A DNA stretch of 64,000 nt from Candidatus Bathyarchaeia archaeon (GCA_049517415.1 JBEKSC010000012.1:1-64000), one strand, 5' to 3'; positions 1 through 64,000 are shown, numbered from the stretch's first letter. Made by a program: numbers and translations. The notes: generated by a model from the sequence alone, not told the origin.

Positions 1-13
1 AAGTATCACTCGG

Positions 14-583
14 GTGCGCCCTCTGGCCGAACATAAAGCGTACATCAACATTGAGAACGTGGTCGCGACAGGTAATCTCCATCAGAATATTGACCTGAAC
101 TCTATTGTCCGCGTATTCCCTGGCGTCGAATATCGGCCTGAACAATTTCCTGGTTTAGTTTATCATTTGAAGAAACCGAAGTCCACTACCTTGATCTTCG
201 GCTCGGGTAAAATGGTCTGTACTGGGTCGAAGTCGGAGCGGCAGGCTCACAAGGCCGTCATGAAGGTTGTGGACGAGCTCAACCGTAACGGGATCGTCAT
301 TCTGGGTAAGCCTGAGATTCAGGTTCAAAACATAGTAGCCTCGGCAGGTTTAGGCGGCCATATTGATTTGGAAAAGGCAACCTACTCACTGAAACGCACC
401 ATGTATGAACCCGAACAGTTCCCTGGCCTTATCTACAGAATGGACGAGCCCAAAGTGGTCATACTAATCTTCGGAAGCGGAAAACTCGTTTGTACGGGCG
501 CCAAGAAAGAGGCGGAGGTTCACAGATCCATCGCAAAACTGCAAGACGCGCTTGAAGAGAAAGAACTCATAACCTACCCGTAA
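14..583 (+). CDS. tbp: TATA-box-binding protein
   Basis: Two direct TBP repeats (NIENVVAT..YxPEQFPGLVY..LIFGSGKMVCTG / QNIVAS..YEPEQFPGLIY..LIFGSGKLVCTG). Confidence 0.97.
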   Translation: MRPLAEHKAYINIENVVATGNLHQNIDLNSIVRVFPGVEYRPEQFPGLVYHLKKPKSTTLIFGSGKMVCTGSKSERQAHKAVMKVVDELNRNGIVILGKPEIQVQNIVASAGLGGHIDLEKATYSLKRTMYEPEQFPGLIYRMDEPKVVILIFGSGKLVCTGAKKEAEVHRSIAKLQDALEEKELITYP

Positions 584-609
584 CGCCGAATCGGAGGCGA
601 AGTGCGACC

Positions 610-717
610 TGATTGTGCATCGAGAATTGAACCGTTAGGTTTGTCGTTGAAGTGTGTGTGCGCACCACTAGTACCACATACAATAAAACGATGGTTCAAA
701 TTCTATTGCTCGCATAT
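610..717. repeat. Cluster of tRNA-3'-end-like repeat copies (partial minus copy 610-633; plus copy 652-681; plus T-loop copy 693-717)
   Basis: GTGTGTGTGCGCACCACTAGTACCACATAC at 652-681; GGTTCAAATTCTATTGCTCGCATAT at 693-717; GGTTCAATTCTCG on minus strand ending at 633. Confidence 0.8.
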
Positions 718-741
718 TGGCTCAATTGAAAGCGATTTGGA

Positions 742-1239
742 ATGACGACTAACGCACGCGAACATGAGATAGAGATACGAAGACTCGGTGGCAGAGCGGA
801 CGCGGAGATATGCGCTCGTATGATGGCGAATTCGGAGCCTTGGATAACTCTACGACGGGATTGTGATGCGTCTCTGAAGGTTCTGACCGACCCTTCAAGA
901 GAAGTCTACTTAGCCATGGTACGTAATGAGATCGTAGGATTCACTATTCTCACCATGCACGGTGCCTTTGTTGGCTATCTTCAGTCAGTCTGCGTTGCTC
1001 CTCAATGGCGAGGCAAAGGGTTTGGAAGCAAACTGATGGATTACGTTGAGAAGAGAATCCTAAGCGAAACCCCAAACGTGTTCATCTGTGTGTCATCGTT
1101 CAATGGCCGTGTTCAGAGGTTATACGAACGACGCGGCTATGAAGTCGTAGGTGAACTGAAGAACTGGATTGTTCCAGGTCACTCCGAGATTCTACTGAGG
1201 AAAACGATAGCCCCATTGACGGAATTCAAAAGGCAATAA
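742..1239 (+). CDS. GNAT family N-acetyltransferase
   Basis: Acetyl-CoA motif V-APQWRGKGFGSKL, and N..VQRLYERRGY. Confidence 0.93.
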   Translation: MTTNAREHEIEIRRLGGRADAEICARMMANSEPWITLRRDCDASLKVLTDPSREVYLAMVRNEIVGFTILTMHGAFVGYLQSVCVAPQWRGKGFGSKLMDYVEKRILSETPNVFICVSSFNGRVQRLYERRGYEVVGELKNWIVPGHSEILLRKTIAPLTEFKRQ

Positions 1240-1241
1240 CC

Positions 1242-1279
1242 TCGTGTGTGTACGCGCACCAATAGACCCACACACACGA
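1242..1279 (+). repeat. Dispersed repeat copy, hairpin form
   Basis: TCGTGTGTGT-acgcgcaccaatagaccc-ACACACACGA; perfect 10-bp inverted arms around the CGCACCA core. Confidence 0.85.
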
Positions 1280-1351
1280 CTACGTTTGGAACGAGTGTCC
1301 GAAAAGACTCATTAATTTAAACAGATGAGTTCAAGGTGCGAGGTGAAGTGA

Positions 1352-1666
1352 ATGCAGTTTGTCGTTTTTGCCGAGCATCCTCCCGAACTGTGCCCCATGT
1401 CTAACGCAAAGACCCGACAGATGATGAAACAGGGCGCCAAGGAAATGCCCGACCTGGCCAAGAAGTTAGGCGTGAAAATTGTCACGATGAATGTCTACGG
1501 TCCCGAGCACGTCATACTGGCCGTTATGGAAGCTACAGACATCGAGGCTGTCAGGAATTTCATACTACAAAGCAGGCTCATCCAATGGAACACGACCAAA
1601 ATCAATGCCACCTGGTCTTTCGAGGACACCCTGGCAAAATTGGATCAATTACCCACAATATTCTAG
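1352..1666 (+). CDS. GYD/DUF3303-like small alpha/beta protein
   Basis: 104 aa, HPPELCP N-terminus, GAGGTG ribosome-binding site upstream; family by resemblance only. Confidence 0.6.
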   Translation: MQFVVFAEHPPELCPMSNAKTRQMMKQGAKEMPDLAKKLGVKIVTMNVYGPEHVILAVMEATDIEAVRNFILQSRLIQWNTTKINATWSFEDTLAKLDQLPTIF

Positions 1667-1778
1667 CATACGCTGTCTCAGATGAGAAAACCCGACGACT
1701 CGTTTCCCTTTCTTTTTACCAACCTCGATTTCAGTTAATTGGCTCCCATCTAAAGGCAAGTGCGGAAACCGCACTGAC

Positions 1779-1819
1779 GGTTATTGTGTATGTGCGCGCA
1801 CTACTAGACCCACCACCAC
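1779..1819 (+). repeat. Dispersed repeat copy (degenerate)
   Basis: GGTTATTGTGTATGTGCGCGCACTACTAGACCCACCACCAC. Confidence 0.75.
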
Positions 1820-1860
1820 TGTGACCAAAACAGAGAAAATTGGGAGGAGTTGAGTTGGTA

Positions 1861-1900
1861 GCTTCAATTGTGTTGTGTGCGCACCGAGAGTACCACTCAC
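1861..1900 (+). repeat. Dispersed repeat copy (degenerate)
   Basis: GCTTCAATTGTGTTGTGTGCGCACCGAGAGTACCACTCAC. Confidence 0.75.
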
Positions 1901-1905
1901 AGATG

Positions 1906-2133
1906 TCATCGTGGTCGTTTGCCTATTTCGAGGTGAATAAGTTTGTTCCAGTGTCGTTTGCCACAATTAGGGCACTTGACATAATACCAGGCGTAGCCTG
2001 GAATACCTCCGATACCAGCTCTCGCTCCAATAATCCAGCCAATCTTCTCGAATGGAGTGTGACATTGGGCACATCGCAGAGTAAGTTTTGGCGGCAATTT
2101 CATCAGGTCCTTGTTTTCGAGTGAGATCAGCAT
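1906..2133 (-). CDS. Small zinc-ribbon protein
   Basis: CAQC..YVKCPNCGKRHW, two CxxC pairs; fills the gap between two repeat copies. Confidence 0.65.
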   Translation of the reverse strand: MLISLENKDLMKLPPKLTLRCAQCHTPFEKIGWIIGARAGIGGIPGYAWYYVKCPNCGKRHWNKLIHLEIGKRPR

Positions 2134-2145
2134 CCAATTATTTTT

Positions 2146-2188
2146 GTATGTGTGTGGTACTAGTGGTGCGGCCGACCAAATTTGAACC
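2146..2188 (-). repeat. Dispersed repeat copy, best tRNA-like example
   Basis: Minus strand GGTTCAAATTTGGTCGGCCGCACCA-CTAGTACCACACACATAC. Confidence 0.9.
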
Positions 2189-2200
2189 GTAGCCGCTCAG

Positions 2201-2638
2201 TCAACTTGTGGGTGGCCTTAATGGCGTCTTTGGACCGCGTCTTCGATACCAGATTATGAGCAATGCCTCGAACACGAAGACCGCCAAGCCAGTGACGAAA
2301 GATAACGGGAGGACTATGAGGGGAATGAACAACATCAGCCCGAAAAGCCCAATCAGGAAAGTCACGCCGTTGAAGGTCCACAGCCTCGACTCAGGATCCC
2401 GTCCCGCTGCGGCTATAGACATTCCGAGACTGCAACAGATCAGATCCGAGGAAACGATGGACAGTATGCTTACCAGAAGGACGAAGTAGGCGTCAGAATA
2501 CCCTGGCCAGATCTGCGCGCGGAACGACTCGGGAGACTGCAGCATGAGCATCAGCGCTGTAAACGAAAAGCCGGCAAGCAGGCCCGAGACAACGAGGAGC
2601 TGTTCGTGCGGAACACTCTTTTCGGTCGTTTCGCTCAT
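2201..2638 (-). CDS. Hypothetical membrane protein (about 4 TM helices)
   Basis: Four hydrophobic segments; start moved to ATG 2638 (MSETTEK), which lies downstream of a TTTATA box at ~2663-2668 on the minus strand. Confidence 0.7.
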   Translation of the reverse strand: MSETTEKSVPHEQLLVVSGLLAGFSFTALMLMLQSPESFRAQIWPGYSDAYFVLLVSILSIVSSDLICCSLGMSIAAAGRDPESRLWTFNGVTFLIGLFGLMLFIPLIVLPLSFVTGLAVFVFEALLIIWYRRRGPKTPLRPPTS

Positions 2639-2708
2639 GAATTCAAATTCCACCCGTCGAATGTATAAACCTCTCCCGCCGTCGCCATTAGTCGTTAACA
2701 TGATTTTC

Positions 2709-2746
2709 GTGTGTGTACTCGTGGTGCCAGCACTGTAATTTGAACC
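2709..2746 (-). repeat. Dispersed repeat copy
   Basis: Minus strand GGTTCAAATTACAGTGCTGGCACCA-CGAGTACACACAC. Confidence 0.85.
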
Positions 2747-2759
2747 GTCGTTCTAGTTT

Positions 2760-2800
2760 GTGTGTGTGGGTCTAATGGTGCGGGCAACAGAAACTGAACC
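2760..2800 (-). repeat. Dispersed repeat copy, tandem with 2709-2746
   Basis: Minus strand GGTTCAGTTTCTGTTGCCCGCACCA-TTAGACCCACACACAC. Confidence 0.85.
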
Positions 2801-2999
2801 AAGAATCAGCCGATTAGATTCACGCATAGAGACGAATTGAGGTATGTTCATTCTCAGCTTGAATCCTACTTGCTTTCGGCTCACTTTCAGGTTAATTCAA
2901 GCCGAAACCATTATTGGTTGACGGTTCTAAACGAGGGTGTAAAGCTAGCCCGAGGCTCCGCACTGCGTCTACGGGTCATTTCACGATCCAAGCTTCTTA

Positions 3000-3392
3000 T
3001 TGTGCGGGTGCTCTCCGAACGACCCGGTGAATGATGTGTTTGACGATATTGGAGAGATTAGAAGAAGCAGGAAGGAGTATAACCTGAAGATGTTCAGGAG
3101 CGGGGTTGGAACATTCGAAGAACTCGAGAACTTGGAAGCAAATGCACTTCGAGAAGGAGCACTTCCAAAGAAGTACAAGGAATTGATCGGACTGGGAATC
3201 AGCATCTGCGAAAAGTGCTACCCATGTGTCGAGTATCACGTCACCGCAGCCATGGAACTAGGTGCGACACAACAAGAGATTCTCGAAGCTACTGCCGTGG
3301 CTTTGGCAATGGGAGGAGCCGTTTCCGAATGGCCCGCCCGGTTTGTCTTCAAAGTGCTTGATGAACGAGCGCAAGATGTTGCGCAGCACTAG
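3000..3392 (+). CDS. Carboxymuconolactone decarboxylase / AhpD-like protein
   Basis: GALPKKYKELIGLGIS..CYPCVEYH..GATQQEILEA; true start may lie slightly downstream. Confidence 0.88.
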   Translation: MCGCSPNDPVNDVFDDIGEIRRSRKEYNLKMFRSGVGTFEELENLEANALREGALPKKYKELIGLGISICEKCYPCVEYHVTAAMELGATQQEILEATAVALAMGGAVSEWPARFVFKVLDERAQDVAQH

Positions 3393-3450
3393 ACCGGGGA
3401 GCTGTAAGAATTGGTTTTGGTTTTGCACGTGTAAGTTTGGGACGTGTAAA

Positions 3451-3493
3451 GTGTGTGTGTGGTACTAGTGGTGCGAGCGTCGAAATTTGAACC
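3451..3493 (-). repeat. Dispersed repeat copy
   Basis: Minus strand GGTTCAAATTTCGACGCTCGCACCA-CTAGTACCACACACACAC. Confidence 0.9.
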
Positions 3494-3718
3494 ACGGATT
3501 TTCCGTCTGTGCGCGCCAATAAAATTACACCTGCGAAACTGCCTGCAACATACAAGGGCAAGTAACAATAGTCTTGATAGGTGTTCCTTCTCTCAAGGTC
3601 AAGTTCAATTCGCCCAGCTAGAGAGTTGTTCCGTCAAGAACTGCTCCTTTGGATGAAGTTGCGTGGACGAAGTCTGCGATCTTCGGGCGTCATGAATGAG
3701 GTCTACTAGATCGCGGAG

Positions 3719-4018
3719 GTGAGAGATGTTATGAAATTCTTGCTACGATTGCATATGCCAACAGAATCCGGAAACAAACTTCTACAGGACCCCAACTTTC
3801 CAAAGAAACTGGAAGGTGTCCTGAACCAAATAAAGCCTGAAGCAGTATACTTCACTCCAATTGAAGGCGAACGGGGCATCTACATGATAGTCAACCTACC
3901 CAGCGCCGACATGATAGCAACAATAGGCGAACCACTCTGGAATATGTTCAACTGCAAACTAGACCTTCAACCACTCATGGAGCTGAAGGACCTACAACAA
4001 GGACTGCAAAAGAAGTAG
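3719..4018 (+). CDS. DUF3303/GYD-like small protein
   Basis: MKFLL..KPEAVYFT..GERGIYMIV..GEPLW; GGAGGTG ribosome-binding site suggests ATG 3731 as the start. Confidence 0.65.
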   Translation: MRDVMKFLLRLHMPTESGNKLLQDPNFPKKLEGVLNQIKPEAVYFTPIEGERGIYMIVNLPSADMIATIGEPLWNMFNCKLDLQPLMELKDLQQGLQKK

Positions 4019-4108
4019 ATTCACAGTGGGCTCTGCCCCACCCTCTCCCTTTTCCTTCATCATGATTACGAAGACGCCTGCGATTTGAACTGCCGCTTCG
4101 GGCTTTTT

Positions 4109-4149
4109 GTGTGTGTGGTAGGGATGGTGCGAGCAGTGGAATTTGAACC
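4109..4149 (-). repeat. Dispersed repeat copy
   Basis: Minus strand GGTTCAAATTCCACTGCTCGCACCA-TCCCTACCACACACAC. Confidence 0.88.
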
Positions 4150-4194
4150 TCGAAAAGAAATGGGGGAGAGACTCTGGTGCCATGTTACTGAAAC

Positions 4195-4626
4195 TTATTT
4201 CTTGTAGACATTGAGGAGTTGTCTTATTACGAATACTAAGGCGAGACCGAAGATTAGCCACGGGACGTGAAACATGTACTCGGTAAATGCTAGAAGCATC
4301 CAGTTTGGCGGCATTGCGCCTGTGTTATGGAGTCCATCGTGTATCCAGTTCAGGAGTGTGAACCAAAGTGCGATGAAGGAGAGCACTAGGAGCGAACCAC
4401 GAATCTCCCTGGGCCATTTGGAGTAATTCATTCCAAGGTAGATCAAGATTACTATGCCAACTCCGAAGGCTAGGGCGTCCCATATGCTGAGAAATATGAA
4501 GGCTGGAAGCCATGACATCGGCGGCATAGCTGCGGGTGGGAAGATCCTTGGCTGGGTGAATAGAATCACTAAGGCCAATACAGCAGCGACAACTACGAAG
4601 CCAATCTTAGTCGTTCTTGCTGTCAC
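4195..4626 (-). CDS. Hypothetical membrane protein with two intramembrane His motifs
   Basis: 4 TM segments, NWIHDGLH and YMFHVPW; AGGAGGTGA ribosome-binding site upstream. Confidence 0.75.
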   Translation of the reverse strand: MTARTTKIGFVVVAAVLALVILFTQPRIFPPAAMPPMSWLPAFIFLSIWDALAFGVGIVILIYLGMNYSKWPREIRGSLLVLSFIALWFTLLNWIHDGLHNTGAMPPNWMLLAFTEYMFHVPWLIFGLALVFVIRQLLNVYKK

Positions 4627-4780
4627 TTTTTCACCTCCTACTTACTTCACGTTGGGTACTTACTGTCCCTGCATTCCCTTGGAGCTCGGACTAGCAGTCG
4701 AGAACACGGCGATGAATCGCAGCAAGCTCAAGTGAACTGCGGCGAAGTAGGTAGTTATCGCTTGCCATTCCGTAAGGCAT

Positions 4781-4822
4781 GGTTGGGTGTTTGCGTGTGT
4801 GCACACCAGCTATCCCACCTAC
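4781..4822 (+). repeat. Dispersed repeat copy (highly degenerate)
   Basis: GGTTGGGTGTTTGCGTGTGTGCACACCAGCTATCCCACCTAC. Confidence 0.5.
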
Positions 4823-4914
4823 CACCCCCAAAAACGACTTAACTTGCGGAACAGTGACGCCGTGTCGGAGCGAGGTCAGAAAATTGGTTGCTAATTCTAG
4901 CCTGGAAGTACAGC

Positions 4915-5781
4915 TTAACGTTTTGATCCCACGAGGTAGATTGCAACGAGGACCAGAGCGCCACCGAGCATTAGCGATGGGGTTACTTGTTCACCTAAGA
5001 AAATTATCCCCATGATTGGAGCCAGAACAGGGACAACGAGTTGGACAAGCCCTCCGAGAGATGCAGGTATTTTATTTACTGTGGCGTTCCACAGAACATA
5101 GCTGAGCGCCGTACTGATCATACCCATGTACAGCGCTAGCCCAAGGTTCTGAATGGAAATGTTGGTAGAAATCGGCTGACCTAGAAGTGCAAGCGCTACC
5201 GAACTAATAATGGCGAATGTTCCCAAAATCAAGAAACTATTGTACGTGTAACTGAACGTTACCGTGAAATTCCTACCATACGCGGAATACAATCCCCACG
5301 ATACGCCGGTCCCGGCCATCAGAAGAATGCCAAGTAGAGTAACGGAGCTTATCTTGCCGAAAGTTATGACCAGGACCCCGGCTATGCCCAGGAGCTGTCC
5401 CAAGACTAAACGCGGTGTCAACTGTTCTTTGTCTACTAGCACAGAATAGGTCGCCATTGCTAGGACTACGAAGGTATAGAAGATGAAAGTTCCCGCAGCT
5501 ACGGATATGAAAACGTATCCGTAAGATATCGAAAACGCGTACGCCCCCAAGAAGAATGCGCCAGGCAGGTAGGAGGCGTTCGGCTTATCATGATGGAAGG
5601 TCTTCGGCCGCACAGATGCAAGGATCGAGAGGGTGGCTAGTCCGCTGACGAACCTGATTACGGTAAGGAGAAAGGGTGAGACTCGGCCTAGCAAGACCAG
5701 GTATCTTGTTATTACGCTGTTAGAAGCGAAGAATGTCATTATCACTAGTAGAGTAATCCAAACCTGAAGGTCTTTCTTCAT
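4915..5781 (-). CDS. DMT/EamA family transporter
   Basis: About 10 TM, two EamA repeats, LSYVLWN..PIMGIIFLGEQVT. Confidence 0.9.
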   Translation of the reverse strand: MKKDLQVWITLLVIMTFFASNSVITRYLVLLGRVSPFLLTVIRFVSGLATLSILASVRPKTFHHDKPNASYLPGAFFLGAYAFSISYGYVFISVAAGTFIFYTFVVLAMATYSVLVDKEQLTPRLVLGQLLGIAGVLVITFGKISSVTLLGILLMAGTGVSWGLYSAYGRNFTVTFSYTYNSFLILGTFAIISSVALALLGQPISTNISIQNLGLALYMGMISTALSYVLWNATVNKIPASLGGLVQLVVPVLAPIMGIIFLGEQVTPSLMLGGALVLVAIYLVGSKR

Positions 5782-5849
5782 TTCCTCGAGTCGCCGTCTT
5801 CGACCAGAATCTTTTCACGAATATAACCGAATCCTGGATGACCCTCTTT

Positions 5850-5889
5850 GGTTCAATTTCTGCCGTTCGCACCAGCTCTCCGTGTACAC
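5850..5889 (+). repeat. Dispersed repeat copy
   Basis: GGTTCAATTTCTGCCGTTCGCACCA (25-nt geometry intact), degenerate tail. Confidence 0.8.
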
Positions 5890-6011
5890 TTTGCAGTTCG
5901 GAAGAGAGTCACGAATCTCTGTTCGTATGCTTTCGTTGCGTTGCCACGTCGCGTGCACACGCGCGTCTCTTCCAATCATGTTAAACTCAAGATCTGCTCC
6001 GGCTGAACTGG

Positions 6012-6962
6012 TTATTTTTGATACGTTTCGCTTTGGTTGACAGGGCTTTTATGCTTGATGAACGTCCCGTTTCGGTATTCTTCAAACGCTACTCTTAGCT
6101 CATCTTGAGTATTCATTACTATAGGGCCGTACCATGCTACCGGCTCGTGAATTGGTTTTCCCGATATTAGTAGGAATCTCACTGCTTCATCGACGCTTGT
6201 AAAAGCCAATTGATCGCCTTCGTCGAAGATGATTACGTTTTCTGGTCCAATCAGGCAATCTCGTTTGAAATCGAAATAGTTGATGCCTTCGATTTCATAT
6301 GCGTATGGATCTCGTTCTTGGTCGAAGTAAGCTCTTCCTTCGATCACATATGCGAAGACTACATGGCCAGTTTTCACTGTATGCGTGAATTTCGAGTTAT
6401 TGGGAATTGTAACATCTAGGTACTCTGGGTCAGTAACGATATCGCGGACCGGTCCTTTGATACCATTCACTTCACCCGAGATGATTCGCACTTCGGCGCC
6501 ACCATCCACAATAACCGTTGTGATTTGATTACTCGCGATCTCTCGATAGCGCGGATCCATCATCTTGTGAGAAGCGGGTAGGTTGGCCCAAAGCTGAAAA
6601 CCTGACATTGATCCGTCTTTTTCTCCCTGAGGCATTTCTTGGTGAATTATCCCACTCCCCGCAGTCATCCACTGCACGTCGCCTGAACGAATCACTCCTT
6701 TGTTGCCCATGCTGTCTCCATGTTCAACCTCACCACGCAGAACGTAGGTTATGGTTTCAATGCCGCGATGCGGGTGCCAAGGAAAACCCTCGATATAGTC
6801 GGCAGGATTGTTGGAATGGAAATCATCCAGCAAAAGAAACGGATCCAACTCCGGAGCTTGATAGAAAGTGAAAGCTCTCTTTAACCGCACGCCAGCCCCT
6901 TCAACGGTGGCTCTACTCTTCAGTATTCTCTTGATCTTCTTAACGCCACTCATTTCGTCCAT
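6012..6962 (-). CDS. Pirin family protein
   Basis: DPFLLLD..GFPWHPHRGIETITY..QWMTAGSGIIHQE..GPIVMN. Confidence 0.96.
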   Translation of the reverse strand: MDEMSGVKKIKRILKSRATVEGAGVRLKRAFTFYQAPELDPFLLLDDFHSNNPADYIEGFPWHPHRGIETITYVLRGEVEHGDSMGNKGVIRSGDVQWMTAGSGIIHQEMPQGEKDGSMSGFQLWANLPASHKMMDPRYREIASNQITTVIVDGGAEVRIISGEVNGIKGPVRDIVTDPEYLDVTIPNNSKFTHTVKTGHVVFAYVIEGRAYFDQERDPYAYEIEGINYFDFKRDCLIGPENVIIFDEGDQLAFTSVDEAVRFLLISGKPIHEPVAWYGPIVMNTQDELRVAFEEYRNGTFIKHKSPVNQSETYQK

Positions 6963-7031
6963 CGATCCTAGCTATCCTTGAATAAGTCGATAAGAGTTCT
7001 GGTTCATTTGGTGACACAGTTCTTTCCCTCT

Positions 7032-7054
7032 GTGTGTGCTCACCATTAGACCCA
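7032..7054 (+). repeat. Dispersed repeat copy (partial)
   Basis: GTGTGTGCTCACCATTAGACCCA; GGTTCATTT at 7001. Confidence 0.7.
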
Positions 7055-7284
7055 GCTTCCGTTCTATCCGTTCATCGAACTCTCGCATGCGTGGGTCGTG
7101 TTGTCTTCCGGATTGGACGCATTGACCTAGAATCCAACGAGCACGCTTCGAACTCTTCCTGCCGATATTTCCTCTCTACTCCCCCAAGATCACTGATTTG
7201 GGAATAGAGTTTACACTTGCTCCAGGCGGGGGTGAGGGTGAGAGAAAAAAAGGTGTAGAGAAGGTTGAGAATATTTTGGGTGTT

Positions 7285-7704
7285 CTACTTGTAGGTTTTC
7301 AGGTTGGCGTTGTCTTCGTTGAAGACCATTTCAAACATGCCCAAGACTGCTTTCTTGGTTGACGCGTCGTCCATGCCTTGTGCATAGAAGTCTCCTTCCA
7401 CCACGACTTTGGTCTTGTTTCCCATCGGGGTGTATGTGTGTGTATTTCTGGAGCCTTTCATTGGTCCGGAGAGGACTTCGGTGGAGTGTCCTTTGGGTGG
7501 GTTCATGGTCATCTTCCAAGTTTCCGTGTGCGAGGATCCGTCCGGGTGCTTCACTTCGAGTTCGACCGTCATGCCTTTGTCCGATTGTTCGAGGACTTTG
7601 GTGAATTTCACTGCGCTATGTACATGGCCGGTATCGTCGTTGATATACTTCCAAACCTTCTCTAAGGGTGCGTCGAAGACGCCTTCGTCTGTTACGTGTA
7701 CCAT
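7285..7704 (-). CDS. SRPBCC/polyketide cyclase-like protein
   Basis: FDAPLEKVWKYI pattern; start taken at ATG 7704 (MVHVTDEG); T-tract downstream at ~7244-7251. Confidence 0.7.
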   Translation of the reverse strand: MVHVTDEGVFDAPLEKVWKYINDDTGHVHSAVKFTKVLEQSDKGMTVELEVKHPDGSSHTETWKMTMNPPKGHSTEVLSGPMKGSRNTHTYTPMGNKTKVVVEGDFYAQGMDDASTKKAVLGMFEMVFNEDNANLKTYK

Positions 7705-7897
7705 TTTAGGTCGAAAGGGGATTGCTATCTCGCACATTTAAGGGCTATGCAATTCTCTTTTATGGCAGCTCGAAGTCTGCAATCTGCAAATTTCCGTGTT
7801 CTTCCCCTAATCTGCTAGGAGCAGCTGGATGAGTAATTTCCTCAATTAGTCCGCACGCCTACTCCTAACGCACCCAGCCGATCGATGCATGCGAATT

Positions 7898-8638
7898 TCA
7901 GTTTGCCATTGGGAGGATTCTTTTCATGGTGCTGCGAAACGGTGGGAATGCCCTCTTGCTCTGACTGAGCTTCAATTTGATTAGTAGCTCGCACGTTTTG
8001 AGTCCGACAATGGCTGGGTCGATAACCGGCACGGCCAATTTGTCGGATAACTCGCTCGTGACACCAACCATGTTACCACACCCAAGAATTAGAACATCCG
8101 CGCCATCCTCTTTGATCGCTTTGCGTCCTTCCTCAAGAAGTCTCTCGATCATTTTATCGCGGTTCGCCCGCAGCTGCACGGCTGGAATATCAATCGACCG
8201 GATTGATGCACATCGGGACCTCATCTCGTAGAGTTGCATCATATGCTCAGTCATTGGTATAGTACTTTCCAAAGCGCTCAAATACGAAAACCTTCGTCCG
8301 AGCATGCAAGCGAGATGAAGGGCCGGCTCCATTAGGCCCACGACCGGAATTCTTAATCTCTCCTTGGCACCGTAAACGCCAGGATCATCCGCGCAAAACA
8401 TGACGACTCCGTCGTACTTCTCTTCGTCTAGGCGGTCTATCTTCTCTGCAATGTGACTCAGCATCAAATCTGTAGCGAAATGAGTTTCCACCGACTCGAC
8501 TCCTTGATCCATACAGACGACTTCTAATTCAGTATCATGATCCTTTACGGGTTCATACGCGTCTTGCACCATCTTTACAAGATCTACATCGGTCACAGGA
8601 ACTGGTACAATAACGAGAATCTTCATTGCGGGACACAC
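7898..8638 (-). CDS. Asp/Glu/hydantoin racemase family protein
   Basis: DGVVMFCADDPG..GADVLILGCGNM..PVIDP. Confidence 0.9.
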   Translation of the reverse strand: MCPAMKILVIVPVPVTDVDLVKMVQDAYEPVKDHDTELEVVCMDQGVESVETHFATDLMLSHIAEKIDRLDEEKYDGVVMFCADDPGVYGAKERLRIPVVGLMEPALHLACMLGRRFSYLSALESTIPMTEHMMQLYEMRSRCASIRSIDIPAVQLRANRDKMIERLLEEGRKAIKEDGADVLILGCGNMVGVTSELSDKLAVPVIDPAIVGLKTCELLIKLKLSQSKRAFPPFRSTMKRILPMAN

Positions 8639-8718
8639 AGTCGCTTTGCCGCAATATATTTGGCGGAGTTACTTGTGATTTGCGGTATCTTGTCTCACCG
8701 TTTGGTGTGCCCCCATAA

Positions 8719-8790
8719 TTCTATGGGCACAGGAATTTGAACCATCGCCGTTCGTCGTAGGCAAAATGCGCGTGGGTCTAATAGTGCGGA
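8719..8790 (-). repeat. Two partial dispersed repeat copies
   Basis: Minus strand GGTTCAAATTCCTGTGCCCA (8724-8743) and TCCGCACTATTAGACCCACGCGC (8768-8790). Confidence 0.7.
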
Positions 8791-8811
8791 CATGGATATC
8801 TAGTCTAGGAT

Positions 8812-9027
8812 TTAGCGTTCGACTTTGAAACCGATCCTCACGACCGCTTGGAATTGACTCACTTTGCCTTCCTTGATGGATCCTCTGAACTGGGTTGCTT
8901 CGAACCATTGCATTTGCTTGACGGTCTTCCCTGCTTCTTCAACGGCGTTTCTAACTGCGTTCGCAAAGCTCTCATTTGATTCACCAATGACCTCGATAAT
9001 CTTCCAAACCAAATCGCTCACCCCCAT
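8812..9027 (-). CDS. Dodecin (flavin-binding)
   Basis: VWKIIEVIGES..AVRNAVEEA.KTV..QWFE..QAVVRIGFKVE. Confidence 0.93.
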   Translation of the reverse strand: MGVSDLVWKIIEVIGESNESFANAVRNAVEEAGKTVKQMQWFEATQFRGSIKEGKVSQFQAVVRIGFKVER

Positions 9028-9118
9028 AAACCAAACAGTTGCATGATCGTCCAGACCTGCTATTTGTGTGTGTCACACAGCTATGGTCTGAGCAAATGAG
9101 TGCAGCGGGTTCATCAAA

Positions 9119-9146
9119 GAGTGCAGGGGGCTGGATTTGAACCCAC
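9119..9146 (-). other. Isolated tRNA 3'-end fragment (Leu-like acceptor), possible att remnant
   Basis: Minus strand GTGGGTTCAAATCCAGCCCCCTGCACTC; no 5' half (GCAGGGG..) seen upstream. Confidence 0.6.
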
Positions 9147-9302
9147 GACTTGTAATGCCCGATATTTCTTTGCCACACAATCCGAGATAATTAGTTTGGA
9201 GCCTGGTCAAGGGCCGTGGTAATAGTCACGAAGGCATTCGACCCGCAAACGGCCGGGTTCCATCGCCCAGCCAACGGTCATGGCCATGAGTTGGAAATCG
9301 GG

Positions 9303-10247
9303 TCAGAGCTTTTTCACAACTTCGTCTGCGAATAGCTCTAATGCCTGAAGCTCTCTGTCGGGTTCGAGGTTCACAATTAAGTATTCTACCCCCACATCCC
9401 TGAAAGCTTCGACCTGCCGCCGCACCTCTTCAGGTGTCCCATAAATCGCGTACTCTAGACGCACGTACTCCTGGCGCCTAACCTCCGACATGTTCTTGAC
9501 CGCTTCCGCCAATTTCTCCTTATCCTTCTCAATCACTATGCGGCCAACCTTCGATTTGACAATTGAATCGTAATCTCTACCAACCGAACGACAATGTCCT
9601 CTCAAAACCCCAAACTTCTTTTTCACCGTCTCCACAGAGCCGAAAATATTGCAAGCGTCAGCGTACTTTGCCACGATCTTGAGCGTCCGCCGCTCTCCGC
9701 CCCCACCAATCATGATCGGGGGATGAGGTTTCTGAATCGGTTTCGGGTTGCAGTATGCGTCGCGTACTTGGTAAAATTTCCCGCTGAACGTTGCGCTTTC
9801 CTCCGTCCACATTTTCCTGATTATTTGCACTGCCTCTTCGAGGCGTTGCATCCTTTCCTTTACAGGTGGAAATGGGATTCCGTAAGCTGTGGCCTCATCT
9901 ACATTCCAAGCAGCGCCGATCCCCATGATTAGCCTACCCTTGCTTAGGACATCGAGAGTCGCGCCCATCTTAGCGAGAACCGAAGGATGCCTGTACACGA
10001 TTCCAGTAACGAGGGTACCAAGCTTGATTTTCTCCGTCAATCCCGCAACAACGGCCTGAGTTGTCCAACTTTCAAGTATCGGCTCTTGAAGTTGGCCGGC
10101 ACTTCGGATTTGGTGGAAGTGATCCATAACCCAGAACGAGTCGAAACCAAGTTTCTCAGCCCTCTGCGCAAGCGTTCTTAGCTTTTCGACGACTTCGGCG
10201 CCTTGCCCGTCGAATGTGAAGTTGGGATGTTGCAGGCCGAACTTCAA
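9303..10247 (-). CDS. LLM class F420-dependent oxidoreductase
   Basis: GFDSFWVMDHFHQI..LDVLSKGRLIMGIGAAW..PKPIQKPHPPIMIGGGGE. Confidence 0.93.
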   Translation of the reverse strand: MKFGLQHPNFTFDGQGAEVVEKLRTLAQRAEKLGFDSFWVMDHFHQIRSAGQLQEPILESWTTQAVVAGLTEKIKLGTLVTGIVYRHPSVLAKMGATLDVLSKGRLIMGIGAAWNVDEATAYGIPFPPVKERMQRLEEAVQIIRKMWTEESATFSGKFYQVRDAYCNPKPIQKPHPPIMIGGGGERRTLKIVAKYADACNIFGSVETVKKKFGVLRGHCRSVGRDYDSIVKSKVGRIVIEKDKEKLAEAVKNMSEVRRQEYVRLEYAIYGTPEEVRRQVEAFRDVGVEYLIVNLEPDRELQALELFADEVVKKL

Positions 10248-10541
10248 TTTGAGAATCTCCCTTCAACACTGTATCCATTACTCGAACGATTACTTATCAA
10301 CTTACCATGCATTTACCAAGACAAAACGACAGCGAGAACGACTCATTGTTGGTGCCTGTTCTTTGATCATCGGCTAATAGCGTGTTCATATTTCACAGAA
10401 GACAAAGTAACCTCCAATACTGGGTTCTGTTGCGGAGTAGGGTCTTAGCCTAAGGGTGTTGCGCGAGCGGGGCATGGTAGCGATTTTTGGACGAATACTT
10501 GGGAAGCTCTTAGAATATCGGCTAGTTCCTTAACTCATACC

Positions 10542-11291
10542 TCACTGCTTCTGTATGAAATATCTGGGTTGCACGCACTCTGCGTAGCGCTGAATTTCTT
10601 CCGGTTTGCTCAAGAAGAACTCATCAATTGCTTTCTTGCCTCCAGGATAGGCCGGTTCATCGTATTCGTCGAACACGATGAAACCCCCTCGCAAAACCTG
10701 CTGGTACAGGAACTTCAAGCAAGTCTTGTACGACTGGTAAAGGTCGCAATCTAAGTGCACGAGGCTGAAGTTCTCGTCTTTAAGGGAGGGCAGGGTGTCT
10801 TGGAAGAAGCCTCTTACTAGAGTGATGCGATCCGCGAACCCGAGACGTGCTATTTTTTTGATGAGGCGTTCGTAAGAAACGTCTTTGAAATGCCCTTTCT
10901 GGACGGCTGGATGGAATGATCCATCTGGCAGGGCATCTTGTTCGGTGGGTTTAGGGAATCCTTCGAACGAGTCCAAGCCGTACAGGTGCACGTTGATGCT
11001 TCGCAAGCTTAGCAGATGAGCCATGCCCAACAGCGTCTGACCAGAGTATGTGCCACATTCGATTATGGCTCCATCGAATCTCCCTGTGGAACGAACGATT
11101 CTGTCTAATGTGTAGAAACCCTTCCTGTGCTCAACCGTAGCAATGCCAAGAGCATACGTGATGATGGACGGGCACCGGGCCGGGCTCAAACGGTAAACAA
11201 AGGCGAGAATTGGCTCAACTAGTATAAGTAGAGCGCCCACAATTCGGATCAACAGTTTCATCGGGAAACGCCGTCGCATCATAACCGTCAA
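10542..11291 (-). CDS. TylF/MycF family O-methyltransferase
   Basis: GAIIECGTYSG..DSFEGFP..GFFQDTLP..VHLDCDLY..GGFIVFDEY. Confidence 0.92.
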   Translation of the reverse strand: MTVMMRRRFPMKLLIRIVGALLILVEPILAFVYRLSPARCPSIITYALGIATVEHRKGFYTLDRIVRSTGRFDGAIIECGTYSGQTLLGMAHLLSLRSINVHLYGLDSFEGFPKPTEQDALPDGSFHPAVQKGHFKDVSYERLIKKIARLGFADRITLVRGFFQDTLPSLKDENFSLVHLDCDLYQSYKTCLKFLYQQVLRGGFIVFDEYDEPAYPGGKKAIDEFFLSKPEEIQRYAECVQPRYFIQKQ

Positions 11292-11502
11292 TCTTTCCGG
11301 TAGCTTACAATCATTCCTCAGACAAGAAGAGTCTGGTGTTTTTCCATTAGAGTCAAGAATAAGTGGGTATGGGGGCAGTTTTGCCCTTGGTATAGAGAAG
11401 AAGATTTGATTAGCGTGTTGAATTTTCTTCGTGAACTTCTCTGACCGTACTAATGCCCCGCTGATGCAACACCGCTAGCCATGCCCGCTACGGTGCAATA
11501 GA

Positions 11503-11594
11503 ACCCAATACTGTCTTAACTGTGGTCATGAACTTCCAAAAGGAAGCGCGTTCTGCCTGGAATGCGGGCACGGCCCAAAATTAAACCCAGGTTA
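11503..11594 (+). pseudogene. Zinc-ribbon gene fragment
   Basis: Reads TQYCLNCGHELPKGSAFCLECGHGPKLNPG* with no start codon before the upstream in-frame stop. Confidence 0.4.
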
Positions 11595-11760
11595 AAGAAA
11601 CAGCAACAGACCTCCCTCCGATCGAAGAATACAAAGCAGTGAAGATAATCGGACTAGGTGACGTCGTTAAACTGGCGGCGCAGCAGAATGTGCGCACCGC
11701 TAGGCCCGACGACGAAACCTGAGCCGCTGTACGGAGAGCGTTCGAGTTCGGCCAGTTAGC

Positions 11761-12576
11761 GTGAGCGAGGGGATGCCAGGAACGAGAATTACGGATTACG
11801 TGAATGTTGTCGAACTTCATGATGTCTCTGTGACCTTCGACGAAACTAGAGTCATACGGCATGTAGACTGGATCATTCGAAAAGGTCAGCATTGGGCGCT
11901 GATCGGCCCAAATGGTTCAGGCAAGACCACGCTCTTGCGGGTGATTAACGGATATCTCTGGCCCACCACCGGGTCCGCAGCTGTTCTCGGGAAAAAGTTT
12001 GGCGCTTGTGATTTGAGAGAGCTCAGGAAGTCAATCGGATTTGCAAGCTCCTTTATGTCTGACAAAACTCCGCCAGAACTACCCGTACTCCAGGTTGTTC
12101 TCAGCGGGCGATTTGCCAGCATTGGATTATACGACCGGCCCTCCACAAAAGAAGTCAAGAGAGCACGATCACTCCTCGGAAAAGTGGGCTGTCTGCAACT
12201 AGCGGCTAAACGCTACCATACATTGTCTCAAGGGGAGAAGCAACGCATCGTAATCGCTCGAGCTCTGATGAGTTCCCCCAAAATCCTGATCCTGGACGAG
12301 AGCTGTGCTGGATTAGATTTGGACGCCCGCGAGGATCTTCTGAGACTAGTGGATTCTCTCGGGCGATCGGCTACGTCGCCGACCATGATCTTCGCTACAC
12401 ATAGGGTTGAAGAGATAAGCCCAGTATTCACGCATGTGCTGTTGATCAAAAAGGGTCGAATTGTAGCTTCGGGATCAAAGAAGGCGGTACTAAACACCGA
12501 GAACCTTAGAAAAGGGTTCAGACGCGATTTGATCGTTGTGAGAAGAAAAGGACGGTATAACACCATACTCTCCTAA
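11761..12576 (+). CDS. ABC transporter ATP-binding protein (ModF/YlmA-like), orphan
   Basis: Walker A GPNGSGKT, signature LSQGE, Walker B ILILDE. Confidence 0.92.
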   Translation: MSEGMPGTRITDYVNVVELHDVSVTFDETRVIRHVDWIIRKGQHWALIGPNGSGKTTLLRVINGYLWPTTGSAAVLGKKFGACDLRELRKSIGFASSFMSDKTPPELPVLQVVLSGRFASIGLYDRPSTKEVKRARSLLGKVGCLQLAAKRYHTLSQGEKQRIVIARALMSSPKILILDESCAGLDLDAREDLLRLVDSLGRSATSPTMIFATHRVEEISPVFTHVLLIKKGRIVASGSKKAVLNTENLRKGFRRDLIVVRRKGRYNTILS

Positions 12577-12753
12577 CCGTCATCGATGGGAAGAGTACAA
12601 TTAGAGAACGCAAGCCAAAATACTCACGCGAGCGTCTTCATCGCCGAGTCTAGTTTTAGTGTGTGTACCCTCTTATGCGGCCATTCAAAATCGTTGCCGT
12701 TTCCCTAATTTCGTGTGTGACTTTATGAAAGAATAACATGGTCGAGACGGCTT

Positions 12754-13719
12754 CTAATCGGTTCCCCAATCATAGTCAATATTTGAGCGGACGCCAAGTA
12801 TGCCTGCGGCCCAGGCGAGGCAAGTGACCTGCCTCAGATATTTCACGTCAGGCAGGTTTCTCTTTGGAAGAACAGGTTCGCTTATGCGGCACTTGCCGAA
12901 TTGGCATCCGGCGCATAATTTTCTGTGATCGGTCGACAGCGCCGAAGCAAGTGTTCGGATGTCCCACTTGATATATCGCTTTGACGTATTCAGTATTGAG
13001 TCTCTTTTGAAAGTGGTATGCCAATACTTCCGATAGAAGTTAACTGAACCTTTGCCATACCACTTGCGCTGTGCGAATAGCTCCTGCAAACTGTTGGGGT
13101 GAAGATGATAGACCACTGCTCTTGGTTCGAGGAGAATTACAACACCTTTCATCCTACGCAACTTGATAAACAACTCAATGTCTTCACAACTGAGGAGATC
13201 TTCACTGAATCGATTTCTCAAAAATAGTTCTCTGTCGAGGCTCAGGTTAGTTCCCGCCGCGCCATTCAATTTAATCATTCCATTCGGCTTCACGTTGTCT
13301 ATCCAATAGTTTGTCAGGAAATGACTTTGGATAACACGAGAGAACTTTGTTCTCCGTGCACTTCTTATTGCGCCCTGAACGCCATCTAGATGTAAGTTGT
13401 GTTGGTACGCTTCGACGTGGTACGAGTTGAGGTTCCTGTTTGCGTAACAGTCTGAGTCTATGAAAAGAATTGTGTTGCCTTCTGCTCGTTGGGCACCAAG
13501 GTTTCGTGAAGCTCCTCCGAAGTGCGACTTTCCATTAACTATTAGAGTGACATCCGAAAATTCCCTGACGATTTTTCTCGTGTCGTCGCTTGAATCACCG
13601 TCAACGACGAGGATCTCATGCAGTGGAGTCGTTTGATTGACCAAGGAAGAAAGACATCGCCGAATAGTTCCAGCAGAATTGAATGTGGGAATGACTGCGC
13701 TGATTTTGACCGGAGCCAA
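12754..13719 (-). CDS. Glycosyltransferase family 2
   Basis: SAVIPTFN..ILVVDGDSSD..SRNLG..LFIDSDC..EDIEL. Confidence 0.92.
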   Translation of the reverse strand: MAPVKISAVIPTFNSAGTIRRCLSSLVNQTTPLHEILVVDGDSSDDTRKIVREFSDVTLIVNGKSHFGGASRNLGAQRAEGNTILFIDSDCYANRNLNSYHVEAYQHNLHLDGVQGAIRSARRTKFSRVIQSHFLTNYWIDNVKPNGMIKLNGAAGTNLSLDRELFLRNRFSEDLLSCEDIELFIKLRRMKGVVILLEPRAVVYHLHPNSLQELFAQRKWYGKGSVNFYRKYWHTTFKRDSILNTSKRYIKWDIRTLASALSTDHRKLCAGCQFGKCRISEPVLPKRNLPDVKYLRQVTCLAWAAGILGVRSNIDYDWGTD

Positions 13720-13771
13720 GGTGCAGCAACAATTATTATCAGCCCACTAGTTCGCTAATAAGGCTAATACG

Positions 13772-14182
13772 TTGTCGAAGCAAGATTCGTTCCCGTCAAG
13801 AGACGAGTCGATTATAGAGCGCGACTCTGATACTCTGCTATTGTTCGATACTCGGACAGGCACCCTATACGAGACGAATGAGGTCGCTAGACAGGTATGG
13901 CGAATGTGCGATGGACGCCACTCTCTCAACGCAATCTCGAGGGCGCTCCGTAGTGCCTACCAGCGTAGCGATGGCATTAGACACGTAGACACCGACATTG
14001 ATCAGTTTGTCTCAAGGTTAAGCAAACTACGTCTCGTTCAACTCAACTACCGGAACCGAGCTGCCGAAAGCCGCTCCCGCAAGAAGCTGCCAGACAAGAG
14101 TGCGAGTTGCTATCGTACTCCTAAGGTGAGGAAAGTTTGGAGCGACAGAACCGCACCCTCAGGATTTCTAGTAGAAATCTAA
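13772..14182 (+). CDS. PqqD family / RiPP recognition element protein with C-terminal extension
   Basis: LLFDTRTGTLYETNEVARQVWRMCDGRHSLNAI..DIDQFVSRLSKLRLV is a typical PqqD pattern. Confidence 0.85.
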   Translation: MSKQDSFPSRDESIIERDSDTLLLFDTRTGTLYETNEVARQVWRMCDGRHSLNAISRALRSAYQRSDGIRHVDTDIDQFVSRLSKLRLVQLNYRNRAAESRSRKKLPDKSASCYRTPKVRKVWSDRTAPSGFLVEI

Positions 14183-14196
14183 GGCACAGATGATAA

Positions 14197-15147
14197 CTCA
14201 CGAGAATCATTCTCCAAATCTATGGCCTACATGTACTTCTCTACTCCCATAGCGACGTCCTAAGTCAAGAGCTACTAAGAGATTTTGAGCCATATCTATG
14301 TGACACCCGGAAACGCATTGACGCTCGAGTTAACTTTCTTCCCAGCCACTCAAACAGGCTTAAAATCCCCATCGGCGCAGCCAGAGATGTCTACGCCCGA
14401 GACATGGAAATCTTCACGAAATCAAACATTCGATACTTGAGGTTCGGAAAGAGTAGCGCCGCAAGAATCAATCTTAGGACTGGGAGTGTTGACGTCTTTC
14501 TGGAGAGACGCCTCGAGAGAACTCCTATCCCAAGGTCCTTCGCGAAATGGTCCGTAATAGTTGGCCTCGAGGGCAAGAATCGATTTCCTCTCCACTCGTC
14601 AGCAGTTCAAGACAGAAAACGCATACGTATATTCGTGGGACGCTCCGGAACCGGCAAAACCACTCTACTGCTGCTTCACCTCGCGCGCGGAGACATTGTA
14701 CTGACTGACGATGTACTCTTCCTTGGCAGAGGGGAAGCTTACCCGTTCTTGTTTCGAGGAAACGTACGCAAGGAAACTCTAAGCAATCTCCGCCGCTGTG
14801 GCGACTCGGTCAGCTCGCGTCTGAAGGCCGGATTGATAGACTTTGCGTCGATTTTTCCTTCTAGACTCGACCGAGTTCAGCTAAATGACGTGGCCGTGTA
14901 TTACCTTAACGTCTGGCATTCGCGCACTAGCAGAATTCAACGTGTTAATCCTGGGCGAATGGTGGGTTTGCTCACCGACACTTACATTTCAGAAATGAAC
15001 CAATCCTACTGGTTCGGTTGGCGCACTCGCGAAAGAATCTCAAAGGTCATGCAGGTCTATTCGAACTTTCTCGAAAACGCAGATTGCTATGAACTTCTAG
15101 CCGGAAGTGATTTGTCTCAATTATACAACCTTATACAACGTAGTTGA
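14197..15147 (+). CDS. HprK-related kinase (P-loop); reading frame open 69 codons upstream of the first ATG at 14404
   Basis: PLHSSAV..FVGRSGTGKTT..VLTDD; in-frame upstream sequence LTRIILQIYGLHVLLYSHSD..RDFEPY is stop-free from 14197. Confidence 0.75.
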   Translation, partial: LTRIILQIYGLHVLLYSHSDVLSQELLRDFEPYLCDTRKRIDARVNFLPSHSNRLKIPIGAARDVYARDMEIFTKSNIRYLRFGKSSAARINLRTGSVDVFLERRLERTPIPRSFAKWSVIVGLEGKNRFPLHSSAVQDRKRIRIFVGRSGTGKTTLLLLHLARGDIVLTDDVLFLGRGEAYPFLFRGNVRKETLSNLRRCGDSVSSRLKAGLIDFASIFPSRLDRVQLNDVAVYYLNVWHSRTSRIQRVNPGRMVGLLTDTYISEMNQSYWFGWRTRERISKVMQVYSNFLENADCYELLAGSDLSQLYNLIQRS

Positions 15148-16388
15148 GACCAGGGCTCTTACAACAAACCATGGGAACACTCATGGACAGTGCTGCCTTC
15201 GACGCGAACAAGCAATTAGTGGAGGTACTAGCTAGAGGACTTGGGGTGGATCAAACCGCCACACCCTCCATTAGGAAGCAGAGTGCCACTCCTGCTTTGA
15301 TGCTTGAAGCCGCAATCGCCAATGACGTTTTCTATCCGATCTACAATTGGTTGAAGCGCGAGTCCCTTAGAGACAAGACGTTGAAAGGAAGGTATGAGCG
15401 TCTATTCTACCAATACGTCACTGGTCAGTCTATCCAACAAGCAGAAGCAGCGAATCTCCTAAGGACCTTCAAAGAAAAAGGACTGGAAGTCATGCCTCTA
15501 AAGGGACTTTTTCTTTCCACTCAATACTACAAAGACCCGTTAATGCGCTACTCCCGCGACTGGGATTTCTTGTTCAAATCCAAAACCGATCGATTCTTCG
15601 CCGAAAAAGCACTAGTCAAAGCAGGATATCATGTCAGCTTCGCTCTGCCACTCCAAACGACATTCAGCAAGCGCATTTCGCGGTTCTCCGCTCATTGCGA
15701 GACGCATAGCGTCCCGATCTCTTTGACACTTTCGTTCGGGTATCCACTGTGGTACGACTTATGGTCCAGGTCACGATCGGCTCAGTTAATGGGCTCTCCC
15801 GCTCATTTGATGCAGCCTGAAGACGCGTTCATGGTACTGTGCGCTCACGCTCTTACGAAAGGACTACTTTCAATGCGAGATCTCATGGACTTCATTGTGA
15901 TCCTAAGAGAATTCGACTCGTCCAGTTGGAATCATTTGAAGCGGCTTTCAGAGGCCCCAATTTGGCGGTACATAATTGCGGTTCCCTTGGTCATATATTC
16001 CACAATCGGCGAGATCCTCCTGTCAAGGGAACTTGTGCCAAAGGAAATGGTTCGTTTCTTTGCTACTGACACAAGCATCCGAATAGAAGATTCAAGGAAA
16101 CTCGTCGGTTTTCTCCTTAGAGAGCATGGAATGCCCATTGACCTGCGGTATGTAATGAGGTATTTCGGCTATTCCGGGACACCATTATTCGAAGTTTACT
16201 TACTATGGAACGAAGGGCGCGAACTCACATTCTTCGGAATAATCAAAACAATATTCCTCGAAGGCTGTCAGAGTCTAGCCCTCGCAAGATCTGAATTGAA
16301 CCAAGGATACGCGAAGAACTGTGTTCAATCCTATCTTTCAACATACATATTGCGATACTTCAGAAGATACAGAGCTGGAGCCGCGTAA
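15144..16388 (+). CDS. Nucleotidyltransferase family protein (NTP_transf_5-like)
   Basis: MPLKGLFLS..YY.DP.MRYSRDWDFL..ETH..PED..LCAH..RDLMD. Confidence 0.85.
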   Translation: MRPGLLQQTMGTLMDSAAFDANKQLVEVLARGLGVDQTATPSIRKQSATPALMLEAAIANDVFYPIYNWLKRESLRDKTLKGRYERLFYQYVTGQSIQQAEAANLLRTFKEKGLEVMPLKGLFLSTQYYKDPLMRYSRDWDFLFKSKTDRFFAEKALVKAGYHVSFALPLQTTFSKRISRFSAHCETHSVPISLTLSFGYPLWYDLWSRSRSAQLMGSPAHLMQPEDAFMVLCAHALTKGLLSMRDLMDFIVILREFDSSSWNHLKRLSEAPIWRYIIAVPLVIYSTIGEILLSRELVPKEMVRFFATDTSIRIEDSRKLVGFLLREHGMPIDLRYVMRYFGYSGTPLFEVYLLWNEGRELTFFGIIKTIFLEGCQSLALARSELNQGYAKNCVQSYLSTYILRYFRRYRAGAA

Positions 16389-16534
16389 GCTCTACGCCAT
16401 ATTGTTTGAAGTAACCTCTTCTGCAGACACTCCTGCGGGAACACAGTGCTCGCAATGCCAATTTGAATTAGTTATGCAAATCAAACCCAAAGACATATGT
16501 CAAACGCCAAGTGGGAAATACGCAGTGTCCCTGA

Positions 16535-16867
16535 ATGAAAATTGAAAATGTGCCTTTTCATACTATTATGTGGTCCACGATATCGCCTACAGAACACCCC
16601 GGCGAACAAGGTAAGGCTCTCTGGAGGACCGTAACTGTTGGGAATATCCGTGTTCGCATGGTGGAATACTCGCCTGGGTACGTAGCAAATCACTGGTGTT
16701 CTCGCGGACATGTACTATTAGTGCTTCAAGGCGAGTTGATCACTGAGCTAAAAGACGGACGCAAGTTTGTTCTACAACAGGGCTCAAGTTACCAGGTCTC
16801 GGATGATGACGCGAATCCCCATAGGTCACGGACGGAGAAAGGGGCACAGCTGTTTATTGTTGATTGA
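16535..16867 (+). CDS. DHCW-motif cupin fold protein
   Basis: EHPGEQG.A.WR..RVRMVEYSPGYVANHWCSRGH..LFIVD. Confidence 0.88.
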   Translation: MKIENVPFHTIMWSTISPTEHPGEQGKALWRTVTVGNIRVRMVEYSPGYVANHWCSRGHVLLVLQGELITELKDGRKFVLQQGSSYQVSDDDANPHRSRTEKGAQLFIVD

Positions 16868-16894
16868 ACCTCAGCGACGAAACCCATATGACAA

Positions 16895-17449
16895 TTGAGT
16901 CTGAGCCTGGCGTTCCAAGAAGAATATTATCTACAACAAAAGGGTCAAGTCGTGGGCGAGGGATCGAGCCTGGAACCTGCTGAAGGAGTGATCATCGACA
17001 CTGTCGAGGATGTGATGGGCCAAACATCAGACACTCGCTACGATCTCCTGTTCACAAATAGCCAGGTAATTGCAGCCATCGTTCTTCACCCATCAGATCT
17101 CACACCAGCGTATACCAAAAGAGCCGGATTGCAAGAACTAGCAATGGGGGCTGCAATACGAATGCGGCAAGTTCGAGCGTTGTCGAGAAAAATAGAGAAC
17201 GAGAGAAGACAGGGATTCAAGAACAAGACGCCGGACGCAATTCTTAGAACTCATAGGGCTAGTTTCAAAATATCTTACAAGGATATTTTTTCTGCGAAAG
17301 TTGTCGAAGGTCTATTTGGCGTTAGGCTTGAGTTCGACGCGTACGCGATGAATGGAATCCGCAGAAAGTTCAAGTTCAAATTGCATACAGCGGATCAGGA
17401 GAATGTGAGAAGGCTGCTAAACCTTACTCTGCCGGGCAAAGTTGTTTAG
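16895..17449 (+). CDS. Hypothetical protein (possible PH-like fold)
   Basis: 184-aa ORF; YDLLFTNSQVI..ISYKDI pattern; start uncertain. Confidence 0.55.
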   Translation: MSLSLAFQEEYYLQQKGQVVGEGSSLEPAEGVIIDTVEDVMGQTSDTRYDLLFTNSQVIAAIVLHPSDLTPAYTKRAGLQELAMGAAIRMRQVRALSRKIENERRQGFKNKTPDAILRTHRASFKISYKDIFSAKVVEGLFGVRLEFDAYAMNGIRRKFKFKLHTADQENVRRLLNLTLPGKVV

Positions 17450-17669
17450 CTCACTCAATTATTTTGCGATTTCGTGTGATAATGACGTTCACGGTCGCGT
17501 GTCTCTTAGCGCTTATTGCCATTGTGCGGATAGAGGCGTTCGAGACTCTCAGCCACTATCGCAGAGCCAAGTGTTAGGATATCACTTAGTGATTGGAAAT
17601 CGGTTGCACTAATAAGAAAGAATAATCGCAACTATTTCCGGTGCCTACAACGTCGACGGAGGAGACCGA

Positions 17670-18119
17670 TTGGATCTGGAGGATTACCTGAAGAAAAATG
17701 GCGTTTGGCATAGATTCCTAGCCAAGCCTGAGACCATTCACACAGCGGATGCGTCTCGCGAAACAGGAATCCAATTGAACAGGATCACAAAGAATCTCGT
17801 CTGCAAGACTTACGACGGAAACTACGCATTGTTAATTGTTCCAGGGAATCGAAAAGTCAACTTGAGGAAGGCGGCGCAGGCATTGAATACGCGCAACGTC
17901 CGCCTGCTAGGCTTCGACGAGGCTGAAGCGGTTAGTGGTTATGCACCTGGAGGAACCCCCTCCATCCACCATAAAACCCGAATGAAAGTCGTTCTTGACA
18001 GTGCCTTGCTAGATCAAGAAACAGTTTTTTGCGGAGGAGGGTCGAGGGACAGGCTCCTTGAACTGAATACCGAGGACGTGATAAGACTGGACGATGCAAT
18101 CGTCGCCGACATATCGTAG
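17670..18119 (+). CDS. YbaK/EbsC family aminoacyl-tRNA deacylase
   Basis: ITKNLV..VSGYAPGGTPS..VFCGGG. Confidence 0.9.
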   Translation: MDLEDYLKKNGVWHRFLAKPETIHTADASRETGIQLNRITKNLVCKTYDGNYALLIVPGNRKVNLRKAAQALNTRNVRLLGFDEAEAVSGYAPGGTPSIHHKTRMKVVLDSALLDQETVFCGGGSRDRLLELNTEDVIRLDDAIVADIS

Positions 18120-18279
18120 TGAATCCTCTGCCTCGTTCTCATAGCGTAGGAATATTTCCCTTCAATCAGTTCGCTCACGTCCGTGACCTCAGAGGAATCG
18201 GGACAGATGTTCTACGCGTAATGAGTCTCGTGTTGTTTAAGAGGCCGCTCGATCGATTTTCATTGAAAGAAGGTAATAT

Positions 18280-19074
18280 TTGATGCGTAAAGAGTTACTT
18301 GCAATGCTAGTCATTTCGGGGATTCTCGTTCCATTAGCTTACCAACCTGTCAGTAGCCAGCTAATTTCGATAACACGGACAACCACCGAGTCCTACACAA
18401 TTACATCCATTACAACTGGATCCTCTACGACATATTCTACAACAACTAATACAGGAATGCTCCGCTACCAGCATTGGCCATACGACTACGATTACCGAAC
18501 AGGCACATTCACTCTTGAGCAGTATGAAGCGATAAGCACCAAGCGTTTCCCCTCATTTGAAGGGCCGGGACACATCTGCCTCTATTACGATTACTTTGTG
18601 TTTAACGCAGTCGCGTCACAAGAAATCAGAGGTCATCTTGCGACTGCAAGCCCGATTAACTTCTATGTCTTAGATTTGAACCAGCTGATTGCGTTTAACA
18701 ATTACTTTTGTGGAAATAATTTCGGGCCTTCGATCGTGACGGCATTCGCCTCCTCGTACGATTTTGATTGGACACCGCTTAGCACAGGAGTCTACGTATT
18801 CCTTTTTGCCACACAAAGCCTCTACGGTGCATACTACCCCATTTCCTTCATCGCGTACACTTACAATACAATAATTCAGACCACAACTCTCTCATACGCG
18901 ACGACATCATTCCAGACGCTTCAGAAGGTTGAGACGGTAGTTTCAAGCCTGATTACTACGGCGACAACCCAGAATGCATCCCTAACATTCCTGCCCGTAG
19001 TTCTTTCGATCATCGGTCTCGTTATCGTGTTCATTCTAATAGTAGCCGTGAAGAAACGGCACAGCAAGCCTTGA
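18280..19074 (+). CDS. Secreted/surface protein with Thr-rich linkers and C-terminal membrane anchor
   Basis: Signal peptide, two T/S-rich stretches, C-terminal TM followed by KKRH. Confidence 0.75.
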   Translation: MMRKELLAMLVISGILVPLAYQPVSSQLISITRTTTESYTITSITTGSSTTYSTTTNTGMLRYQHWPYDYDYRTGTFTLEQYEAISTKRFPSFEGPGHICLYYDYFVFNAVASQEIRGHLATASPINFYVLDLNQLIAFNNYFCGNNFGPSIVTAFASSYDFDWTPLSTGVYVFLFATQSLYGAYYPISFIAYTYNTIIQTTTLSYATTSFQTLQKVETVVSSLITTATTQNASLTFLPVVLSIIGLVIVFILIVAVKKRHSKP

Positions 19075-19089
19075 GCGTTACTCAAAGGG

Positions 19090-19215
19090 AAGACCTGAAG
19101 ACTTGAGGACTTCTTGTAGTTTCAGACGGAAAACTCACAGGAACAATCACAGCGGAAAGTTTCCTGAACATCGTCTCCCATTTTCCGGACAAGAGTACAC
19201 GAGAGATCTTGAGGT
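19090..19215 (+). pseudogene. CBS-domain remnant
   Basis: EDLKT*GLLVVSDGKLTGTITAESFL resembles a CBS motif, interrupted by a stop, no start. Confidence 0.35.
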
Positions 19216-19485
19216 CTGTCGCTGGCCTGGCATAGGAGAGCTTCAGCAGGCCGATTTTCCACTTAATCCAAGGGTAATCCAAGGGTCACATGTGTAAGTC
19301 TTCTAATAGGGCTAATCCCGCCCCCTACCCTTTTCGATGAACACACTACACTCCACTGAAGACCAAACAAACAGACCTTGTCTTTCGAGCTCCTCGTTTT
19401 GATTCGAGAAGAAGAGGAGTATGGTCTAATTCACAGCATCATTAGGAGCACGCAAAGTCTCGCTGAGCAATGCAGCCTAAAGCTG

Positions 19486-19511
19486 TATATATGAACACAT
19501 ATTCATATATA
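19486..19511. promoter_or_regulatory. ArsR/SmtB-type operator palindrome overlapping the promoter
   Basis: TATATATGAA-cacata-TTCATATATA, perfect 10-bp arms with the TGAA-N6-TTCA core, 9 nt before ATG 19521. Confidence 0.85.
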
Positions 19512-19520
19512 TGGGCAAAA

Positions 19521-19892
19521 ATGTCCACTGTACGGATTGTTAGGGAAGGCGAAACATGCGACGTACGATGCCTAAACCCTACCAAAGTCAAGAAAATAGC
19601 CAAACTGTTTCCTAAGAATGAAACGTTGACAGAACTCTCAGACCTGTTTCAGTTACTGAGCGATCCGAATCGAATCAAGATATTATACGCTCTCTCTAGA
19701 GATGAAGTGTGTGTCTGTGACCTCTCAGCTCTCTTGGGCATGAGTGATTCTGCTGTTTCGCACCAACTTCGATTACTTCGAGCACTGAGACTTGTAAAGT
19801 CGAGGAGGGACGGTCGAGTAATTTACTATTCATTGGCGGATGACCATGTGACAAGATTACTTGCGATGTGCTTAGAGCATGAAAGCGAATGA
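19521..19892 (+). CDS. ArsR/SmtB family metalloregulator (CadC/CzrA-like)
   Basis: LSDPNRIKIL..EVCVCDL..SAVSHQLRLLR..YYSLADDHV..LEH; start moved to ATG 19521. Confidence 0.93.
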   Translation: MSTVRIVREGETCDVRCLNPTKVKKIAKLFPKNETLTELSDLFQLLSDPNRIKILYALSRDEVCVCDLSALLGMSDSAVSHQLRLLRALRLVKSRRDGRVIYYSLADDHVTRLLAMCLEHESE

Positions 19893-20538
19893 GCGAGGTA
19901 CGGAACGAGGCGTAGCTGTCGAATCTGATGATCTACTAAAACGAGGACTACTTGTCGAATACGCCAGTTTAGCATGGATGACTGCCGAAGCAGTTGGAGC
20001 CATTATCGCTGGCACGTTTGCAGGCAGTTTGGCACTTCTTGCATTTGGTGGCGATAGTCTAATTGAGTTAGCTTCATCAATCGCCGTTGTGGGTCATCTC
20101 AGGGAAGAGAATAGTGGGCGGGGAAGTGATGATCGGACTGAGAAGGCTGAACAAGCTACTGTATTACTGCTCTTCCTGCTGATTCCTGTAATCGGGTTAG
20201 GTACAACCTATGCGTATTTGAGCGGTGTTAAACCGGAGTTGTCGATTCTTGGTATTCTAGTAGCTGCGGGCGCGATTGTAATAATGCCAGTTCTCTGGTT
20301 TGAGAAGCGTCGAATTGGTAAGAAGGCAAATTGCTTGCCCATGGCAGTAGATGCTACAGAATCAGCTACTTGTTTTTCAATGTCAGTCGCGTTACTCGTC
20401 GGTCTTGTAGCCAACTTCTTGTGGAAACTGTGGTGGGTTGACTATGTGGCGACCGTGGTCATCCTATTTTTCCTATCGAGAGAGGCATGGGAATCATTTA
20501 GACACTTCAGAGCTGAGCGGCAGAGGAGTATGTTCTGA
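19879..20538 (+). CDS. Cation efflux (CDF-like transmembrane domain) protein
   Basis: GSLALLAFGGDSLIE..DATES..WWVD; lacks a cytoplasmic C-domain. Confidence 0.8.
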   Translation: MKANERGTERGVAVESDDLLKRGLLVEYASLAWMTAEAVGAIIAGTFAGSLALLAFGGDSLIELASSIAVVGHLREENSGRGSDDRTEKAEQATVLLLFLLIPVIGLGTTYAYLSGVKPELSILGILVAAGAIVIMPVLWFEKRRIGKKANCLPMAVDATESATCFSMSVALLVGLVANFLWKLWWVDYVATVVILFFLSREAWESFRHFRAERQRSMF

Positions 20539-20634
20539 TCAATCGTACTCTTCAAGAGTTGAAGGAAGTCGTGGCCAGAACACGGTAGAACGGCACACAA
20601 CTAATTCGAACGCGAGTAGAAGATGAGAATTTAG

Positions 20635-22470
20635 ATGACTGATTCTGGCATTGAGCGAAAGGAAATCCTACGGCTTGTCCTGATGGGGTTTGCTGTTCTC
20701 TTCAGTTGGCTTGGGCTGTGGAGACTTTTACTGCCGATTGATTTGGTAGCCTTAGCATCTACGCTGATTGGAGGCTATCCGATCTACAAAGAAACGTTCG
20801 AGTCCTTGAGGCATAAGAAAATCAATATGGAAGTGTCGATGACCCTAGCGATCTTCGCATCATTATTGATCGGGCAGTTCACCGCGGCAACTGTTATCGC
20901 GTTCTTCGTGATCTTGGCGGAATTATTTGAGGCGATGGCGGTCGATAAAGGTAGGGCGACTATGCTCAAGCTGGAAGAAGCCACACCCAAGACGGCTTTG
21001 GTTAAAAGAAATGGAACGGAGATCTCGGTTGATGTTCGAACTCTATCGGCCGGTGAAATCGTAATCGTGAGGGATGGTGACCGGATTCCCGTAGACGGCA
21101 TCATTCTTGGAGGATCCGCGTTAGTAAATCAAGCAAGCATTACAGGGGAGACCGTTTCAGTAGACAAGAGTGTGGGGAGCAGAGTATACGCAGGAAGTGT
21201 AGACGAATCCGGGCTGCTTGAGGTTGAAACTGAAAGAATCGGCAACGAGACTGTCTTCGGCAAGATAATCGGACTAGTCCAACAAGCAGAGACTCATAAA
21301 GCCCCAATTGAGAAGACTTCCGATAAACTCGCAACGAGGCTGGTTGAATTTGCTATCCTCTTTTCGTTGGTCACTTTCATAGTCACTAGAAATCTAATCT
21401 CCACAATCTCAGTTATCGTGGTTGCGGGTGCCTGCGGCGTCGCTGCGGGAACACCTCTGGCGATGCTCGCTACGATAGGAAACGCAGCTAAGCGTGGCGT
21501 CATCGTAAAAGGTGGAAGTTACATTGAGGAAATGAACCGCGTGGACACCGTAGTAATCGATAAGACTGGTACATTGACTTTCGGAGTTCCTGAAGTCACT
21601 GATGTGACCACCGTTGATGAGTGTGGGCAACGGGTGACCCTTCTACTCGCAGCAACAGCCGAAAAACATTCCACTCATCCCATCGCCAATGCAATAGTCG
21701 AGAAAGCCTCCGAACTAGGAATCAGACCCAACGAGCATTCCATCTTCAACTATACCCCGGGAAAAGGAGTTGAAGTTGAAAGCGAGGGACACAAAATCAT
21801 CGTCGGAAATATTACTTTACTGAGTGAGAAGGGTGTCCCAGTCCCTACTCGCGCTTCAGAGTTAGCGTCTGCGAGAGCGGCTGAAGGGAAGACAGTCGTT
21901 TTCGTGGCGCATGGAGAGAAGGTCTGTGGACTGATAGCAGTTCAGGATAAAATTAGGGACGAGAGTAGAACAGCCATGACCGACCTTAAACGAATGGGAG
22001 TTAAGGCGATCATGTTAACAGGAGACAACAAGGTCGCAGCCCAGATAGTTGCTAACGAAGTAGGGATAAACGAAGTTTACGCGGAATTACTTCCTCAAGA
22101 CAAGGTTGCCATCATAAAACGATTGGTAGCCGAAGGGCATCGGGTAGCAATGGTGGGAGACGGAATTAATGACGCCCCAGCCCTAGCTTACGCGAACGTC
22201 GGAATAGGAATGGGAGCAGGAACCGACGTGACCATCGAAGAAGCTGACGTCGTACTGATGACTAATGATCTACAGAAAATTTCATACCTAGTTAAAGCGA
22301 GCAAACGGACGTATGGAACTATAATGCAAAACTTCTACGGCACATTAACGATCGACGGAATAGGCATGGGTTTGGCATTTCTAGGTATTTTAAATCCACT
22401 CTTGGCAGCCGGAATACACGTGTTTTCGGAACTCATTTTTCTCTTGAACTCTGCGAAACTGATACGGTGA
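20635..22470 (+). CDS. Heavy-metal-translocating P1B-type ATPase
   Basis: TGET, DKTGTLT, SxHP, MLTGDN, MVGDGINDAPAL; TM motif AGACG in place of CPC. Confidence 0.95.
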   Translation: MTDSGIERKEILRLVLMGFAVLFSWLGLWRLLLPIDLVALASTLIGGYPIYKETFESLRHKKINMEVSMTLAIFASLLIGQFTAATVIAFFVILAELFEAMAVDKGRATMLKLEEATPKTALVKRNGTEISVDVRTLSAGEIVIVRDGDRIPVDGIILGGSALVNQASITGETVSVDKSVGSRVYAGSVDESGLLEVETERIGNETVFGKIIGLVQQAETHKAPIEKTSDKLATRLVEFAILFSLVTFIVTRNLISTISVIVVAGACGVAAGTPLAMLATIGNAAKRGVIVKGGSYIEEMNRVDTVVIDKTGTLTFGVPEVTDVTTVDECGQRVTLLLAATAEKHSTHPIANAIVEKASELGIRPNEHSIFNYTPGKGVEVESEGHKIIVGNITLLSEKGVPVPTRASELASARAAEGKTVVFVAHGEKVCGLIAVQDKIRDESRTAMTDLKRMGVKAIMLTGDNKVAAQIVANEVGINEVYAELLPQDKVAIIKRLVAEGHRVAMVGDGINDAPALAYANVGIGMGAGTDVTIEEADVVLMTNDLQKISYLVKASKRTYGTIMQNFYGTLTIDGIGMGLAFLGILNPLLAAGIHVFSELIFLLNSAKLIR

Positions 22471-22481
22471 TGGAAATTTGT

Positions 22482-22506
22482 TGATTCCGGCAACCAATTT
22501 TGAACC
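22482..22506 (-). repeat. Outlying degenerate copy of the tRNA-3'-like repeat
   Basis: Minus strand GGTTCAAAATTGGTTGCCGGAATCA (25 nt). Confidence 0.45.
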
Positions 22507-22568
22507 GCTATTATGTACCCTACGCAGACGAACAGCATCTTATCAGGGCTCTTCGTATGAATAGCACC

Positions 22569-23369
22569 TCAAGGCTGCTCTGGCTTAAGCGACCTTCCGT
22601 ATCTGTTCGCAACGATTTCTGCAATTATGCTCAATGCTATTTCGGCAGGAGTCTTAGCGCCTATGTGGAGCCCTATTGGCGCCTTCACCTTAGCGAGAAG
22701 TTCCTGTGAGATGCCCTGCTCTCTCAGATTAGCGAATGTTCTGGCAATCTTCTCTCTGCTACCAATCATGCCAATATACCCGGGAAGGCTGGCTTTGGAG
22801 AGGCATTCCTTCAGAACCACTTCGTCGTGCGCATGACCGTGGGTGATTATGACAACGCAGTCTCCTTCAGAAAAGTCCACGGATTTGATCACATTAGCAA
22901 ACTCGCCAACTTTTACTTCATCCGCTTGCGGAAAACGCTCCTTGCTAGCAAAATCCTGTCGATCGTCTACGACGGCGACAGCGAATTCAAGAGTCTTGGC
23001 AAACTGGACGAGAGGAACAGCGATGTGACCACCCCCGAAGACGTACATCGTAGAAGGGCCCTGAATAGGTTCCATGAAGACCGTCACCTTTCCACCGCAA
23101 AGCACTCCGATGCTGTCTGCGCTCTCATCATCAAGCGCGAGCTCGAGCAGTCTAGTCTTCCTGTCAGATATGCAGCGTAGCGCTTCCTCGCGAACTTTTG
23201 CCTCGAGAAGACCTCCGCCGACTGTTCCCGAGATTTCGCCATTAGGATAGACTAACATGCGGAAGCCTGTTTTTCCGGGCGAGCCTTTCTCGCCCCCAAC
23301 AACTGTTGCAAGGGCGGCGGCTTTTCGTTCTCGTTTAACCGCCATGATCTTTTCAAAGATATCGGGCAT
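22569..23369 (-). CDS. XdhC/CoxI family molybdoenzyme accessory protein
   Basis: GTVGGGLLE..CGG..FGGGHIA..THGHAHD..YIGMIGS..APIGL.IGAKTPAEIALSI. Confidence 0.93.
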   Translation of the reverse strand: MPDIFEKIMAVKRERKAAALATVVGGEKGSPGKTGFRMLVYPNGEISGTVGGGLLEAKVREEALRCISDRKTRLLELALDDESADSIGVLCGGKVTVFMEPIQGPSTMYVFGGGHIAVPLVQFAKTLEFAVAVVDDRQDFASKERFPQADEVKVGEFANVIKSVDFSEGDCVVIITHGHAHDEVVLKECLSKASLPGYIGMIGSREKIARTFANLREQGISQELLAKVKAPIGLHIGAKTPAEIALSIIAEIVANRYGRSLKPEQP

Positions 23370-23494
23370 ATACCCCTCCTCGCTTCACATGGATAAGAAT
23401 CATCGGGGTCTCCTACTCCGATCGCGCTGGGAACTCTTACTAGCATCTGTTACAAAGGGCATTCGTATGAAGGGCGGATAGGCGTACTCGTTCA

Positions 23495-25906
23495 ATGACA
23501 ATCAAGGCGACAGCCGACTTTGCCGACTTACCAATTGAGGAGACGTACTCGGTACTGAGTGCGTCAACAAACGGTTTGAGCGAAGATGAGGCAAAGAGAC
23601 GCATTAACGAATCTGGCTACAACGAATTATCGGAGAAGCGGAAGAACCCCTTCGTCGATTTCTTGGCGCGGTATTGGGGGCCAATGCCTTGGCTTTTGGA
23701 ATTAACGATGGTTCTCTCATACGTCATAGGCCACTACCTAGAAGTGGAAATAGTCTTTGTGCTTCTTACCCTGAATGCTGTCATAGGTTTTCACCATTCT
23801 CGCAGTTCCCTGAAAGCACTTGATCTCCTGAAGAGACGGCTAGCGATTAAAGCGAAGGTCCTGCGGAACGGAGAATGGGTAGTCAAGGATGCTCGGGAAA
23901 TAGTTCCGGGAGACATCATACAAGTTGGTTTGGGCGACCTAGTACCGGCTGATGCCAAGATTGTTGCTGGAGAAGTGTCCGTTGATCAGTCAGCGTTGAC
24001 CGGTGAATCACTTCCCGTGACTGCACATCAATCCGGAATTTTCTATTCGAGTTCTATCATAAAACGAGGCGAAGCGAAAGCTCTCGTACTCAACACGGGA
24101 GCCAATACCTACTTCGGAAAAACTGCTGAATTAGTGAAAATCGCCAAACCGAAATCGCACCAAGAACAGATCATGTCGGCCATCGTCAAATATGCAATGT
24201 ACATGGGCATTGCGGCCTTAGCGTTCGTGGTATTAGACGCGGCTTTAACACAAGTCGTAGATGTTCTAACCGTCGTAACGTTCGCTCTAATCTTTCTCAT
24301 GGGTTCCGTCCCAGTCGCACTGCCGGCGGTCTTCGCCATCGTTTTGGCTGTAGGCGCAATGCAACTTGCCAAAGAAGGCGCTCTAGTAACTAGGCTGAAT
24401 TCTATTGAGGACGCAGCATCAATGGAAGTGCTCTGCCTAGACAAGACCGGCACAATCACACAGAACAAACTCTCTGTCACCGACCCTATCCCCTTCCAAG
24501 GGTTCGAAAAGAACGACGTCGCAATAATGGCGAGACTAGCTTCGAAAGAAGAGATAAGAGACGTAATTGACCTCGCCGTGATCGACTACGCAAAGAAACT
24601 CCCTGCCTCCGAACAGTACGCACAAGAGTCGTTCACTCCCTTCGACCCCGCCACAAAACGATCCGAGGCAATCGTCGAACACGACGGAAAACGATTCAGA
24701 GTCATCAAAGGGGCACCACAGGTAATTCTGTCTCTATGCAAAGTAGACGGTGAAACTGGGAAGAATGTCAACGCTAGTGTGGAAGAATTATCTCAGAAAG
24801 GTTATCGAACACTCGCGGTAGCCAAATCAGAGGATGATGACCTAGATAACCTCAGGCTCGTAGGGCTCCTCCCACTGGCCGATCCTCCCAGGCCCGACTC
24901 GAAGGAAACGATCGGGGAACTAAAACGCTTAGGCGTAAAGACGAAAATGCTGACAGGAGATAACGCGGCAATAGCCAGAGAGATTGCAGGCCAAGTGGGG
25001 ATTGGCAATCGAATCTATCCGATGTCAAATCTCGAGAAGCTATCAGAAGCGGATCAAGCAAACATTCTGGATGAATATGATGGGTTGGCAGAGATTTACC
25101 CAGAAGACAAGTACAAAGTGGTGAAGCTTCTGCAGTCGAGAGGCCATATGGTAGGAATGACCGGCGATGGTGTGAACGATTCACCAGCTCTCAAACAAGC
25201 GGAAGTGGGCATAGCAGTGAACAACTCCACCGACGTTGCAAAAGCGTCTGCCAGCATAGTCCTAACGGAACCTGGGCTGAAGGTTATCCTTAACGCGATC
25301 GGTACGAGCAGACAAATCTACCAGCGCATGCTAACATGGGTCGTCAACAAGGTCACGAAAGTAATACAATTCATAGGCATACTAGTCTTGGGCTTCTTGT
25401 GGTTGCATCACATCGTCCTCTCGGTGCTAGGTATGGTTCTGTTGGTGTTTGCGAATGACTTCGTGACAATGTCACTTGCCACTGATAACGTGAAGACCAC
25501 GAAGAGCCCGAACATATGGAACGTGAAGAAGATCACGTTAGCCTCAATCCTTATCGGCGTACTCTTGGTTGTCGAGGGTGTCATCGTCATCTTCATCGGC
25601 ACGAATTACTATCACATGGAACTAGGAACACTTCAAACCTTCGTGCTGCTTACACTAGTCTTTACCAGCCAGTTCAGAGTCCTTATTGTGAGGGAGAGAG
25701 GACACTTCTGGGCCTCTCGACCCGGAAGGGAACTTACCATCTCTAGCTTGGCTACGGTGATTGGATTCGCCTTGTTGGGAATCTACGGCGTTGTCCTACC
25801 ATCCGTCACGACAATTCAAGTTCTCGTTGTCTTGGGACTCTCTGCAATCTTCACACTTGGCGTAGACTTCCCCAAGTACGTCGCGTTCAGAAAATTAGGC
25901 CTATGA
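23495..25906 (+). CDS. Plasma-membrane proton-efflux P-type ATPase (P3A)
   Basis: WGPMPWLLE, DQSALTGES, PVALPAV, DKTGT, PFDP, KGAP, DPPRPD, GMTGDGVND, ND in TM6. Confidence 0.94.
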   Translation: MTIKATADFADLPIEETYSVLSASTNGLSEDEAKRRINESGYNELSEKRKNPFVDFLARYWGPMPWLLELTMVLSYVIGHYLEVEIVFVLLTLNAVIGFHHSRSSLKALDLLKRRLAIKAKVLRNGEWVVKDAREIVPGDIIQVGLGDLVPADAKIVAGEVSVDQSALTGESLPVTAHQSGIFYSSSIIKRGEAKALVLNTGANTYFGKTAELVKIAKPKSHQEQIMSAIVKYAMYMGIAALAFVVLDAALTQVVDVLTVVTFALIFLMGSVPVALPAVFAIVLAVGAMQLAKEGALVTRLNSIEDAASMEVLCLDKTGTITQNKLSVTDPIPFQGFEKNDVAIMARLASKEEIRDVIDLAVIDYAKKLPASEQYAQESFTPFDPATKRSEAIVEHDGKRFRVIKGAPQVILSLCKVDGETGKNVNASVEELSQKGYRTLAVAKSEDDDLDNLRLVGLLPLADPPRPDSKETIGELKRLGVKTKMLTGDNAAIAREIAGQVGIGNRIYPMSNLEKLSEADQANILDEYDGLAEIYPEDKYKVVKLLQSRGHMVGMTGDGVNDSPALKQAEVGIAVNNSTDVAKASASIVLTEPGLKVILNAIGTSRQIYQRMLTWVVNKVTKVIQFIGILVLGFLWLHHIVLSVLGMVLLVFANDFVTMSLATDNVKTTKSPNIWNVKKITLASILIGVLLVVEGVIVIFIGTNYYHMELGTLQTFVLLTLVFTSQFRVLIVRERGHFWASRPGRELTISSLATVIGFALLGIYGVVLPSVTTIQVLVVLGLSAIFTLGVDFPKYVAFRKLGL

Positions 25907-26008
25907 GCACGCGAGACGAGATGGTGGGAAGTACTAAGATAATGCTACCAAGCAGCAATACCATAATCCTCGACTTTTTTCCAAGAGACTGTAGCCTAAA
26001 TCAGGTTG

Positions 26009-26503
26009 CTAGATCTCCTCGCCTACTCTATCCCTAAGGTTGCGATACCAACCTGCCAGCTCGTATTCATTCGTTCTATAGTCGTCTCGGTATGGTTTAA
26101 TGTCCAAGATTGGAGTTCGATCGAACAAGTCTAGGCCGGAAACGAAAAGTTCCCTTCCATCGATGCGCAGCAATTTCACTAAGCTCAGACCAATTGGGTT
26201 TGGTCTAGTAGGGGAATCGATCGCGAAAACTCCTACCACGGGGAGTTCCTCTAACTTGAACCCCTTGCTCAGTAATCGTCTTGGCCTAACCTTGAGAACA
26301 CCGACCTGGTCAGGTCTCAATCTGTGGAGGAAGCTCAACACGAAAATATGTGAAAATCCAGTCAAGCCGTCTAATGCGTCTTGGAATTCGGGAAAAATCT
26401 CTATTCGCGACTCGCAGTCCAGTTCACGCCTCCGGCCCTTTATTTCATCATCAGAGGCTTGAACCCTGACTTCGCCAATCGGATGGAACGAGAACTCGCT
26501 CAT
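26009..26503 (-). CDS. tsaA: tRNA (N6-threonylcarbamoyl-A37)-methyltransferase TrmO/TsaA family
   Basis: GVFA.DSPTRPNPIGLS..GLDLFDRTPILDIKPY; start moved to ATG 26503. Confidence 0.88.
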   Translation of the reverse strand: MSEFSFHPIGEVRVQASDDEIKGRRRELDCESRIEIFPEFQDALDGLTGFSHIFVLSFLHRLRPDQVGVLKVRPRRLLSKGFKLEELPVVGVFAIDSPTRPNPIGLSLVKLLRIDGRELFVSGLDLFDRTPILDIKPYRDDYRTNEYELAGWYRNLRDRVGEEI

Positions 26504-26804
26504 ACTCTTTGAAACGCTTGATCGATTTATGTAATTAACGGTTGAACGAAAGGACGGAAACGAAACATTGAACGTGTGGTAGGGAGAAACAAGTGAAGTC
26601 CAAGAACTCACTGAGTTTACTTGCGGTCCATCTAGCTTGATAGCTATGAAGTTCTTCCAACCCGGACTCTCTTACCAAAGGGCTTGAGCGTGCGCGCACC
26701 GGTACGGGTTATGCTTCAAGAAAGACGAACTTGGCGGCGGGGTGCTCGTGAAGGGCCGGCTACTCGAAGGAAAAAGAAAAGCTGCTGCCGCTGCCGGCTT
26801 GTCT

Positions 26805-27203
26805 TCATTTACTTGGAATCTTCTGAGTGATCACGACGCGGTGAGTATCGGCCAGTTTACCGCTAAACTGTGGTAGCCATTTCTTACCCCACTTCCCTAG
26901 TCCCTCTAGCGCCGGTTCAAGCTCGAGGCCAGAAGCTGTCAGGGAGTACTGAACACTAAAGGGCGCTGTACTGATCACTTCCCTGCGGACGATTCCGTTC
27001 TGCTCTAGGAACTTCAAAGTCGCTGACAATGTTTTCGAGTTTATTCCAGACGCTCGCAGAAGCTCGTTGAAACCTTTCGGGCCCGTAAACAAATGTCTAA
27101 CCACCAAGAGCCGCGATTCAGTAACGATAGCCTTTATCGCGCCAACCGCGGGGCAGCGGTCAGCGTCAGGTTCTATTGTTCTCAGTTTCAAGCGAGCTGG
27201 CAT
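26805..27203 (-). CDS. HxlR family winged-helix transcriptional regulator
   Basis: CPAVGAI..GPKGFNEL..GINSKTLS..VQYSLT..WG. Confidence 0.92.
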   Translation of the reverse strand: MPARLKLRTIEPDADRCPAVGAIKAIVTESRLLVVRHLFTGPKGFNELLRASGINSKTLSATLKFLEQNGIVRREVISTAPFSVQYSLTASGLELEPALEGLGKWGKKWLPQFSGKLADTHRVVITQKIPSK

Positions 27204-27210
27204 TTTTGTT

Positions 27211-27223
27211 GTAACCTAGTTAC
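27211..27223. promoter_or_regulatory. Candidate HxlR operator
   Basis: Palindrome GTAAC-cta-GTTAC in the divergent HxlR/Rieske gap, with further TTACC/GGTTA half-sites nearby. Confidence 0.5.
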
Positions 27224-27287
27224 CTTAGGGTTAGCATGGGTTAATATCCTTACCTTCATACAGTAGATTGCTAAAGTCAAGTGAGGC

Positions 27288-27692
27288 ATGTTAATGGAAG
27301 TTGAAGTGGCGAAGATCACAGAAATACCGCCGGGCAGCATGAAGCGAGTGAGAGCGTTTGATCAGGATGTTCTGCTTTCGAACGTTGATGGAAAGATCTA
27401 TGCTACGTCGAATAGATGCGGTCATTCGAACGCAAGCCTAGCCAGAGGAGCGCTTCAAGGAAAGGTAGTCACCTGTCCGCTCCACGGGGCGAAATTCGAT
27501 GTCACAACCGGAAAGAACCTCTCGGGTCCCCAGCTGAGCATGCCGCCGGAAGTCGTGCAAAAGCTGCCTCAGGAAATGCTTGAGATGATGAAGAATGCCA
27601 CAGACATAATTTCCGAAATCCAGGTAGAACCCTTGAAAACGTACAAGGTAGGTATTAGGGGGACCTCCGTATTTCTGGAAGGAACCACTTAG
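27288..27692 (+). CDS. Rieske [2Fe-2S] ferredoxin
   Basis: CGH..CPLHG.KFD. Confidence 0.92.
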   Translation: MLMEVEVAKITEIPPGSMKRVRAFDQDVLLSNVDGKIYATSNRCGHSNASLARGALQGKVVTCPLHGAKFDVTTGKNLSGPQLSMPPEVVQKLPQEMLEMMKNATDIISEIQVEPLKTYKVGIRGTSVFLEGTT

Positions 27693-27892
27693 TTTCTTGT
27701 GATTCTAGAGTAATCATAGAATCATAACCTGGTAATTGTGAGATGGCAAGTCAGAGTCTAGCGGCGGCTGGGCAGAAGTGCATCCCGTAGGTCGGGCTGG
27801 GTTAGCGCCGCAGAATTTTGTCATGATTTACGGTCCGCGTGACAACCACGAAGTGGACGTAGTGTTCAGCTTAGTGCAGGCAGCATATCTTT

Positions 27893-28660
27893 ATGCTGGG
27901 GGCAATCTTCCTAAGACGTAATCCCATTTCCGGAGAACGGTTGAACGGTTTGTCCGCTGAAAAAAAGATCGTCGTATCCAAGGACGGACCCTATCTTGTA
28001 TCAAAGAACATCCCCCTCAGTATGCAGATAATCACGCCGAATGAGGAAGGTTTTTCGTGGGAGTGGAAACAGGGTAAAACCTTCGATACAAAATCGGACT
28101 ACAAGCTCTGTCGTTGCGGGCGCTCAAAGACTAAACCCTTCTGTGATGATACTCACAAGAAGGTCAAATTCAACGGAAAAGAGACCGCGAGCCGGACGCC
28201 GGTTGCAAGGCAATCAGAAACATTTGACGGGCCTACGATGACTCTTAGCGACGTTGAACAACTCTGTGCCTTCGCGCGATTCTGCGATGCTGGAGGTAAG
28301 ATTTGGGGTCTGATCCAACAGACGGACAACCCGGCGGCTCGCGAGCTGGCCATAAGAGAAGCCAACCACTGCCCGTCAGGCCGACTGGTCTTACACGACA
28401 AGAAGACCGGGAAGGAGATTGAACATAAGCTTCCACCTTCCATCGGTGTGGTTGAAGATCCGGCGCTTGGCTGCAGTGGCCCGTTATGGGTTCGCGGAGG
28501 GGTGAGGATCGAATCTGAGAACGGAATTCCCTATGAAGTCCGGAATCGCGTTACGCTTTGCCGATGTGGGGCCTCGGACAACATGCCGTTTTGCAACGGC
28601 AGCCACGCAAGCATCAAATTCAAAGACGGACTTGTCGAATTCAGGAATCAAAGCCAGTGA
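27893..28660 (+). CDS. CDGSH iron-sulfur protein (two CDGSH domains flanking a divergent ferredoxin domain)
   Basis: LCRCGRSKTKPFCDDTH, LCAFARFC..CPSG, LCRCGASDNMPFCNGSH; true start probably ~27950. Confidence 0.9.
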   Translation: MLGAIFLRRNPISGERLNGLSAEKKIVVSKDGPYLVSKNIPLSMQIITPNEEGFSWEWKQGKTFDTKSDYKLCRCGRSKTKPFCDDTHKKVKFNGKETASRTPVARQSETFDGPTMTLSDVEQLCAFARFCDAGGKIWGLIQQTDNPAARELAIREANHCPSGRLVLHDKKTGKEIEHKLPPSIGVVEDPALGCSGPLWVRGGVRIESENGIPYEVRNRVTLCRCGASDNMPFCNGSHASIKFKDGLVEFRNQSQ

Positions 28661-28697
28661 ACGGCCGTAGATGAACACGAATCCGACCGTGAAGCAG

Positions 28698-29111
28698 CTA
28701 TTTAGAGGTACGAATGTTGGCGCGAGTTCTTAGTATGTATAGCGAAGCGAGAATGAAAATCGCCTCTAAGGCCTTGATTAGAAACGCGAACGGGGCGAGG
28801 GGTTGCGGCGGAACTCCAAAAGGAAGCCACATCTGAGTCGATACGAAGTATATGATGATGGAGACGGAGAAACCGAAAATCCCCAGCGCAAGTAAACTCC
28901 TATTGATTGATTTCAGGATAATGCCGATCCAAGCTAACTGGAATAAACCTAGAGCGATGAAGAAAGTTACAACTGGAACTACACCATCTCCAAATTCCTG
29001 ATGCATGAACGCAGGCGCGAACATCATCCCTAGCGTAGGCGAGACCAAATGGTCTAAAGCGGGCAGGATTGCGGCAAAGGCGCCAATCCTCCGCACCTTC
29101 TTCGAATCCAC
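28698..29111 (-). CDS. Hypothetical membrane protein
   Basis: 4 hydrophobic segments. Confidence 0.7.
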   Translation of the reverse strand: MDSKKVRRIGAFAAILPALDHLVSPTLGMMFAPAFMHQEFGDGVVPVVTFFIALGLFQLAWIGIILKSINRSLLALGIFGFSVSIIIYFVSTQMWLPFGVPPQPLAPFAFLIKALEAIFILASLYILRTRANIRTSK

Positions 29112-29139
29112 TCGAGATGAACCTCTGCTAGAGGCGTCC

Positions 29140-29416
29140 TTACTCTTGAGTTTCTAGGAGTTCGGCGAGGCGGCCCAGGGTTTCAGTTGCCCCTTCCTTC
29201 ATGCCCGTCTTGAGCATCCCGTCGCGATCTTCCTTCGATTGGAATAGGGCTGTGATGGTGAGCTTCGTCTTTTCACCCTCATTTCGGAATAAGGGCCGGA
29301 TCCGTGTAAGCCTTGAATACGAGCTCACGCGGCGCTTCGAAGACACGAGTAATTACGATTTCCTGGTCCGACGGCGTCGTAAATGTTGCGCCGGCTCCAG
29401 CTTTACTGTTCCGCAA
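29140..29416 (-). pseudogene. SRPBCC/AHSA1-like gene with internal deletion and frameshift
   Basis: N-terminus TTPSDQEIVITRVFEAPRELVFKAYTDPALIPK* joins the C-terminus EGEKTKLTITALFQSKEDRDGMLKTGM..LAELL in another frame at ~29280; the middle is missing. Confidence 0.85.
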
Positions 29417-29433
29417 ACCCGTATCTCGTTGTC

Positions 29434-29862
29434 TTATTCGAAGCCTACTATGCTTGTTCCGTAAGGGTTGTAGATTAGAATAAGCCATCGTCCATCTGGC
29501 TGTTTCCGGAGTACATCCGAAGAGGCTCCTGCCCTGTCCATTTTCTTACCGTCGGGAGAAGTAGCTGTCAACGTCCACCTAGAACAATGAAGGGCAATGT
29601 CGCCAGCGTCCACTATCTGTTGGGCTTGTCGGCGAAGTGTGGGCTTCAATGAAACAAATCCCTTGTATGCTTCACGGATTGCAACCTTACCACGGGCGAC
29701 TTGACCAGGTTGCCCAGCAAGAGGCTGAACCACTAGAACGGCGTCAGGCTCGAAAAAACTCAACATTGCTTCGAGATCTCCTCGATTGATGGCCGCGGTC
29801 AGATCATTGATAGTCTCCAAGGCACTTGGTTGAGTCATGGTCTTCTCATTCACCTTGACCAA
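29434..29862 (-). CDS. SnoaL/DUF4440 (NTF2-like) protein
   Basis: AINRGDLEAM..FEPDA..GDIAL..DVLRKQPDGRWL. Confidence 0.88.
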   Translation of the reverse strand: MVKVNEKTMTQPSALETINDLTAAINRGDLEAMLSFFEPDAVLVVQPLAGQPGQVARGKVAIREAYKGFVSLKPTLRRQAQQIVDAGDIALHCSRWTLTATSPDGKKMDRAGASSDVLRKQPDGRWLILIYNPYGTSIVGFE

Positions 29863-29909
29863 ATGGTACTAGAACCCATTCTTTAGCTAAACAAGTCCTT
29901 AAGATTTGA

Positions 29910-29935
29910 TAGCGGGGCCGAAGGGATTTGAACCC
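29910..29935 (-). other. Isolated tRNA 3'-end fragment, possible att site remnant
   Basis: Minus strand GGGTTCAAATCCCTTCGGCCCCGCTA; no D or anticodon arms upstream. Confidence 0.7.
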
Positions 29936-30032
29936 AATACCTGGTCCCAGTCATCTAGAAGGTTAGCCAGCAAAGAGAACTACTTTGTGAGCGTCTTCGT
30001 TTCGGATGGAGACGGTGATACTAACTGCAATC

Positions 30033-30398
30033 CTAAGCGTAAGTTCGCGTGTCGTATCTTGAGCGATCCGCGAACCACCCTCGAAGGCCTTGAACGGCGG
30101 ATGGGTACCCCTGGACCGCATAGAGGAGGAGTGAGATAGTATTAGCTCTCTCCTGCGTGGACAACGATGGCCACAGGCGTGAGAGCAGGCTGAGGGATTG
30201 TTGACCCAAGTCTGCTTGGACATTGTACGTGGAAGGCGCAGGCGAAGGCGCGTACGAGGGCGTATACGACGGCGTGTAAGAAGGCGCGTATGAAGGCGTG
30301 TACGATGGCGTGTAAGAAGAGGGCATCCTTAAGCCACAACTGTGACAAAACAGAGCCCGGTCACTAACAGTCGTGTTGCAATTTGAACAGCTAACCAT
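30033..30398 (-). CDS. Zinc-ribbon protein with (PSY[T/A]) tandem repeats
   Basis: CSNC..FCHSCG followed by SSYT-PSYT-PSYA-PSYT-PSYT-PSYA-PS. Confidence 0.75.
   Translation of the reverse strand: MVSCSNCNTTVSDRALFCHSCGLRMPSSYTPSYTPSYAPSYTPSYTPSYAPSPAPSTYNVQADLGQQSLSLLSRLWPSLSTQERANTISLLLYAVQGYPSAVQGLRGWFADRSRYDTRTYA
30244..30318. repeat. Coding 12-bp tandem repeat (about 6 units)
   Basis: Units like GAAGGCGCGTAC / GAGGGCGTATAC / GACGGCGTGTAA on the plus strand. Confidence 0.85.
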
Positions 30399-30497
30399 AC
30401 TCTATACGACGGGTGTGCAGGTTTTTCATGTTTTCTGTTCCCTCAAGACGGATAGGAGGGCAAAGGATGGCCGTAGCAATGGCCGGGAGCCTATGGG

Positions 30498-31475
30498 TTA
30501 CATGTAGTCGCTTCTCCTGACCACGCCCAGTACGGGTTCATGGTTCAGGAATCTTTTCACGTTCTCAACTGCGTGCATCGTGCCCTTCTCGAAAGAATGG
30601 CTGACAAGCCCTGAGTTGTGTGGTGAACCTAGAACGTTGGGCAACTCCAGGAAGGGGTAGTTCGTGGAAAATTTCCCGTGGTGTAGGGGTTCAATCCACC
30701 AGGCGTCAATCGCGGCTGTAAATTGGGGGTTCTCCTTCAGCTTCCGGTATAGTGCGCCCTCGTCGATAATGTCCGCGCGGGCCACGTTCACGACGACAGC
30801 ATCATTCTTCATCCATCCCAATTGCTCCTCCCCGATTAGCTTTCGAGTTGATTTCGTTAATGGAATGGTGATGATGACGATGTCGGCAAGGAGCAGCACA
30901 TGTTCGAGGTCTTTGAGCGTTCCGATAAAGTCGACTGGTTCATCGGTTCGTCCGGTCGTGTTGAGCGCATAGATCTTGACATCAAAACAACGCAGGAGGC
31001 GTGCAACCGTCTTTCCTATGCCGCCGAAACCCAGGATCGCACATGTGGAGCCTCGTAGCATTCGGTTCACGTTGGTTTGGTCAAATGTGCCGTTCCTGAG
31101 TTTCACTTGCCGGTCGAAGAGGTTCTTAGTAATGGCTAGGATCATGGCGACTACATGCTCCGCCATAGGTTCTGCATAGGCTCCGGCATTGCTAGCAATC
31201 ATTAGGCCCGGCGGGAGGTCTTTGAAGGGTAGCTGGTCGACGCCCGCGGTGAGCAATTGCAACATCTTCACGTGGTCGAGCAACTTGAATTCCTCAGGCC
31301 GCAACTCCTCCTTCACATTCCAAGAGATTAGCAGGTCGGTGTCGGCGAGTTCTTTTGCACGATTCCCCGGCGAAACGTCCGAGAGAAAAACTATCCCAGA
31401 AGCTTTGCCCAGAGCTTTGGTGAGCGTCTCCCTCTGCTCTCCCTGAACGCGAAAAGTGACCAAGACGCTAGTCAT
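30498..31475 (-). CDS. D-isomer-specific 2-hydroxyacid dehydrogenase
   Basis: ILGFGGIG, VNVARA, AIDAWW.EP, GSPHN. Confidence 0.94.
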   Translation of the reverse strand: MTSVLVTFRVQGEQRETLTKALGKASGIVFLSDVSPGNRAKELADTDLLISWNVKEELRPEEFKLLDHVKMLQLLTAGVDQLPFKDLPPGLMIASNAGAYAEPMAEHVVAMILAITKNLFDRQVKLRNGTFDQTNVNRMLRGSTCAILGFGGIGKTVARLLRCFDVKIYALNTTGRTDEPVDFIGTLKDLEHVLLLADIVIITIPLTKSTRKLIGEEQLGWMKNDAVVVNVARADIIDEGALYRKLKENPQFTAAIDAWWIEPLHHGKFSTNYPFLELPNVLGSPHNSGLVSHSFEKGTMHAVENVKRFLNHEPVLGVVRRSDYM

Positions 31476-31557
31476 GCCGCGCTTTCATCCATGCCAGCGT
31501 TTCACGTATTTCGTCCGCGCAACTTCTTGAAAAGATACCAAGGTTCCTAGGTGGCGT

Positions 31558-31806
31558 CTAACCTAGATAGGTTCTGCAATAACGGCAGAAACGATCGTTG
31601 AGGTCCACTTGGCGCCAGCAAGAAGGGCATAGTCTGAAACCCGTAGTTTGTCGTCTTTGCTGAAAAACAGCTGGAGTAAGGAAGCCCGAGGGAACGTAAG
31701 GATAGTAGTATGTGAGGTACGGGCCGGAACCAGTTGCCATCCCACAAACCCGGCATATGGCTGCTGAATCCTCCAAGCGAGAGAGACAATATTTGCAATA
31801 AATCAT
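31558..31806 (-). CDS. Double zinc-ribbon protein
   Basis: Four CxxC pairs (CKYC, CRVC, CPSC, CRYC). Confidence 0.7.
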   Translation of the reverse strand: MIYCKYCLSRLEDSAAICRVCGMATGSGPYLTYYYPYVPSGFLTPAVFQQRRQTTGFRLCPSCWRQVDLNDRFCRYCRTYLG

Positions 31807-31921
31807 CGCAGAGACCTGACAGAATTAGTATTGCCGTCTCCTAGATTAGAATCACTATTCTATTGTGAGCTTCAGGTGAAGTGAACTTGACGTATAGATG
31901 GCTCAGGGAGCTTGGCCTCGG

Positions 31922-32968
31922 CTACTCGAAGTACTTCCTAAGCTTGCTGCAAGTCTCCTCAGGCGCCTCGTAAACCTCCTGTCCGCCCAGCAGATACTGG
32001 AACGCCCACACGTCGCTCACAAACTTGGGCTTGTATCCATACCGGGAGACAACGCGAAGGCCAACGTCGAAGTAGTCAAGGTTTTCACTAAACGGCCCTG
32101 AATAAATCGCGGCGTTGTAGCTCCTGATACCGACATCGTAATAGTACTTGAGAACTTTGACGAGGCCCTCAGAGAGGCCGCGAAAGTCTTCATCCGAAAG
32201 TGAACTTAGGCTTGAAGCATGAGATACAACTGCCTGGGCCTCATTCAAACCGAACGGCGCATACGGGGTTAGCCAATGAACCCTCCCTGTCGCCCCTAGA
32301 TATCTGCTCCCGATACGCCTCTCCTCCTCAACTAACTCAGCCCAATATGGGGTACCATGTTTCTGGAAGTACGCGCGGCTCGCGTCTGTGAGCTCCTCTG
32401 TTCCTTGCAGTGGCAGGTCGCTCGCGAGGGCCTGCACGTGTGGGTGGGCGACGGTTGAACCCGCGGGTGGGTAAAAGTTCACGACGATCGCATTATACTT
32501 CACCGCGGGTTGCCAGGTGTGAAGTCGCCGGAAATACTCTGCGCATGCCTTGAATGCGTCAGCGAACATGGCCGGTTGGATTTGATTTAAGGGGACACGG
32601 TGCGAGCGTGTTGGGACAACGACCGCGTTATGGTCCTCATGGGCGAAGAGGCTTGGAAAGCACACCGCTTCACCCACGCGAATACGGCCTTCACGTGAGA
32701 TTTCCGGAATGAATTTTGGCGCCTTAGTCTCCAACGAACTGGGACAGAAGGGACATCCCTCAAGAGTTGAATTCGCTAGATCCTCAACAGCGGCCTCATC
32801 CGACTCGATGAACCGTTTAACATAATCCATCCGGCCTTTGAGCACAATTACTCTTCGGCCAGTTAGCGGATCCCGCCTGTGCTCGATTACTTGACTCACA
32901 GGTTCAAAGTTCTGGAGAGGGCTGAGGAGGCGTGCTTCTCTCGTGACCGACTCGAAATGAATCGGCAT
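31922..32968 (-). CDS. galT: Galactose-1-phosphate uridylyltransferase family protein
   Basis: EHRRDPLTG, CPFCP, AGSTVAHPHVQ; start moved to ATG 32968 (MPIHF). Confidence 0.85.
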   Translation of the reverse strand: MPIHFESVTREARLLSPLQNFEPVSQVIEHRRDPLTGRRVIVLKGRMDYVKRFIESDEAAVEDLANSTLEGCPFCPSSLETKAPKFIPEISREGRIRVGEAVCFPSLFAHEDHNAVVVPTRSHRVPLNQIQPAMFADAFKACAEYFRRLHTWQPAVKYNAIVVNFYPPAGSTVAHPHVQALASDLPLQGTEELTDASRAYFQKHGTPYWAELVEEERRIGSRYLGATGRVHWLTPYAPFGLNEAQAVVSHASSLSSLSDEDFRGLSEGLVKVLKYYYDVGIRSYNAAIYSGPFSENLDYFDVGLRVVSRYGYKPKFVSDVWAFQYLLGGQEVYEAPEETCSKLRKYFE

Positions 32969-33084
32969 GGCAAATCTTGCTAAGCTGGAGGTTGGATGGT
33001 AAATTCGGGGTTCGCTGGGTTGCAATTCTGGGTGCCAAGAATTCCCCTTTAATCCGCCCACCGCCAACCCCGGAATGAGCCCAA

Positions 33085-33612
33085 TTGGAGTTCGTTGAAG
33101 TTCTAACTCACAGGCGTTCAGTGCGCGCGTACAAACCTCAGCCAGTTGAGGAGAACAAACTGAAACAACTATTCGAGGCAGCGAACATGGCACCCTCGGC
33201 GGGGAACCTGCAAGCGTACAATGTCCAAGTGGTTCGCGACCAAGCGAAGAAGGATGCTCTTGCGAAAGCGGCGCATGGCCAAGGTTTCATCGCCCAAGCA
33301 CCCGTTTGCTTGGTGTTTAGCGCGGATCCTAAACGTTCAGCCACAAAATACGGGAAGAGAGGTACGGAACTTTACAGCGTGCAGGACGCAACAATCGCTG
33401 GAGCCTTCGCCATGCTTGCCGCCGTGAACCTCGGCTTAGCAACAGTCTGGGTGGGAGACTTTGACGAGAAGAAAGTGCAGCAAGTCCTAGGGCTAAAGTC
33501 GGCACACCCCGTAGCAATGTTCTCATTAGGTTACGCGGCAGAACAACCCGAAGCCTCGCCCAGAAGGGCCATTGAAGAAATCTTTCAAGGAGACTTCCCA
33601 CAGACCGACTAG
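33085..33612 (+). CDS. Nitroreductase family protein
   Basis: RRSVRAY..APSAGNLQ..LGLATVWVG. Confidence 0.93.
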   Translation: MEFVEVLTHRRSVRAYKPQPVEENKLKQLFEAANMAPSAGNLQAYNVQVVRDQAKKDALAKAAHGQGFIAQAPVCLVFSADPKRSATKYGKRGTELYSVQDATIAGAFAMLAAVNLGLATVWVGDFDEKKVQQVLGLKSAHPVAMFSLGYAAEQPEASPRRAIEEIFQGDFPQTD

Positions 33613-33752
33613 CTCACATTCGCACGAAACTCCATCAGCAACAGGCAGGCCTCGACATCTTGTCTCCCGCGGAGCAATTGGCACCACTGGAGCATCATCT
33701 CCGCACAGAATTAATACGGAGACGTTGTAGTGCGCCTCGAGTGTGAAAGCGA

Positions 33753-34118
33753 ATGGCGTCCACGGACAAGTTGATGAAAGTTAGGTCACAGCAACTCATT
33801 CACCTCACGACGAGGGGACGAAAGACGGGGGAGCCGCACACTGTAGAGTTATGGTTCGCAGCCAGTAATGGCATTGTCTTCCTTAGCCACGAGGGAAAGG
33901 AGACTGACTGGATGAAGAACATCAAGCAGAACGGCGAGGTCTCTTTCGAGATTGGTGGAGCAAATTTCACGGGAAAAGGCCACTACATCACCGAAGACCC
34001 GGATGAAGCATGGCGGTGCAAAGTTGCTCTTTACGAAAAATACTACGGGAAGGCAGCGAAAGAAATCATCGACGATTGGTTCTCACTCTCCACGCTCATC
34101 GCAATTGAAATCGCGTAG
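33753..34118 (+). CDS. Deazaflavin (F420)-dependent nitroreductase / split-barrel protein
   Basis: LTTRGRKTGEPH..WF..DWMKNI. Confidence 0.85.
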   Translation: MASTDKLMKVRSQQLIHLTTRGRKTGEPHTVELWFAASNGIVFLSHEGKETDWMKNIKQNGEVSFEIGGANFTGKGHYITEDPDEAWRCKVALYEKYYGKAAKEIIDDWFSLSTLIAIEIA

Positions 34119-34209
34119 AATTGAGGACGATTAGGTCACAATCCTTGATATTGCAATTGTAGCCGCAGTCGTTCTGTCGCGGCGGCTATGAAACGTTCAT
34201 TCAGAGGGC

Positions 34210-34683
34210 TTAAAGATTCAGCAGCGTAACTATCTGGGCTGCTATTGTGGCTCCTTCAAGCTCTAATTCCCGCAGTTTAAGTTTGCTCAGCTTCTCGGAT
34301 GAGACGCGGAGAACCGACCGCATCAGATCTCGATCGGTAACAATACCAACTAGTTTGCTTCCTTCAATGATGGGAAGTTGACGAATTCTTTTTTCGAGCA
34401 TCACGTTCACGGCGTCCTGAACGGCCATATCAGGAGTCCCCGTGATGAGCGGTTTTGACATGACTTGCTTTACTGGTTCAAGGAGGACTTGAGCTCCTTT
34501 CGAGACTTGCTCGACTACGTCACCCTCGGTAATGATTCCGATAGCGGTTTCCCCATCAAGAACAACCACGCTACCGATATTGTTGTTGTCCATTACCGCG
34601 ACTGCCGCGGTGAGCTTCTCGTCGGGCTTCACTGTTCGGACAGGCCTACTCATTATTTGGCCAATCTTATCTTCAGCCATCAA
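34210..34683 (-). CDS. CBS domain protein
   Basis: Tandem CBS motifs GIITEGD / GIVTDRD. Confidence 0.92.
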   Translation of the reverse strand: MMAEDKIGQIMSRPVRTVKPDEKLTAAVAVMDNNNIGSVVVLDGETAIGIITEGDVVEQVSKGAQVLLEPVKQVMSKPLITGTPDMAVQDAVNVMLEKRIRQLPIIEGSKLVGIVTDRDLMRSVLRVSSEKLSKLKLRELELEGATIAAQIVTLLNL

Positions 34684-34785
34684 TCATCAATCCAAAGTAA
34701 AGCGTCCATCTAACTCAAGCAGACGCAACTATTAAGATTCACAGCCCTGCTCACGATTCTGCTAAGCGCAATTGTCGGTCACAAA

Positions 34786-34980
34786 CTAACTTCCGTGTTC
34801 GAGCGCGATTTTTCGAAGGTCCTCTTTGAACTCAGTCGCCCTTTTCGCCAGGGCCTTCTGAACAGCGCCTTCTTCGATCGGAAATATTCGTCCGCATTTC
34901 TCGCAGGAAACCTTCCCAACGCCTATGAGGTAGGATCTCTTGAACCCCAGCCATTGCAACCTTGCCCAGGAAAACTCCAT
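34786..34980 (-). CDS. Small putative Zn-binding protein (5' end uncertain)
   Basis: CEKCGRIF; frame open upstream without a clear start. Confidence 0.35.
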   Translation of the reverse strand: MEFSWARLQWLGFKRSYLIGVGKVSCEKCGRIFPIEEGAVQKALAKRATEFKEDLRKIALEHGS

Positions 34981-35451
34981 CGTGAGGGAACTTTTAGTGC
35001 AATGGTGAGTGTTCGGGTTAGATATGGTACATGCACCCCGATCGAGTCCTGGTGTCTTGGCCTTTTGAGGGTTCCGAGCCGCCTAACATGTGGGCGCTGA
35101 GCATTAACGACAATGAGAAGATTAGCGATCCTTGTCAACATTGATCAACGGTTAGGACTCTAATTCGCTAGTTCAAACCTACAGAATTGCATCCGGAAAA
35201 GTCAGCAAGAAAGCTGCTTAGCCTCGAGCCAGCAAGAAGTACAGTTAGCCAAACCATCTGAGTCGGGATGTAGTTCTCTTACAACTTTTGCTTGAATTCT
35301 TGGCCGTGATGGTGCTAGTGGGCTTTCTTCTCTTGCTAGGGATGTTTCATCCATACCGGTTATATATTCCATCAGGAAAACGGCTGACTACACGCGGCAG
35401 TCGAGTACTACGACGGCGCCTACGGAATAAGCATCTTGAGATCGATGCTCA

Positions 35452-36666
35452 ATGAAGAACGAGCTAGCCATATTCTTTGTAATATTGGCGGCGAGTTTTG
35501 TTGTCACCCCAGTTGCCGGTCACCAAACGTGTCTTGGGAAGCAGACGGAGAGAAGAGGAATCTGCAATGTGCTAGGGCATCCGAATGCCGCTGGCGTCAA
35601 CTCCGTACTAGTCGGTGGTCAAAATGGCACATGGTTTGAGCCGGGGCAGTCGCCCAGGCTTTATGTGGTCAATCTTCAAAACAATTCCGCCGTCCACTTA
35701 TCTCCTGTTCGAAGTCAGGGCACTGTTTGGGGTGGTGGCTTCAACGGGTCACAGTTCTTGATTTCAGGGTGGGGTACCGACGACGATTCTTATGGGCCGT
35801 ATGTTTTCCTATATGATGGAGCGAAGGTTCTAGCTGAACGTTCGCTCGACTATTACGGCGAAGCATCAGAATGGAGCGGGGGAGACGTCTTCGCTGCAAG
35901 CTACAATGGAAAGGAATGGTTGCTCTCAGGTTTAGGCTCAGGCCCACTGTCACCCAATGCTACTTACTCGGAAAATCATATGAGCTTAGGAACTTTCAAC
36001 GGTACTGTTTTCACAGACTTATCCACTCTCGTTCCGCATCAGCACGATGCCATTCTGTACGCAAATGCTTGGAATGGCCTCTATTGGTTGATCGGAGGGG
36101 GCTACGTTGATAATGGTACAATATTCACTTTCGACGGAAGTAGAATTGTTGACCTCACCACGCAAGCCGAACTCGCTATCCCTAGCTTTGCCGCAGTTCA
36201 GTCCATCGGATGGAATGGTGAATACTGGTTGATCGGTGGATTTGGCTTCCTCACTCAGTTTGATGGTCGCAACTTTGTGGACCTTACTCAACAACTCAAA
36301 GCCGCAGTGAGAACGGAAAATTACCTTTCAGTGAACGCTATTGCATGGAACGGCCAGTCATGGATGATCGGTGGAGGAACACCCGTGGCTCAAGTAACTC
36401 CAAGCCAAGCTTGGATTGCAACCTACAGCTCGGCCGGATTCGTTAATCTCTCGTCTGCACTCCCATCATACATCTCCAACGGTACACAAACCTCGAGCAT
36501 CCTGACAATCACCGCCGCGAACGGATTTTGGACAATTGGTGGTTATTCAGGCGATAAGGGCACACTATTCGTATACAGCAACGCATACTTCACAGATTAC
36601 TCCAGCCTCGTGAGCGATATGACCTACGTTAACTGGGCGTCGAACCTACAAGACCTCGCATTCTAG
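35452..36666 (+). CDS. Secreted repeat protein, probable beta-propeller
   Basis: Signal peptide; about six [WFY]NGxxW[LM]IGG..F[DN]Gxx[FI]xDL repeats. Confidence 0.75.
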   Translation: MKNELAIFFVILAASFVVTPVAGHQTCLGKQTERRGICNVLGHPNAAGVNSVLVGGQNGTWFEPGQSPRLYVVNLQNNSAVHLSPVRSQGTVWGGGFNGSQFLISGWGTDDDSYGPYVFLYDGAKVLAERSLDYYGEASEWSGGDVFAASYNGKEWLLSGLGSGPLSPNATYSENHMSLGTFNGTVFTDLSTLVPHQHDAILYANAWNGLYWLIGGGYVDNGTIFTFDGSRIVDLTTQAELAIPSFAAVQSIGWNGEYWLIGGFGFLTQFDGRNFVDLTQQLKAAVRTENYLSVNAIAWNGQSWMIGGGTPVAQVTPSQAWIATYSSAGFVNLSSALPSYISNGTQTSSILTITAANGFWTIGGYSGDKGTLFVYSNAYFTDYSSLVSDMTYVNWASNLQDLAF

Positions 36667-36882
36667 CCCCAGCTCGGAGTACGCCCACAATTTGTGCGGA
36701 AGGTTTGCCTCCACCCTAGAGCGCACTGCTAGTCCTCTTAGTAAGATGGTATGGTCTGTTAGATGTAATCAAGCACAGATCGACGAGTTGGTTTTCATGG
36801 CGATGTTGCTGCACTAAATTGTCTGGGAGTTAAGACGCATACTTCACATCCCTGAATCGACATTCTTCCTTGCGATACTCTG

Positions 36883-37866
36883 TTAGGGCAGTTTGGCTCC
36901 GCAGTTTTGGCAGAAGGTTGCGCTTGCGGCGGCTACGCTGTTGCACTTGGGGCATTTCTTTCCTGGAGCGACGGTAGGTTGGGTTTCGGAACTGATGCTT
37001 GTACCGCAGTTGGGACAGAACTTCGACGTTGAGGGTATGTGTGCTTGGCAATTGGGGCAAACGACTAGTGCAATGGCGGGAGCTGTTCCGCCTGACGTTT
37101 GGAATAGCGGCGGCATGAGGACCATGCCGGCCCCGAAGGCTGCACCCCCGCCCGTAGATTTACCTAAAGACGCCGCAGCGTCCTTCACAGTTTCCATTCT
37201 AATGACCTCGTCGGGTGACACACGGCCTGTTTTCAACCAGAACAACCTGTCCCGGAATTCGGGCGTAGTGTCGATTCCTTCAAACTTGAGGTCGATCATC
37301 TGAACCCCTATTCGTTTGAAGTAGTCAACAAGGTTGGCTTTGACCTCATTCGACGTAACATCAAGTTTAGTGAATACGGTTTGCAAATCGTACTTGGAGA
37401 GGACGTCAATCATTTTTTCGTTGACGAATCCGCGCAGGAAATTGTTGACATCCGCTGTAGCATACGCATTCTGTCCACCCACAACCTCGTTCACGAAAAG
37501 GGATGCGTCTTCTATCCTGAACCAGAAGGAACCGAAAGTCATGAGCGGGGCTAGTTCGGTTGTTTGGGCTCTGTTGCCGAATTTTCCTGCGAACTGCTTG
37601 TTGGAGACGAAGATAACGTTCGCTTTGAAGGGGGTCTGTTGGAATCCAGCGATCCTGGACAAAAGTTTCGTGATGAGAGGCAGGTTGAGTGTTGTTAGCG
37701 TGTGCCTTCCTGGGCCGAGGGTGTCGTAGCTTTTGCCGTCGCGGAAGAAGACTGCGTACTCGTACTCGTGAACGACCAGTTGCGCCCCCCACATAATGTT
37801 CTCGTCTGGGTAACGGTAGACAACATCGTCAGGACCCGCGTTCACCCATTCTAGAACTTGAGGCAT
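36883..37866 (-). CDS. SPFH (band 7-like) domain protein with C-terminal double zinc ribbon
   Basis: GAQLVVHE.E.AVFFRDGK..GPGRHTL.T.NLP; CPNC..FCPNCG..CPKC..FCQNCG. Confidence 0.88.
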   Translation of the reverse strand: MPQVLEWVNAGPDDVVYRYPDENIMWGAQLVVHEYEYAVFFRDGKSYDTLGPGRHTLTTLNLPLITKLLSRIAGFQQTPFKANVIFVSNKQFAGKFGNRAQTTELAPLMTFGSFWFRIEDASLFVNEVVGGQNAYATADVNNFLRGFVNEKMIDVLSKYDLQTVFTKLDVTSNEVKANLVDYFKRIGVQMIDLKFEGIDTTPEFRDRLFWLKTGRVSPDEVIRMETVKDAAASLGKSTGGGAAFGAGMVLMPPLFQTSGGTAPAIALVVCPNCQAHIPSTSKFCPNCGTSISSETQPTVAPGKKCPKCNSVAAASATFCQNCGAKLP

Positions 37867-38417
37867 TAGACGGTCACCCCTTCGATTGTCTGCTTACGCT
37901 TATCAAATGTGGCTTCAAGCTGTAGGATTGAAGTGTCCAGACCACTTTCCACGTTCCGAGTATCTTCGAATTTTCCCTGGCTAAGCTGCATTTTGAAGTT
38001 TGAAATTGAATCAGCCAATTTTCTCACAGACTCCATCATTTGCGTGTCGTAGGCCACCATTTGATCTAGCTGAGGGGCTTCGACACGTACGGAGTCGAAG
38101 AACCCGCTGTACCCGTATGAGGCGCGGTTTACCTTCTCCGCAACTCGGTCCAACTTTGCGATGAGCTGGTTTGTGGGTTCCATTAACTCCGGCGTCCCAG
38201 CGTTACTGAGCAACTGGAAGCAGCCCATGAGGTCGTCTCGGGCGCCTTTGAGGGCACGGTAGACGTAGTCCCTTACGATTCTGTCCGCCTCTCTTCTTTC
38301 CTCCCTAACCTTGTATCCGCGGAAGCCAGGGACCTGCAGCATTATACGTTCTAGTAGCCTGTCGCTTTCCTGTACTCGTTCAAGGGGTGTTTTTGCGGTC
38401 ATGGAAATTCTCCTCAA
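37866..38417 (-). CDS. Conserved hypothetical helical protein
   Basis: VPGFRGYK.REERREAD..YGYSGFFD; coupled to the SPFH gene. Confidence 0.75.
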   Translation of the reverse strand: MRRISMTAKTPLERVQESDRLLERIMLQVPGFRGYKVREERREADRIVRDYVYRALKGARDDLMGCFQLLSNAGTPELMEPTNQLIAKLDRVAEKVNRASYGYSGFFDSVRVEAPQLDQMVAYDTQMMESVRKLADSISNFKMQLSQGKFEDTRNVESGLDTSILQLEATFDKRKQTIEGVTV

Positions 38418-38462
38418 TTCACGTCTGGCTTGGCTTTTAAGGATTCATCGTTTTTAATCGAG

Positions 38463-39216
38463 TTAGAGCATTTTGAAGTCTGTGCTCGGCAAGTCTCCCT
38501 TGATTACTTCCGACGAGGAACCGTCAAGCAGGACTTGGTATCGGGAATTCTTGTAGACGTAGGTTACGAACCATATTGGAGCGTGTAGGTAGAAGCTGCT
38601 TGTGACGTTGAATTCGGTCTTGATGTCCTCTATGCGGTCGATTTTTTGCTTCGCAAGATACTCATGGAGCTGTTCGATTTCGTCCCGTGCTTGCGTACTA
38701 GCTTCCTCAGAGTCCATCTCACTGTTCAGGATCTTTGCGCCCCCTTCTATTCTGGCGGCATCGAATGGGATCTTCCCGGCTAGGGATAGATGGTAGGAAC
38801 GAATTGGAAAGCTGCTTTGCTTTCTGGCCAGGACCAACCAGTCGTAATGGTTAGAGATGTCGCCTTCTTGCTGCGCGGGCGGTGCGATTCGTTCTATTAT
38901 ACCTTTATAGTGTGTTTGGGCCTCGGCGCTGACGACCCAAATTGGGAGGTATGTCAGATCCTGTTCTGCGAGGGCGGATTTCTTGTGTAGATCCTTTGAG
39001 GCGATGAAGCTATTGGCCATCCAGCTTTGAACCAGTTTGAAAACCTGGCGCTTGAATCGAGTTGAGTATAAGAGAGTGCTCGAACTCGAAGGCCTTGCCA
39101 GTCTCAATGAAGCTTGTGAACCCGCAATACTTGCAGGTTACAATAATCTCTCCAGGCTGGACCTGTAGAGGCGCAGCACAGTGCGGGCAGGCTACTTCCT
39201 TTGTGATCGCAACCAA
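38463..39216 (-). pseudogene. Zinc-ribbon protein interrupted by a +1 frameshift near 39050
   Basis: CPHC..CKYC N-terminus (39216-39050) continues as QVFKLVQSW..YLPIW..HAPIWFVTY..LDG in another frame. Confidence 0.75.
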
Positions 39217-39301
39217 GCCTAATCCTTCTGTGATTTGTGGAAGCTAATGTTTAATGGTCTCTATTTCTCCTCGCAGGCGGAAACTCGAGGCCTGACAGAC
39301 A

Positions 39302-40366
39302 TTGGCGAACTTAGGACAACTCAAAGGGACCATGTATTCGACCGTAATCATTACGCTCTTCATATTTGTCGTCTTTATCGCCGTAGTCTCAGTCTTCATT
39401 AGCGCTGCGGTGGACGTGGATATCTCACCTGTCGGAATACTTTCGGGAGCTCTTGTTCTGGCTTTGATTTTCATGTTAATCCAATTCGCTATTAGCCCGT
39501 ATATTGTTCGATTGACGACTCGGTTGCGATATTTGGGGCCTGGTGAGAATGTTTGGTTGGAGCAGACTGTGGGTAAGCTGGCTCAGGAGGCGGGCGTGAA
39601 GCAGCCGCGCTTGGCAATTGTTCCCGACCAGACGCCCAACGCTTTCGTCTTCGGCAACTCATCCTCGAATATGACTCTAGCCGTGAACCAAGGCCTGCTA
39701 TCTCAGCTTAGCGAGGATGAAATTCGAGGAGTACTTGCGCATGAGTTGGGCCACGTCCGGCATAGAGATTCGATCGTGATGACGTTCATGTCTGCGATTC
39801 CGTTGATCGCGTACGTGGTCGTTCGGGCGGCGTTTGGCTTCCAAGTATACGGCGGAGGCGGCCGTAGGGGTCAACGTGAAAATGGGGCTGTATACATTCT
39901 CGTAGCTGGGGCGGTCGCGTTAGTGGTCTATTTTATCTCACAACTCTTAGTACTTCGCCTCAGCAGGCTTAGGGAGAGTTTCGCCGACGTCTTCTCGGCG
40001 TACCTGACGGAGTCGCCTAGGAGCCTGGAGAGTGCACTGACGAGGATAACTTACGGCCTGTCGCTGGCTCCACAGGATGCCCATGGCGCGAGAGCCCTAT
40101 ACATCTCCGACCCTGTGCTGGCGAAGCAGGAGATTTCTGGAATTCTGCAACAAAAGAGTAAGTACGATTTAGATCACGACGGCGTGCTTGATGAGCATGA
40201 ACTTGAATTAGCGATGGAGGCAGAGGCAAAGTCCCATTGGCGTTCCATCAACGAAGCCTTCGCCACCCACCCGCCAACATTCAAAAGAATACTCCTGCTG
40301 AGACAGATCGAGCAAGAAATCCAAAGCAGAGGTACAGGGACCCCGAACATATACTCACGAATCTAG
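39302..40366 (+). CDS. htpX: Zinc metalloprotease HtpX (M48) with EF-hand-like insert
   Basis: PNAFVFG, LAHELGHVRHRD, LSRLRESFAD, FATHPP..RI; DLDHDGVLDEHE loop. Confidence 0.93.
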   Translation: MANLGQLKGTMYSTVIITLFIFVVFIAVVSVFISAAVDVDISPVGILSGALVLALIFMLIQFAISPYIVRLTTRLRYLGPGENVWLEQTVGKLAQEAGVKQPRLAIVPDQTPNAFVFGNSSSNMTLAVNQGLLSQLSEDEIRGVLAHELGHVRHRDSIVMTFMSAIPLIAYVVVRAAFGFQVYGGGGRRGQRENGAVYILVAGAVALVVYFISQLLVLRLSRLRESFADVFSAYLTESPRSLESALTRITYGLSLAPQDAHGARALYISDPVLAKQEISGILQQKSKYDLDHDGVLDEHELELAMEAEAKSHWRSINEAFATHPPTFKRILLLRQIEQEIQSRGTGTPNIYSRI

Positions 40367-40535
40367 ACCTCACGTCTAGGAACTTGTCGCGGTACCACCG
40401 GTCGCCAAGGGCATCCGCTAAGTCCGGCTCATTGGACAATAACATCTGCCAATACTCATCTTCGATAGAAGCCGAGAGTTTCCGAAGCAGTTTGAGCCAT
40501 CGGAGCCTACCTCACCATCATCTAGTGCCAGGTTC

Positions 40536-41027
40536 CTACGTTCTAGGGTTATTCCAGAACCATTGCATCTGAGGCGGTTCAACATTGTCCTGCCACATTA
40601 ACGCGATTAATTCTCCCATATGATACATTTGCTCGGAGAAGGATTGGATGAGGCATTCTTCAACCGTGAGGTCGAAGGTTGCTCCAGACGAGAGCGTGAA
40701 GTTCACCTTCCGCTTCAAAGCTTTCTCATCCAAACCCGCGAGCCAAGGCCGAGTTCTCCCTTCAACCTCTTCCAAATGCACGAGCACCATCCCCATGCTC
40801 GTATATTCAGCCCACTTCCTCCGCACGTACTCTCCACTCCGCCCCGGGATAACCCAATTAACGATCCAATCCTCATTGTCAACCATATGGAGCAGAATAT
40901 TCTTCATGCTGTAGAAGCTCGCCTCCCTATTCCTCTCAACCTCTGCCCACGGTAACTCCGCAAGCTTGTCCGCAAACCTTCGCCGGACACGGGACGCATA
41001 TGCGTAGAGCTCAGAAATCTCAAACAT
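40536..41027 (-). CDS. DinB family protein
   Basis: SMKNILLHMV.NE..W..YHMGEL. Confidence 0.85.
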   Translation of the reverse strand: MFEISELYAYASRVRRRFADKLAELPWAEVERNREASFYSMKNILLHMVDNEDWIVNWVIPGRSGEYVRRKWAEYTSMGMVLVHLEEVEGRTRPWLAGLDEKALKRKVNFTLSSGATFDLTVEECLIQSFSEQMYHMGELIALMWQDNVEPPQMQWFWNNPRT

Positions 41028-41164
41028 TACCGATCCGCTAATGACATGGGGACGTCATGATTTATCTCTGTCCCAAGGATTTTCGGGTTCAGCTTAAAGC
41101 AAGGAAAGGCACCCGCAGCAATCTAACCTCAACAATATCTATGCCCACGTTTTGAGAAGAAACT

Positions 41165-41950
41165 ATGTTGATGAACGCGGGGGCGATTCTTGGGCTGAAA
41201 CTGGTTACTGTGCCGATTTTCATTTTTGCGGTTAGTATCGTGGCTCGCCGATGGGGCGCGTCCGTTGGTGGGTTGATAATTGGCCTTCCGTTGACCTCCG
41301 GCCCAGTCCTGTTCTTCTTGACGTTGGAGCAGGGAAGTAACTTTGCGTCGGGAGCAGCTCAGGGAACGTTGATGGCGTTGATCTCACTGGCAAGCTCCTG
41401 CCTGGCGTACAGCTTACTTTCCTTTAGGTTCAGTTGGCGAATTAGTTTCGTTGGATGCTGCACGGCCTATCTGATTGCGTCGTCGATCTTGTATTTTGTA
41501 TCAGCTCCACTCGTTTTGTCCTTGGTTGGTGTTCTAGCATTTCTGGGAGTCATCTGGAGGGTTATGCCCCCAGGCTCAGTTGGAGGGAGTTCTCGTAAGC
41601 CTCCAGCATGGGAGATCCCAACTCGAATGGTTTCAGCGACCGCTATGGTCCTTCTCATCACCGAGAGTGCTACATTCCTAGGGCCTCACTTCAGCGGACT
41701 CCTCACGCCGTTCCCCGTTTACGCAACCATATTGGCTGTGTTCATTCACAAATTCGACGGCCCAGGGGCCAGTGCGCAGTTTCTCCGCGGCGTGACCGTC
41801 GGGTGTTCCACATCCGCCGTTTTCTTTTTCCTAATTGCATCGTTCATAGTAACAATGGGCATATTCCAAACATTTGCTTTAGGGGTAGTTGTAGCGTTGA
41901 CTCTGCAAGGCCTGCTGCTCTACTCGTTGCGAAGGGGTAGGGCATCATAA
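41165..41950 (+). CDS. Hypothetical multi-pass membrane protein with internal duplication
   Basis: About 8 TM; RRWG..GGLIIGLPLTSGP versus LGP.FSGLLTPFP. Confidence 0.75.
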   Translation: MLMNAGAILGLKLVTVPIFIFAVSIVARRWGASVGGLIIGLPLTSGPVLFFLTLEQGSNFASGAAQGTLMALISLASSCLAYSLLSFRFSWRISFVGCCTAYLIASSILYFVSAPLVLSLVGVLAFLGVIWRVMPPGSVGGSSRKPPAWEIPTRMVSATAMVLLITESATFLGPHFSGLLTPFPVYATILAVFIHKFDGPGASAQFLRGVTVGCSTSAVFFFLIASFIVTMGIFQTFALGVVVALTLQGLLLYSLRRGRAS

Positions 41951-42085
41951 CAATCAATAGGCTAACTCTGGGCAACCAATACTGGCGCCATTGCGAACGT
42001 AACGAGCTTACCTTAGGCCTAGTTGCAGTTAATATACTTACTTATCTCTACTAGCTTACTAAAGTAAAGCGTGGTTAGATAATCG

Positions 42086-42262
42086 ATGTCCAAAGTAGAA
42101 ATAAAACCTGCGGAAAATGGCCCAAACGTCATTTTCATAGATGGCAAGCCGTTCACTGCTATGTGCAGGTGCGGAACTTCGAACAACAAACCGTACTGTG
42201 ATGGGACGCATGTGAAGGTAGGGTTCCACGCGGGCCCTACAGAACTCAAGGTCTTGAATTAA
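42086..42262 (+). CDS. Small CDGSH iron-sulfur protein (58 aa, below the ORF-track cutoff)
   Basis: MSKVEIKPAENGPNVIFIDGKPFTAMCRCGTSNNKPYCDGTHVKVGFHAGPTELKVLN*. Confidence 0.92.
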   Translation: MSKVEIKPAENGPNVIFIDGKPFTAMCRCGTSNNKPYCDGTHVKVGFHAGPTELKVLN

Positions 42263-42279
42263 ACTGAAGGTGGGAGCCG

Positions 42280-42885
42280 TTGCAACCCGAAAAACCGATT
42301 AGGATACTCGGTATCGCTGGAAGCCTCAGAAAGAACTCATTCAACAAGCAATTACTGCAAGCCGCAACCAAACTCCTTCCAAAGGCTGCCCAACTAGAAC
42401 TCTTCGGCATAGATGACATCCCTCTCTACAATCAGGATGTAGAAGTTTCTGGTATTCCTGAAGCAGTCAAGCGATTCAAGGAGAGAATTGAGAGCGCTGA
42501 CGCAATCCTAATCGCCACTCCGGAATACAATCATTCCTACCCCGGCATCCTGAAGAACGCAATTGATTGGGGGTCTAGGCCTTACGGCCAGAACTCATTC
42601 AACGGCAAACCGGTAGCGGTCATAAGCGCTTCACCCGGGACATTTGGCGGCGTGGGTGCACAGGACCAACTCAAACAAGTCCTCCTGGCACTGAACATGC
42701 ACCTGGTAAGTCAGCCAGCCGTCATTGTGACATCAGCCCACGACAAGATAGATTCGGACGGCAACTTAACAGACCCCATTACAACACAATTCTTCACACA
42801 ACTACTTGCAAACCTAGTTGAATTTACAAGAAAATTCTACCAACCCGTTAAGCCCCTTCTGGCGCCAACTATTTCCAAACGTTGA
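42280..42885 (+). CDS. NADPH-dependent FMN reductase (ChrR/YieF-like)
   Basis: GSLRKNSFN..ATPEYNHSYPGILKNAIDW.SR. Confidence 0.94.
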   Translation: MQPEKPIRILGIAGSLRKNSFNKQLLQAATKLLPKAAQLELFGIDDIPLYNQDVEVSGIPEAVKRFKERIESADAILIATPEYNHSYPGILKNAIDWGSRPYGQNSFNGKPVAVISASPGTFGGVGAQDQLKQVLLALNMHLVSQPAVIVTSAHDKIDSDGNLTDPITTQFFTQLLANLVEFTRKFYQPVKPLLAPTISKR

Positions 42886-43688
42886 AGCGGCTTAGAATGT
42901 CGAACGATAAACTGGGGATGGGGTCGTGGGCCACGAATGAAACTACCGTTGAGTTGGTGAAGCAAGCCCACGAGAATGCAATAGGTAGCATGATGAGATC
43001 TGGGTTTGAGGTTCGTAACATCCTCGAGGTTGTTGTGAATCCTCAGCTCCCTTTCATGGGATATACGACCCCGAAGGGCCGGGGCTTCAGGATCGTGGTT
43101 TCTGGGATGGCTGTGAAATCAGGAATGCTAGAAGGGCTTCTCGTGCACGAATTGTCACATGTTTACAGAATGCAGAATAATCATCCTTCCCATAACCAAC
43201 ACATCATAGAAGAAGCACTCAATGGGCTTGTCGGACGAGTCATCTTAGAGGATTATCAGCAGAAGACAATCCACGAACTTGTTAACAACATACAAGACCT
43301 GTATGCAGACGACATTGCTATGAAAATCTTCAGGGAAGGCCACCTCCTTCCGGAAGAACAGTTGAGCAACTTCCTGCAAGGATGGGTGAAAGATGAACCC
43401 ATGAAATCAAATGACCCAAGAAAGGGCAGGTGGATCAACGCGGCAATTCTAGTTAATAATGCACGAGCAATTGCCCAAATGAAGAGGCACAAGATAGCCG
43501 ACTTGGGCGGGAAGGCCCTAGCTTCGAACGAGCGACTTCTTGCTCAATTGCCCAAGAAAGTCTCCAGCCAGTTTCAATATTTCACGAATTTAATGGTGAA
43601 CTTGAAGGAAAGCATCACTGAAGAAGAATACCGGAGGCTTCTAACGGATTACTTGAGAAAATTCTTGGAAATAACTGAAGAAAACTGA
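42882..43688 (+). CDS. Archaeal hypothetical protein with HExxH motif (DUF5781-like)
   Basis: LPFMGYT..LLVHELSHVYR..HPSH..DLYADD. Confidence 0.7.
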   Translation: MKRLRMSNDKLGMGSWATNETTVELVKQAHENAIGSMMRSGFEVRNILEVVVNPQLPFMGYTTPKGRGFRIVVSGMAVKSGMLEGLLVHELSHVYRMQNNHPSHNQHIIEEALNGLVGRVILEDYQQKTIHELVNNIQDLYADDIAMKIFREGHLLPEEQLSNFLQGWVKDEPMKSNDPRKGRWINAAILVNNARAIAQMKRHKIADLGGKALASNERLLAQLPKKVSSQFQYFTNLMVNLKESITEEEYRRLLTDYLRKFLEITEEN

Positions 43689-43731
43689 AACCACCGACTA
43701 GCCTTCTTACGAGCAATGTATGTTGGTAATC

Positions 43732-44919
43732 TTATCCACCCTTAGAGTACGCGACGCCACTCGACGGCTCCTTGGCCAGAAGAATAACTGAGATTAAGAC
43801 AAAGGTATACAGCGCCGCAACCATCCACGATGTGCCGTAGCCGAAGGATATGACAAGCAGGGAAAAGACAACGGGTGACCAGAATCCGGCAAACATCTGA
43901 ATGGTATTGACCCAACTCACGGCAAGCGTCTCGTACTCAGCCGATGCCGCCCGAACTTTCCGTGCAGCCAGATAACTTATCGTAAAGGCGCCGCTGCTCG
44001 ACCCCGCCATCACGGTTGCGCCAATTGCAGAGTAAACGGTTCCTATCGAGGCTATTGCGACGCCGATAGACAAAACCAGTCCAAGAATGAACAGAAGGAG
44101 GCGGGTTCTCTTCGTCTTATCATATAAGATGCCGAAAAGTGGTGATGCGAAAACTGCGGCTAGCGGGCTAAGGGATCCAATTATTCCGGCAGGGGTGGGC
44201 CCAAGCTTCAGATATTGCTCGAGGTAGTAGATCATGAATGTGTTTACGAGAATTTGGCCGCTACCGATCCCGAATAGTTCAAGCGAGAGCAAGAATAGCC
44301 ATCGGTTTGAGAGAACTCGCCGTAGGTCCGGCAATTTAATGGTGAACTCCTTCCGAAACTCGTCCTTTGGTAGATAAGCCAAAAGAAGTAGACCGCCGAG
44401 AATTCCCAACCCACCACTTGCGGCTAGGGCCGGTCGCCAACCAGTTAACTCGGCGAGAACTGACCACCCAAAGAGGCCTATAGCTGACCCAACATAGTAG
44501 GCGCCGTTGAAGACTCCCACTCCCAGCCCCTGCGATTCCCGTCGAAATGCTTTCGCGATTAACGTAACCCCGGGCGCAAAGAATAGACCCAATCCCACTC
44601 CCACTAGGAATCTTAGCAAAACCAATTGGTAGAATTGATAGGTGAAAGCCGTAAGAACTGCTGCGGCAGAGGACAGTAGCATTCCGTAGATGGCAGTTTT
44701 CCTCGGCCCGAACTTTGCCGCCGCGATTCCTGCTGGGATTTGAAACAATCCAACGCCGATGTAGAAACTTGCAGTCAATACGCCGAGCCCCGAAATATTT
44801 AGGCCGAAGTCAGTAGCTATGAATGCAAACACGGCCGCAATATTGTACCAATTAATCGCGTAGGTTACTCTAGAGAGAATGAGAGAAGCAACAACGTCGC
44901 GGTTAAGTACTCGCCTCAA
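43732..44919 (-). CDS. MFS transporter
   Basis: About 12 TM; GIAAAKFGPRK loop; LRFLVGVG. Confidence 0.92.
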   Translation of the reverse strand: MRRVLNRDVVASLILSRVTYAINWYNIAAVFAFIATDFGLNISGLGVLTASFYIGVGLFQIPAGIAAAKFGPRKTAIYGMLLSSAAAVLTAFTYQFYQLVLLRFLVGVGLGLFFAPGVTLIAKAFRRESQGLGVGVFNGAYYVGSAIGLFGWSVLAELTGWRPALAASGGLGILGGLLLLAYLPKDEFRKEFTIKLPDLRRVLSNRWLFLLSLELFGIGSGQILVNTFMIYYLEQYLKLGPTPAGIIGSLSPLAAVFASPLFGILYDKTKRTRLLLFILGLVLSIGVAIASIGTVYSAIGATVMAGSSSGAFTISYLAARKVRAASAEYETLAVSWVNTIQMFAGFWSPVVFSLLVISFGYGTSWMVAALYTFVLISVILLAKEPSSGVAYSKGG

Positions 44920-45084
44920 AGCGACTGCTTCTCCCTCAATTGACCTAGCGCTGCAGGGAGAATTCTACCACTAATGAACTATGCTGGCTGCGCTTCACAT
45001 GCGAAAACAACTGACCAAACGATAGTTACAGGCTTCTTACGTAACTTGATTCCCGCTCAACTAATAGTTCTTCCTTGAGAAGTT

Positions 45085-45105
45085 GAGAAAAAAGAAAGAA
45101 GAAAT
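45085..45105 (-). terminator. T-rich archaeal terminator downstream of the 34-aa peptide gene
   Basis: Minus strand ATTTCTTCTTTCTTTTTTCTC about 20 nt after the stop. Confidence 0.55.
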
Positions 45106-45125
45106 TCTTGACGACAGCCTCCGGC

Positions 45126-45230
45126 TCAGTAGTCTAGTTCGTATTCCTGCCATTCCAGCGTGGGGTAGTATCCGTACCAAGGGTTGTAGGCGTAGACGTA
45201 GCTGGGCATCCAAACTCTTTGCTTCCTCAA
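45126..45230 (-). CDS. 34-aa Tyr/Trp-rich peptide (not in the ORF track)
   Basis: AAAAGGAGGTG Shine-Dalgarno 9 nt before TTG; MRKQRVWMPSYVYAYNPWYGYYPTLEWQEYELDY*; T-tract after the stop. Confidence 0.75.
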   Translation of the reverse strand: MRKQRVWMPSYVYAYNPWYGYYPTLEWQEYELDY

Positions 45231-45563
45231 TTATATCGACACCTCCTTTTCTCGTTCTTCACGTCATTTGTGAATGCGGTTTCCAACCGCTTAACTCCTA
45301 GTGCCACGCCTCTACTTTCGTAACGGTTCTTCCACCTGGTAGAAATCCCTGTGGCCTAGAGCGTCCGCCAGGGAGACGCATGCACGAAACCAGCATGCCG
45401 CGACGAGCTGTTTATCTTCCACAAGCATAGAATAGAAAAGCGTGATACAAGACAACAGGAATTGAATCGGGGTCGGGGATAATGCCCAACGTTAAGCAAA
45501 CGTGAAATCCCCACAAAAAACGAGCAACCCTCATCCTTTCAGAGATTATAACGAAACTCATGA

Positions 45564-45938
45564 TTGCTAGTTTACACAGGTATGGAATCCAACTTTCGCA
45601 CCGAGGGACGTGATGAGTCTACTATGAATTGGCGATGCGCGTCTTGCGGATGGGAAGCAAAAACAAATCGTCAGAAATGCCCTAACTGTGGGGTCATGGC
45701 TTGGAAACCCGCCCCGAAGAAGGATTTGAAGGAACTCTCAGGCCCACTGAAACGAATTGCTCCTAGAGGGCTCCTTCTAGCTAACCCGGGAAAACAAGCG
45801 AAGGAGGAGTCTAATGGTATCGCATGCGGAATATGTCACGCAGTCATCTATAGACCTGACAAAGGGTTTGATGCCGAGGCATTAGAAGAGGCACGTAAAA
45901 CGCATTATTCCACCTCTCCTGCCTGTAAGGGGGCCTAA
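45564..45938 (+). CDS. Small Zn-binding protein
   Basis: CASC..CPNC and CGIC..HY..C. Confidence 0.55.
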   Translation: MLVYTGMESNFRTEGRDESTMNWRCASCGWEAKTNRQKCPNCGVMAWKPAPKKDLKELSGPLKRIAPRGLLLANPGKQAKEESNGIACGICHAVIYRPDKGFDAEALEEARKTHYSTSPACKGA

Positions 45939-46012
45939 GTGAAGGAAGCTTACGTGCCTCACCCAGCAAGACCAACCATAGGTCAATACTGGCGGGGGTT
46001 GGCGAGGTCATC

Positions 46013-46810
46013 GTGGGGTTGTTGATCATCGCCGCGCCGCTTCAGGAATACTCGATGTATGTGAACTCAATCCCGACTTTTTTCAGCCTAGACTTGTCCC
46101 TACTCGAAGATCTCGGCTACCTAGTCGTCGCCTTAACGTTGCTCGGTCTTTTCTTCGTTGCTCTGGGCCTTCGCCAAATATTAAACGAATTACGGTCAAG
46201 CAACCGTTCCACCCCAGTGACATTCCTAGTCATCTCTAAAGTCCTCAGCGAGGTAGGGTACTGGCGAATTATGGCCGCGGCAACCCTGCTCTATGGTCTC
46301 TTATTCGCGGTTGTTACTGGGATTGTTGTGTACCGGCCTATGGAAGACTTTGCACAAGAATATTTCACTCAAATCCCGTCCGCAGTCCTTGCAGTGTGCT
46401 GTGGAAGTGCAGGCCTAGTCCCAGTCCTAACGGTATTTGTAACGAATCATCTGGGCCTGCTGATTATTCCCGCTAACATACTGATCCTAACGGCTGTCTC
46501 TGTACTGGTGGGGCTCAACGCCACGCTGACAGTGTGTGAATATCACAACAGGCCTCGCGATGCGTCTGGCCGATGGTTGTTAGGGTTAGGAGCCATCACC
46601 GGACTGTTCACCGCTTGTCCCACATGCGCCGGCCTCTTCTTCTCCACCATCGTCGTAGCCTTGGGATCATCCGCTCTCGTCATCCTGCCGAGCACACAAT
46701 TCTACTTTGTAGTGGGCACAGTTCTCTTACTTATAGCGGGAGTGTACTTCGCCAGAGTTCTAGGGCAAGCCGTGCTTGGCCAGTCCTTTAGCGAGTCCAA
46801 GACGCGTTGA
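46013..46810 (+). CDS. Membrane protein with CC and CxxC motifs (possible copper/thiol handling)
   Basis: About 6 TM; AVCCG and FTACPTCAG. Confidence 0.7.
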   Translation: MGLLIIAAPLQEYSMYVNSIPTFFSLDLSLLEDLGYLVVALTLLGLFFVALGLRQILNELRSSNRSTPVTFLVISKVLSEVGYWRIMAAATLLYGLLFAVVTGIVVYRPMEDFAQEYFTQIPSAVLAVCCGSAGLVPVLTVFVTNHLGLLIIPANILILTAVSVLVGLNATLTVCEYHNRPRDASGRWLLGLGAITGLFTACPTCAGLFFSTIVVALGSSALVILPSTQFYFVVGTVLLLIAGVYFARVLGQAVLGQSFSESKTR

Positions 46811-47057
46811 TGAGGGGCTGGCCGGTTAAGAAAAAGCTTAAAACAATTTACGATACATCAAATCATGGTCGTACAACCTCATGCCCTCAAAGAAACCGAG
46901 TAGCGGAAGAATCTACATACTCATCGCCGCGGTTATTGCGGTTTTCATATTTGCGGAGTGGATTAGTGTTTTCTTCTACGGCCATCTGCCAGCAGGCTAC
47001 CCATAAGGCAACGTTACGGAATACGCAGTCGATGGCTTCAGGCAGAGGTCGTCCGAT

Positions 47058-48497
47058 TTACGCCTGAGAGACTACATGCAATTTCAAGTATGCACCTTGG
47101 TTGATCAACCCGTCAGTAAGGGTCACTAAAAGCGTGTAGTCACCGATTTGCAAGCTTCTGTCAGCAGTCACATTCACCAAAACCGTCTCCCGGCCATTCA
47201 ACGACTGAATTTCTGTCACGTTCGCAGTCATTAGAATTCTCTGCGGCCGCCCAGTGACGTTTTCCGTATCAGCGAAAAGAATCATTATAGGAGAGCGCGA
47301 CTCGCCGCTGACTGTAAAGGTCAAATTAACGTTGCCGCCAGGCTTCAGCTTGATGTTCGAGCTGCTTGCCTGGGATATTGTGTAGCTTGGAATGTAAGAG
47401 GCGTCAACATATCCGACATAATTAGCAGTTAACTCCGTGAACCAGGCTTTCCCTCCGCCTAAGGAAAAAGTCAACGCGTTATCAATTCCCATTATTTTGC
47501 TCGCGGGTGGGTTCGAGAGGCTGTACTCTGTTAGTAGCGAATGCTTCGTATCGATCACAGCCATATGATTTGCATAATGTTCGTTGAACCAAACCTGTGA
47601 ACCGTTCGTTGCCACAAAATATGGTAGCGTCGTGTCCTCATAGCTAATTGGCGAAGTGGGATAGAACACCCAATCATCTGCCCTAAAGCTGTAGAAGGCA
47701 ACGGCAGAGCTTGCATGCTGAGCCACCCAAATCCCGTCTGAACCTACCATCAGACTCGATGGGGCTCGTAAGTTGAACGCCCCATCGATCGTCTGCGGAG
47801 AAAAGTGTTTTGGGTTGAAGGATAGGAGCGTTCCCAACCCGCTGCTCACGTTGCCGCCGTCAAGATAGTATCCCGAAGTGTCATTCTCAAACCCGACCTG
47901 GGTTGGCGTCCCTCCGAAATTCTGTGGTAGAGCAAACTCCTCCAGCTTGCATTGCGCGTCGAGTCTACCAATCTTTGAGGCGAAGAGTTCAGTGAACCAT
48001 AATGCTCCGTCGGGGCCAAGAGTAATTGTATAGGGAAACGCAGCCCACTCGCTTAATCTGATGGCGTACACCGCCCCACTGAAAGGATCCAACCCGACAA
48101 TCTGACTACCCAAGGCGTCACTTGCCCATATTCTACCATTCCATTGAACCACACCCCAAATGCTAGTGGTCGATGGCGAGTACGTGAATGGCCAAGCATA
48201 TTCCAGCATCGTACCATTCGAATACAAATGAGCAATCCCAGGCACGTTCAGCTCCCCAAACCACACAGACCCGTCCGAGAGTGCAGTTATACCGTTCGGA
48301 AATTTGTCGCCCGGTAAACGAAACTTCGTAACACCATCAAAGTATTCATTCTGTAAATCAAATTTAGATATCTTTGCTTGGCCGAGCATTTTGCCACAGG
48401 AAGAGGAGGGCACGAAGGATAGGTAAAGCAACGATCCGGAGAGGATCACCGCAAATCCAAAAGCAAGTAACAAAGCCCTCCTGCGCATTTCTCTCAC
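47058..48497 (-). CDS. Membrane-anchored Vgb (virginiamycin B lyase)-like beta-propeller protein
   Basis: PNGIT..DGSVWFGE, PYTITLGPDGALWFTELFASKIGRLD, AWFTELTANYVG repeats; C-terminal Ig-like region. Confidence 0.8.
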   Translation of the reverse strand: MREMRRRALLLAFGFAVILSGSLLYLSFVPSSSCGKMLGQAKISKFDLQNEYFDGVTKFRLPGDKFPNGITALSDGSVWFGELNVPGIAHLYSNGTMLEYAWPFTYSPSTTSIWGVVQWNGRIWASDALGSQIVGLDPFSGAVYAIRLSEWAAFPYTITLGPDGALWFTELFASKIGRLDAQCKLEEFALPQNFGGTPTQVGFENDTSGYYLDGGNVSSGLGTLLSFNPKHFSPQTIDGAFNLRAPSSLMVGSDGIWVAQHASSAVAFYSFRADDWVFYPTSPISYEDTTLPYFVATNGSQVWFNEHYANHMAVIDTKHSLLTEYSLSNPPASKIMGIDNALTFSLGGGKAWFTELTANYVGYVDASYIPSYTISQASSSNIKLKPGGNVNLTFTVSGESRSPIMILFADTENVTGRPQRILMTANVTEIQSLNGRETVLVNVTADRSLQIGDYTLLVTLTDGLINQGAYLKLHVVSQA

Positions 48498-48575
48498 TCG
48501 CTTCTTCCACTTAGAAGAGATTCAGTTAGAAAAACCTGAGTCTGCGTCCATTCTCTCAGTCAATAAGGAAATATA

Positions 48576-49070
48576 GTGTCAGTGACGAAGGCTTCGAGAG
48601 GCCGAGTTCTGCTGAACAAACTCCTCTTAGTCGGCATATTAACAGCCGTAGTGGTAGGTTCCGTGGTAAGCATTTACTGGCCTTCATTGAGCACTCCAGC
48701 GAATCAGGCGCCAGTAACTCAAAGAGCGGCAGATTGCGTGAAGCCTCCGGGTTACTTTCTCATCGTTGCCAACCTGGACGGTTTCAATGACAGCGTCGCC
48801 CACCTACAGAAGTCACCCAACGAACCGTGGCCGGTCATCAGGGTCCATGAGGGCGACAGAGTGAACATTATGGTTTGTAATAGTGATGATTACTCGCCCC
48901 ACGGGTTCGCCATCGAACGTTACCTAGACGCTGGCGTGGCCTTGATGCCGCATGAAACTTTCCGCGTCTCCTTCACAGCAGATCAGGCGGGTAATTTCAC
49001 ATTTTATTGCAACATATTCTGCCCGGTTCACCCTTACATGTTGAGTGGGCTGCTTATTGTTGCTGAATAG
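48576..49070 (+). CDS. Membrane-anchored cupredoxin domain protein
   Basis: N-terminal TM; HGFAI..GNFTFYCNIFCPVHPYM. Confidence 0.85.
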   Translation: MSVTKASRGRVLLNKLLLVGILTAVVVGSVVSIYWPSLSTPANQAPVTQRAADCVKPPGYFLIVANLDGFNDSVAHLQKSPNEPWPVIRVHEGDRVNIMVCNSDDYSPHGFAIERYLDAGVALMPHETFRVSFTADQAGNFTFYCNIFCPVHPYMLSGLLIVAE

Positions 49071-49189
49071 GAATGTTTGGATTCAATTTTGTAACGTGAT
49101 TATGTCCAAGGTTGGAAGGGATCGCGTGGTCCGCCGTATCCTGGCGCTTACGTGACGCTGGAAATCACAGCATGATAAGCAAAACGACA

Positions 49190-50116
49190 TTACACTAGAT
49201 GAGCCGCAACGACGAGCAGGAGAACCACGAACAAATAGACTATTGACATCTTGAACACGCGCCACGCGCTCATTGGCGTTGGATGTTTTATCATTCTAAT
49301 ATTCGCGGCCAGAAACCTAGCGTTGTACGCGATTAGGATACCCCCCAGGAGAATGAATGCCCAAATATTGCCCTGATAAGCGGTCAAGACGAAGAGTCCG
49401 ATGGTGAACGGGAAGAGAGCTATGTTTGAAACTGCTGCGTAGACGGCACTTTTCTGCACGCCATCAACGACAGGGAGCATTGGGACTTGAACCTTCGCGT
49501 ACTCTTTCGCTTTAGCTATCGCCAACCCCCAGAAGTGACCCGGTGTCCAAAGGAAAATCAGAAACGCGACGAGAAGCGCCACCATGCTGATTGATCCCGT
49601 AACAGCAGCCCATCCTGCGAGTGCGGAGAAGGAGCCGGCGGCTCCGCCTATGACGATGTTCCACTTCGTCCTAGGTTTCAGCCATAGCGTGTAAACAAAA
49701 ACGTACCAGATTACGCCCAACCCGATGAATGAGGCGGTCAGGGCGTTCAAGAAGAATACGGCCAATGCTACACCACTAACCGAAAGCACTAGGCCGAATG
49801 AAAAAGCGGCGTTGGCGGATACTCGCCCTGAAGGGAGAGGCCTGTGCCGAGTCCGGTTCATTTGAAAATCAATGCGTCTTTCAATAAAGCAGTTCAGCGC
49901 CCCTGCGCCGGCGGCTGATAGAAACCCAGCCACGCCAAGCAAAAGCAGTGAGGTAGCGGTAACAACGTGGAGCCCTACTGCCAGAAGCATTGTTGCTAAA
50001 CCGACGAACACATTCAACGATGCTATAGCAGGCTTTGTCATGCTGAAGTAATCAGAAAGGTTGTGGAAGAAGAGCCTCCCTTGACCTGTTGATCGCATAT
50101 GATCACGTCCGCCCAT
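49190..50116 (-). CDS. cyoE: Protoheme IX farnesyltransferase (heme O synthase)
   Basis: MNRTRHRPLPSG, YTLWLKPRT.WNIVIGG.AG, FLWTPGHFW.LA, PMLPVV. Confidence 0.95.
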   Translation of the reverse strand: MGGRDHMRSTGQGRLFFHNLSDYFSMTKPAIASLNVFVGLATMLLAVGLHVVTATSLLLLGVAGFLSAAGAGALNCFIERRIDFQMNRTRHRPLPSGRVSANAAFSFGLVLSVSGVALAVFFLNALTASFIGLGVIWYVFVYTLWLKPRTKWNIVIGGAAGSFSALAGWAAVTGSISMVALLVAFLIFLWTPGHFWGLAIAKAKEYAKVQVPMLPVVDGVQKSAVYAAVSNIALFPFTIGLFVLTAYQGNIWAFILLGGILIAYNARFLAANIRMIKHPTPMSAWRVFKMSIVYLFVVLLLVVAAHLV

Positions 50117-50199
50117 TCATCCTTTAGGCTTATCGCAACCACCATTAAGCATTACTTAAAATCCTTCTTCAGCCCTAGATCCCTTGATAGTGCACTACC

Positions 50200-50620
50200 T
50201 TGCGAGAATCAAGCATGATTGGCAGCCTCTTCGTGGCGTCCGGCATTCTTGGAATTGCCATACTTGCTTTGGACAAGGTGCTGAGGGCCGGCGCTCCGCC
50301 GCACTATTACGCACATTGTTTTCGTGATCATTGACTTCTTGGTCGGAGCGTTAGCGTTCCCTATGCCCAAGGGCATGCTAGTGCGTTTGGCCGTTCTCTG
50401 GAGCGTGGTGCGTATCCTGATTCAACTTGGCGATGTGTACTTAGGCCCCATGTACCAATTCACGTACGCCCAGTTCGCGGATTACTTGTTCAACCCGCTG
50501 AGTTCTCTGCCAGCAAGCCTAGGCAACCCTGCTGGGATTCCACCTGTTCCAATAGACCTGACACTCGTCATTAACATCACAGTGCTCTTAATTTCCGTGA
50601 GAGCTTGGTCAAAAGGATGA
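50200..50620 (+). pseudogene. Membrane protein interrupted by a +1 frameshift near 50314
   Basis: MIGSLFVASGILGIAILALDKVLRAGAPPHYYA then IVFVIIDFLVGAL.. in the next frame. Confidence 0.65.
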
Positions 50621-50690
50621 AGAACGCCCGTTAGCCTGAAACTGCATAACTCCTAAATTCTCAACTCCAAAATGACTCTGGCCGAAGCCA

Positions 50691-51428
50691 TTGCCCGACC
50701 TAACTCCGGCCCTCCTCATAGTCGAACTCGTTTTACTGCTCGCAACACTAGCGCTCATAATCCTTGCAAGAAGAGAATCAAGGGGCCGGGAGAACCTACT
50801 TCAACAAATGACCCACACTGCAAGAATGGTCTCAAGGCAGGAATACTTTAACTCAGTTCACTTCGTAATGCAAAACGCGAAGAACTCTATCAAGGGCTCG
50901 ATCACTGGATCCGCGCCAACAACCTCGGAGCAGAACGACCAGATCCAAGCAATCATAGATCACATCCGCATGGCGAGAAAACGGAACGTCGCGATTCAAT
51001 ACCTCCTACCAAGGACGCCTGACAGAGTCGTTGTGGCAAATAGGTACCGGGAAGTTGGGGCAGAGATAAGATTTCATCCGGGCATACTCGTAAGTGATTT
51101 GAGGTATACCGTGATAGACAACAATTACACAGTGTTAGGATTACCGAGCAGCGCTGGCGAGAATCAACCCACCCGGGAAGGCTACGTAATCCCCTCCGAG
51201 GGACTAGCACAAGTATTCCTACGCCAATTCCAGAGCAAATGGGATGAAGCCACTGCGTACGACCAGTATCTCAAAGAAGTGCTTTCAGAAATAAGAACCC
51301 ACAACCCGGCAGTTTCCACTGAGCTACTGTCCTCGCAATTGCAAATCCAAGAATCTGAAGTCAAACGGATACTGTCATTAGATGAACCAGCCTCCCAATC
51401 AACAGGAAAACAGGCTTTAGTGAAATGA
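50691..51428 (+). CDS. Membrane-anchored protein with TrmB/PLD-like domain
   Basis: N-terminal TM; NAKNSI..GAEIRF..RYTVIDN..F.SKW pattern. Confidence 0.6.
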   Translation: MPDLTPALLIVELVLLLATLALIILARRESRGRENLLQQMTHTARMVSRQEYFNSVHFVMQNAKNSIKGSITGSAPTTSEQNDQIQAIIDHIRMARKRNVAIQYLLPRTPDRVVVANRYREVGAEIRFHPGILVSDLRYTVIDNNYTVLGLPSSAGENQPTREGYVIPSEGLAQVFLRQFQSKWDEATAYDQYLKEVLSEIRTHNPAVSTELLSSQLQIQESEVKRILSLDEPASQSTGKQALVK

Positions 51429-51481
51429 GTCAACATTAAGTATGCCATACGTCATGTCGTGCCTGGCGGGTTCCAAGTAGG

Positions 51482-52342
51482 TTGGTCAACTATTCTCAAC
51501 TGCTCATCCTTGGCGCCTTTGCTGGCCTAACCATCTTTCTTGGGCTGCCAATTGCAGTGCTTCAGGGATTGAGCTCAAAGGCGAAGGGATTCTTCAACGC
51601 CTTTGCAATTGGAATTCTGATCTTTTTGATAATTGATGTTTTCAGCCACGCGTGGCAATCAGCCTTAGACACGACCTTCAGTGCCTTCGTTGGAAAATCA
51701 CCCATGATTGACGGGGCGACCGACCTTCTCGCAATGTTCGGAGGACTTGCCCTCGGTCTATTGGGATTGACTTGGTATGGATGCCGCTACATGAGCGACA
51801 CCCCGCAGCCAATCCCAGCTGGAAGCAGGGTTAGGAGTTCGAGTAGCGGTAACCAGAAGCGCGAGTTGCAATTGTTGCAGCAAGTGAGCAGCTACAGGCT
51901 TTCAATGATGATAGCCATTGGCATTGGGGCACACAATTTGAGCGAAGGACTCGCAATAGGCCAGTCGTATGCGTCAGGATCTTTAGGGCTAGCTTTGATG
52001 CTGATCATTGGATTCGCAGCCCACAATGCGACTGAAGGATTTGGAATAGCCGCCCCCCTAACTGGGCTTTCGAAGAGACCGAGTAACAGGTTCATTCTGT
52101 TGGCCGGGTTGATTGGGGGTGGGCCCACTTTCATTGGTACGTTGCTGGGCAGCCTCTGGGCTTCGCCTTTGGCCTACATCTTCTTCCTCAGCCTAGCTGG
52201 GGGCGCGTTGATCTATGTCACCATGTTGATGTACAATTCGGGAAGAAGGCAAGTCACGTACGACATTCTAATGCTCGGCATCTTTGTCGGGTTAACGGCG
52301 GGATTCATATCAGACCTAGTAGTCAGCCTAGGTGGAGCTTAG
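51482..52342 (+). CDS. ZIP family metal transporter
   Basis: IGAHNLSEGLAIG and AHNATEGFGI. Confidence 0.92.
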   Translation: MVNYSQLLILGAFAGLTIFLGLPIAVLQGLSSKAKGFFNAFAIGILIFLIIDVFSHAWQSALDTTFSAFVGKSPMIDGATDLLAMFGGLALGLLGLTWYGCRYMSDTPQPIPAGSRVRSSSSGNQKRELQLLQQVSSYRLSMMIAIGIGAHNLSEGLAIGQSYASGSLGLALMLIIGFAAHNATEGFGIAAPLTGLSKRPSNRFILLAGLIGGGPTFIGTLLGSLWASPLAYIFFLSLAGGALIYVTMLMYNSGRRQVTYDILMLGIFVGLTAGFISDLVVSLGGA

Positions 52343-52470
52343 CCGAGGCCCCTGCGAACAGTGCGTTTTCTTCGGACAGCATTGATGTTATTTAGCGGAA
52401 CTATCCTTCTAACTAACGAGCTGGCACGCTTCAGCAGGAAGTCGAGCACCCTATTCAGGAGGCCATTCTA

Positions 52471-52680
52471 GTGGGATACATTTCACGTGTTGCTGGAATA
52501 CTTCTATGGATTCTTGGACTCTTTATTACGAGTACAGTGATTTACCTCGTGTACTCGGCCGCGGTACCCTACGTTACCCCATCGGCCGTTTGGCTCTTAG
52601 CCGTACTGCTGATCCTCGCTGGGATTGCCATATTGGCGTACTGGGCTTCCGTTCTTTCACATGGCGTTTCAGGTCGGTAA
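52471..52680 (+). CDS. Small two-TM membrane protein
   Basis: Two hydrophobic helices; GGAGG upstream. Confidence 0.55.
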   Translation: MGYISRVAGILLWILGLFITSTVIYLVYSAAVPYVTPSAVWLLAVLLILAGIAILAYWASVLSHGVSGR

Positions 52681-52778
52681 CTTTACGTAGCCAGAGTGAC
52701 GGGTCGAACACACCTCTGGCCACTAAGGATGCCAATAAGTGAAACGATACTTAGAATGGCGGGGCGGGAGAGAAGAAG

Positions 52779-53117
52779 ATGGGGCAAGACGAAGATCGAG
52801 TAGCCATAATTGCTGACAAGTATCTTGCACTCGGATTCAGGATGGCGGGAGTCATCGCGTTTCCGGTTCGAGATGCCGGAGAGGCGGCCGTTGCCCTTGA
52901 TAGAATTCTTGGAGAGGACAAGTATGATGTCATAATCATTACTGAGAATCTATCCAGCGCGCTAAAAAAGCAAAGGGAAGCACTCCTAGCAAGAGAGAGG
53001 CAACGACCGGTGATAGCCGTAATACCCGATTTTAGCGGACCAACGGGAGACAGGCTCCGTGAACTTCGGGCACTAGTAACACAGTCGGTTGGAGCAGAAC
53101 TAAAGTTCGAGAGTTGA
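52779..53117 (+). CDS. atpF: A/V-type ATP synthase subunit F
   Basis: VAIIAD..LGFRMAGV..IIITE..PVIAVIPD..VGAEL. Confidence 0.92.
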   Translation: MGQDEDRVAIIADKYLALGFRMAGVIAFPVRDAGEAAVALDRILGEDKYDVIIITENLSSALKKQREALLARERQRPVIAVIPDFSGPTGDRLRELRALVTQSVGAELKFES

Positions 53118-53126
53118 ATCGGAGAC

Positions 53127-53447
53127 TTGTCGACCGACATTAAAGAACTTCAAGACCTAATCGCTAGAGAGAAAAATGCTGAGGAAGAAGTCAGAAAAGC
53201 CAAAGAAGAAGCACAGGCCACTCTGAAACAGGCCCGCGAGAAAGCAGAAGTGGCCTTAGGAGCAATTGATTCCGATCCCGCTTGGGAAAAACTGAAGCAA
53301 GCAAGAAACGATGAGATTGCACGCAAGAAGGCGGAGATACAAGAAGAGTACAAGCGAAAGAGCTCTTCCCTAGAGAAGGTCGCACAGCAGAACCTCGAGA
53401 AAGCCATTGCACGCCTATTTGAGGAGACATTGAGAGGAAAACTTTGA
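53127..53447 (+). CDS. A/V-type ATP synthase subunit H(G), peripheral stalk
   Basis: Charged coiled coil EKNAEEEVRKAKEEA; operon position. Confidence 0.75.
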   Translation: MSTDIKELQDLIAREKNAEEEVRKAKEEAQATLKQAREKAEVALGAIDSDPAWEKLKQARNDEIARKKAEIQEEYKRKSSSLEKVAQQNLEKAIARLFEETLRGKL

Positions 53448-54082
53448 GCCTACAAGCACTGCAGTCCGAGATCGAGAGAAAAGCTCAGGAAGAAGCTTCC
53501 AGCATTCTTGAAGCCGCCCGAGCGGAAGCTGAGAAAATAGTTGCTGAAGCTAACGCAAAAGCTGCGAACCTTAGAGATGAAAGAACGAGGGCGTTACGTG
53601 GGAAAATAGACGCCCAAGAGAAGGCGGAGCTAGCCGTCGCCAGAATGGACCGAAAGGGAGACCTTCTCCGAGTCAAATCCGGATGGACGAAACGAGTGTT
53701 CGAAGAGGTTGAGAAAAGAGTCACGAAAATGGCGGAGAATGGTGGACGGGAATACAATGAACTTCTTGCCAACCTCACTCTTGAAGGAATCAGCAAGATG
53801 AACGGAAGCAAATTCATTGTCGAAACGAGCTTGCGAGACAAGGAAGCGATTAGCAACCTTCTAGGTACTATCACGGAAAGAGCTAGCAAGGTCAAGAATG
53901 ACAAGGTCACTCTTCACCTCGAGACGCTGCCGACAAGAACCTTAGGCGGCGTATTGGTTTCCACAGAAGACGGGGTTCAATACTTCAACAATACTTTGGA
54001 AGCGCGACTAGCCGCCGCCTCGCGGAAGCTGGAGGGAACGATTGGCCAAATCCTTTTTGGACCTGGTGACGCGAATGAGTAA
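53444..54082 (+). CDS. atpE: A/V-type ATP synthase subunit E
   Basis: Coiled-coil N-terminus; LGGVLVSTEDG..NNTLEARL. Confidence 0.9.
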   Translation: MSLQALQSEIERKAQEEASSILEAARAEAEKIVAEANAKAANLRDERTRALRGKIDAQEKAELAVARMDRKGDLLRVKSGWTKRVFEEVEKRVTKMAENGGREYNELLANLTLEGISKMNGSKFIVETSLRDKEAISNLLGTITERASKVKNDKVTLHLETLPTRTLGGVLVSTEDGVQYFNNTLEARLAAASRKLEGTIGQILFGPGDANE

Positions 54083-55907
54083 GTCAAGCAGGCTGGGCCA
54101 GATAAGGTGGATCAGTGGTGCCGTCATCATTGCAACCGGAATCTCTGACATTGAGATGGGCGAGATAGTTGAAGTGGGAAACGAACACTTAGCTGGAGAG
54201 GTCATAGGAGTTGGCGCCGGAGAATTCACGATTCAAGTCTACGAAGTGACGACCGGACTTCGCCCCGGAGAAATGGTGAATGCAACAGGTAAGCGACTTG
54301 TGGCAGAGCTTGGCCCAGGACTTCTTGACAGTATCCTCGATGGGATAGGAAGACCGCTGGAAACCATCAGGAAGCTGATGGGGCCCTTCATTGGCAGAGG
54401 CGTTCGGGTAAACACACTATCTAGGGAAAAGAAGTGGCACTTCAAACCCGAAGTGAAAACGGGGGACAAGATCGAGGGAGGAACTGTTCTTGGCCTTGTT
54501 CAGGAGACGCCTGCGGTCGTTCATAGAATAATGCTTCCTCCGGGCAGTAAGGGCAAGGTGCTCTCGATAAATGAGGGCGACTACACGGTGGACGAACCGA
54601 TTGGGCGACTTGAAACTCCCGATGGAGTCCAGATAGACCTTAGGTTAATGCAAGAGTGGCCCATTCGAATTCCGAGACCATTCAGGCCTGGCGAAAGAAT
54701 CCCTCTGGAGGAACCGCTAGTGACGGGGCAGAGAGTGATAGACACGTTCTTCCCTCTTCCCAAAGGTGGAACGGCCAGCATCCCGGGAGGGTTTGGAACA
54801 GGAAAGACCGTGATGTTGCATTCCCTTGCAAAATGGAGTGATTCCAAAGTCATCGTGTACATCGGATGCGGGGAGAGAGGAAATGAGATCTGCGAAGTAC
54901 TCACAGACTTTCCAGAACTGACCGATCCGAGGACCGGTAGGCCCCTCATGGAGAGAACGATACTCATCGCGAACACGAGTAACATGCCAGTTGCTGCTAG
55001 AGAGGCCAGCATATACCTAGGAGTAACCATGGCCGAGTACTACCGTGACCAAGGGTACGACGTCGCAATAATGGCCGACTCGACTTCTAGATGGGCTGAA
55101 GCTCTACGTGAGATTTCGGGCCGATTGGAGGAGATGCCTGCCGAAGGCGGATACCCCGCATACCTCCCGGATAGAATAGCTGAGTTTTACGAGAGGGCGG
55201 GGAAGGTAGTAGCGCTGGGAGAACCAGCAAGAACGGGCTCAGTATCGATCATTGGAGCCGTTTCACCTCCTGGTGGAGATTTCAATGAACCAGTCACTAT
55301 TCACACATTGAGATTCACTGGAGTATTCTGGGCTCTAGACCGCGATCTTGCTTACAGCAGACACTTTCCAGCCATACATTGGTTGAAGAGCTACAGCCTA
55401 TACGTGGACAGGCTTTCGGGTGCTTGGGCCGAGAGCTTCAGTAACTACTCAGAGAAAATCGCGGCTTACTGGAAAGGAAAACTCAGTGGCAACTTCGAAG
55501 AATTGCGGACTAAAGCCCTCAGAATTCTAAGCGAATCCTCAGAGATCGAATCCATAGCAAGGATAATGGGCGAACGCGCCCTCCCCGACGACCAAAGACT
55601 AATGCTCCTCTCAGCCGAGCTGATAAAAGAAGCTTTTCTCAGGCAGTTCGCCTACCATGAGGTCGACGCCTTCTGCGATATGGAGAAACAACTAGCTTTG
55701 CTCCAGATGCTCATAGACTTCTATGAAAGGTCCAGCATTCTCGTGCGGAACGGAGTTCCCGCCGAGAAAATAAAGGAACTACCCTACATTAAGAGAATGG
55801 AGAGAGCCAAAGAAGAAAAGAGCGGCGTGGAAGGAGTCGCCAAGCTCACAGCAGAAGTCCAAGACGCACTTGTCAAGATCGGGCGGGAGTATGACCTCGA
55901 AGCCTAG
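54075..55907 (+). CDS. atpA: A/V-type ATP synthase subunit A
   Basis: PGGFGTGKTV, GCGERGNE, NTSNMPVAAREAS, EEMPAEGGYPAYL; start moved to ATG 54075; no intein. Confidence 0.97.
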   Translation: MSKSSRLGQIRWISGAVIIATGISDIEMGEIVEVGNEHLAGEVIGVGAGEFTIQVYEVTTGLRPGEMVNATGKRLVAELGPGLLDSILDGIGRPLETIRKLMGPFIGRGVRVNTLSREKKWHFKPEVKTGDKIEGGTVLGLVQETPAVVHRIMLPPGSKGKVLSINEGDYTVDEPIGRLETPDGVQIDLRLMQEWPIRIPRPFRPGERIPLEEPLVTGQRVIDTFFPLPKGGTASIPGGFGTGKTVMLHSLAKWSDSKVIVYIGCGERGNEICEVLTDFPELTDPRTGRPLMERTILIANTSNMPVAAREASIYLGVTMAEYYRDQGYDVAIMADSTSRWAEALREISGRLEEMPAEGGYPAYLPDRIAEFYERAGKVVALGEPARTGSVSIIGAVSPPGGDFNEPVTIHTLRFTGVFWALDRDLAYSRHFPAIHWLKSYSLYVDRLSGAWAESFSNYSEKIAAYWKGKLSGNFEELRTKALRILSESSEIESIARIMGERALPDDQRLMLLSAELIKEAFLRQFAYHEVDAFCDMEKQLALLQMLIDFYERSSILVRNGVPAEKIKELPYIKRMERAKEEKSGVEGVAKLTAEVQDALVKIGREYDLEA

Positions 55908-55913
55908 GAGCTT

Positions 55914-57338
55914 GTGGGAACGATGCTAGGAAAAACGTATGGATTAATCCACAAGGGGCTGAGCGAAATCAAAGGCTCCCTCGTAATGGTTGACAATGTG
56001 GAGAACGTCGGTTATGATGAGTTGGTCAAGGTTCGTGCCCCCGACGGAATCGATAGAATGGGCAGAGTCCTGGAGGTTGGAAGGGGCAAAGCCGTTATCC
56101 AAGTCTTCGGCGGAGTGATGGGACTCGAATCCAACTCAATCCTGAGTTTTTCGGGCTCGGCTTTCAAGATACCTCTGTCCAACGAACTTCTGGGAAGAGT
56201 ATTCAACGGAGTATTCGAACCAGTGGACCGCCTACCTACAATCGTCTCTGACGAATCCCGGGACATTAATGGAGCTCCAATTAATCCCAAAGCTCGAGTG
56301 TACCCGAACAACTTCATCCAAACCGGAATCTCGGCCATCGATGGGATGCTCTCCCTAGTGAGAGGCCAGAAACTCCCAATCTTCTCGGAGAGCGGCTTAC
56401 CACACAACAAACTGATCGCGCAAATCTCTCGACAAGCAACCGTCCTCGGGGAAAAAGAAGAGTTTGCGCTCGTGTTCGCAGCAATGGGCCTGCGCCATGA
56501 CGAAGCAGAATATTTCATAGATGAATTCAGAACCTCTGGGGCGCTGGAACGATCCGTGGTCGTTCTAAACCTAGCAGATGACCCAGCAATCGAAAGGCTA
56601 TTCACTCCCCGAATAGCGTTGACTGTTGCGGAGTACATGGCTTATGACCTTGGTATGCACGTTCTGGTAATCCTAAGCGATATGACGAACTACGCGGAGG
56701 TCCTTCGGGAATTGAGCGCTGCGAGGGAAGAGGTCCCGAGTCGAAAAGGGTACCCGGGATACCTTTACAGTGATTTAGCATCCATATACGAGAGAGCAGG
56801 AGTTATCGAAGGCTCACGCGGCTCCTTGACCCAGATGCCCATATTGACAATGCCCGGGGGAGACCTTCAACATCCGATCCCTGACTTGACCGGATACATA
56901 ACGGAAGGCCAAATTTTCCTGGACCGAGAACTATTCATGAGGGGAATTTATCCACCGATCAACGTCCTACCATGCCTAAGTAGACTGATGCGGAAGGGCA
57001 TAGGGAAAGGTAAGACGAGAGAGGATCACGGGGATGTGGCCGACCAACTGTACGGGGCCTACGCAAGGGGAAGACAGGCTCGCGACCTTGCGAGAATAGT
57101 TGGCAACGTCGGTTTGAGTGAAGAAGAGCGACTTTATCTTAAATTCGCTGACGATTTCGAGTCACGGCTGGTAAGACAAGGCGAATTCGAGAATAGGACG
57201 ATAGAACAAACCCTTGGCATAGCTTGGTCACTCCTAGGGATACTACCAGAAAATGCCCTGACCAGAATTCATGAAGAATACATTCAGAAGTATCACCCCA
57301 AACACGTAGCAAACGAAGAACAGGCGCCTAAGTCATAA
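55914..57338 (+). CDS. atpB: A/V-type ATP synthase subunit B
   Basis: [48 protein letters not shown]. Confidence 0.97.
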
Positions 57339-57946
57339 TGAGCCTTGGAAGAGTCGCCGTTACAAGAGGAGTTCTACTCAGACTACGCGAGCAACTAGAC
57401 TTCACAAAACGCGGCAAAGAACTTCTCGAGATGAAACGAGACAACTTAGCGGCGGAGACCAATAGACTCCTAGCCAAAATCAAGGTTCGACATGAGTTTG
57501 AACAACGACTCATGGAAGCTTATGGTTCATTGAGAACAGCCTACATGACGCTCGGTTACTCGCAGCTTCAATCGCAAGCCTTCACCGTCAAACCTCTAGA
57601 GGCCAAAGTAAGACTACGCAGCGTTATGGGCGTCTTGGTGCCTGAGATTGTGCAGGGACAGAAGCCAGAAATTAATTCAATCACAGACCCTTCAGCCTAC
57701 GCCGCCGCAGAGCAACTGACAAGCTCAATGGGGCAATTGCTAAGCATAGCCGAAGCCGAAGCAAGGATAGAAAGCATCGCCCAAGAACTCATGTTAACGA
57801 ACCGCAAAGTAAACGCCCTAGAAAGAGTCATCTTACCGAACATAGTTGAAACCCTACGATACATTGAGGGCAGACTTGAAGAGGAAACACTCGAAGAATT
57901 CTTCAGAGCCAAGCGCGTAAAAGCGTTAATCAGAGGAACAAAATAG
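57338..57946 (+). CDS. atpD: A/V-type ATP synthase subunit D
   Basis: RGKELLEMKRD..TNRKVNALE.VILP. Confidence 0.94.
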   Translation: MSLGRVAVTRGVLLRLREQLDFTKRGKELLEMKRDNLAAETNRLLAKIKVRHEFEQRLMEAYGSLRTAYMTLGYSQLQSQAFTVKPLEAKVRLRSVMGVLVPEIVQGQKPEINSITDPSAYAAAEQLTSSMGQLLSIAEAEARIESIAQELMLTNRKVNALERVILPNIVETLRYIEGRLEEETLEEFFRAKRVKALIRGTK

Positions 57947-58978
57947 ATGAGACGAGGAGCGAGCGTTTACCTCGTCACCCGAACACATGGGTTGCGAACC
58001 CACCTCATAACCCCGCGTGACATGCAAATTCTAGCCAAGGCAAAAACCCTGAGAGACGTCTCCGACAACTTGCTCAAGACAGAGTACGCGGTTGAGATTG
58101 GTCAACTGCCCACGCAAGAACAGGACGCAACAACATTAGAAAACATCATTCTCAAAAAACTCGTGGAGAGGTTCTTTTTCGTACGTCGTTCCGCCCAAGG
58201 GAAGATGCAGGATCTGCTCACCAGATACTCCGCTAGATTCGAAGTAGAGAACATAAAGAGAATAATCAGGGCGAAACACGGCGGCCAAAACGCGGAAGAA
58301 CAAGCCCTCATTCCTCTGCAAAGAGAGTATACCCTCGTGAACTTTCCTGCGCTCCTCAAAGCGAAAGACGTGGACGAAGTGGCATCCCTTCTCAGGGATA
58401 CCCAGTATCGCCCAATTCTCGAGAAGCTTCAAGCATACGACGAGAGCGGAACAACCATGATCCTTGAAGCAGCTCTCGATAAGATCTACTTCAGCAAAGT
58501 CTGGGGGCTGGCAGGAAAAATGCAGGGAGCCCGGGATCTAATTGGAGAAGAAATAGACCTGAGAAACTTGCTCACTGTGTTTTCCTTAAAGACGAGAGAA
58601 GCTTCTGCAAAGCTCATAGAAGAATCCACAATCCCGGTATCCTATGCCCTTCCGAAGGCAACGCTGCGAGCCTTGCTCCAAAGCCAACTACAGGAGGCCC
58701 CGAACCTGCTGACTACGGGCTATTCTAAACTCGCCTCAGAAGCCGCAAACTTGCTCAAGAAGGGTTCATCATTGCTCCTCGAACGAGTTTTCTTCAAGCA
58801 GCTCTACGGCGACGCTTCAACAGTTTTGACAACGGACCCGCTTCAGGTTGGATACATAATCGCGTACCTTCTGCTGTGTGAGTGTGAGGCGAAGAACCTG
58901 ATTTCAATCGTAACAGGCAAACAATTGAACTTGGGTGAGGAAGTTATCTTGAACGATTTGTTCGGAGTTCAGGACTAA
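57947..58978 (+). CDS. atpC: A/V-type ATP synthase subunit C
   Basis: FEVENIKRIIRAK..LEAALDKIY..EIDLRNL..E.EAKNL. Confidence 0.88.
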   Translation: MRRGASVYLVTRTHGLRTHLITPRDMQILAKAKTLRDVSDNLLKTEYAVEIGQLPTQEQDATTLENIILKKLVERFFFVRRSAQGKMQDLLTRYSARFEVENIKRIIRAKHGGQNAEEQALIPLQREYTLVNFPALLKAKDVDEVASLLRDTQYRPILEKLQAYDESGTTMILEAALDKIYFSKVWGLAGKMQGARDLIGEEIDLRNLLTVFSLKTREASAKLIEESTIPVSYALPKATLRALLQSQLQEAPNLLTTGYSKLASEAANLLKKGSSLLLERVFFKQLYGDASTVLTTDPLQVGYIIAYLLLCECEAKNLISIVTGKQLNLGEEVILNDLFGVQD

Positions 58979-58993
58979 ACGCTACTAACTTAA

Positions 58994-59350
58994 CTAGTGT
59001 CTACCTAGAATTAGGATAGCAACGACTAACCCGTAGATAGCAATCCCTTCACCTAAGCCAGCAAAAACAAGAACCCAAGTTGTGAGCTCAGGCCTTTCGA
59101 CCATAGCTGCCAGCCCGGCTGAAGTAGACCCATAAATAGCTAAGCCTGCACCAATCCCGCAGAGACCAACTGCCAAGCCAGCGCCTAGTATGTCGTAACT
59201 CCCCGTCGTTTGTGGTGTGGTTGTTTGCTGAGCAAATGTGGTTGCGACAGAAAATGTGAACAAGAACAGGGCCACGAGAAACGGAGACAGTAGTAACAGA
59301 TTTCTCTTCCAGTGCGAACTTCTTTGAGGGTTCAACAAGACCGTGGCCAT
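58994..59350 (-). CDS. atpK: A/V-type ATP synthase proteolipid subunit K(c)
   Basis: GAGLAVGL.GIGAG..ERPE..GEGIAIYGL; single hairpin plus signal-peptide-like N-terminus. Confidence 0.93.
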   Translation of the reverse strand: MATVLLNPQRSSHWKRNLLLLSPFLVALFLFTFSVATTFAQQTTTPQTTGSYDILGAGLAVGLCGIGAGLAIYGSTSAGLAAMVERPELTTWVLVFAGLGEGIAIYGLVVAILILGRH

Positions 59351-59365
59351 TGGCGTTGGGACTCA

Positions 59366-61366
59366 TTATTTAACGGTTCCGAGGATTTTCGGGAGCGAGA
59401 ACGGACGATATGGGACTCCGTTCCCAGAATAAAACTTGGTGAAGAATTCGTAGTATGTCAACCTCATGCATTGTATGAAAACCCCAAGCGCCTCGATCGT
59501 CATTCCTAGGAAATTCATTACAAGAAAGCCGGGTATGACACCGATTGTCGTTGCCATTATGACCGCTGATATGCCGAGAGCTGCATGAGCTATCGCGAAC
59601 GCGGCCAACCGCACGTAAGAAATCGAATTGGTCAAGTATGAGAGGAACGTCTCGATGAACTCCGAGGCGCCCTTCATTATACCTTCACCGAATTTGAACT
59701 CGTGTTTCATAACGCCCTCGATTGTTGGGGAGAGGAAGACAATTAGGAGGCAGGTGAGTGCAAGAGTCGTAAGCCATAGGTTTTCAGCGAAAACTGCTAA
59801 TGACATGCTCGTTGCGTACTTTACAGCTAGCGCCACGCCACTTACGTAGTAAACGAGCTTAACCCCTCCGAAGGCGGCTTCGGTCATTGCCCTTGCCCTA
59901 ACCAGGTTCACAATTTTGAGAACCAGTCCTAAGGATAATTGTACGACCCCGAACAAAAGTGCCACTATGATCATGGTGGCCTGGCCCTGGATTGGATTTA
60001 CGAAGATGGGGTGGAAAGCCTCGGATAAGAAGAATTCACCGTAAAGTGACCCGAAGAACATAGCGGATATGCCACATGTCGCTAGGATACCTCCCAACTT
60101 CCTCATTGCTCCGGCAGGAATTCCCAAGAAGCTCCGTTGAAGTCGGCTGAAGACCAAGCCCAATACCAGAAGCAGGGCACCTTGCCCGATGTCCCCGAAC
60201 ATCATTCCGTACATGATCGTAAACAGAACGGTGACTATCAGAGTGGGGTCAATTTCATTGTATGCAGGAGTTCCCCTTAATTTCGTAAACAGTTCAAAAG
60301 ACCCTGCGATCCCCCTATTGCTAATTCGAACAGGGGGCTTGTCGCCAGGTGCTGGGTCACTGAATCTAAGAACGGCGGCGCCATTCGATGACGCTTCAAC
60401 TGTCTCACTAAGGGGGGCTTCCTGTTCCGCGGGAACCCAGCCATGAACCAAGCTTAGCGTCTCGGTTCGCCCGAAAGCCGACCTGGCGCCCTCTATGGCC
60501 AGGGCCCTACGGACCACTGGTTCGAACCCCGCCGCCTTGCTCTGAAACTCTTCACAAATATTTCTCACATTTTTCTCAACATCACCAATCTCCCGCTGGA
60601 GCTTGACGATAGATGCTCGATTCTGATCTAGGGCCTCTACAGGATCGGGTGATACTCCTTTGGGGATGGTTAATTCCGCAAAGTTGAGTCGTGTTAGAGT
60701 CTCTTCCATGTACTGCTTGTCACGGTTGAGGCCTAGAAGAAAAACAAAATCTTCCTCGCGTTTGTCAGGCCATTTCGCAAATTTCACTTCGGTTCCTTCG
60801 ACATATTTCTCGAGTTTCTCTGAAAATGCTCTATTTATGAAACCGGCTTTAACGAAGATGTTTTCGAAGCCCCCGAGTGCGTCTGCCCTGAGGTCGTGTT
60901 TCTTGAGAATCAGGAGGGTCTCGTCTAGGGTTTTGAGTTCTTTTAGGTTGGAGCGCAGCGCCTCTAATTTTCCGACCGAGGTGTCTAGCTTCGTTTCTGT
61001 CTCGAGAACTCGTGATTCAATCTGCTCTAAGCTAGCGTTTGGAGAGTCGGTTGCTTTCTGTATGGGTTTAGCGGCGCTTTTCTTCAGGAAGCGCAAGACG
61101 TTTTTCTTCGTAACTTTCTCAGGCGGGAGGGTTGTTATGATGGAACCGATCCTCTGTTGAAGTTTCACATACTTCTCACATTTCTCAACGGTGTCAACTC
61201 TCTTGAAGCCGTTGATCGTATAATCCGTGATTAACTGGACTGTCCCGAGTCCGCCGAGGGTTTCGATTACCTGGTCCTCATACCTCGTAGGCAGGGCCAA
61301 GTAGAATCGTTTCATCGGTGTGCTCTTTAGCAAACCGAACGAGCCTCTTCTGGAAACCCCGCGCAA
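59366..61366 (-). CDS. atpI: A/V-type ATP synthase subunit I(a)
   Basis: GWVP, P.YNEIDPT, GMMFGDIGQG, NSISYVRL.A..IAH, RLTYYEFFTKFY. Confidence 0.95.
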   Translation of the reverse strand: MRGVSRRGSFGLLKSTPMKRFYLALPTRYEDQVIETLGGLGTVQLITDYTINGFKRVDTVEKCEKYVKLQQRIGSIITTLPPEKVTKKNVLRFLKKSAAKPIQKATDSPNASLEQIESRVLETETKLDTSVGKLEALRSNLKELKTLDETLLILKKHDLRADALGGFENIFVKAGFINRAFSEKLEKYVEGTEVKFAKWPDKREEDFVFLLGLNRDKQYMEETLTRLNFAELTIPKGVSPDPVEALDQNRASIVKLQREIGDVEKNVRNICEEFQSKAAGFEPVVRRALAIEGARSAFGRTETLSLVHGWVPAEQEAPLSETVEASSNGAAVLRFSDPAPGDKPPVRISNRGIAGSFELFTKLRGTPAYNEIDPTLIVTVLFTIMYGMMFGDIGQGALLLVLGLVFSRLQRSFLGIPAGAMRKLGGILATCGISAMFFGSLYGEFFLSEAFHPIFVNPIQGQATMIIVALLFGVVQLSLGLVLKIVNLVRARAMTEAAFGGVKLVYYVSGVALAVKYATSMSLAVFAENLWLTTLALTCLLIVFLSPTIEGVMKHEFKFGEGIMKGASEFIETFLSYLTNSISYVRLAAFAIAHAALGISAVIMATTIGVIPGFLVMNFLGMTIEALGVFIQCMRLTYYEFFTKFYSGNGVPYRPFSLPKILGTVK

Positions 61367-61507
61367 ACGGGGCTTCCCCCAGCATTATAATGCTTGTCCA
61401 AGAAAACCGAATGGAAATACTACTCCCACCAGAACGACCAAGCTACCTAGCCCTTTCCACGAATCCGGTGGGAAGCTCCTGGAACGCTTACGCTGAGAGT
61501 CTGCGGC

Positions 61508-62329
61508 TTAAATTAGCAATCTATGAACGATCAACCCTATGCTGAGGAGGTCAACGGCAACTACGATTAGTTTCAAGGACTTCTCAGGGCTGGCGATAAG
61601 TTCCGGCGCTTTCAGATCCTGTTTGGTTCTGTCTGCGAACTGCAATTCGAGAGTAGGGCTCTTTCGCCTGAAATCCTTGCACCACCGTGAGAGGATAATT
61701 TCTATCGCGGCTGTTGCGGCCATCGCTAAGGCAACTAGGACGGCGGAGAGCGTTATGGTTAGAGCGTTCACGTAGAAGCTAATTAAAACAGGCAGAGCCG
61801 CCCATGAGAAGGCGAATGAGGCTGTGCTGTGGAATCGTCCCTTCGCAATGTCCGAGTTATAGGCAATCAAGAAAAGAGTTTCCATGGAAATGAAAACCAA
61901 GAGTATCAGAGGGGCAATCAGGGAGCGGGACGCGTCGTATAGTATGAGCATGCCGTATGACCCAATCGAGACCGCGGCTACCAATGGCACAAGGAATAAG
62001 ACTTCCAATTCGTGGCGAGTCAAGTTTTCACCCCAATGCCTCGCATGAAGTTCATTCAAGGCGTGAGCCGAAAGCCCCAGCCCCAAGAAGTAGGCTAACA
62101 GCGTGAGTATTAGTCGGGACGGGTGTACCGAGGGCGAAACGGCAGCGCCGATCAAAACGTAAGCGAGAACCATCGACGTGTATGGCAAATGCATTATGGT
62201 ATACAGTTCGCGAAGCTTACCGCCGCTCCTAGCGTACCACGCTCCCTCATACAATGCGCCTCTTCGCTCCACAGTTGCTACTAGTTGGTTAAGCGGATAA
62301 ATAGACAATCGCTCAAAGAAAAGATCCAA
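61508..62329 (-). CDS. Membrane protein, distantly UbiA-like
   Basis: HLPYT..AHALNEL..YN..GRFHS..WAALP; multiple TM segments. Confidence 0.55.
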   Translation of the reverse strand: MDLFFERLSIYPLNQLVATVERRGALYEGAWYARSGGKLRELYTIMHLPYTSMVLAYVLIGAAVSPSVHPSRLILTLLAYFLGLGLSAHALNELHARHWGENLTRHELEVLFLVPLVAAVSIGSYGMLILYDASRSLIAPLILLVFISMETLFLIAYNSDIAKGRFHSTASFAFSWAALPVLISFYVNALTITLSAVLVALAMAATAAIEIILSRWCKDFRRKSPTLELQFADRTKQDLKAPELIASPEKSLKLIVVAVDLLSIGLIVHRLLI

Positions 62330-62416
62330 ATGACATTTTCCTTGCTAAATGCCAACGACCATCCAGAACTTCAAGAAGGACCGCGCTAAGTATGGGTCTG
62401 ATGACGCGGTTCCATG

Positions 62417-63712
62417 TCATCTAGCGCTCGGAGACATTGGCTTGACCCTCCTAATTACCGACAGCCTCAAACTGCGAATGATTATGCCTGCGAGAAGAAT
62501 CACAAGTCCGATGCCTATTTCTTGAGGGACGAGAGCCAAGGCTAAACCAAGACAGCCGAACAGACCCGCCCCCGCGAGCAAACGCGGAAATGTTCGCTGC
62601 TGACTTCGCAGCCTTAGCGCGGATAGGTTGGTCACACTGTAATACAGCAATGTCCCGAAGCTAGACACCGCGACTGCAACCTCGAACGGAGCGAAGGCAG
62701 CAACCAGCATCGCAATAACACCCACGAATACAACGCTCCGCCAAGGATTTTGCCCCCGGCCGAGATGAGCTAGGCTTCGTGGCAAATCAGCTTCACGTCC
62801 CATGGCAAAAGCCACACGCGAGACGCCAAGCAGATCTGAGAGACCTTCATTGAACGTGGTCAATAGCGCGCCCGCAATCACTATAGCAACTCCAACCCCG
62901 CTGCCAACTGCGGTCAAAGTTGCTTCCAGAGGCGACAACGACCGCGATAACCGCGCCGCACCTAACACACCTAGAGCCGTAGTAGCAACCAAAAGATACA
63001 GAATCATAGCGCTTCCCAACGCCAGCACCGTCGCGCGAGGTATAGTGCGCTTAGGGTTACGCACCTCCTCCACTAGAGTGGCAATGCGACTGTAACCTGT
63101 ATATGCAAAGAAGAGCAGCCCGGTCGCCTGCAGAATGCCTACCACTCCGTTTGGCGCAAAGGGCGTGAAGTTAACCGCTTGTGCCCCAGGGAGACCGATC
63201 ACGAATACCGCCAGCAAGGAGAGAACTGACATGATTACTACCACATCTGTTACGTGCACGGACCGCCGAATCCCAACCGCATTCAGCATGGTCATAACCA
63301 ATGCTGCCACGACCGCGGCAGTCCGCGCTGGAATTGCAACCCATACGGCGTGAAAGTAATATCCGAAGGCCAGCGCGATCACGCCGGGGCCAACAGTGTT
63401 AGCTGTTAGGAACATCCAGCCCGCACAAAATCCCCACCAAGGACCTAGCATTCGACGCCCGAACTCATAGGTACCACCAGAACGTGGGAAAATAGCTGCC
63501 AGCTGGGCTGAGGAAAGTGCGTTACAGAACGCAACGAACGCTGCGATGATCAGAGAAATGAGTAGAGCAGGTCCAGCGATTGCTGCAGCAGGTGCGATCA
63601 CTGCGAAGATACCTGCACCTAGAATCGCGGCAAGGCCCGTAGAGACTGCATCGAACATTCCCAGTTGTGGTCGTAACGTGATGTCCCGTGGTTGGGCCGT
63701 CATGTTCGTCAC
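62417..63712 (-). CDS. APC family amino acid permease
   Basis: GAGIF, PRSGGTY, FFAYTGY..EEVRNPKRTIP, SRVAFAMGRE. Confidence 0.93.
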   Translation of the reverse strand: MTNMTAQPRDITLRPQLGMFDAVSTGLAAILGAGIFAVIAPAAAIAGPALLISLIIAAFVAFCNALSSAQLAAIFPRSGGTYEFGRRMLGPWWGFCAGWMFLTANTVGPGVIALAFGYYFHAVWVAIPARTAAVVAALVMTMLNAVGIRRSVHVTDVVVIMSVLSLLAVFVIGLPGAQAVNFTPFAPNGVVGILQATGLLFFAYTGYSRIATLVEEVRNPKRTIPRATVLALGSAMILYLLVATTALGVLGAARLSRSLSPLEATLTAVGSGVGVAIVIAGALLTTFNEGLSDLLGVSRVAFAMGREADLPRSLAHLGRGQNPWRSVVFVGVIAMLVAAFAPFEVAVAVSSFGTLLYYSVTNLSALRLRSQQRTFPRLLAGAGLFGCLGLALALVPQEIGIGLVILLAGIIIRSLRLSVIRRVKPMSPSAR

Positions 63713-64000
63713 TCATCCCAGAAAACGGGTGACGCTTAATCTTTTCTCGGCACCTTTGAATGAGGCGCGTAGTTTGAACGGTCATGGTGTGGTAGTGGGG
63801 TGGCACAGAATAGCCATGTGGGTTTAGTGCGGAGGGATTGGTTCGTACACGCGAAATTGGAATCCTATCCGATAACCGTTGATCTACGTTTATCCCATTA
63901 TCCAGTGTGGCTTGTATGGTTCATCAGTCGCTTTACGTCATCATTACTGAGCTTAAGCTCGATTTCATTCACGGCGTCCTCAACGTGTTCTACTTTTGTT

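What the first reader, a model, noticed from the sequence alone, without database searches (positions are those of the whole stretch)
610..9146. Candidate archaeal gene-cassette array: single accessory genes separated by degenerate tRNA-3'-end-derived sites
Seen: nearly every intergenic gap from tbp to the LLM gene (all but SRPBCC/racemase) carries 1-3 copies of one ~40-bp element, about 16 full or partial copies. Six copies keep an exact 25-nt frame from GGTTCA to GCACCA while the middle varies: GGTTCAAATTTGGTCGGCCGCACCA (2164-2188), GGTTCAAATTACAGTGCTGGCACCA (2722-2746), GGTTCAGTTTCTGTTGCCCGCACCA (2776-2800), GGTTCAAATTTCGACGCTCGCACCA (3469-3493), GGTTCAAATTCCACTGCTCGCACCA (4125-4149), GGTTCAATTTCTGCCGTTCGCACCA (5850-5874). 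Most continue into a shared non-tRNA tail, (CTAGTA/TTAGAC)CCACACAC. The genes between copies are short, unrelated, stress/detox-type and mixed in orientation. Known: 25 nt is the distance from tRNA position 52 through the T-loop and discriminator to CCA; CGGCCGC-A-CCA resembles archaeal tRNA-Gly ends as I recall them; archaeal tyrosine integrases use tRNA 3' ends as att sites; GNAT and small unknown genes are typical integron cargo. Inference: these are recombination sites, or scars, of an integron- or pdif-like cassette-capture system evolved from a tRNA att site, with the recombinase acting in trans since none is in the window. Alternatives are a tRNA-derived SINE/REP-like dispersed repeat or a protein-binding site.
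Basis: partly seen in the sequence, partly recalled or inferred. Interest (0 to 1): 0.9.

Follow-up and report, generated by a model that had tools for sequence, protein, structure and literature searches.

The report
Gene cassettes at casposon landing sites
This stretch of an uncultured peat archaeon's genome is a stack of small, mostly one-gene inserts, each bounded by a copy of the tRNA-tail-like landing site of a Cas1-type transposase, so it may show such enzymes building gene arrays much as CRISPR builds spacer arrays.

Summary
The repeat is real and far above chance: 11 core matches in the window against 0.38 expected. It is clustered in the genome and confined to one Bathyarchaeia genus.

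Its anatomy matches the experimentally defined target of family-2 casposases (Cas1 transposases). TTCAAAT lies exactly 9 nt before CGCA in 97 of 107 T-loop-bearing copies. A 14-nt segment, CGCACCA plus 7 variable bases, follows, and then the (CA)n end of the neighbouring unit (PMC6614799, PMC6977970).

- A real tRNA-Arg(UCU) gene with this 3' end has a (CA)n-ended insert starting exactly 14 nt after CGCA in 9 of 21 genus genomes.
- One such insert is a 731-nt, one-gene unit with 13 of 14 matching flanking repeats.
- Casposase genes lie inside element clusters elsewhere in this genome.
- The window's cassettes recur singly in other species, with junctions at the repeat.

Caveats: the window's units lack matching flanking repeats, and the array is unchanged in 20 public runs. 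Earlier notes of this scan reached a casposon reading on other contigs of this genome.

The parts
2..583 (+). tbp paralogue (TATA-binding protein). It lies inside the array, with elements on both sides once contig C39 is joined.
   Evidence: Pfam TBP, E 1.5e-61. C39 overlaps the window start by 127 nt and carries elements at C39:261-361.
617..714 (.). Compound junction. It holds an inverted arm piece (617-636, minus strand) and a form B site. In the form B site GTGTGTGTG ends at 660, the 14-mer CGCACCACTAGTAC is 661-674 and CACATACA starts at 675. An arm without a core follows at 688-714.
742..1239 (+). Cargo: GNAT acetyltransferase.
   Evidence: Pfam Acetyltransf_1, E 5.7e-15. An 89% nt homologue stands alone in G015.
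1241..1277 (+). Form B site, 14-mer 1255-1268 (CGCACCAATAGACC).
1352..1666 (+). Cargo: 104-aa protein with no Pfam family.
1777..1902 (+). Two form B-like sites, with 14-mers at 1797-1810 and 1880-1893, around a 69-nt (CA)-ended filler.
1906..2133 (-). Cargo: 75-aa zinc-ribbon-like protein. The roughly 270-nt unit starts with CACACACA and ends with CTGTG(A/T)GTG.
   Evidence: Weak Pfam Zn_ribbon_PaaD match. The same unit occurs in G019, in G016 and on own contig C50, behind different arms and 14-mers.
2147..2192 (-). Form A site: arm 2171-2190, 14-mer 2157-2170, (CA)n 2150-2156.
2201..2701 (-). Cargo: 166-aa hydrophobic protein with no Pfam family. An arm starts 9 nt after its stop codon.
2709..2801 (-). 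Two tandem form A sites, at 2709-2750 (degenerate core) and 2758-2801 (14-mer 2769-2782).
3000..3392 (+). Cargo: carboxymuconolactone decarboxylase family (CMD) protein.
   Evidence: Pfam CMD, E 3.9e-16.
3452..3495 (-). Form A site, 14-mer 3462-3475.
   Evidence: Homology to G017 ends exactly at the end of its (CA)n tail.
3719..4018 (+). Cargo: 99-aa protein with no Pfam family.
   Evidence: An 86% nt homologue in G017 is again flanked by elements.
4075..4150 (-). Arm fragment (4075-4090), then a form A site at 4108-4150 with 14-mer 4118-4131.
4195..4626 (-). Cargo: 143-aa hydrophobic protein. It keeps the arm behind its stop codon in G002, G003 and G017 as well as in this genome.
4786..4822 (+). 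Form B-like site, 14-mer 4802-4815 (CACACCAGCTATCC).
4915..5781 (-). Cargo: EamA-family transporter.
   Evidence: Pfam EamA, E 6.9e-26. A 94% nt copy in G014 starts right after a form A site.
5849..5875 (+). Arm plus CGCACCA with no (CA)n behind it. It may be an unused or decayed landing pad.
6012..6962 (-). Cargo: pirin.
   Evidence: Pfam Pirin and Pirin_C. Its homologues in G002 and G003 have no elements nearby.
7029..7054 (+). Form B-like site, 14-mer 7039-7052 (CTCACCATTAGACC).
7285..8638 (-). Two-gene segment with no site between the genes: SRPBCC/polyketide-cyclase-like (7285-7737) and Asp/Glu racemase (7898-8638).
8725..8791 (-). Site with the long end form. It reads 14-mer 8775-8788, then CACGCGCA, TTTTGCCT, ACGACGAACGGCGAT and the arm (8725-8747).
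8812..9027 (-). Cargo: dodecin.
   Evidence: Pfam Dodecin, E 1.2e-23. Copies at 95% and 92% nt identity in G004 and G016 end at the same GTGTGTGT.
9060..9146 (.). Degenerate form B-like piece (about 9060-9090) and a tRNA-like arm on the minus strand (9110-9146). This is the last piece before the LLM gene.
   Evidence: Read and junctions. Neither was picked up by the profiles at E<=1.

Best explanation
The repeat is the landing site of a family-2-like casposase (a Cas1-type transposase), fused to the end of whatever was inserted there.

Form A has three parts:
- a 'leader' that mimics the T-loop and acceptor end of a tRNA (GGTTCAAAT, 5 variable bases, TGCC);
- the 14-bp segment that the enzyme would duplicate (CGCACCA plus 7 variable bases);
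- the (CA)n terminus of the inserted unit.

Form B is the junction of two neighbouring units: ...GTGTGTG, then the 14-mer, then CACACAC....

Window 610-9146, continuing upstream on contig C39, is a stack of at least 12 small casposase-less units of 0.3-2 kb with one or two cargo genes each. Many units carry a landing pad of their own (an arm behind the cargo gene or within a long end sequence), so later units could land in or beside earlier ones.

The enzyme would act in trans. Intact casposase genes lie at C3:145166-146398 and C8:20750-21964.

Shown here: the site geometry, the use of a real tRNA gene as target, the casposase linkage, the independent assortment at the site, and one 8.6-kb and one 0.7-kb unit with matching flanking repeats.

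Inferred: that each small unit of this window was itself moved by the casposase. The mixed orientations and unlike 14-mers would then come from later excision and reinsertion, or from recombination between sites.
For: 1. Geometry. Of 243 distinct cores, 107 have a T-loop-like motif upstream. In 97 of those 107, TTCAAAT ends exactly 9 nt before CGCA. Information is high at GGTTCAAAT, CGCACCA and CCACACAC and low in between.

2. Published determinants, passages read:
- The A. boonei casposase needs TCAAATC at -15 to -9 and the first two bases of a 14-15-bp duplication. Only the last 5 nt of the element end are required (PMC6614799).
- M. mazei casposons make 14-bp duplications that begin 5'-CGCA and overlap the last 4 bp of tRNA-Leu. 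The target needs about 30 bp of upstream tRNA (PMC6977970, PMC4779613).
- The element maps onto this base for base.

3. Real target. The tRNA gene at C1:120543-120671, Arg(UCU) by ARAGORN, ends TTCAAATC, 8 nt, CGCA, CCA.
- 21 of 23 genus genomes have this end.
- In 9 of those 21, a (CA)-type terminus starts exactly at +15. In 11 it does not, and 1 is doubtful.
- The inserts differ between species. Relatives form a series of no unit (G021, G010), one unit (G014, G018) and both units (G000).
- In G016 a 731-nt unit with one 168-aa ORF sits at the tRNA between 14-mers identical at 13 of 14 positions.

4. Enzyme.
- There are four Cas1 (PF01867) hits, two of them intact. The C8 protein matches the M. 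mazei casposase 6OPM at E 4e-69, against 4.5e-21 for the best CRISPR Cas1.
- All 5 of 5 Cas1 matches in this genome lie within 3 kb of an element, against 8.3% of random 1-kb windows.
- The 8.6-kb element C3:143155-151769 carries an intact cas1. It is flanked by an identical 25-nt direct repeat (14-mer CGCACCACTATACC plus CACACACACAC). It sits between a form A leader and an older element with a cas1 fragment.

5. Modularity.
- Window cassettes have 72-95% nt homologues one at a time at unrelated places in other species. In 7 of the 14 loci fetched they are again flanked by elements at the homology boundary.
- In 153 instances, pairs that share the left flank stop at core position 321-323. Pairs that share the right flank start at 301, or at 284 when both are form A.
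- The variable 7-mer follows the left flank, and the right-hand unit begins at CACACAC.

6. In vivo work in M. mazei (PMC10359463, passages):
- artificial mini-casposons of cargo plus ends move in trans;
- excision leaves one site;
- an element can carry its own target copy along, even reverse-complemented.
- This could explain unlike and inverted 14-mers.
Against: - There is no general duplication signature. Of 39 adjacent same-orientation pairs of cores, only 2 have identical variable 7-mers (random pairs 2.7%). Mean differences are 3.6 against 3.9. In the window the best pairs differ at 2 and 3 of 14 positions.
- Orientation is mixed. The zinc-ribbon unit is flanked by inverted, not direct, 14-mers in two genomes.
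- The common termini are only about 9 nt of (CA)n. A longer shared end (ACGACGAACGAC motif plus arm) is seen in 37 of 242 left ends and 13 of 84 right ends.
- There is no casposase in the window. Five genus genomes with 13-47 copies gave no Cas1 match (G005, G007, G013, G016, G018). Only about 7 of 23 have an intact gene. G016, which holds the clean 731-nt example, is one of those without.
- Nucleotide homology among 11 cas1 loci is confined to cas1 itself, so no complete autonomous element could be delimited by comparison.
- The window's array is the same in 20 runs of 18 studies dated 2014-2025. Contigs bridge the sites without change, so there is no sign of current movement.
- BLAST extends through the conserved core, so the exact junction within it is inferred from the variable bases of a few pairs only.
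- Four cargo genes (GNAT, CMD, pirin, SRPBCC) have homologues elsewhere with no elements nearby.
Confidence: 0.6

Rival explanations
1. The repeats are leftovers (solo ends and target copies) of full casposons. They are now a dispersed REP/MITE-like family. The genes between them are ordinary host or island genes that were never moved as units, and the shuffling seen between species comes from general recombination between the short repeats.
For: - Flanking 14-mers do not match: 2 of 39 pairs are identical.
- Orientations are mixed.
- The array is static in 20 runs.
- Many genomes have copies but no casposase.
- Some cargo genes also occur elsewhere without elements.
- In complete relatives the copies lie in many small groups around the chromosome, not in one platform.
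Against: - Units as small as 270-730 nt recur with both ends intact in different contexts.
- A one-gene unit at the real tRNA has 13 of 14 matching direct repeats.
- The junctions are sharp at one point of a 21-nt core in every one-sided pair seen, 12 left-sharing and 7 right-sharing.
- Repeats of 21-45 nt are short substrates for general recombination. For M. mazei at least 800 bp is quoted in PMC10359463; this is not known for Bathyarchaeia.
Confidence: 0.22
2. An integron-like or pdif-like system is at work, in which a tyrosine recombinase (an integrase or XerA) exchanges circular one-gene cassettes by conservative recombination at a tRNA-derived att core.
For: - Flanks assort independently at a short conserved core.
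- Form B has dyad symmetry (GTGTGTG ... CACACAC).
- Tyrosine recombinase genes exist in the genome, at C2:121567-122337, C9:18588-19643 and broken ones on C16.
- Cargo is of the accessory kind.
Against: - No PF00589 hit lies next to an array in G000. The C9 gene is 1.4 kb from one weak copy and sits beside a cas1 fragment.
- G018, 98% complete with 40 copies, has no PF00589 hit at E<=0.001.
- The conserved blocks coincide with casposase determinants, not with two inverted arms 6-8 bp apart.
- A search of the paper library for integrons + Archaea + attC + Bathyarchaeota found 0 papers.
Confidence: 0.07
3. The repeat is a regulatory or structural signal that works in place, such as a terminator, promoter element, protein-binding site or small RNA, and has nothing to do with mobility.
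For: - It is strongly intergenic: 69 of 95 copies lie outside crude ORF calls that cover 88% of the genome.
- The tail is often followed by a T-run.
- The sequence is conserved across the genus.
Against: - There is no constant orientation towards the flanking genes. From 4786 to 7054 all copies are antisense to every gene.
- No Rfam family or tRNA was called.
- By eye, no strand complementary to the acceptor part lies upstream, so there is no minihelix (not computed).
- The reading does not explain the one-sided flank sharing or the inserts at the real tRNA.
Confidence: 0.04

Closest known systems
Family 2 casposons (Methanosarcina mazei MetMaz-C1 and relatives; Aciduliprofundum boonei AciBoo-C1)
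   Same: - The Cas1-type integrase is closest to the solved M. mazei casposase.
- The target is the 3' end of a tRNA gene or a look-alike.
- The T-loop motif sits at -15 to -9.
- The 14-bp duplicated segment begins CGCA.
- Tandem stacking at one target occurs.
(Papers read in passages.)
   Different: - No family B polymerase was found in the one delimited 8.6-kb element: 10 of its 12 non-cas1 ORFs were scanned, none hit PolB.
- Most units carry no casposase at all and only one or two unrelated cargo genes.
- The ends are short (CA)n.
- Landing pads are carried inside the units.
- Each genome has dozens of site copies.
Artificial mini-casposons of M. mazei (PMC10359463)
   Same: They consist of cargo flanked only by ends and target copies, and are moved in trans by Cas1solo. 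An element's own target copy can be carried to the new site (passages).
   Different: Those are laboratory constructs. Here the units are natural, numerous and carry host-type genes. Their movement is inferred, not observed.
Integron gene-cassette arrays (IntI, attI, attC)
   Same: Both are arrays of mostly single, promoter-poor accessory genes in mixed company. Each unit has its own variable site sharing a short conserved core. Cassettes are found singly in other contexts.
   Different: There is no IntI next to the arrays. Orientation is mixed. The site resembles a tRNA end and a casposase target. There are many small clusters instead of one platform.
CRISPR arrays (leader, repeat, spacer; Cas1-Cas2)
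   Same: The enzyme is a Cas1-family integrase. A leader motif lies upstream of a short repeated segment. The newest insert in the C3 example lies next to the leader.
   Different: The inserts are gene-sized and have defined (CA)n ends. The repeats are 14 nt and not kept identical. There is no Cas2, no regular spacing, and no evidence of transcripts used as guides.
REP/BIME elements and MITEs
   Same: They are short, genus-specific, intergenic and multi-copy, often in tandem or inverted pairs.
   Different: No Y1 (RAYT-type) transposase was found. Sites bound whole genes that recur elsewhere. The sequence matches a known integrase target.

Membership tests
Family 2 casposon | Encodes a Cas1-type casposase of the family-2 kind | tested here: met
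   Met for the genome, not for the window. C8:20750-21964 matches 6OPM at E 4.3e-69 over residues 36-403 and Pfam Cas_Cas1 at E 1.2e-51. No cas1 lies in window 1-64000.
Family 2 casposon | Target is a tRNA 3' end or look-alike, with a leader motif upstream of the duplicated segment | tested here: met
   The spacing is fixed in 97 of 107 copies. The real tRNA-Arg(UCU) end is occupied at +15 in 9 of 21 genomes. Determinants were taken from PMC6614799 and PMC6977970.
Family 2 casposon | 14-15-bp target site duplication flanking the element | tested here: inconclusive
   Met for the 8.6-kb cas1 element on C3 (14 of 14, within a 25-nt identical repeat) and for the 731-nt unit in G016 (13 of 14). 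Not met for the window's units, whose best pairs differ at 2-3 of 14, and not met in general (2 of 39 pairs).
Family 2 casposon | Terminal inverted repeats | tested here: inconclusive
   Both sides of form B start CACACACAC in the consensus, but this is only about 9 nt of simple sequence. The longer shared end occurs in a minority (37 of 242 and 13 of 84).
Family 2 casposon | Family B DNA polymerase in the element (self-synthesising) | tested here: not met
   None of the 10 ORFs scanned in C3:143155-151769 hit a polymerase family. Two small ORFs were not scanned. The window's units hold one or two unrelated genes.
Integron | IntI tyrosine recombinase beside the array | tested here: not met
   PF00589 hits in G000 are on C2, C16, C3:21782 and C9, none beside an array. 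G018 has none.
Integron | attC sites (imperfect palindromes with the integron core sites) | not tested
   No attC model was run. The consensus does not look like the attC core as I recall it, and that recall is only a lead.
pdif / Xer modules | 28-bp sites with two inverted arms around a 6-bp centre, acted on by Xer recombinases | tested here: not met
   In form B the symmetric (GT)n/(CA)n arms are 14-16 nt apart. A relative rich in copies has no PF00589 hit.
REP/RAYT | Y1 (HUH) transposase partner in the genome | tested here: not met
   PF01797 gave no match in G000. The control search matched in 6 of 14 known genomes.
tRNA gene or tRNA-like RNA | Cloverleaf or minihelix fold | tested here: not met
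   ARAGORN found 0 genes and Rfam 0 families in the window. By eye there is no upstream complement to the acceptor strand.

The most novel reading that the evidence does not exclude
A Cas1 casposase serves here as the engine of a natural gene-cassette system. Small units consist of one cargo gene, (CA)n ends and a built-in copy of the tRNA-like landing pad. They are captured one after another at a leader-like site, so the array extends itself. In function this would be an integron analogue. In form it would be a living intermediate between a transposon target and a CRISPR array (leader, short repeated segment, inserts), with genes in place of spacers.
Probability: 0.35. Interest if true: 0.85.

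Novelty: new variant of a known kind. Interest (0 to 1): 0.62.

Why it matters
Casposons are described in the reviews I read as large, self-replicating transposons that always carry a DNA polymerase (PMC6452270, passages). They are known from a few copies per genome.

Here a whole genus carries dozens of copies of the casposase target. These bound small polymerase-less and mostly casposase-less units whose cargo is ordinary accessory genes, and even a TATA-binding protein paralogue.

If the units are moved in trans, three things follow:
- It would be a new route of gene capture and exchange in archaea.
- It would be a natural counterpart of the laboratory mini-casposon.
- It would be a concrete model for how a Cas1 integrase, a leader-like motif and a short duplicated segment can build an array, which is the step assumed in scenarios for the origin of CRISPR.

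It also gives a testable target with a defined leader, 14-mer and ends for an uncultured group.

My paper searches found no description of natural non-autonomous casposons or of casposons in Bathyarchaeia. 'Casposon' plus 'non-autonomous' gave 14 papers, of which I read passages of 2. 'Casposon' plus 'Bathyarchaeota' gave 1 paper, seen as a listing only. Subscription journals are not covered by that library.

Tried and rejected
- tRNA and RNA-family scans of the window found nothing.
- A tRNA-like minihelix was rejected by eye, since no complementary 5' strand is present. It was not folded.
- A promoter or terminator role was rejected because orientation towards genes is inconsistent.
- Virus origin: 0 matches in viral contigs.
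- Tyrosine recombinase, Y1 transposase and serine recombinase as partners: not adjacent or absent.
- Synteny of the tbp-to-LLM stretch in 9 relatives: only tbp is shared, so no locus-level gain/loss map could be made there.
- Delimiting the autonomous element by aligning 11 cas1 loci failed, because only cas1 itself aligns at nucleotide level. Four small ORF families recur upstream in 4-5 loci and have no Pfam family.
- A general test for target duplications was negative.
- Public runs: no RNA holder is listed. The contig joints at the sites all have short sides of 21-40 nt and come from other loci that share the repeat. They are not deletions or circles of this array.
- The 168-aa protein of the G016 unit has no similarity to the window's small proteins.
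- The 95-nt repeat at 7055-7148 does not fold better than shuffles.
- The empty and filled sites at the tRNA in G014, G018, G000 and G019 are old. Their right junctions are too decayed to show a duplication.

Full report
**What is there**

The window is the first 64 kb of contig C12 of a 2.65-Mb, 59-contig genome. Record titles of matching public contigs name Candidatus Bathyarchaeia from peat and soil.

The shared tail is far above chance: 11 matches in the window against 0.38 expected.

The repeat has two forms:
- Form A is GGTTCAAAT, 5 variable bases, TGCC, then the core CGCACCA-NTAG-NMC-CACACAC.
- Form B has GTGTGTG(CG) in place of the tRNA-like arm.

Profiles find 16 pieces between 617 and 8791. 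Every gene gap from tbp to the LLM gene has at least one piece, except SRPBCC/racemase.

The genes between them are, in order:
- a GNAT acetyltransferase, a CMD-family protein, an EamA transporter, pirin, an SRPBCC protein, a racemase and dodecin;
- a zinc-ribbon-like 75-aa protein;
- four small proteins with no family.

The array goes on upstream. Contig C39 overlaps the window start by 127 nt and has more copies around a DEAD-box helicase, a CBS protein and others. The tbp paralogue is therefore inside the array.

**Distribution**

Genome-wide there are 95 profile hits (E<=0.05) on 17 of 59 contigs. Of these, 69 of 95 lie outside crude ORF calls that cover 88% of the genome. Only 8.3% of random 1-kb windows lie within 3 kb of a hit, so the copies are clustered, often at contig ends.

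In the genus, 21 of 22 other genomes have the core, with up to 54 copies. Outside the genus, 2 of 18 genomes have a single 2-mismatch match each. A scan of one genome per prokaryote species found 93 loci. Of the 80 rows shown, 74 are titled Bathyarchaeia, Bathyarchaeota or 'archaeon RBG_16_50_20'. The other 6 carry other names, five of them on contigs of 2-15 kb. Viral contigs gave none.

**The sites are junctions**

Nothing downstream of tbp is syntenic in nine relatives. Yet the window's cassettes have 72-95% nucleotide homologues, one at a time, at unrelated places in other species. In 7 of 14 loci fetched, the homology ends at or next to an element there too.

I compared 153 distinct instances with 300-nt flanks all against all:
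- Pairs that share only the left flank stop at core positions 321-323.
- Pairs that share only the right flank start at 301, or at 284 when both are form A.
- Forms A and B can precede the same right-hand unit.
- The variable 7 bases follow the left flank. The right-hand unit begins at CACACAC.

**Which enzyme**

Tyrosine recombinases are not beside the arrays. A 98%-complete relative with 40 copies has none detectable. Y1 and serine recombinases are absent.

Earlier notes of this scan on other contigs of this genome pointed to casposons, and I tested that lead:
- Cas1 hits lie at C3:145166-146398 and C8:20750-21964 (both intact), with fragments at C3:142340-142978 and C9:17612-18217 and a weak match at C37:4667-4999.
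- All five are within 3 kb of an element.
- The C8 protein matches the solved M. mazei casposase 6OPM at E 4e-69, against 4.5e-21 for the best CRISPR Cas1.

**Geometry against published biochemistry**

In 97 of 107 copies with a T-loop-like motif, TTCAAAT ends exactly 9 nt before CGCA. This puts TCAAATN at -15 to -9 and CGCA at +1 to +4 of a 14-mer that ends just before CACACAC.

- The A. boonei casposase needs TCAAATC at -15 to -9 and the first two bases of a 14-15-bp duplication. It needs only the last five bases of the element end (PMC6614799, passages).
- M. mazei casposons make 14-bp duplications that begin CGCA and overlap the last 4 bp of tRNA-Leu. The target needs about 30 bp of upstream tRNA (PMC6977970 and PMC4779613, passages).

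The conserved and variable blocks of the repeat fit these determinants.

**A real tRNA target**

The gene at C1:120543-120671, Arg(UCU) by ARAGORN, ends TTCAAATC, 8 nt, CGCA, CCA. This end is present in 21 of 23 genus genomes.
- In 9 of those 21, a (CA)-type terminus starts exactly at +15. In 11 it does not, and one is doubtful.
- The inserts differ between species.
- The downstream flank of the empty sites (G021, G010) resumes about 0.7 kb later in G014 and 0.8 kb later in G019. G000 holds the G014 unit followed by a unit that G018 has alone. Those junctions are decayed.
- In G016 a 731-nt unit with one 168-aa membrane-protein ORF, (CA)-rich ends and a degenerate pad sits at the tRNA between 14-mers identical at 13 of 14 positions. 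A further unit follows it.

**A casposase-bearing element**

C3:143155-151769 (8.6 kb) contains cas1 plus ORFs without a polymerase family (10 scanned). It is flanked by an identical 25-nt repeat, CGCACCACTATACC plus CACACACACAC. It lies between a form A leader and an older element with a cas1 fragment. The newest insert is therefore next to the leader.

**What does not fit**

- Adjacent same-orientation cores share the variable 7-mer in only 2 of 39 pairs, which is the random level. In the window the best flanking pairs differ at 2-3 of 14 positions.
- The zinc-ribbon unit is flanked by inverted 14-mers in two genomes.
- Five genomes rich in copies show no Cas1.
- Cas1 loci share only cas1 at nucleotide level.
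- The window's array is unchanged in 20 runs of 18 studies from 2014 to 2025.

The M. mazei in vivo study reports that excision leaves one site. It also reports that an element can bring its own target copy to a new site, even reverse-complemented, and it proposes a circular intermediate (PMC10359463, passages). That would blur duplications and explain inversions, but here it is an inference.

**Verdict**

The cassette-array idea is partly right. The most likely engine is a casposase acting in trans on small natural 'mini-casposons' that carry their own landing pads (confidence 0.6).

The main rival is that the repeats are relic ends and targets, with later shuffling by general recombination (0.22).

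This is a new variant of a known kind. Other contigs of this genome were read the same way earlier in this scan.

Noticed in passing
window 2-583; other genomes of the genus: TBP genes are multi-copy in this genus, with up to 7 matches per genome (6 in G000). The copy in this window has 88-93% identical counterparts that are again close to elements in G014, G018, G011, G008 and G007. A basal transcription factor paralogue thus appears to travel with these sites.
   Followed up: partly
G000 contigs C48:1-105 and C39:1-127 versus window 478-583 and 1-127: C48 shares 105 identical bases with the end of tbp and then diverges at the stop codon, so it is an alternative haplotype or strain. The same loose end is seen in run X2. 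C39 is the upstream continuation of the window.
   Followed up: partly
window 7055-7148: A roughly 95-nt stretch just after the form B site has 84-88% identical copies at 4-5 places each in G002 and G003 and one on own contig C11. It does not fold better than shuffles. It is a separate small repeat family.
   Followed up: partly
G000 whole genome: ARAGORN in default mode finds only 8 tRNA genes. With introns allowed it finds 30, nearly all of them interrupted. Rfam tRNA gives 18 hits. Most tRNA genes encode their CCA.
   Followed up: partly
L069, L080, L088, L136, L137 (other genomes of the genus): A third kind of left arm, a GGC/GGCGG-rich run directly before CGCACCA, occurs in several loci.
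   Followed up: no
G013 contigs C6, C18, C29 (L154, L162, L165): Three contigs of one genome carry the same tRNA-Arg 3' end and 14-mer but two different (CA)n-ended continuations. This may be strain-level insertion polymorphism or an assembly duplicate.
   Followed up: no
window 4860-5500: Runs X17 and X10 hold a second version of the EamA gene with many single-base differences beside the window's version. A related strain appears to coexist.
   Followed up: no
window 9303-10247 and genome-wide: The luciferase-like monooxygenase has 18 matches in G000 and 6-29 per genome in the genus. This is a large paralogous family.
   Followed up: no
G000 C16:40177-43707: Split tyrosine-integrase pieces lie beside a 444-aa ORF that looks to me like a phage terminase large subunit. 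That reading is by eye and was not tested. The region may be a decayed provirus.
   Followed up: no
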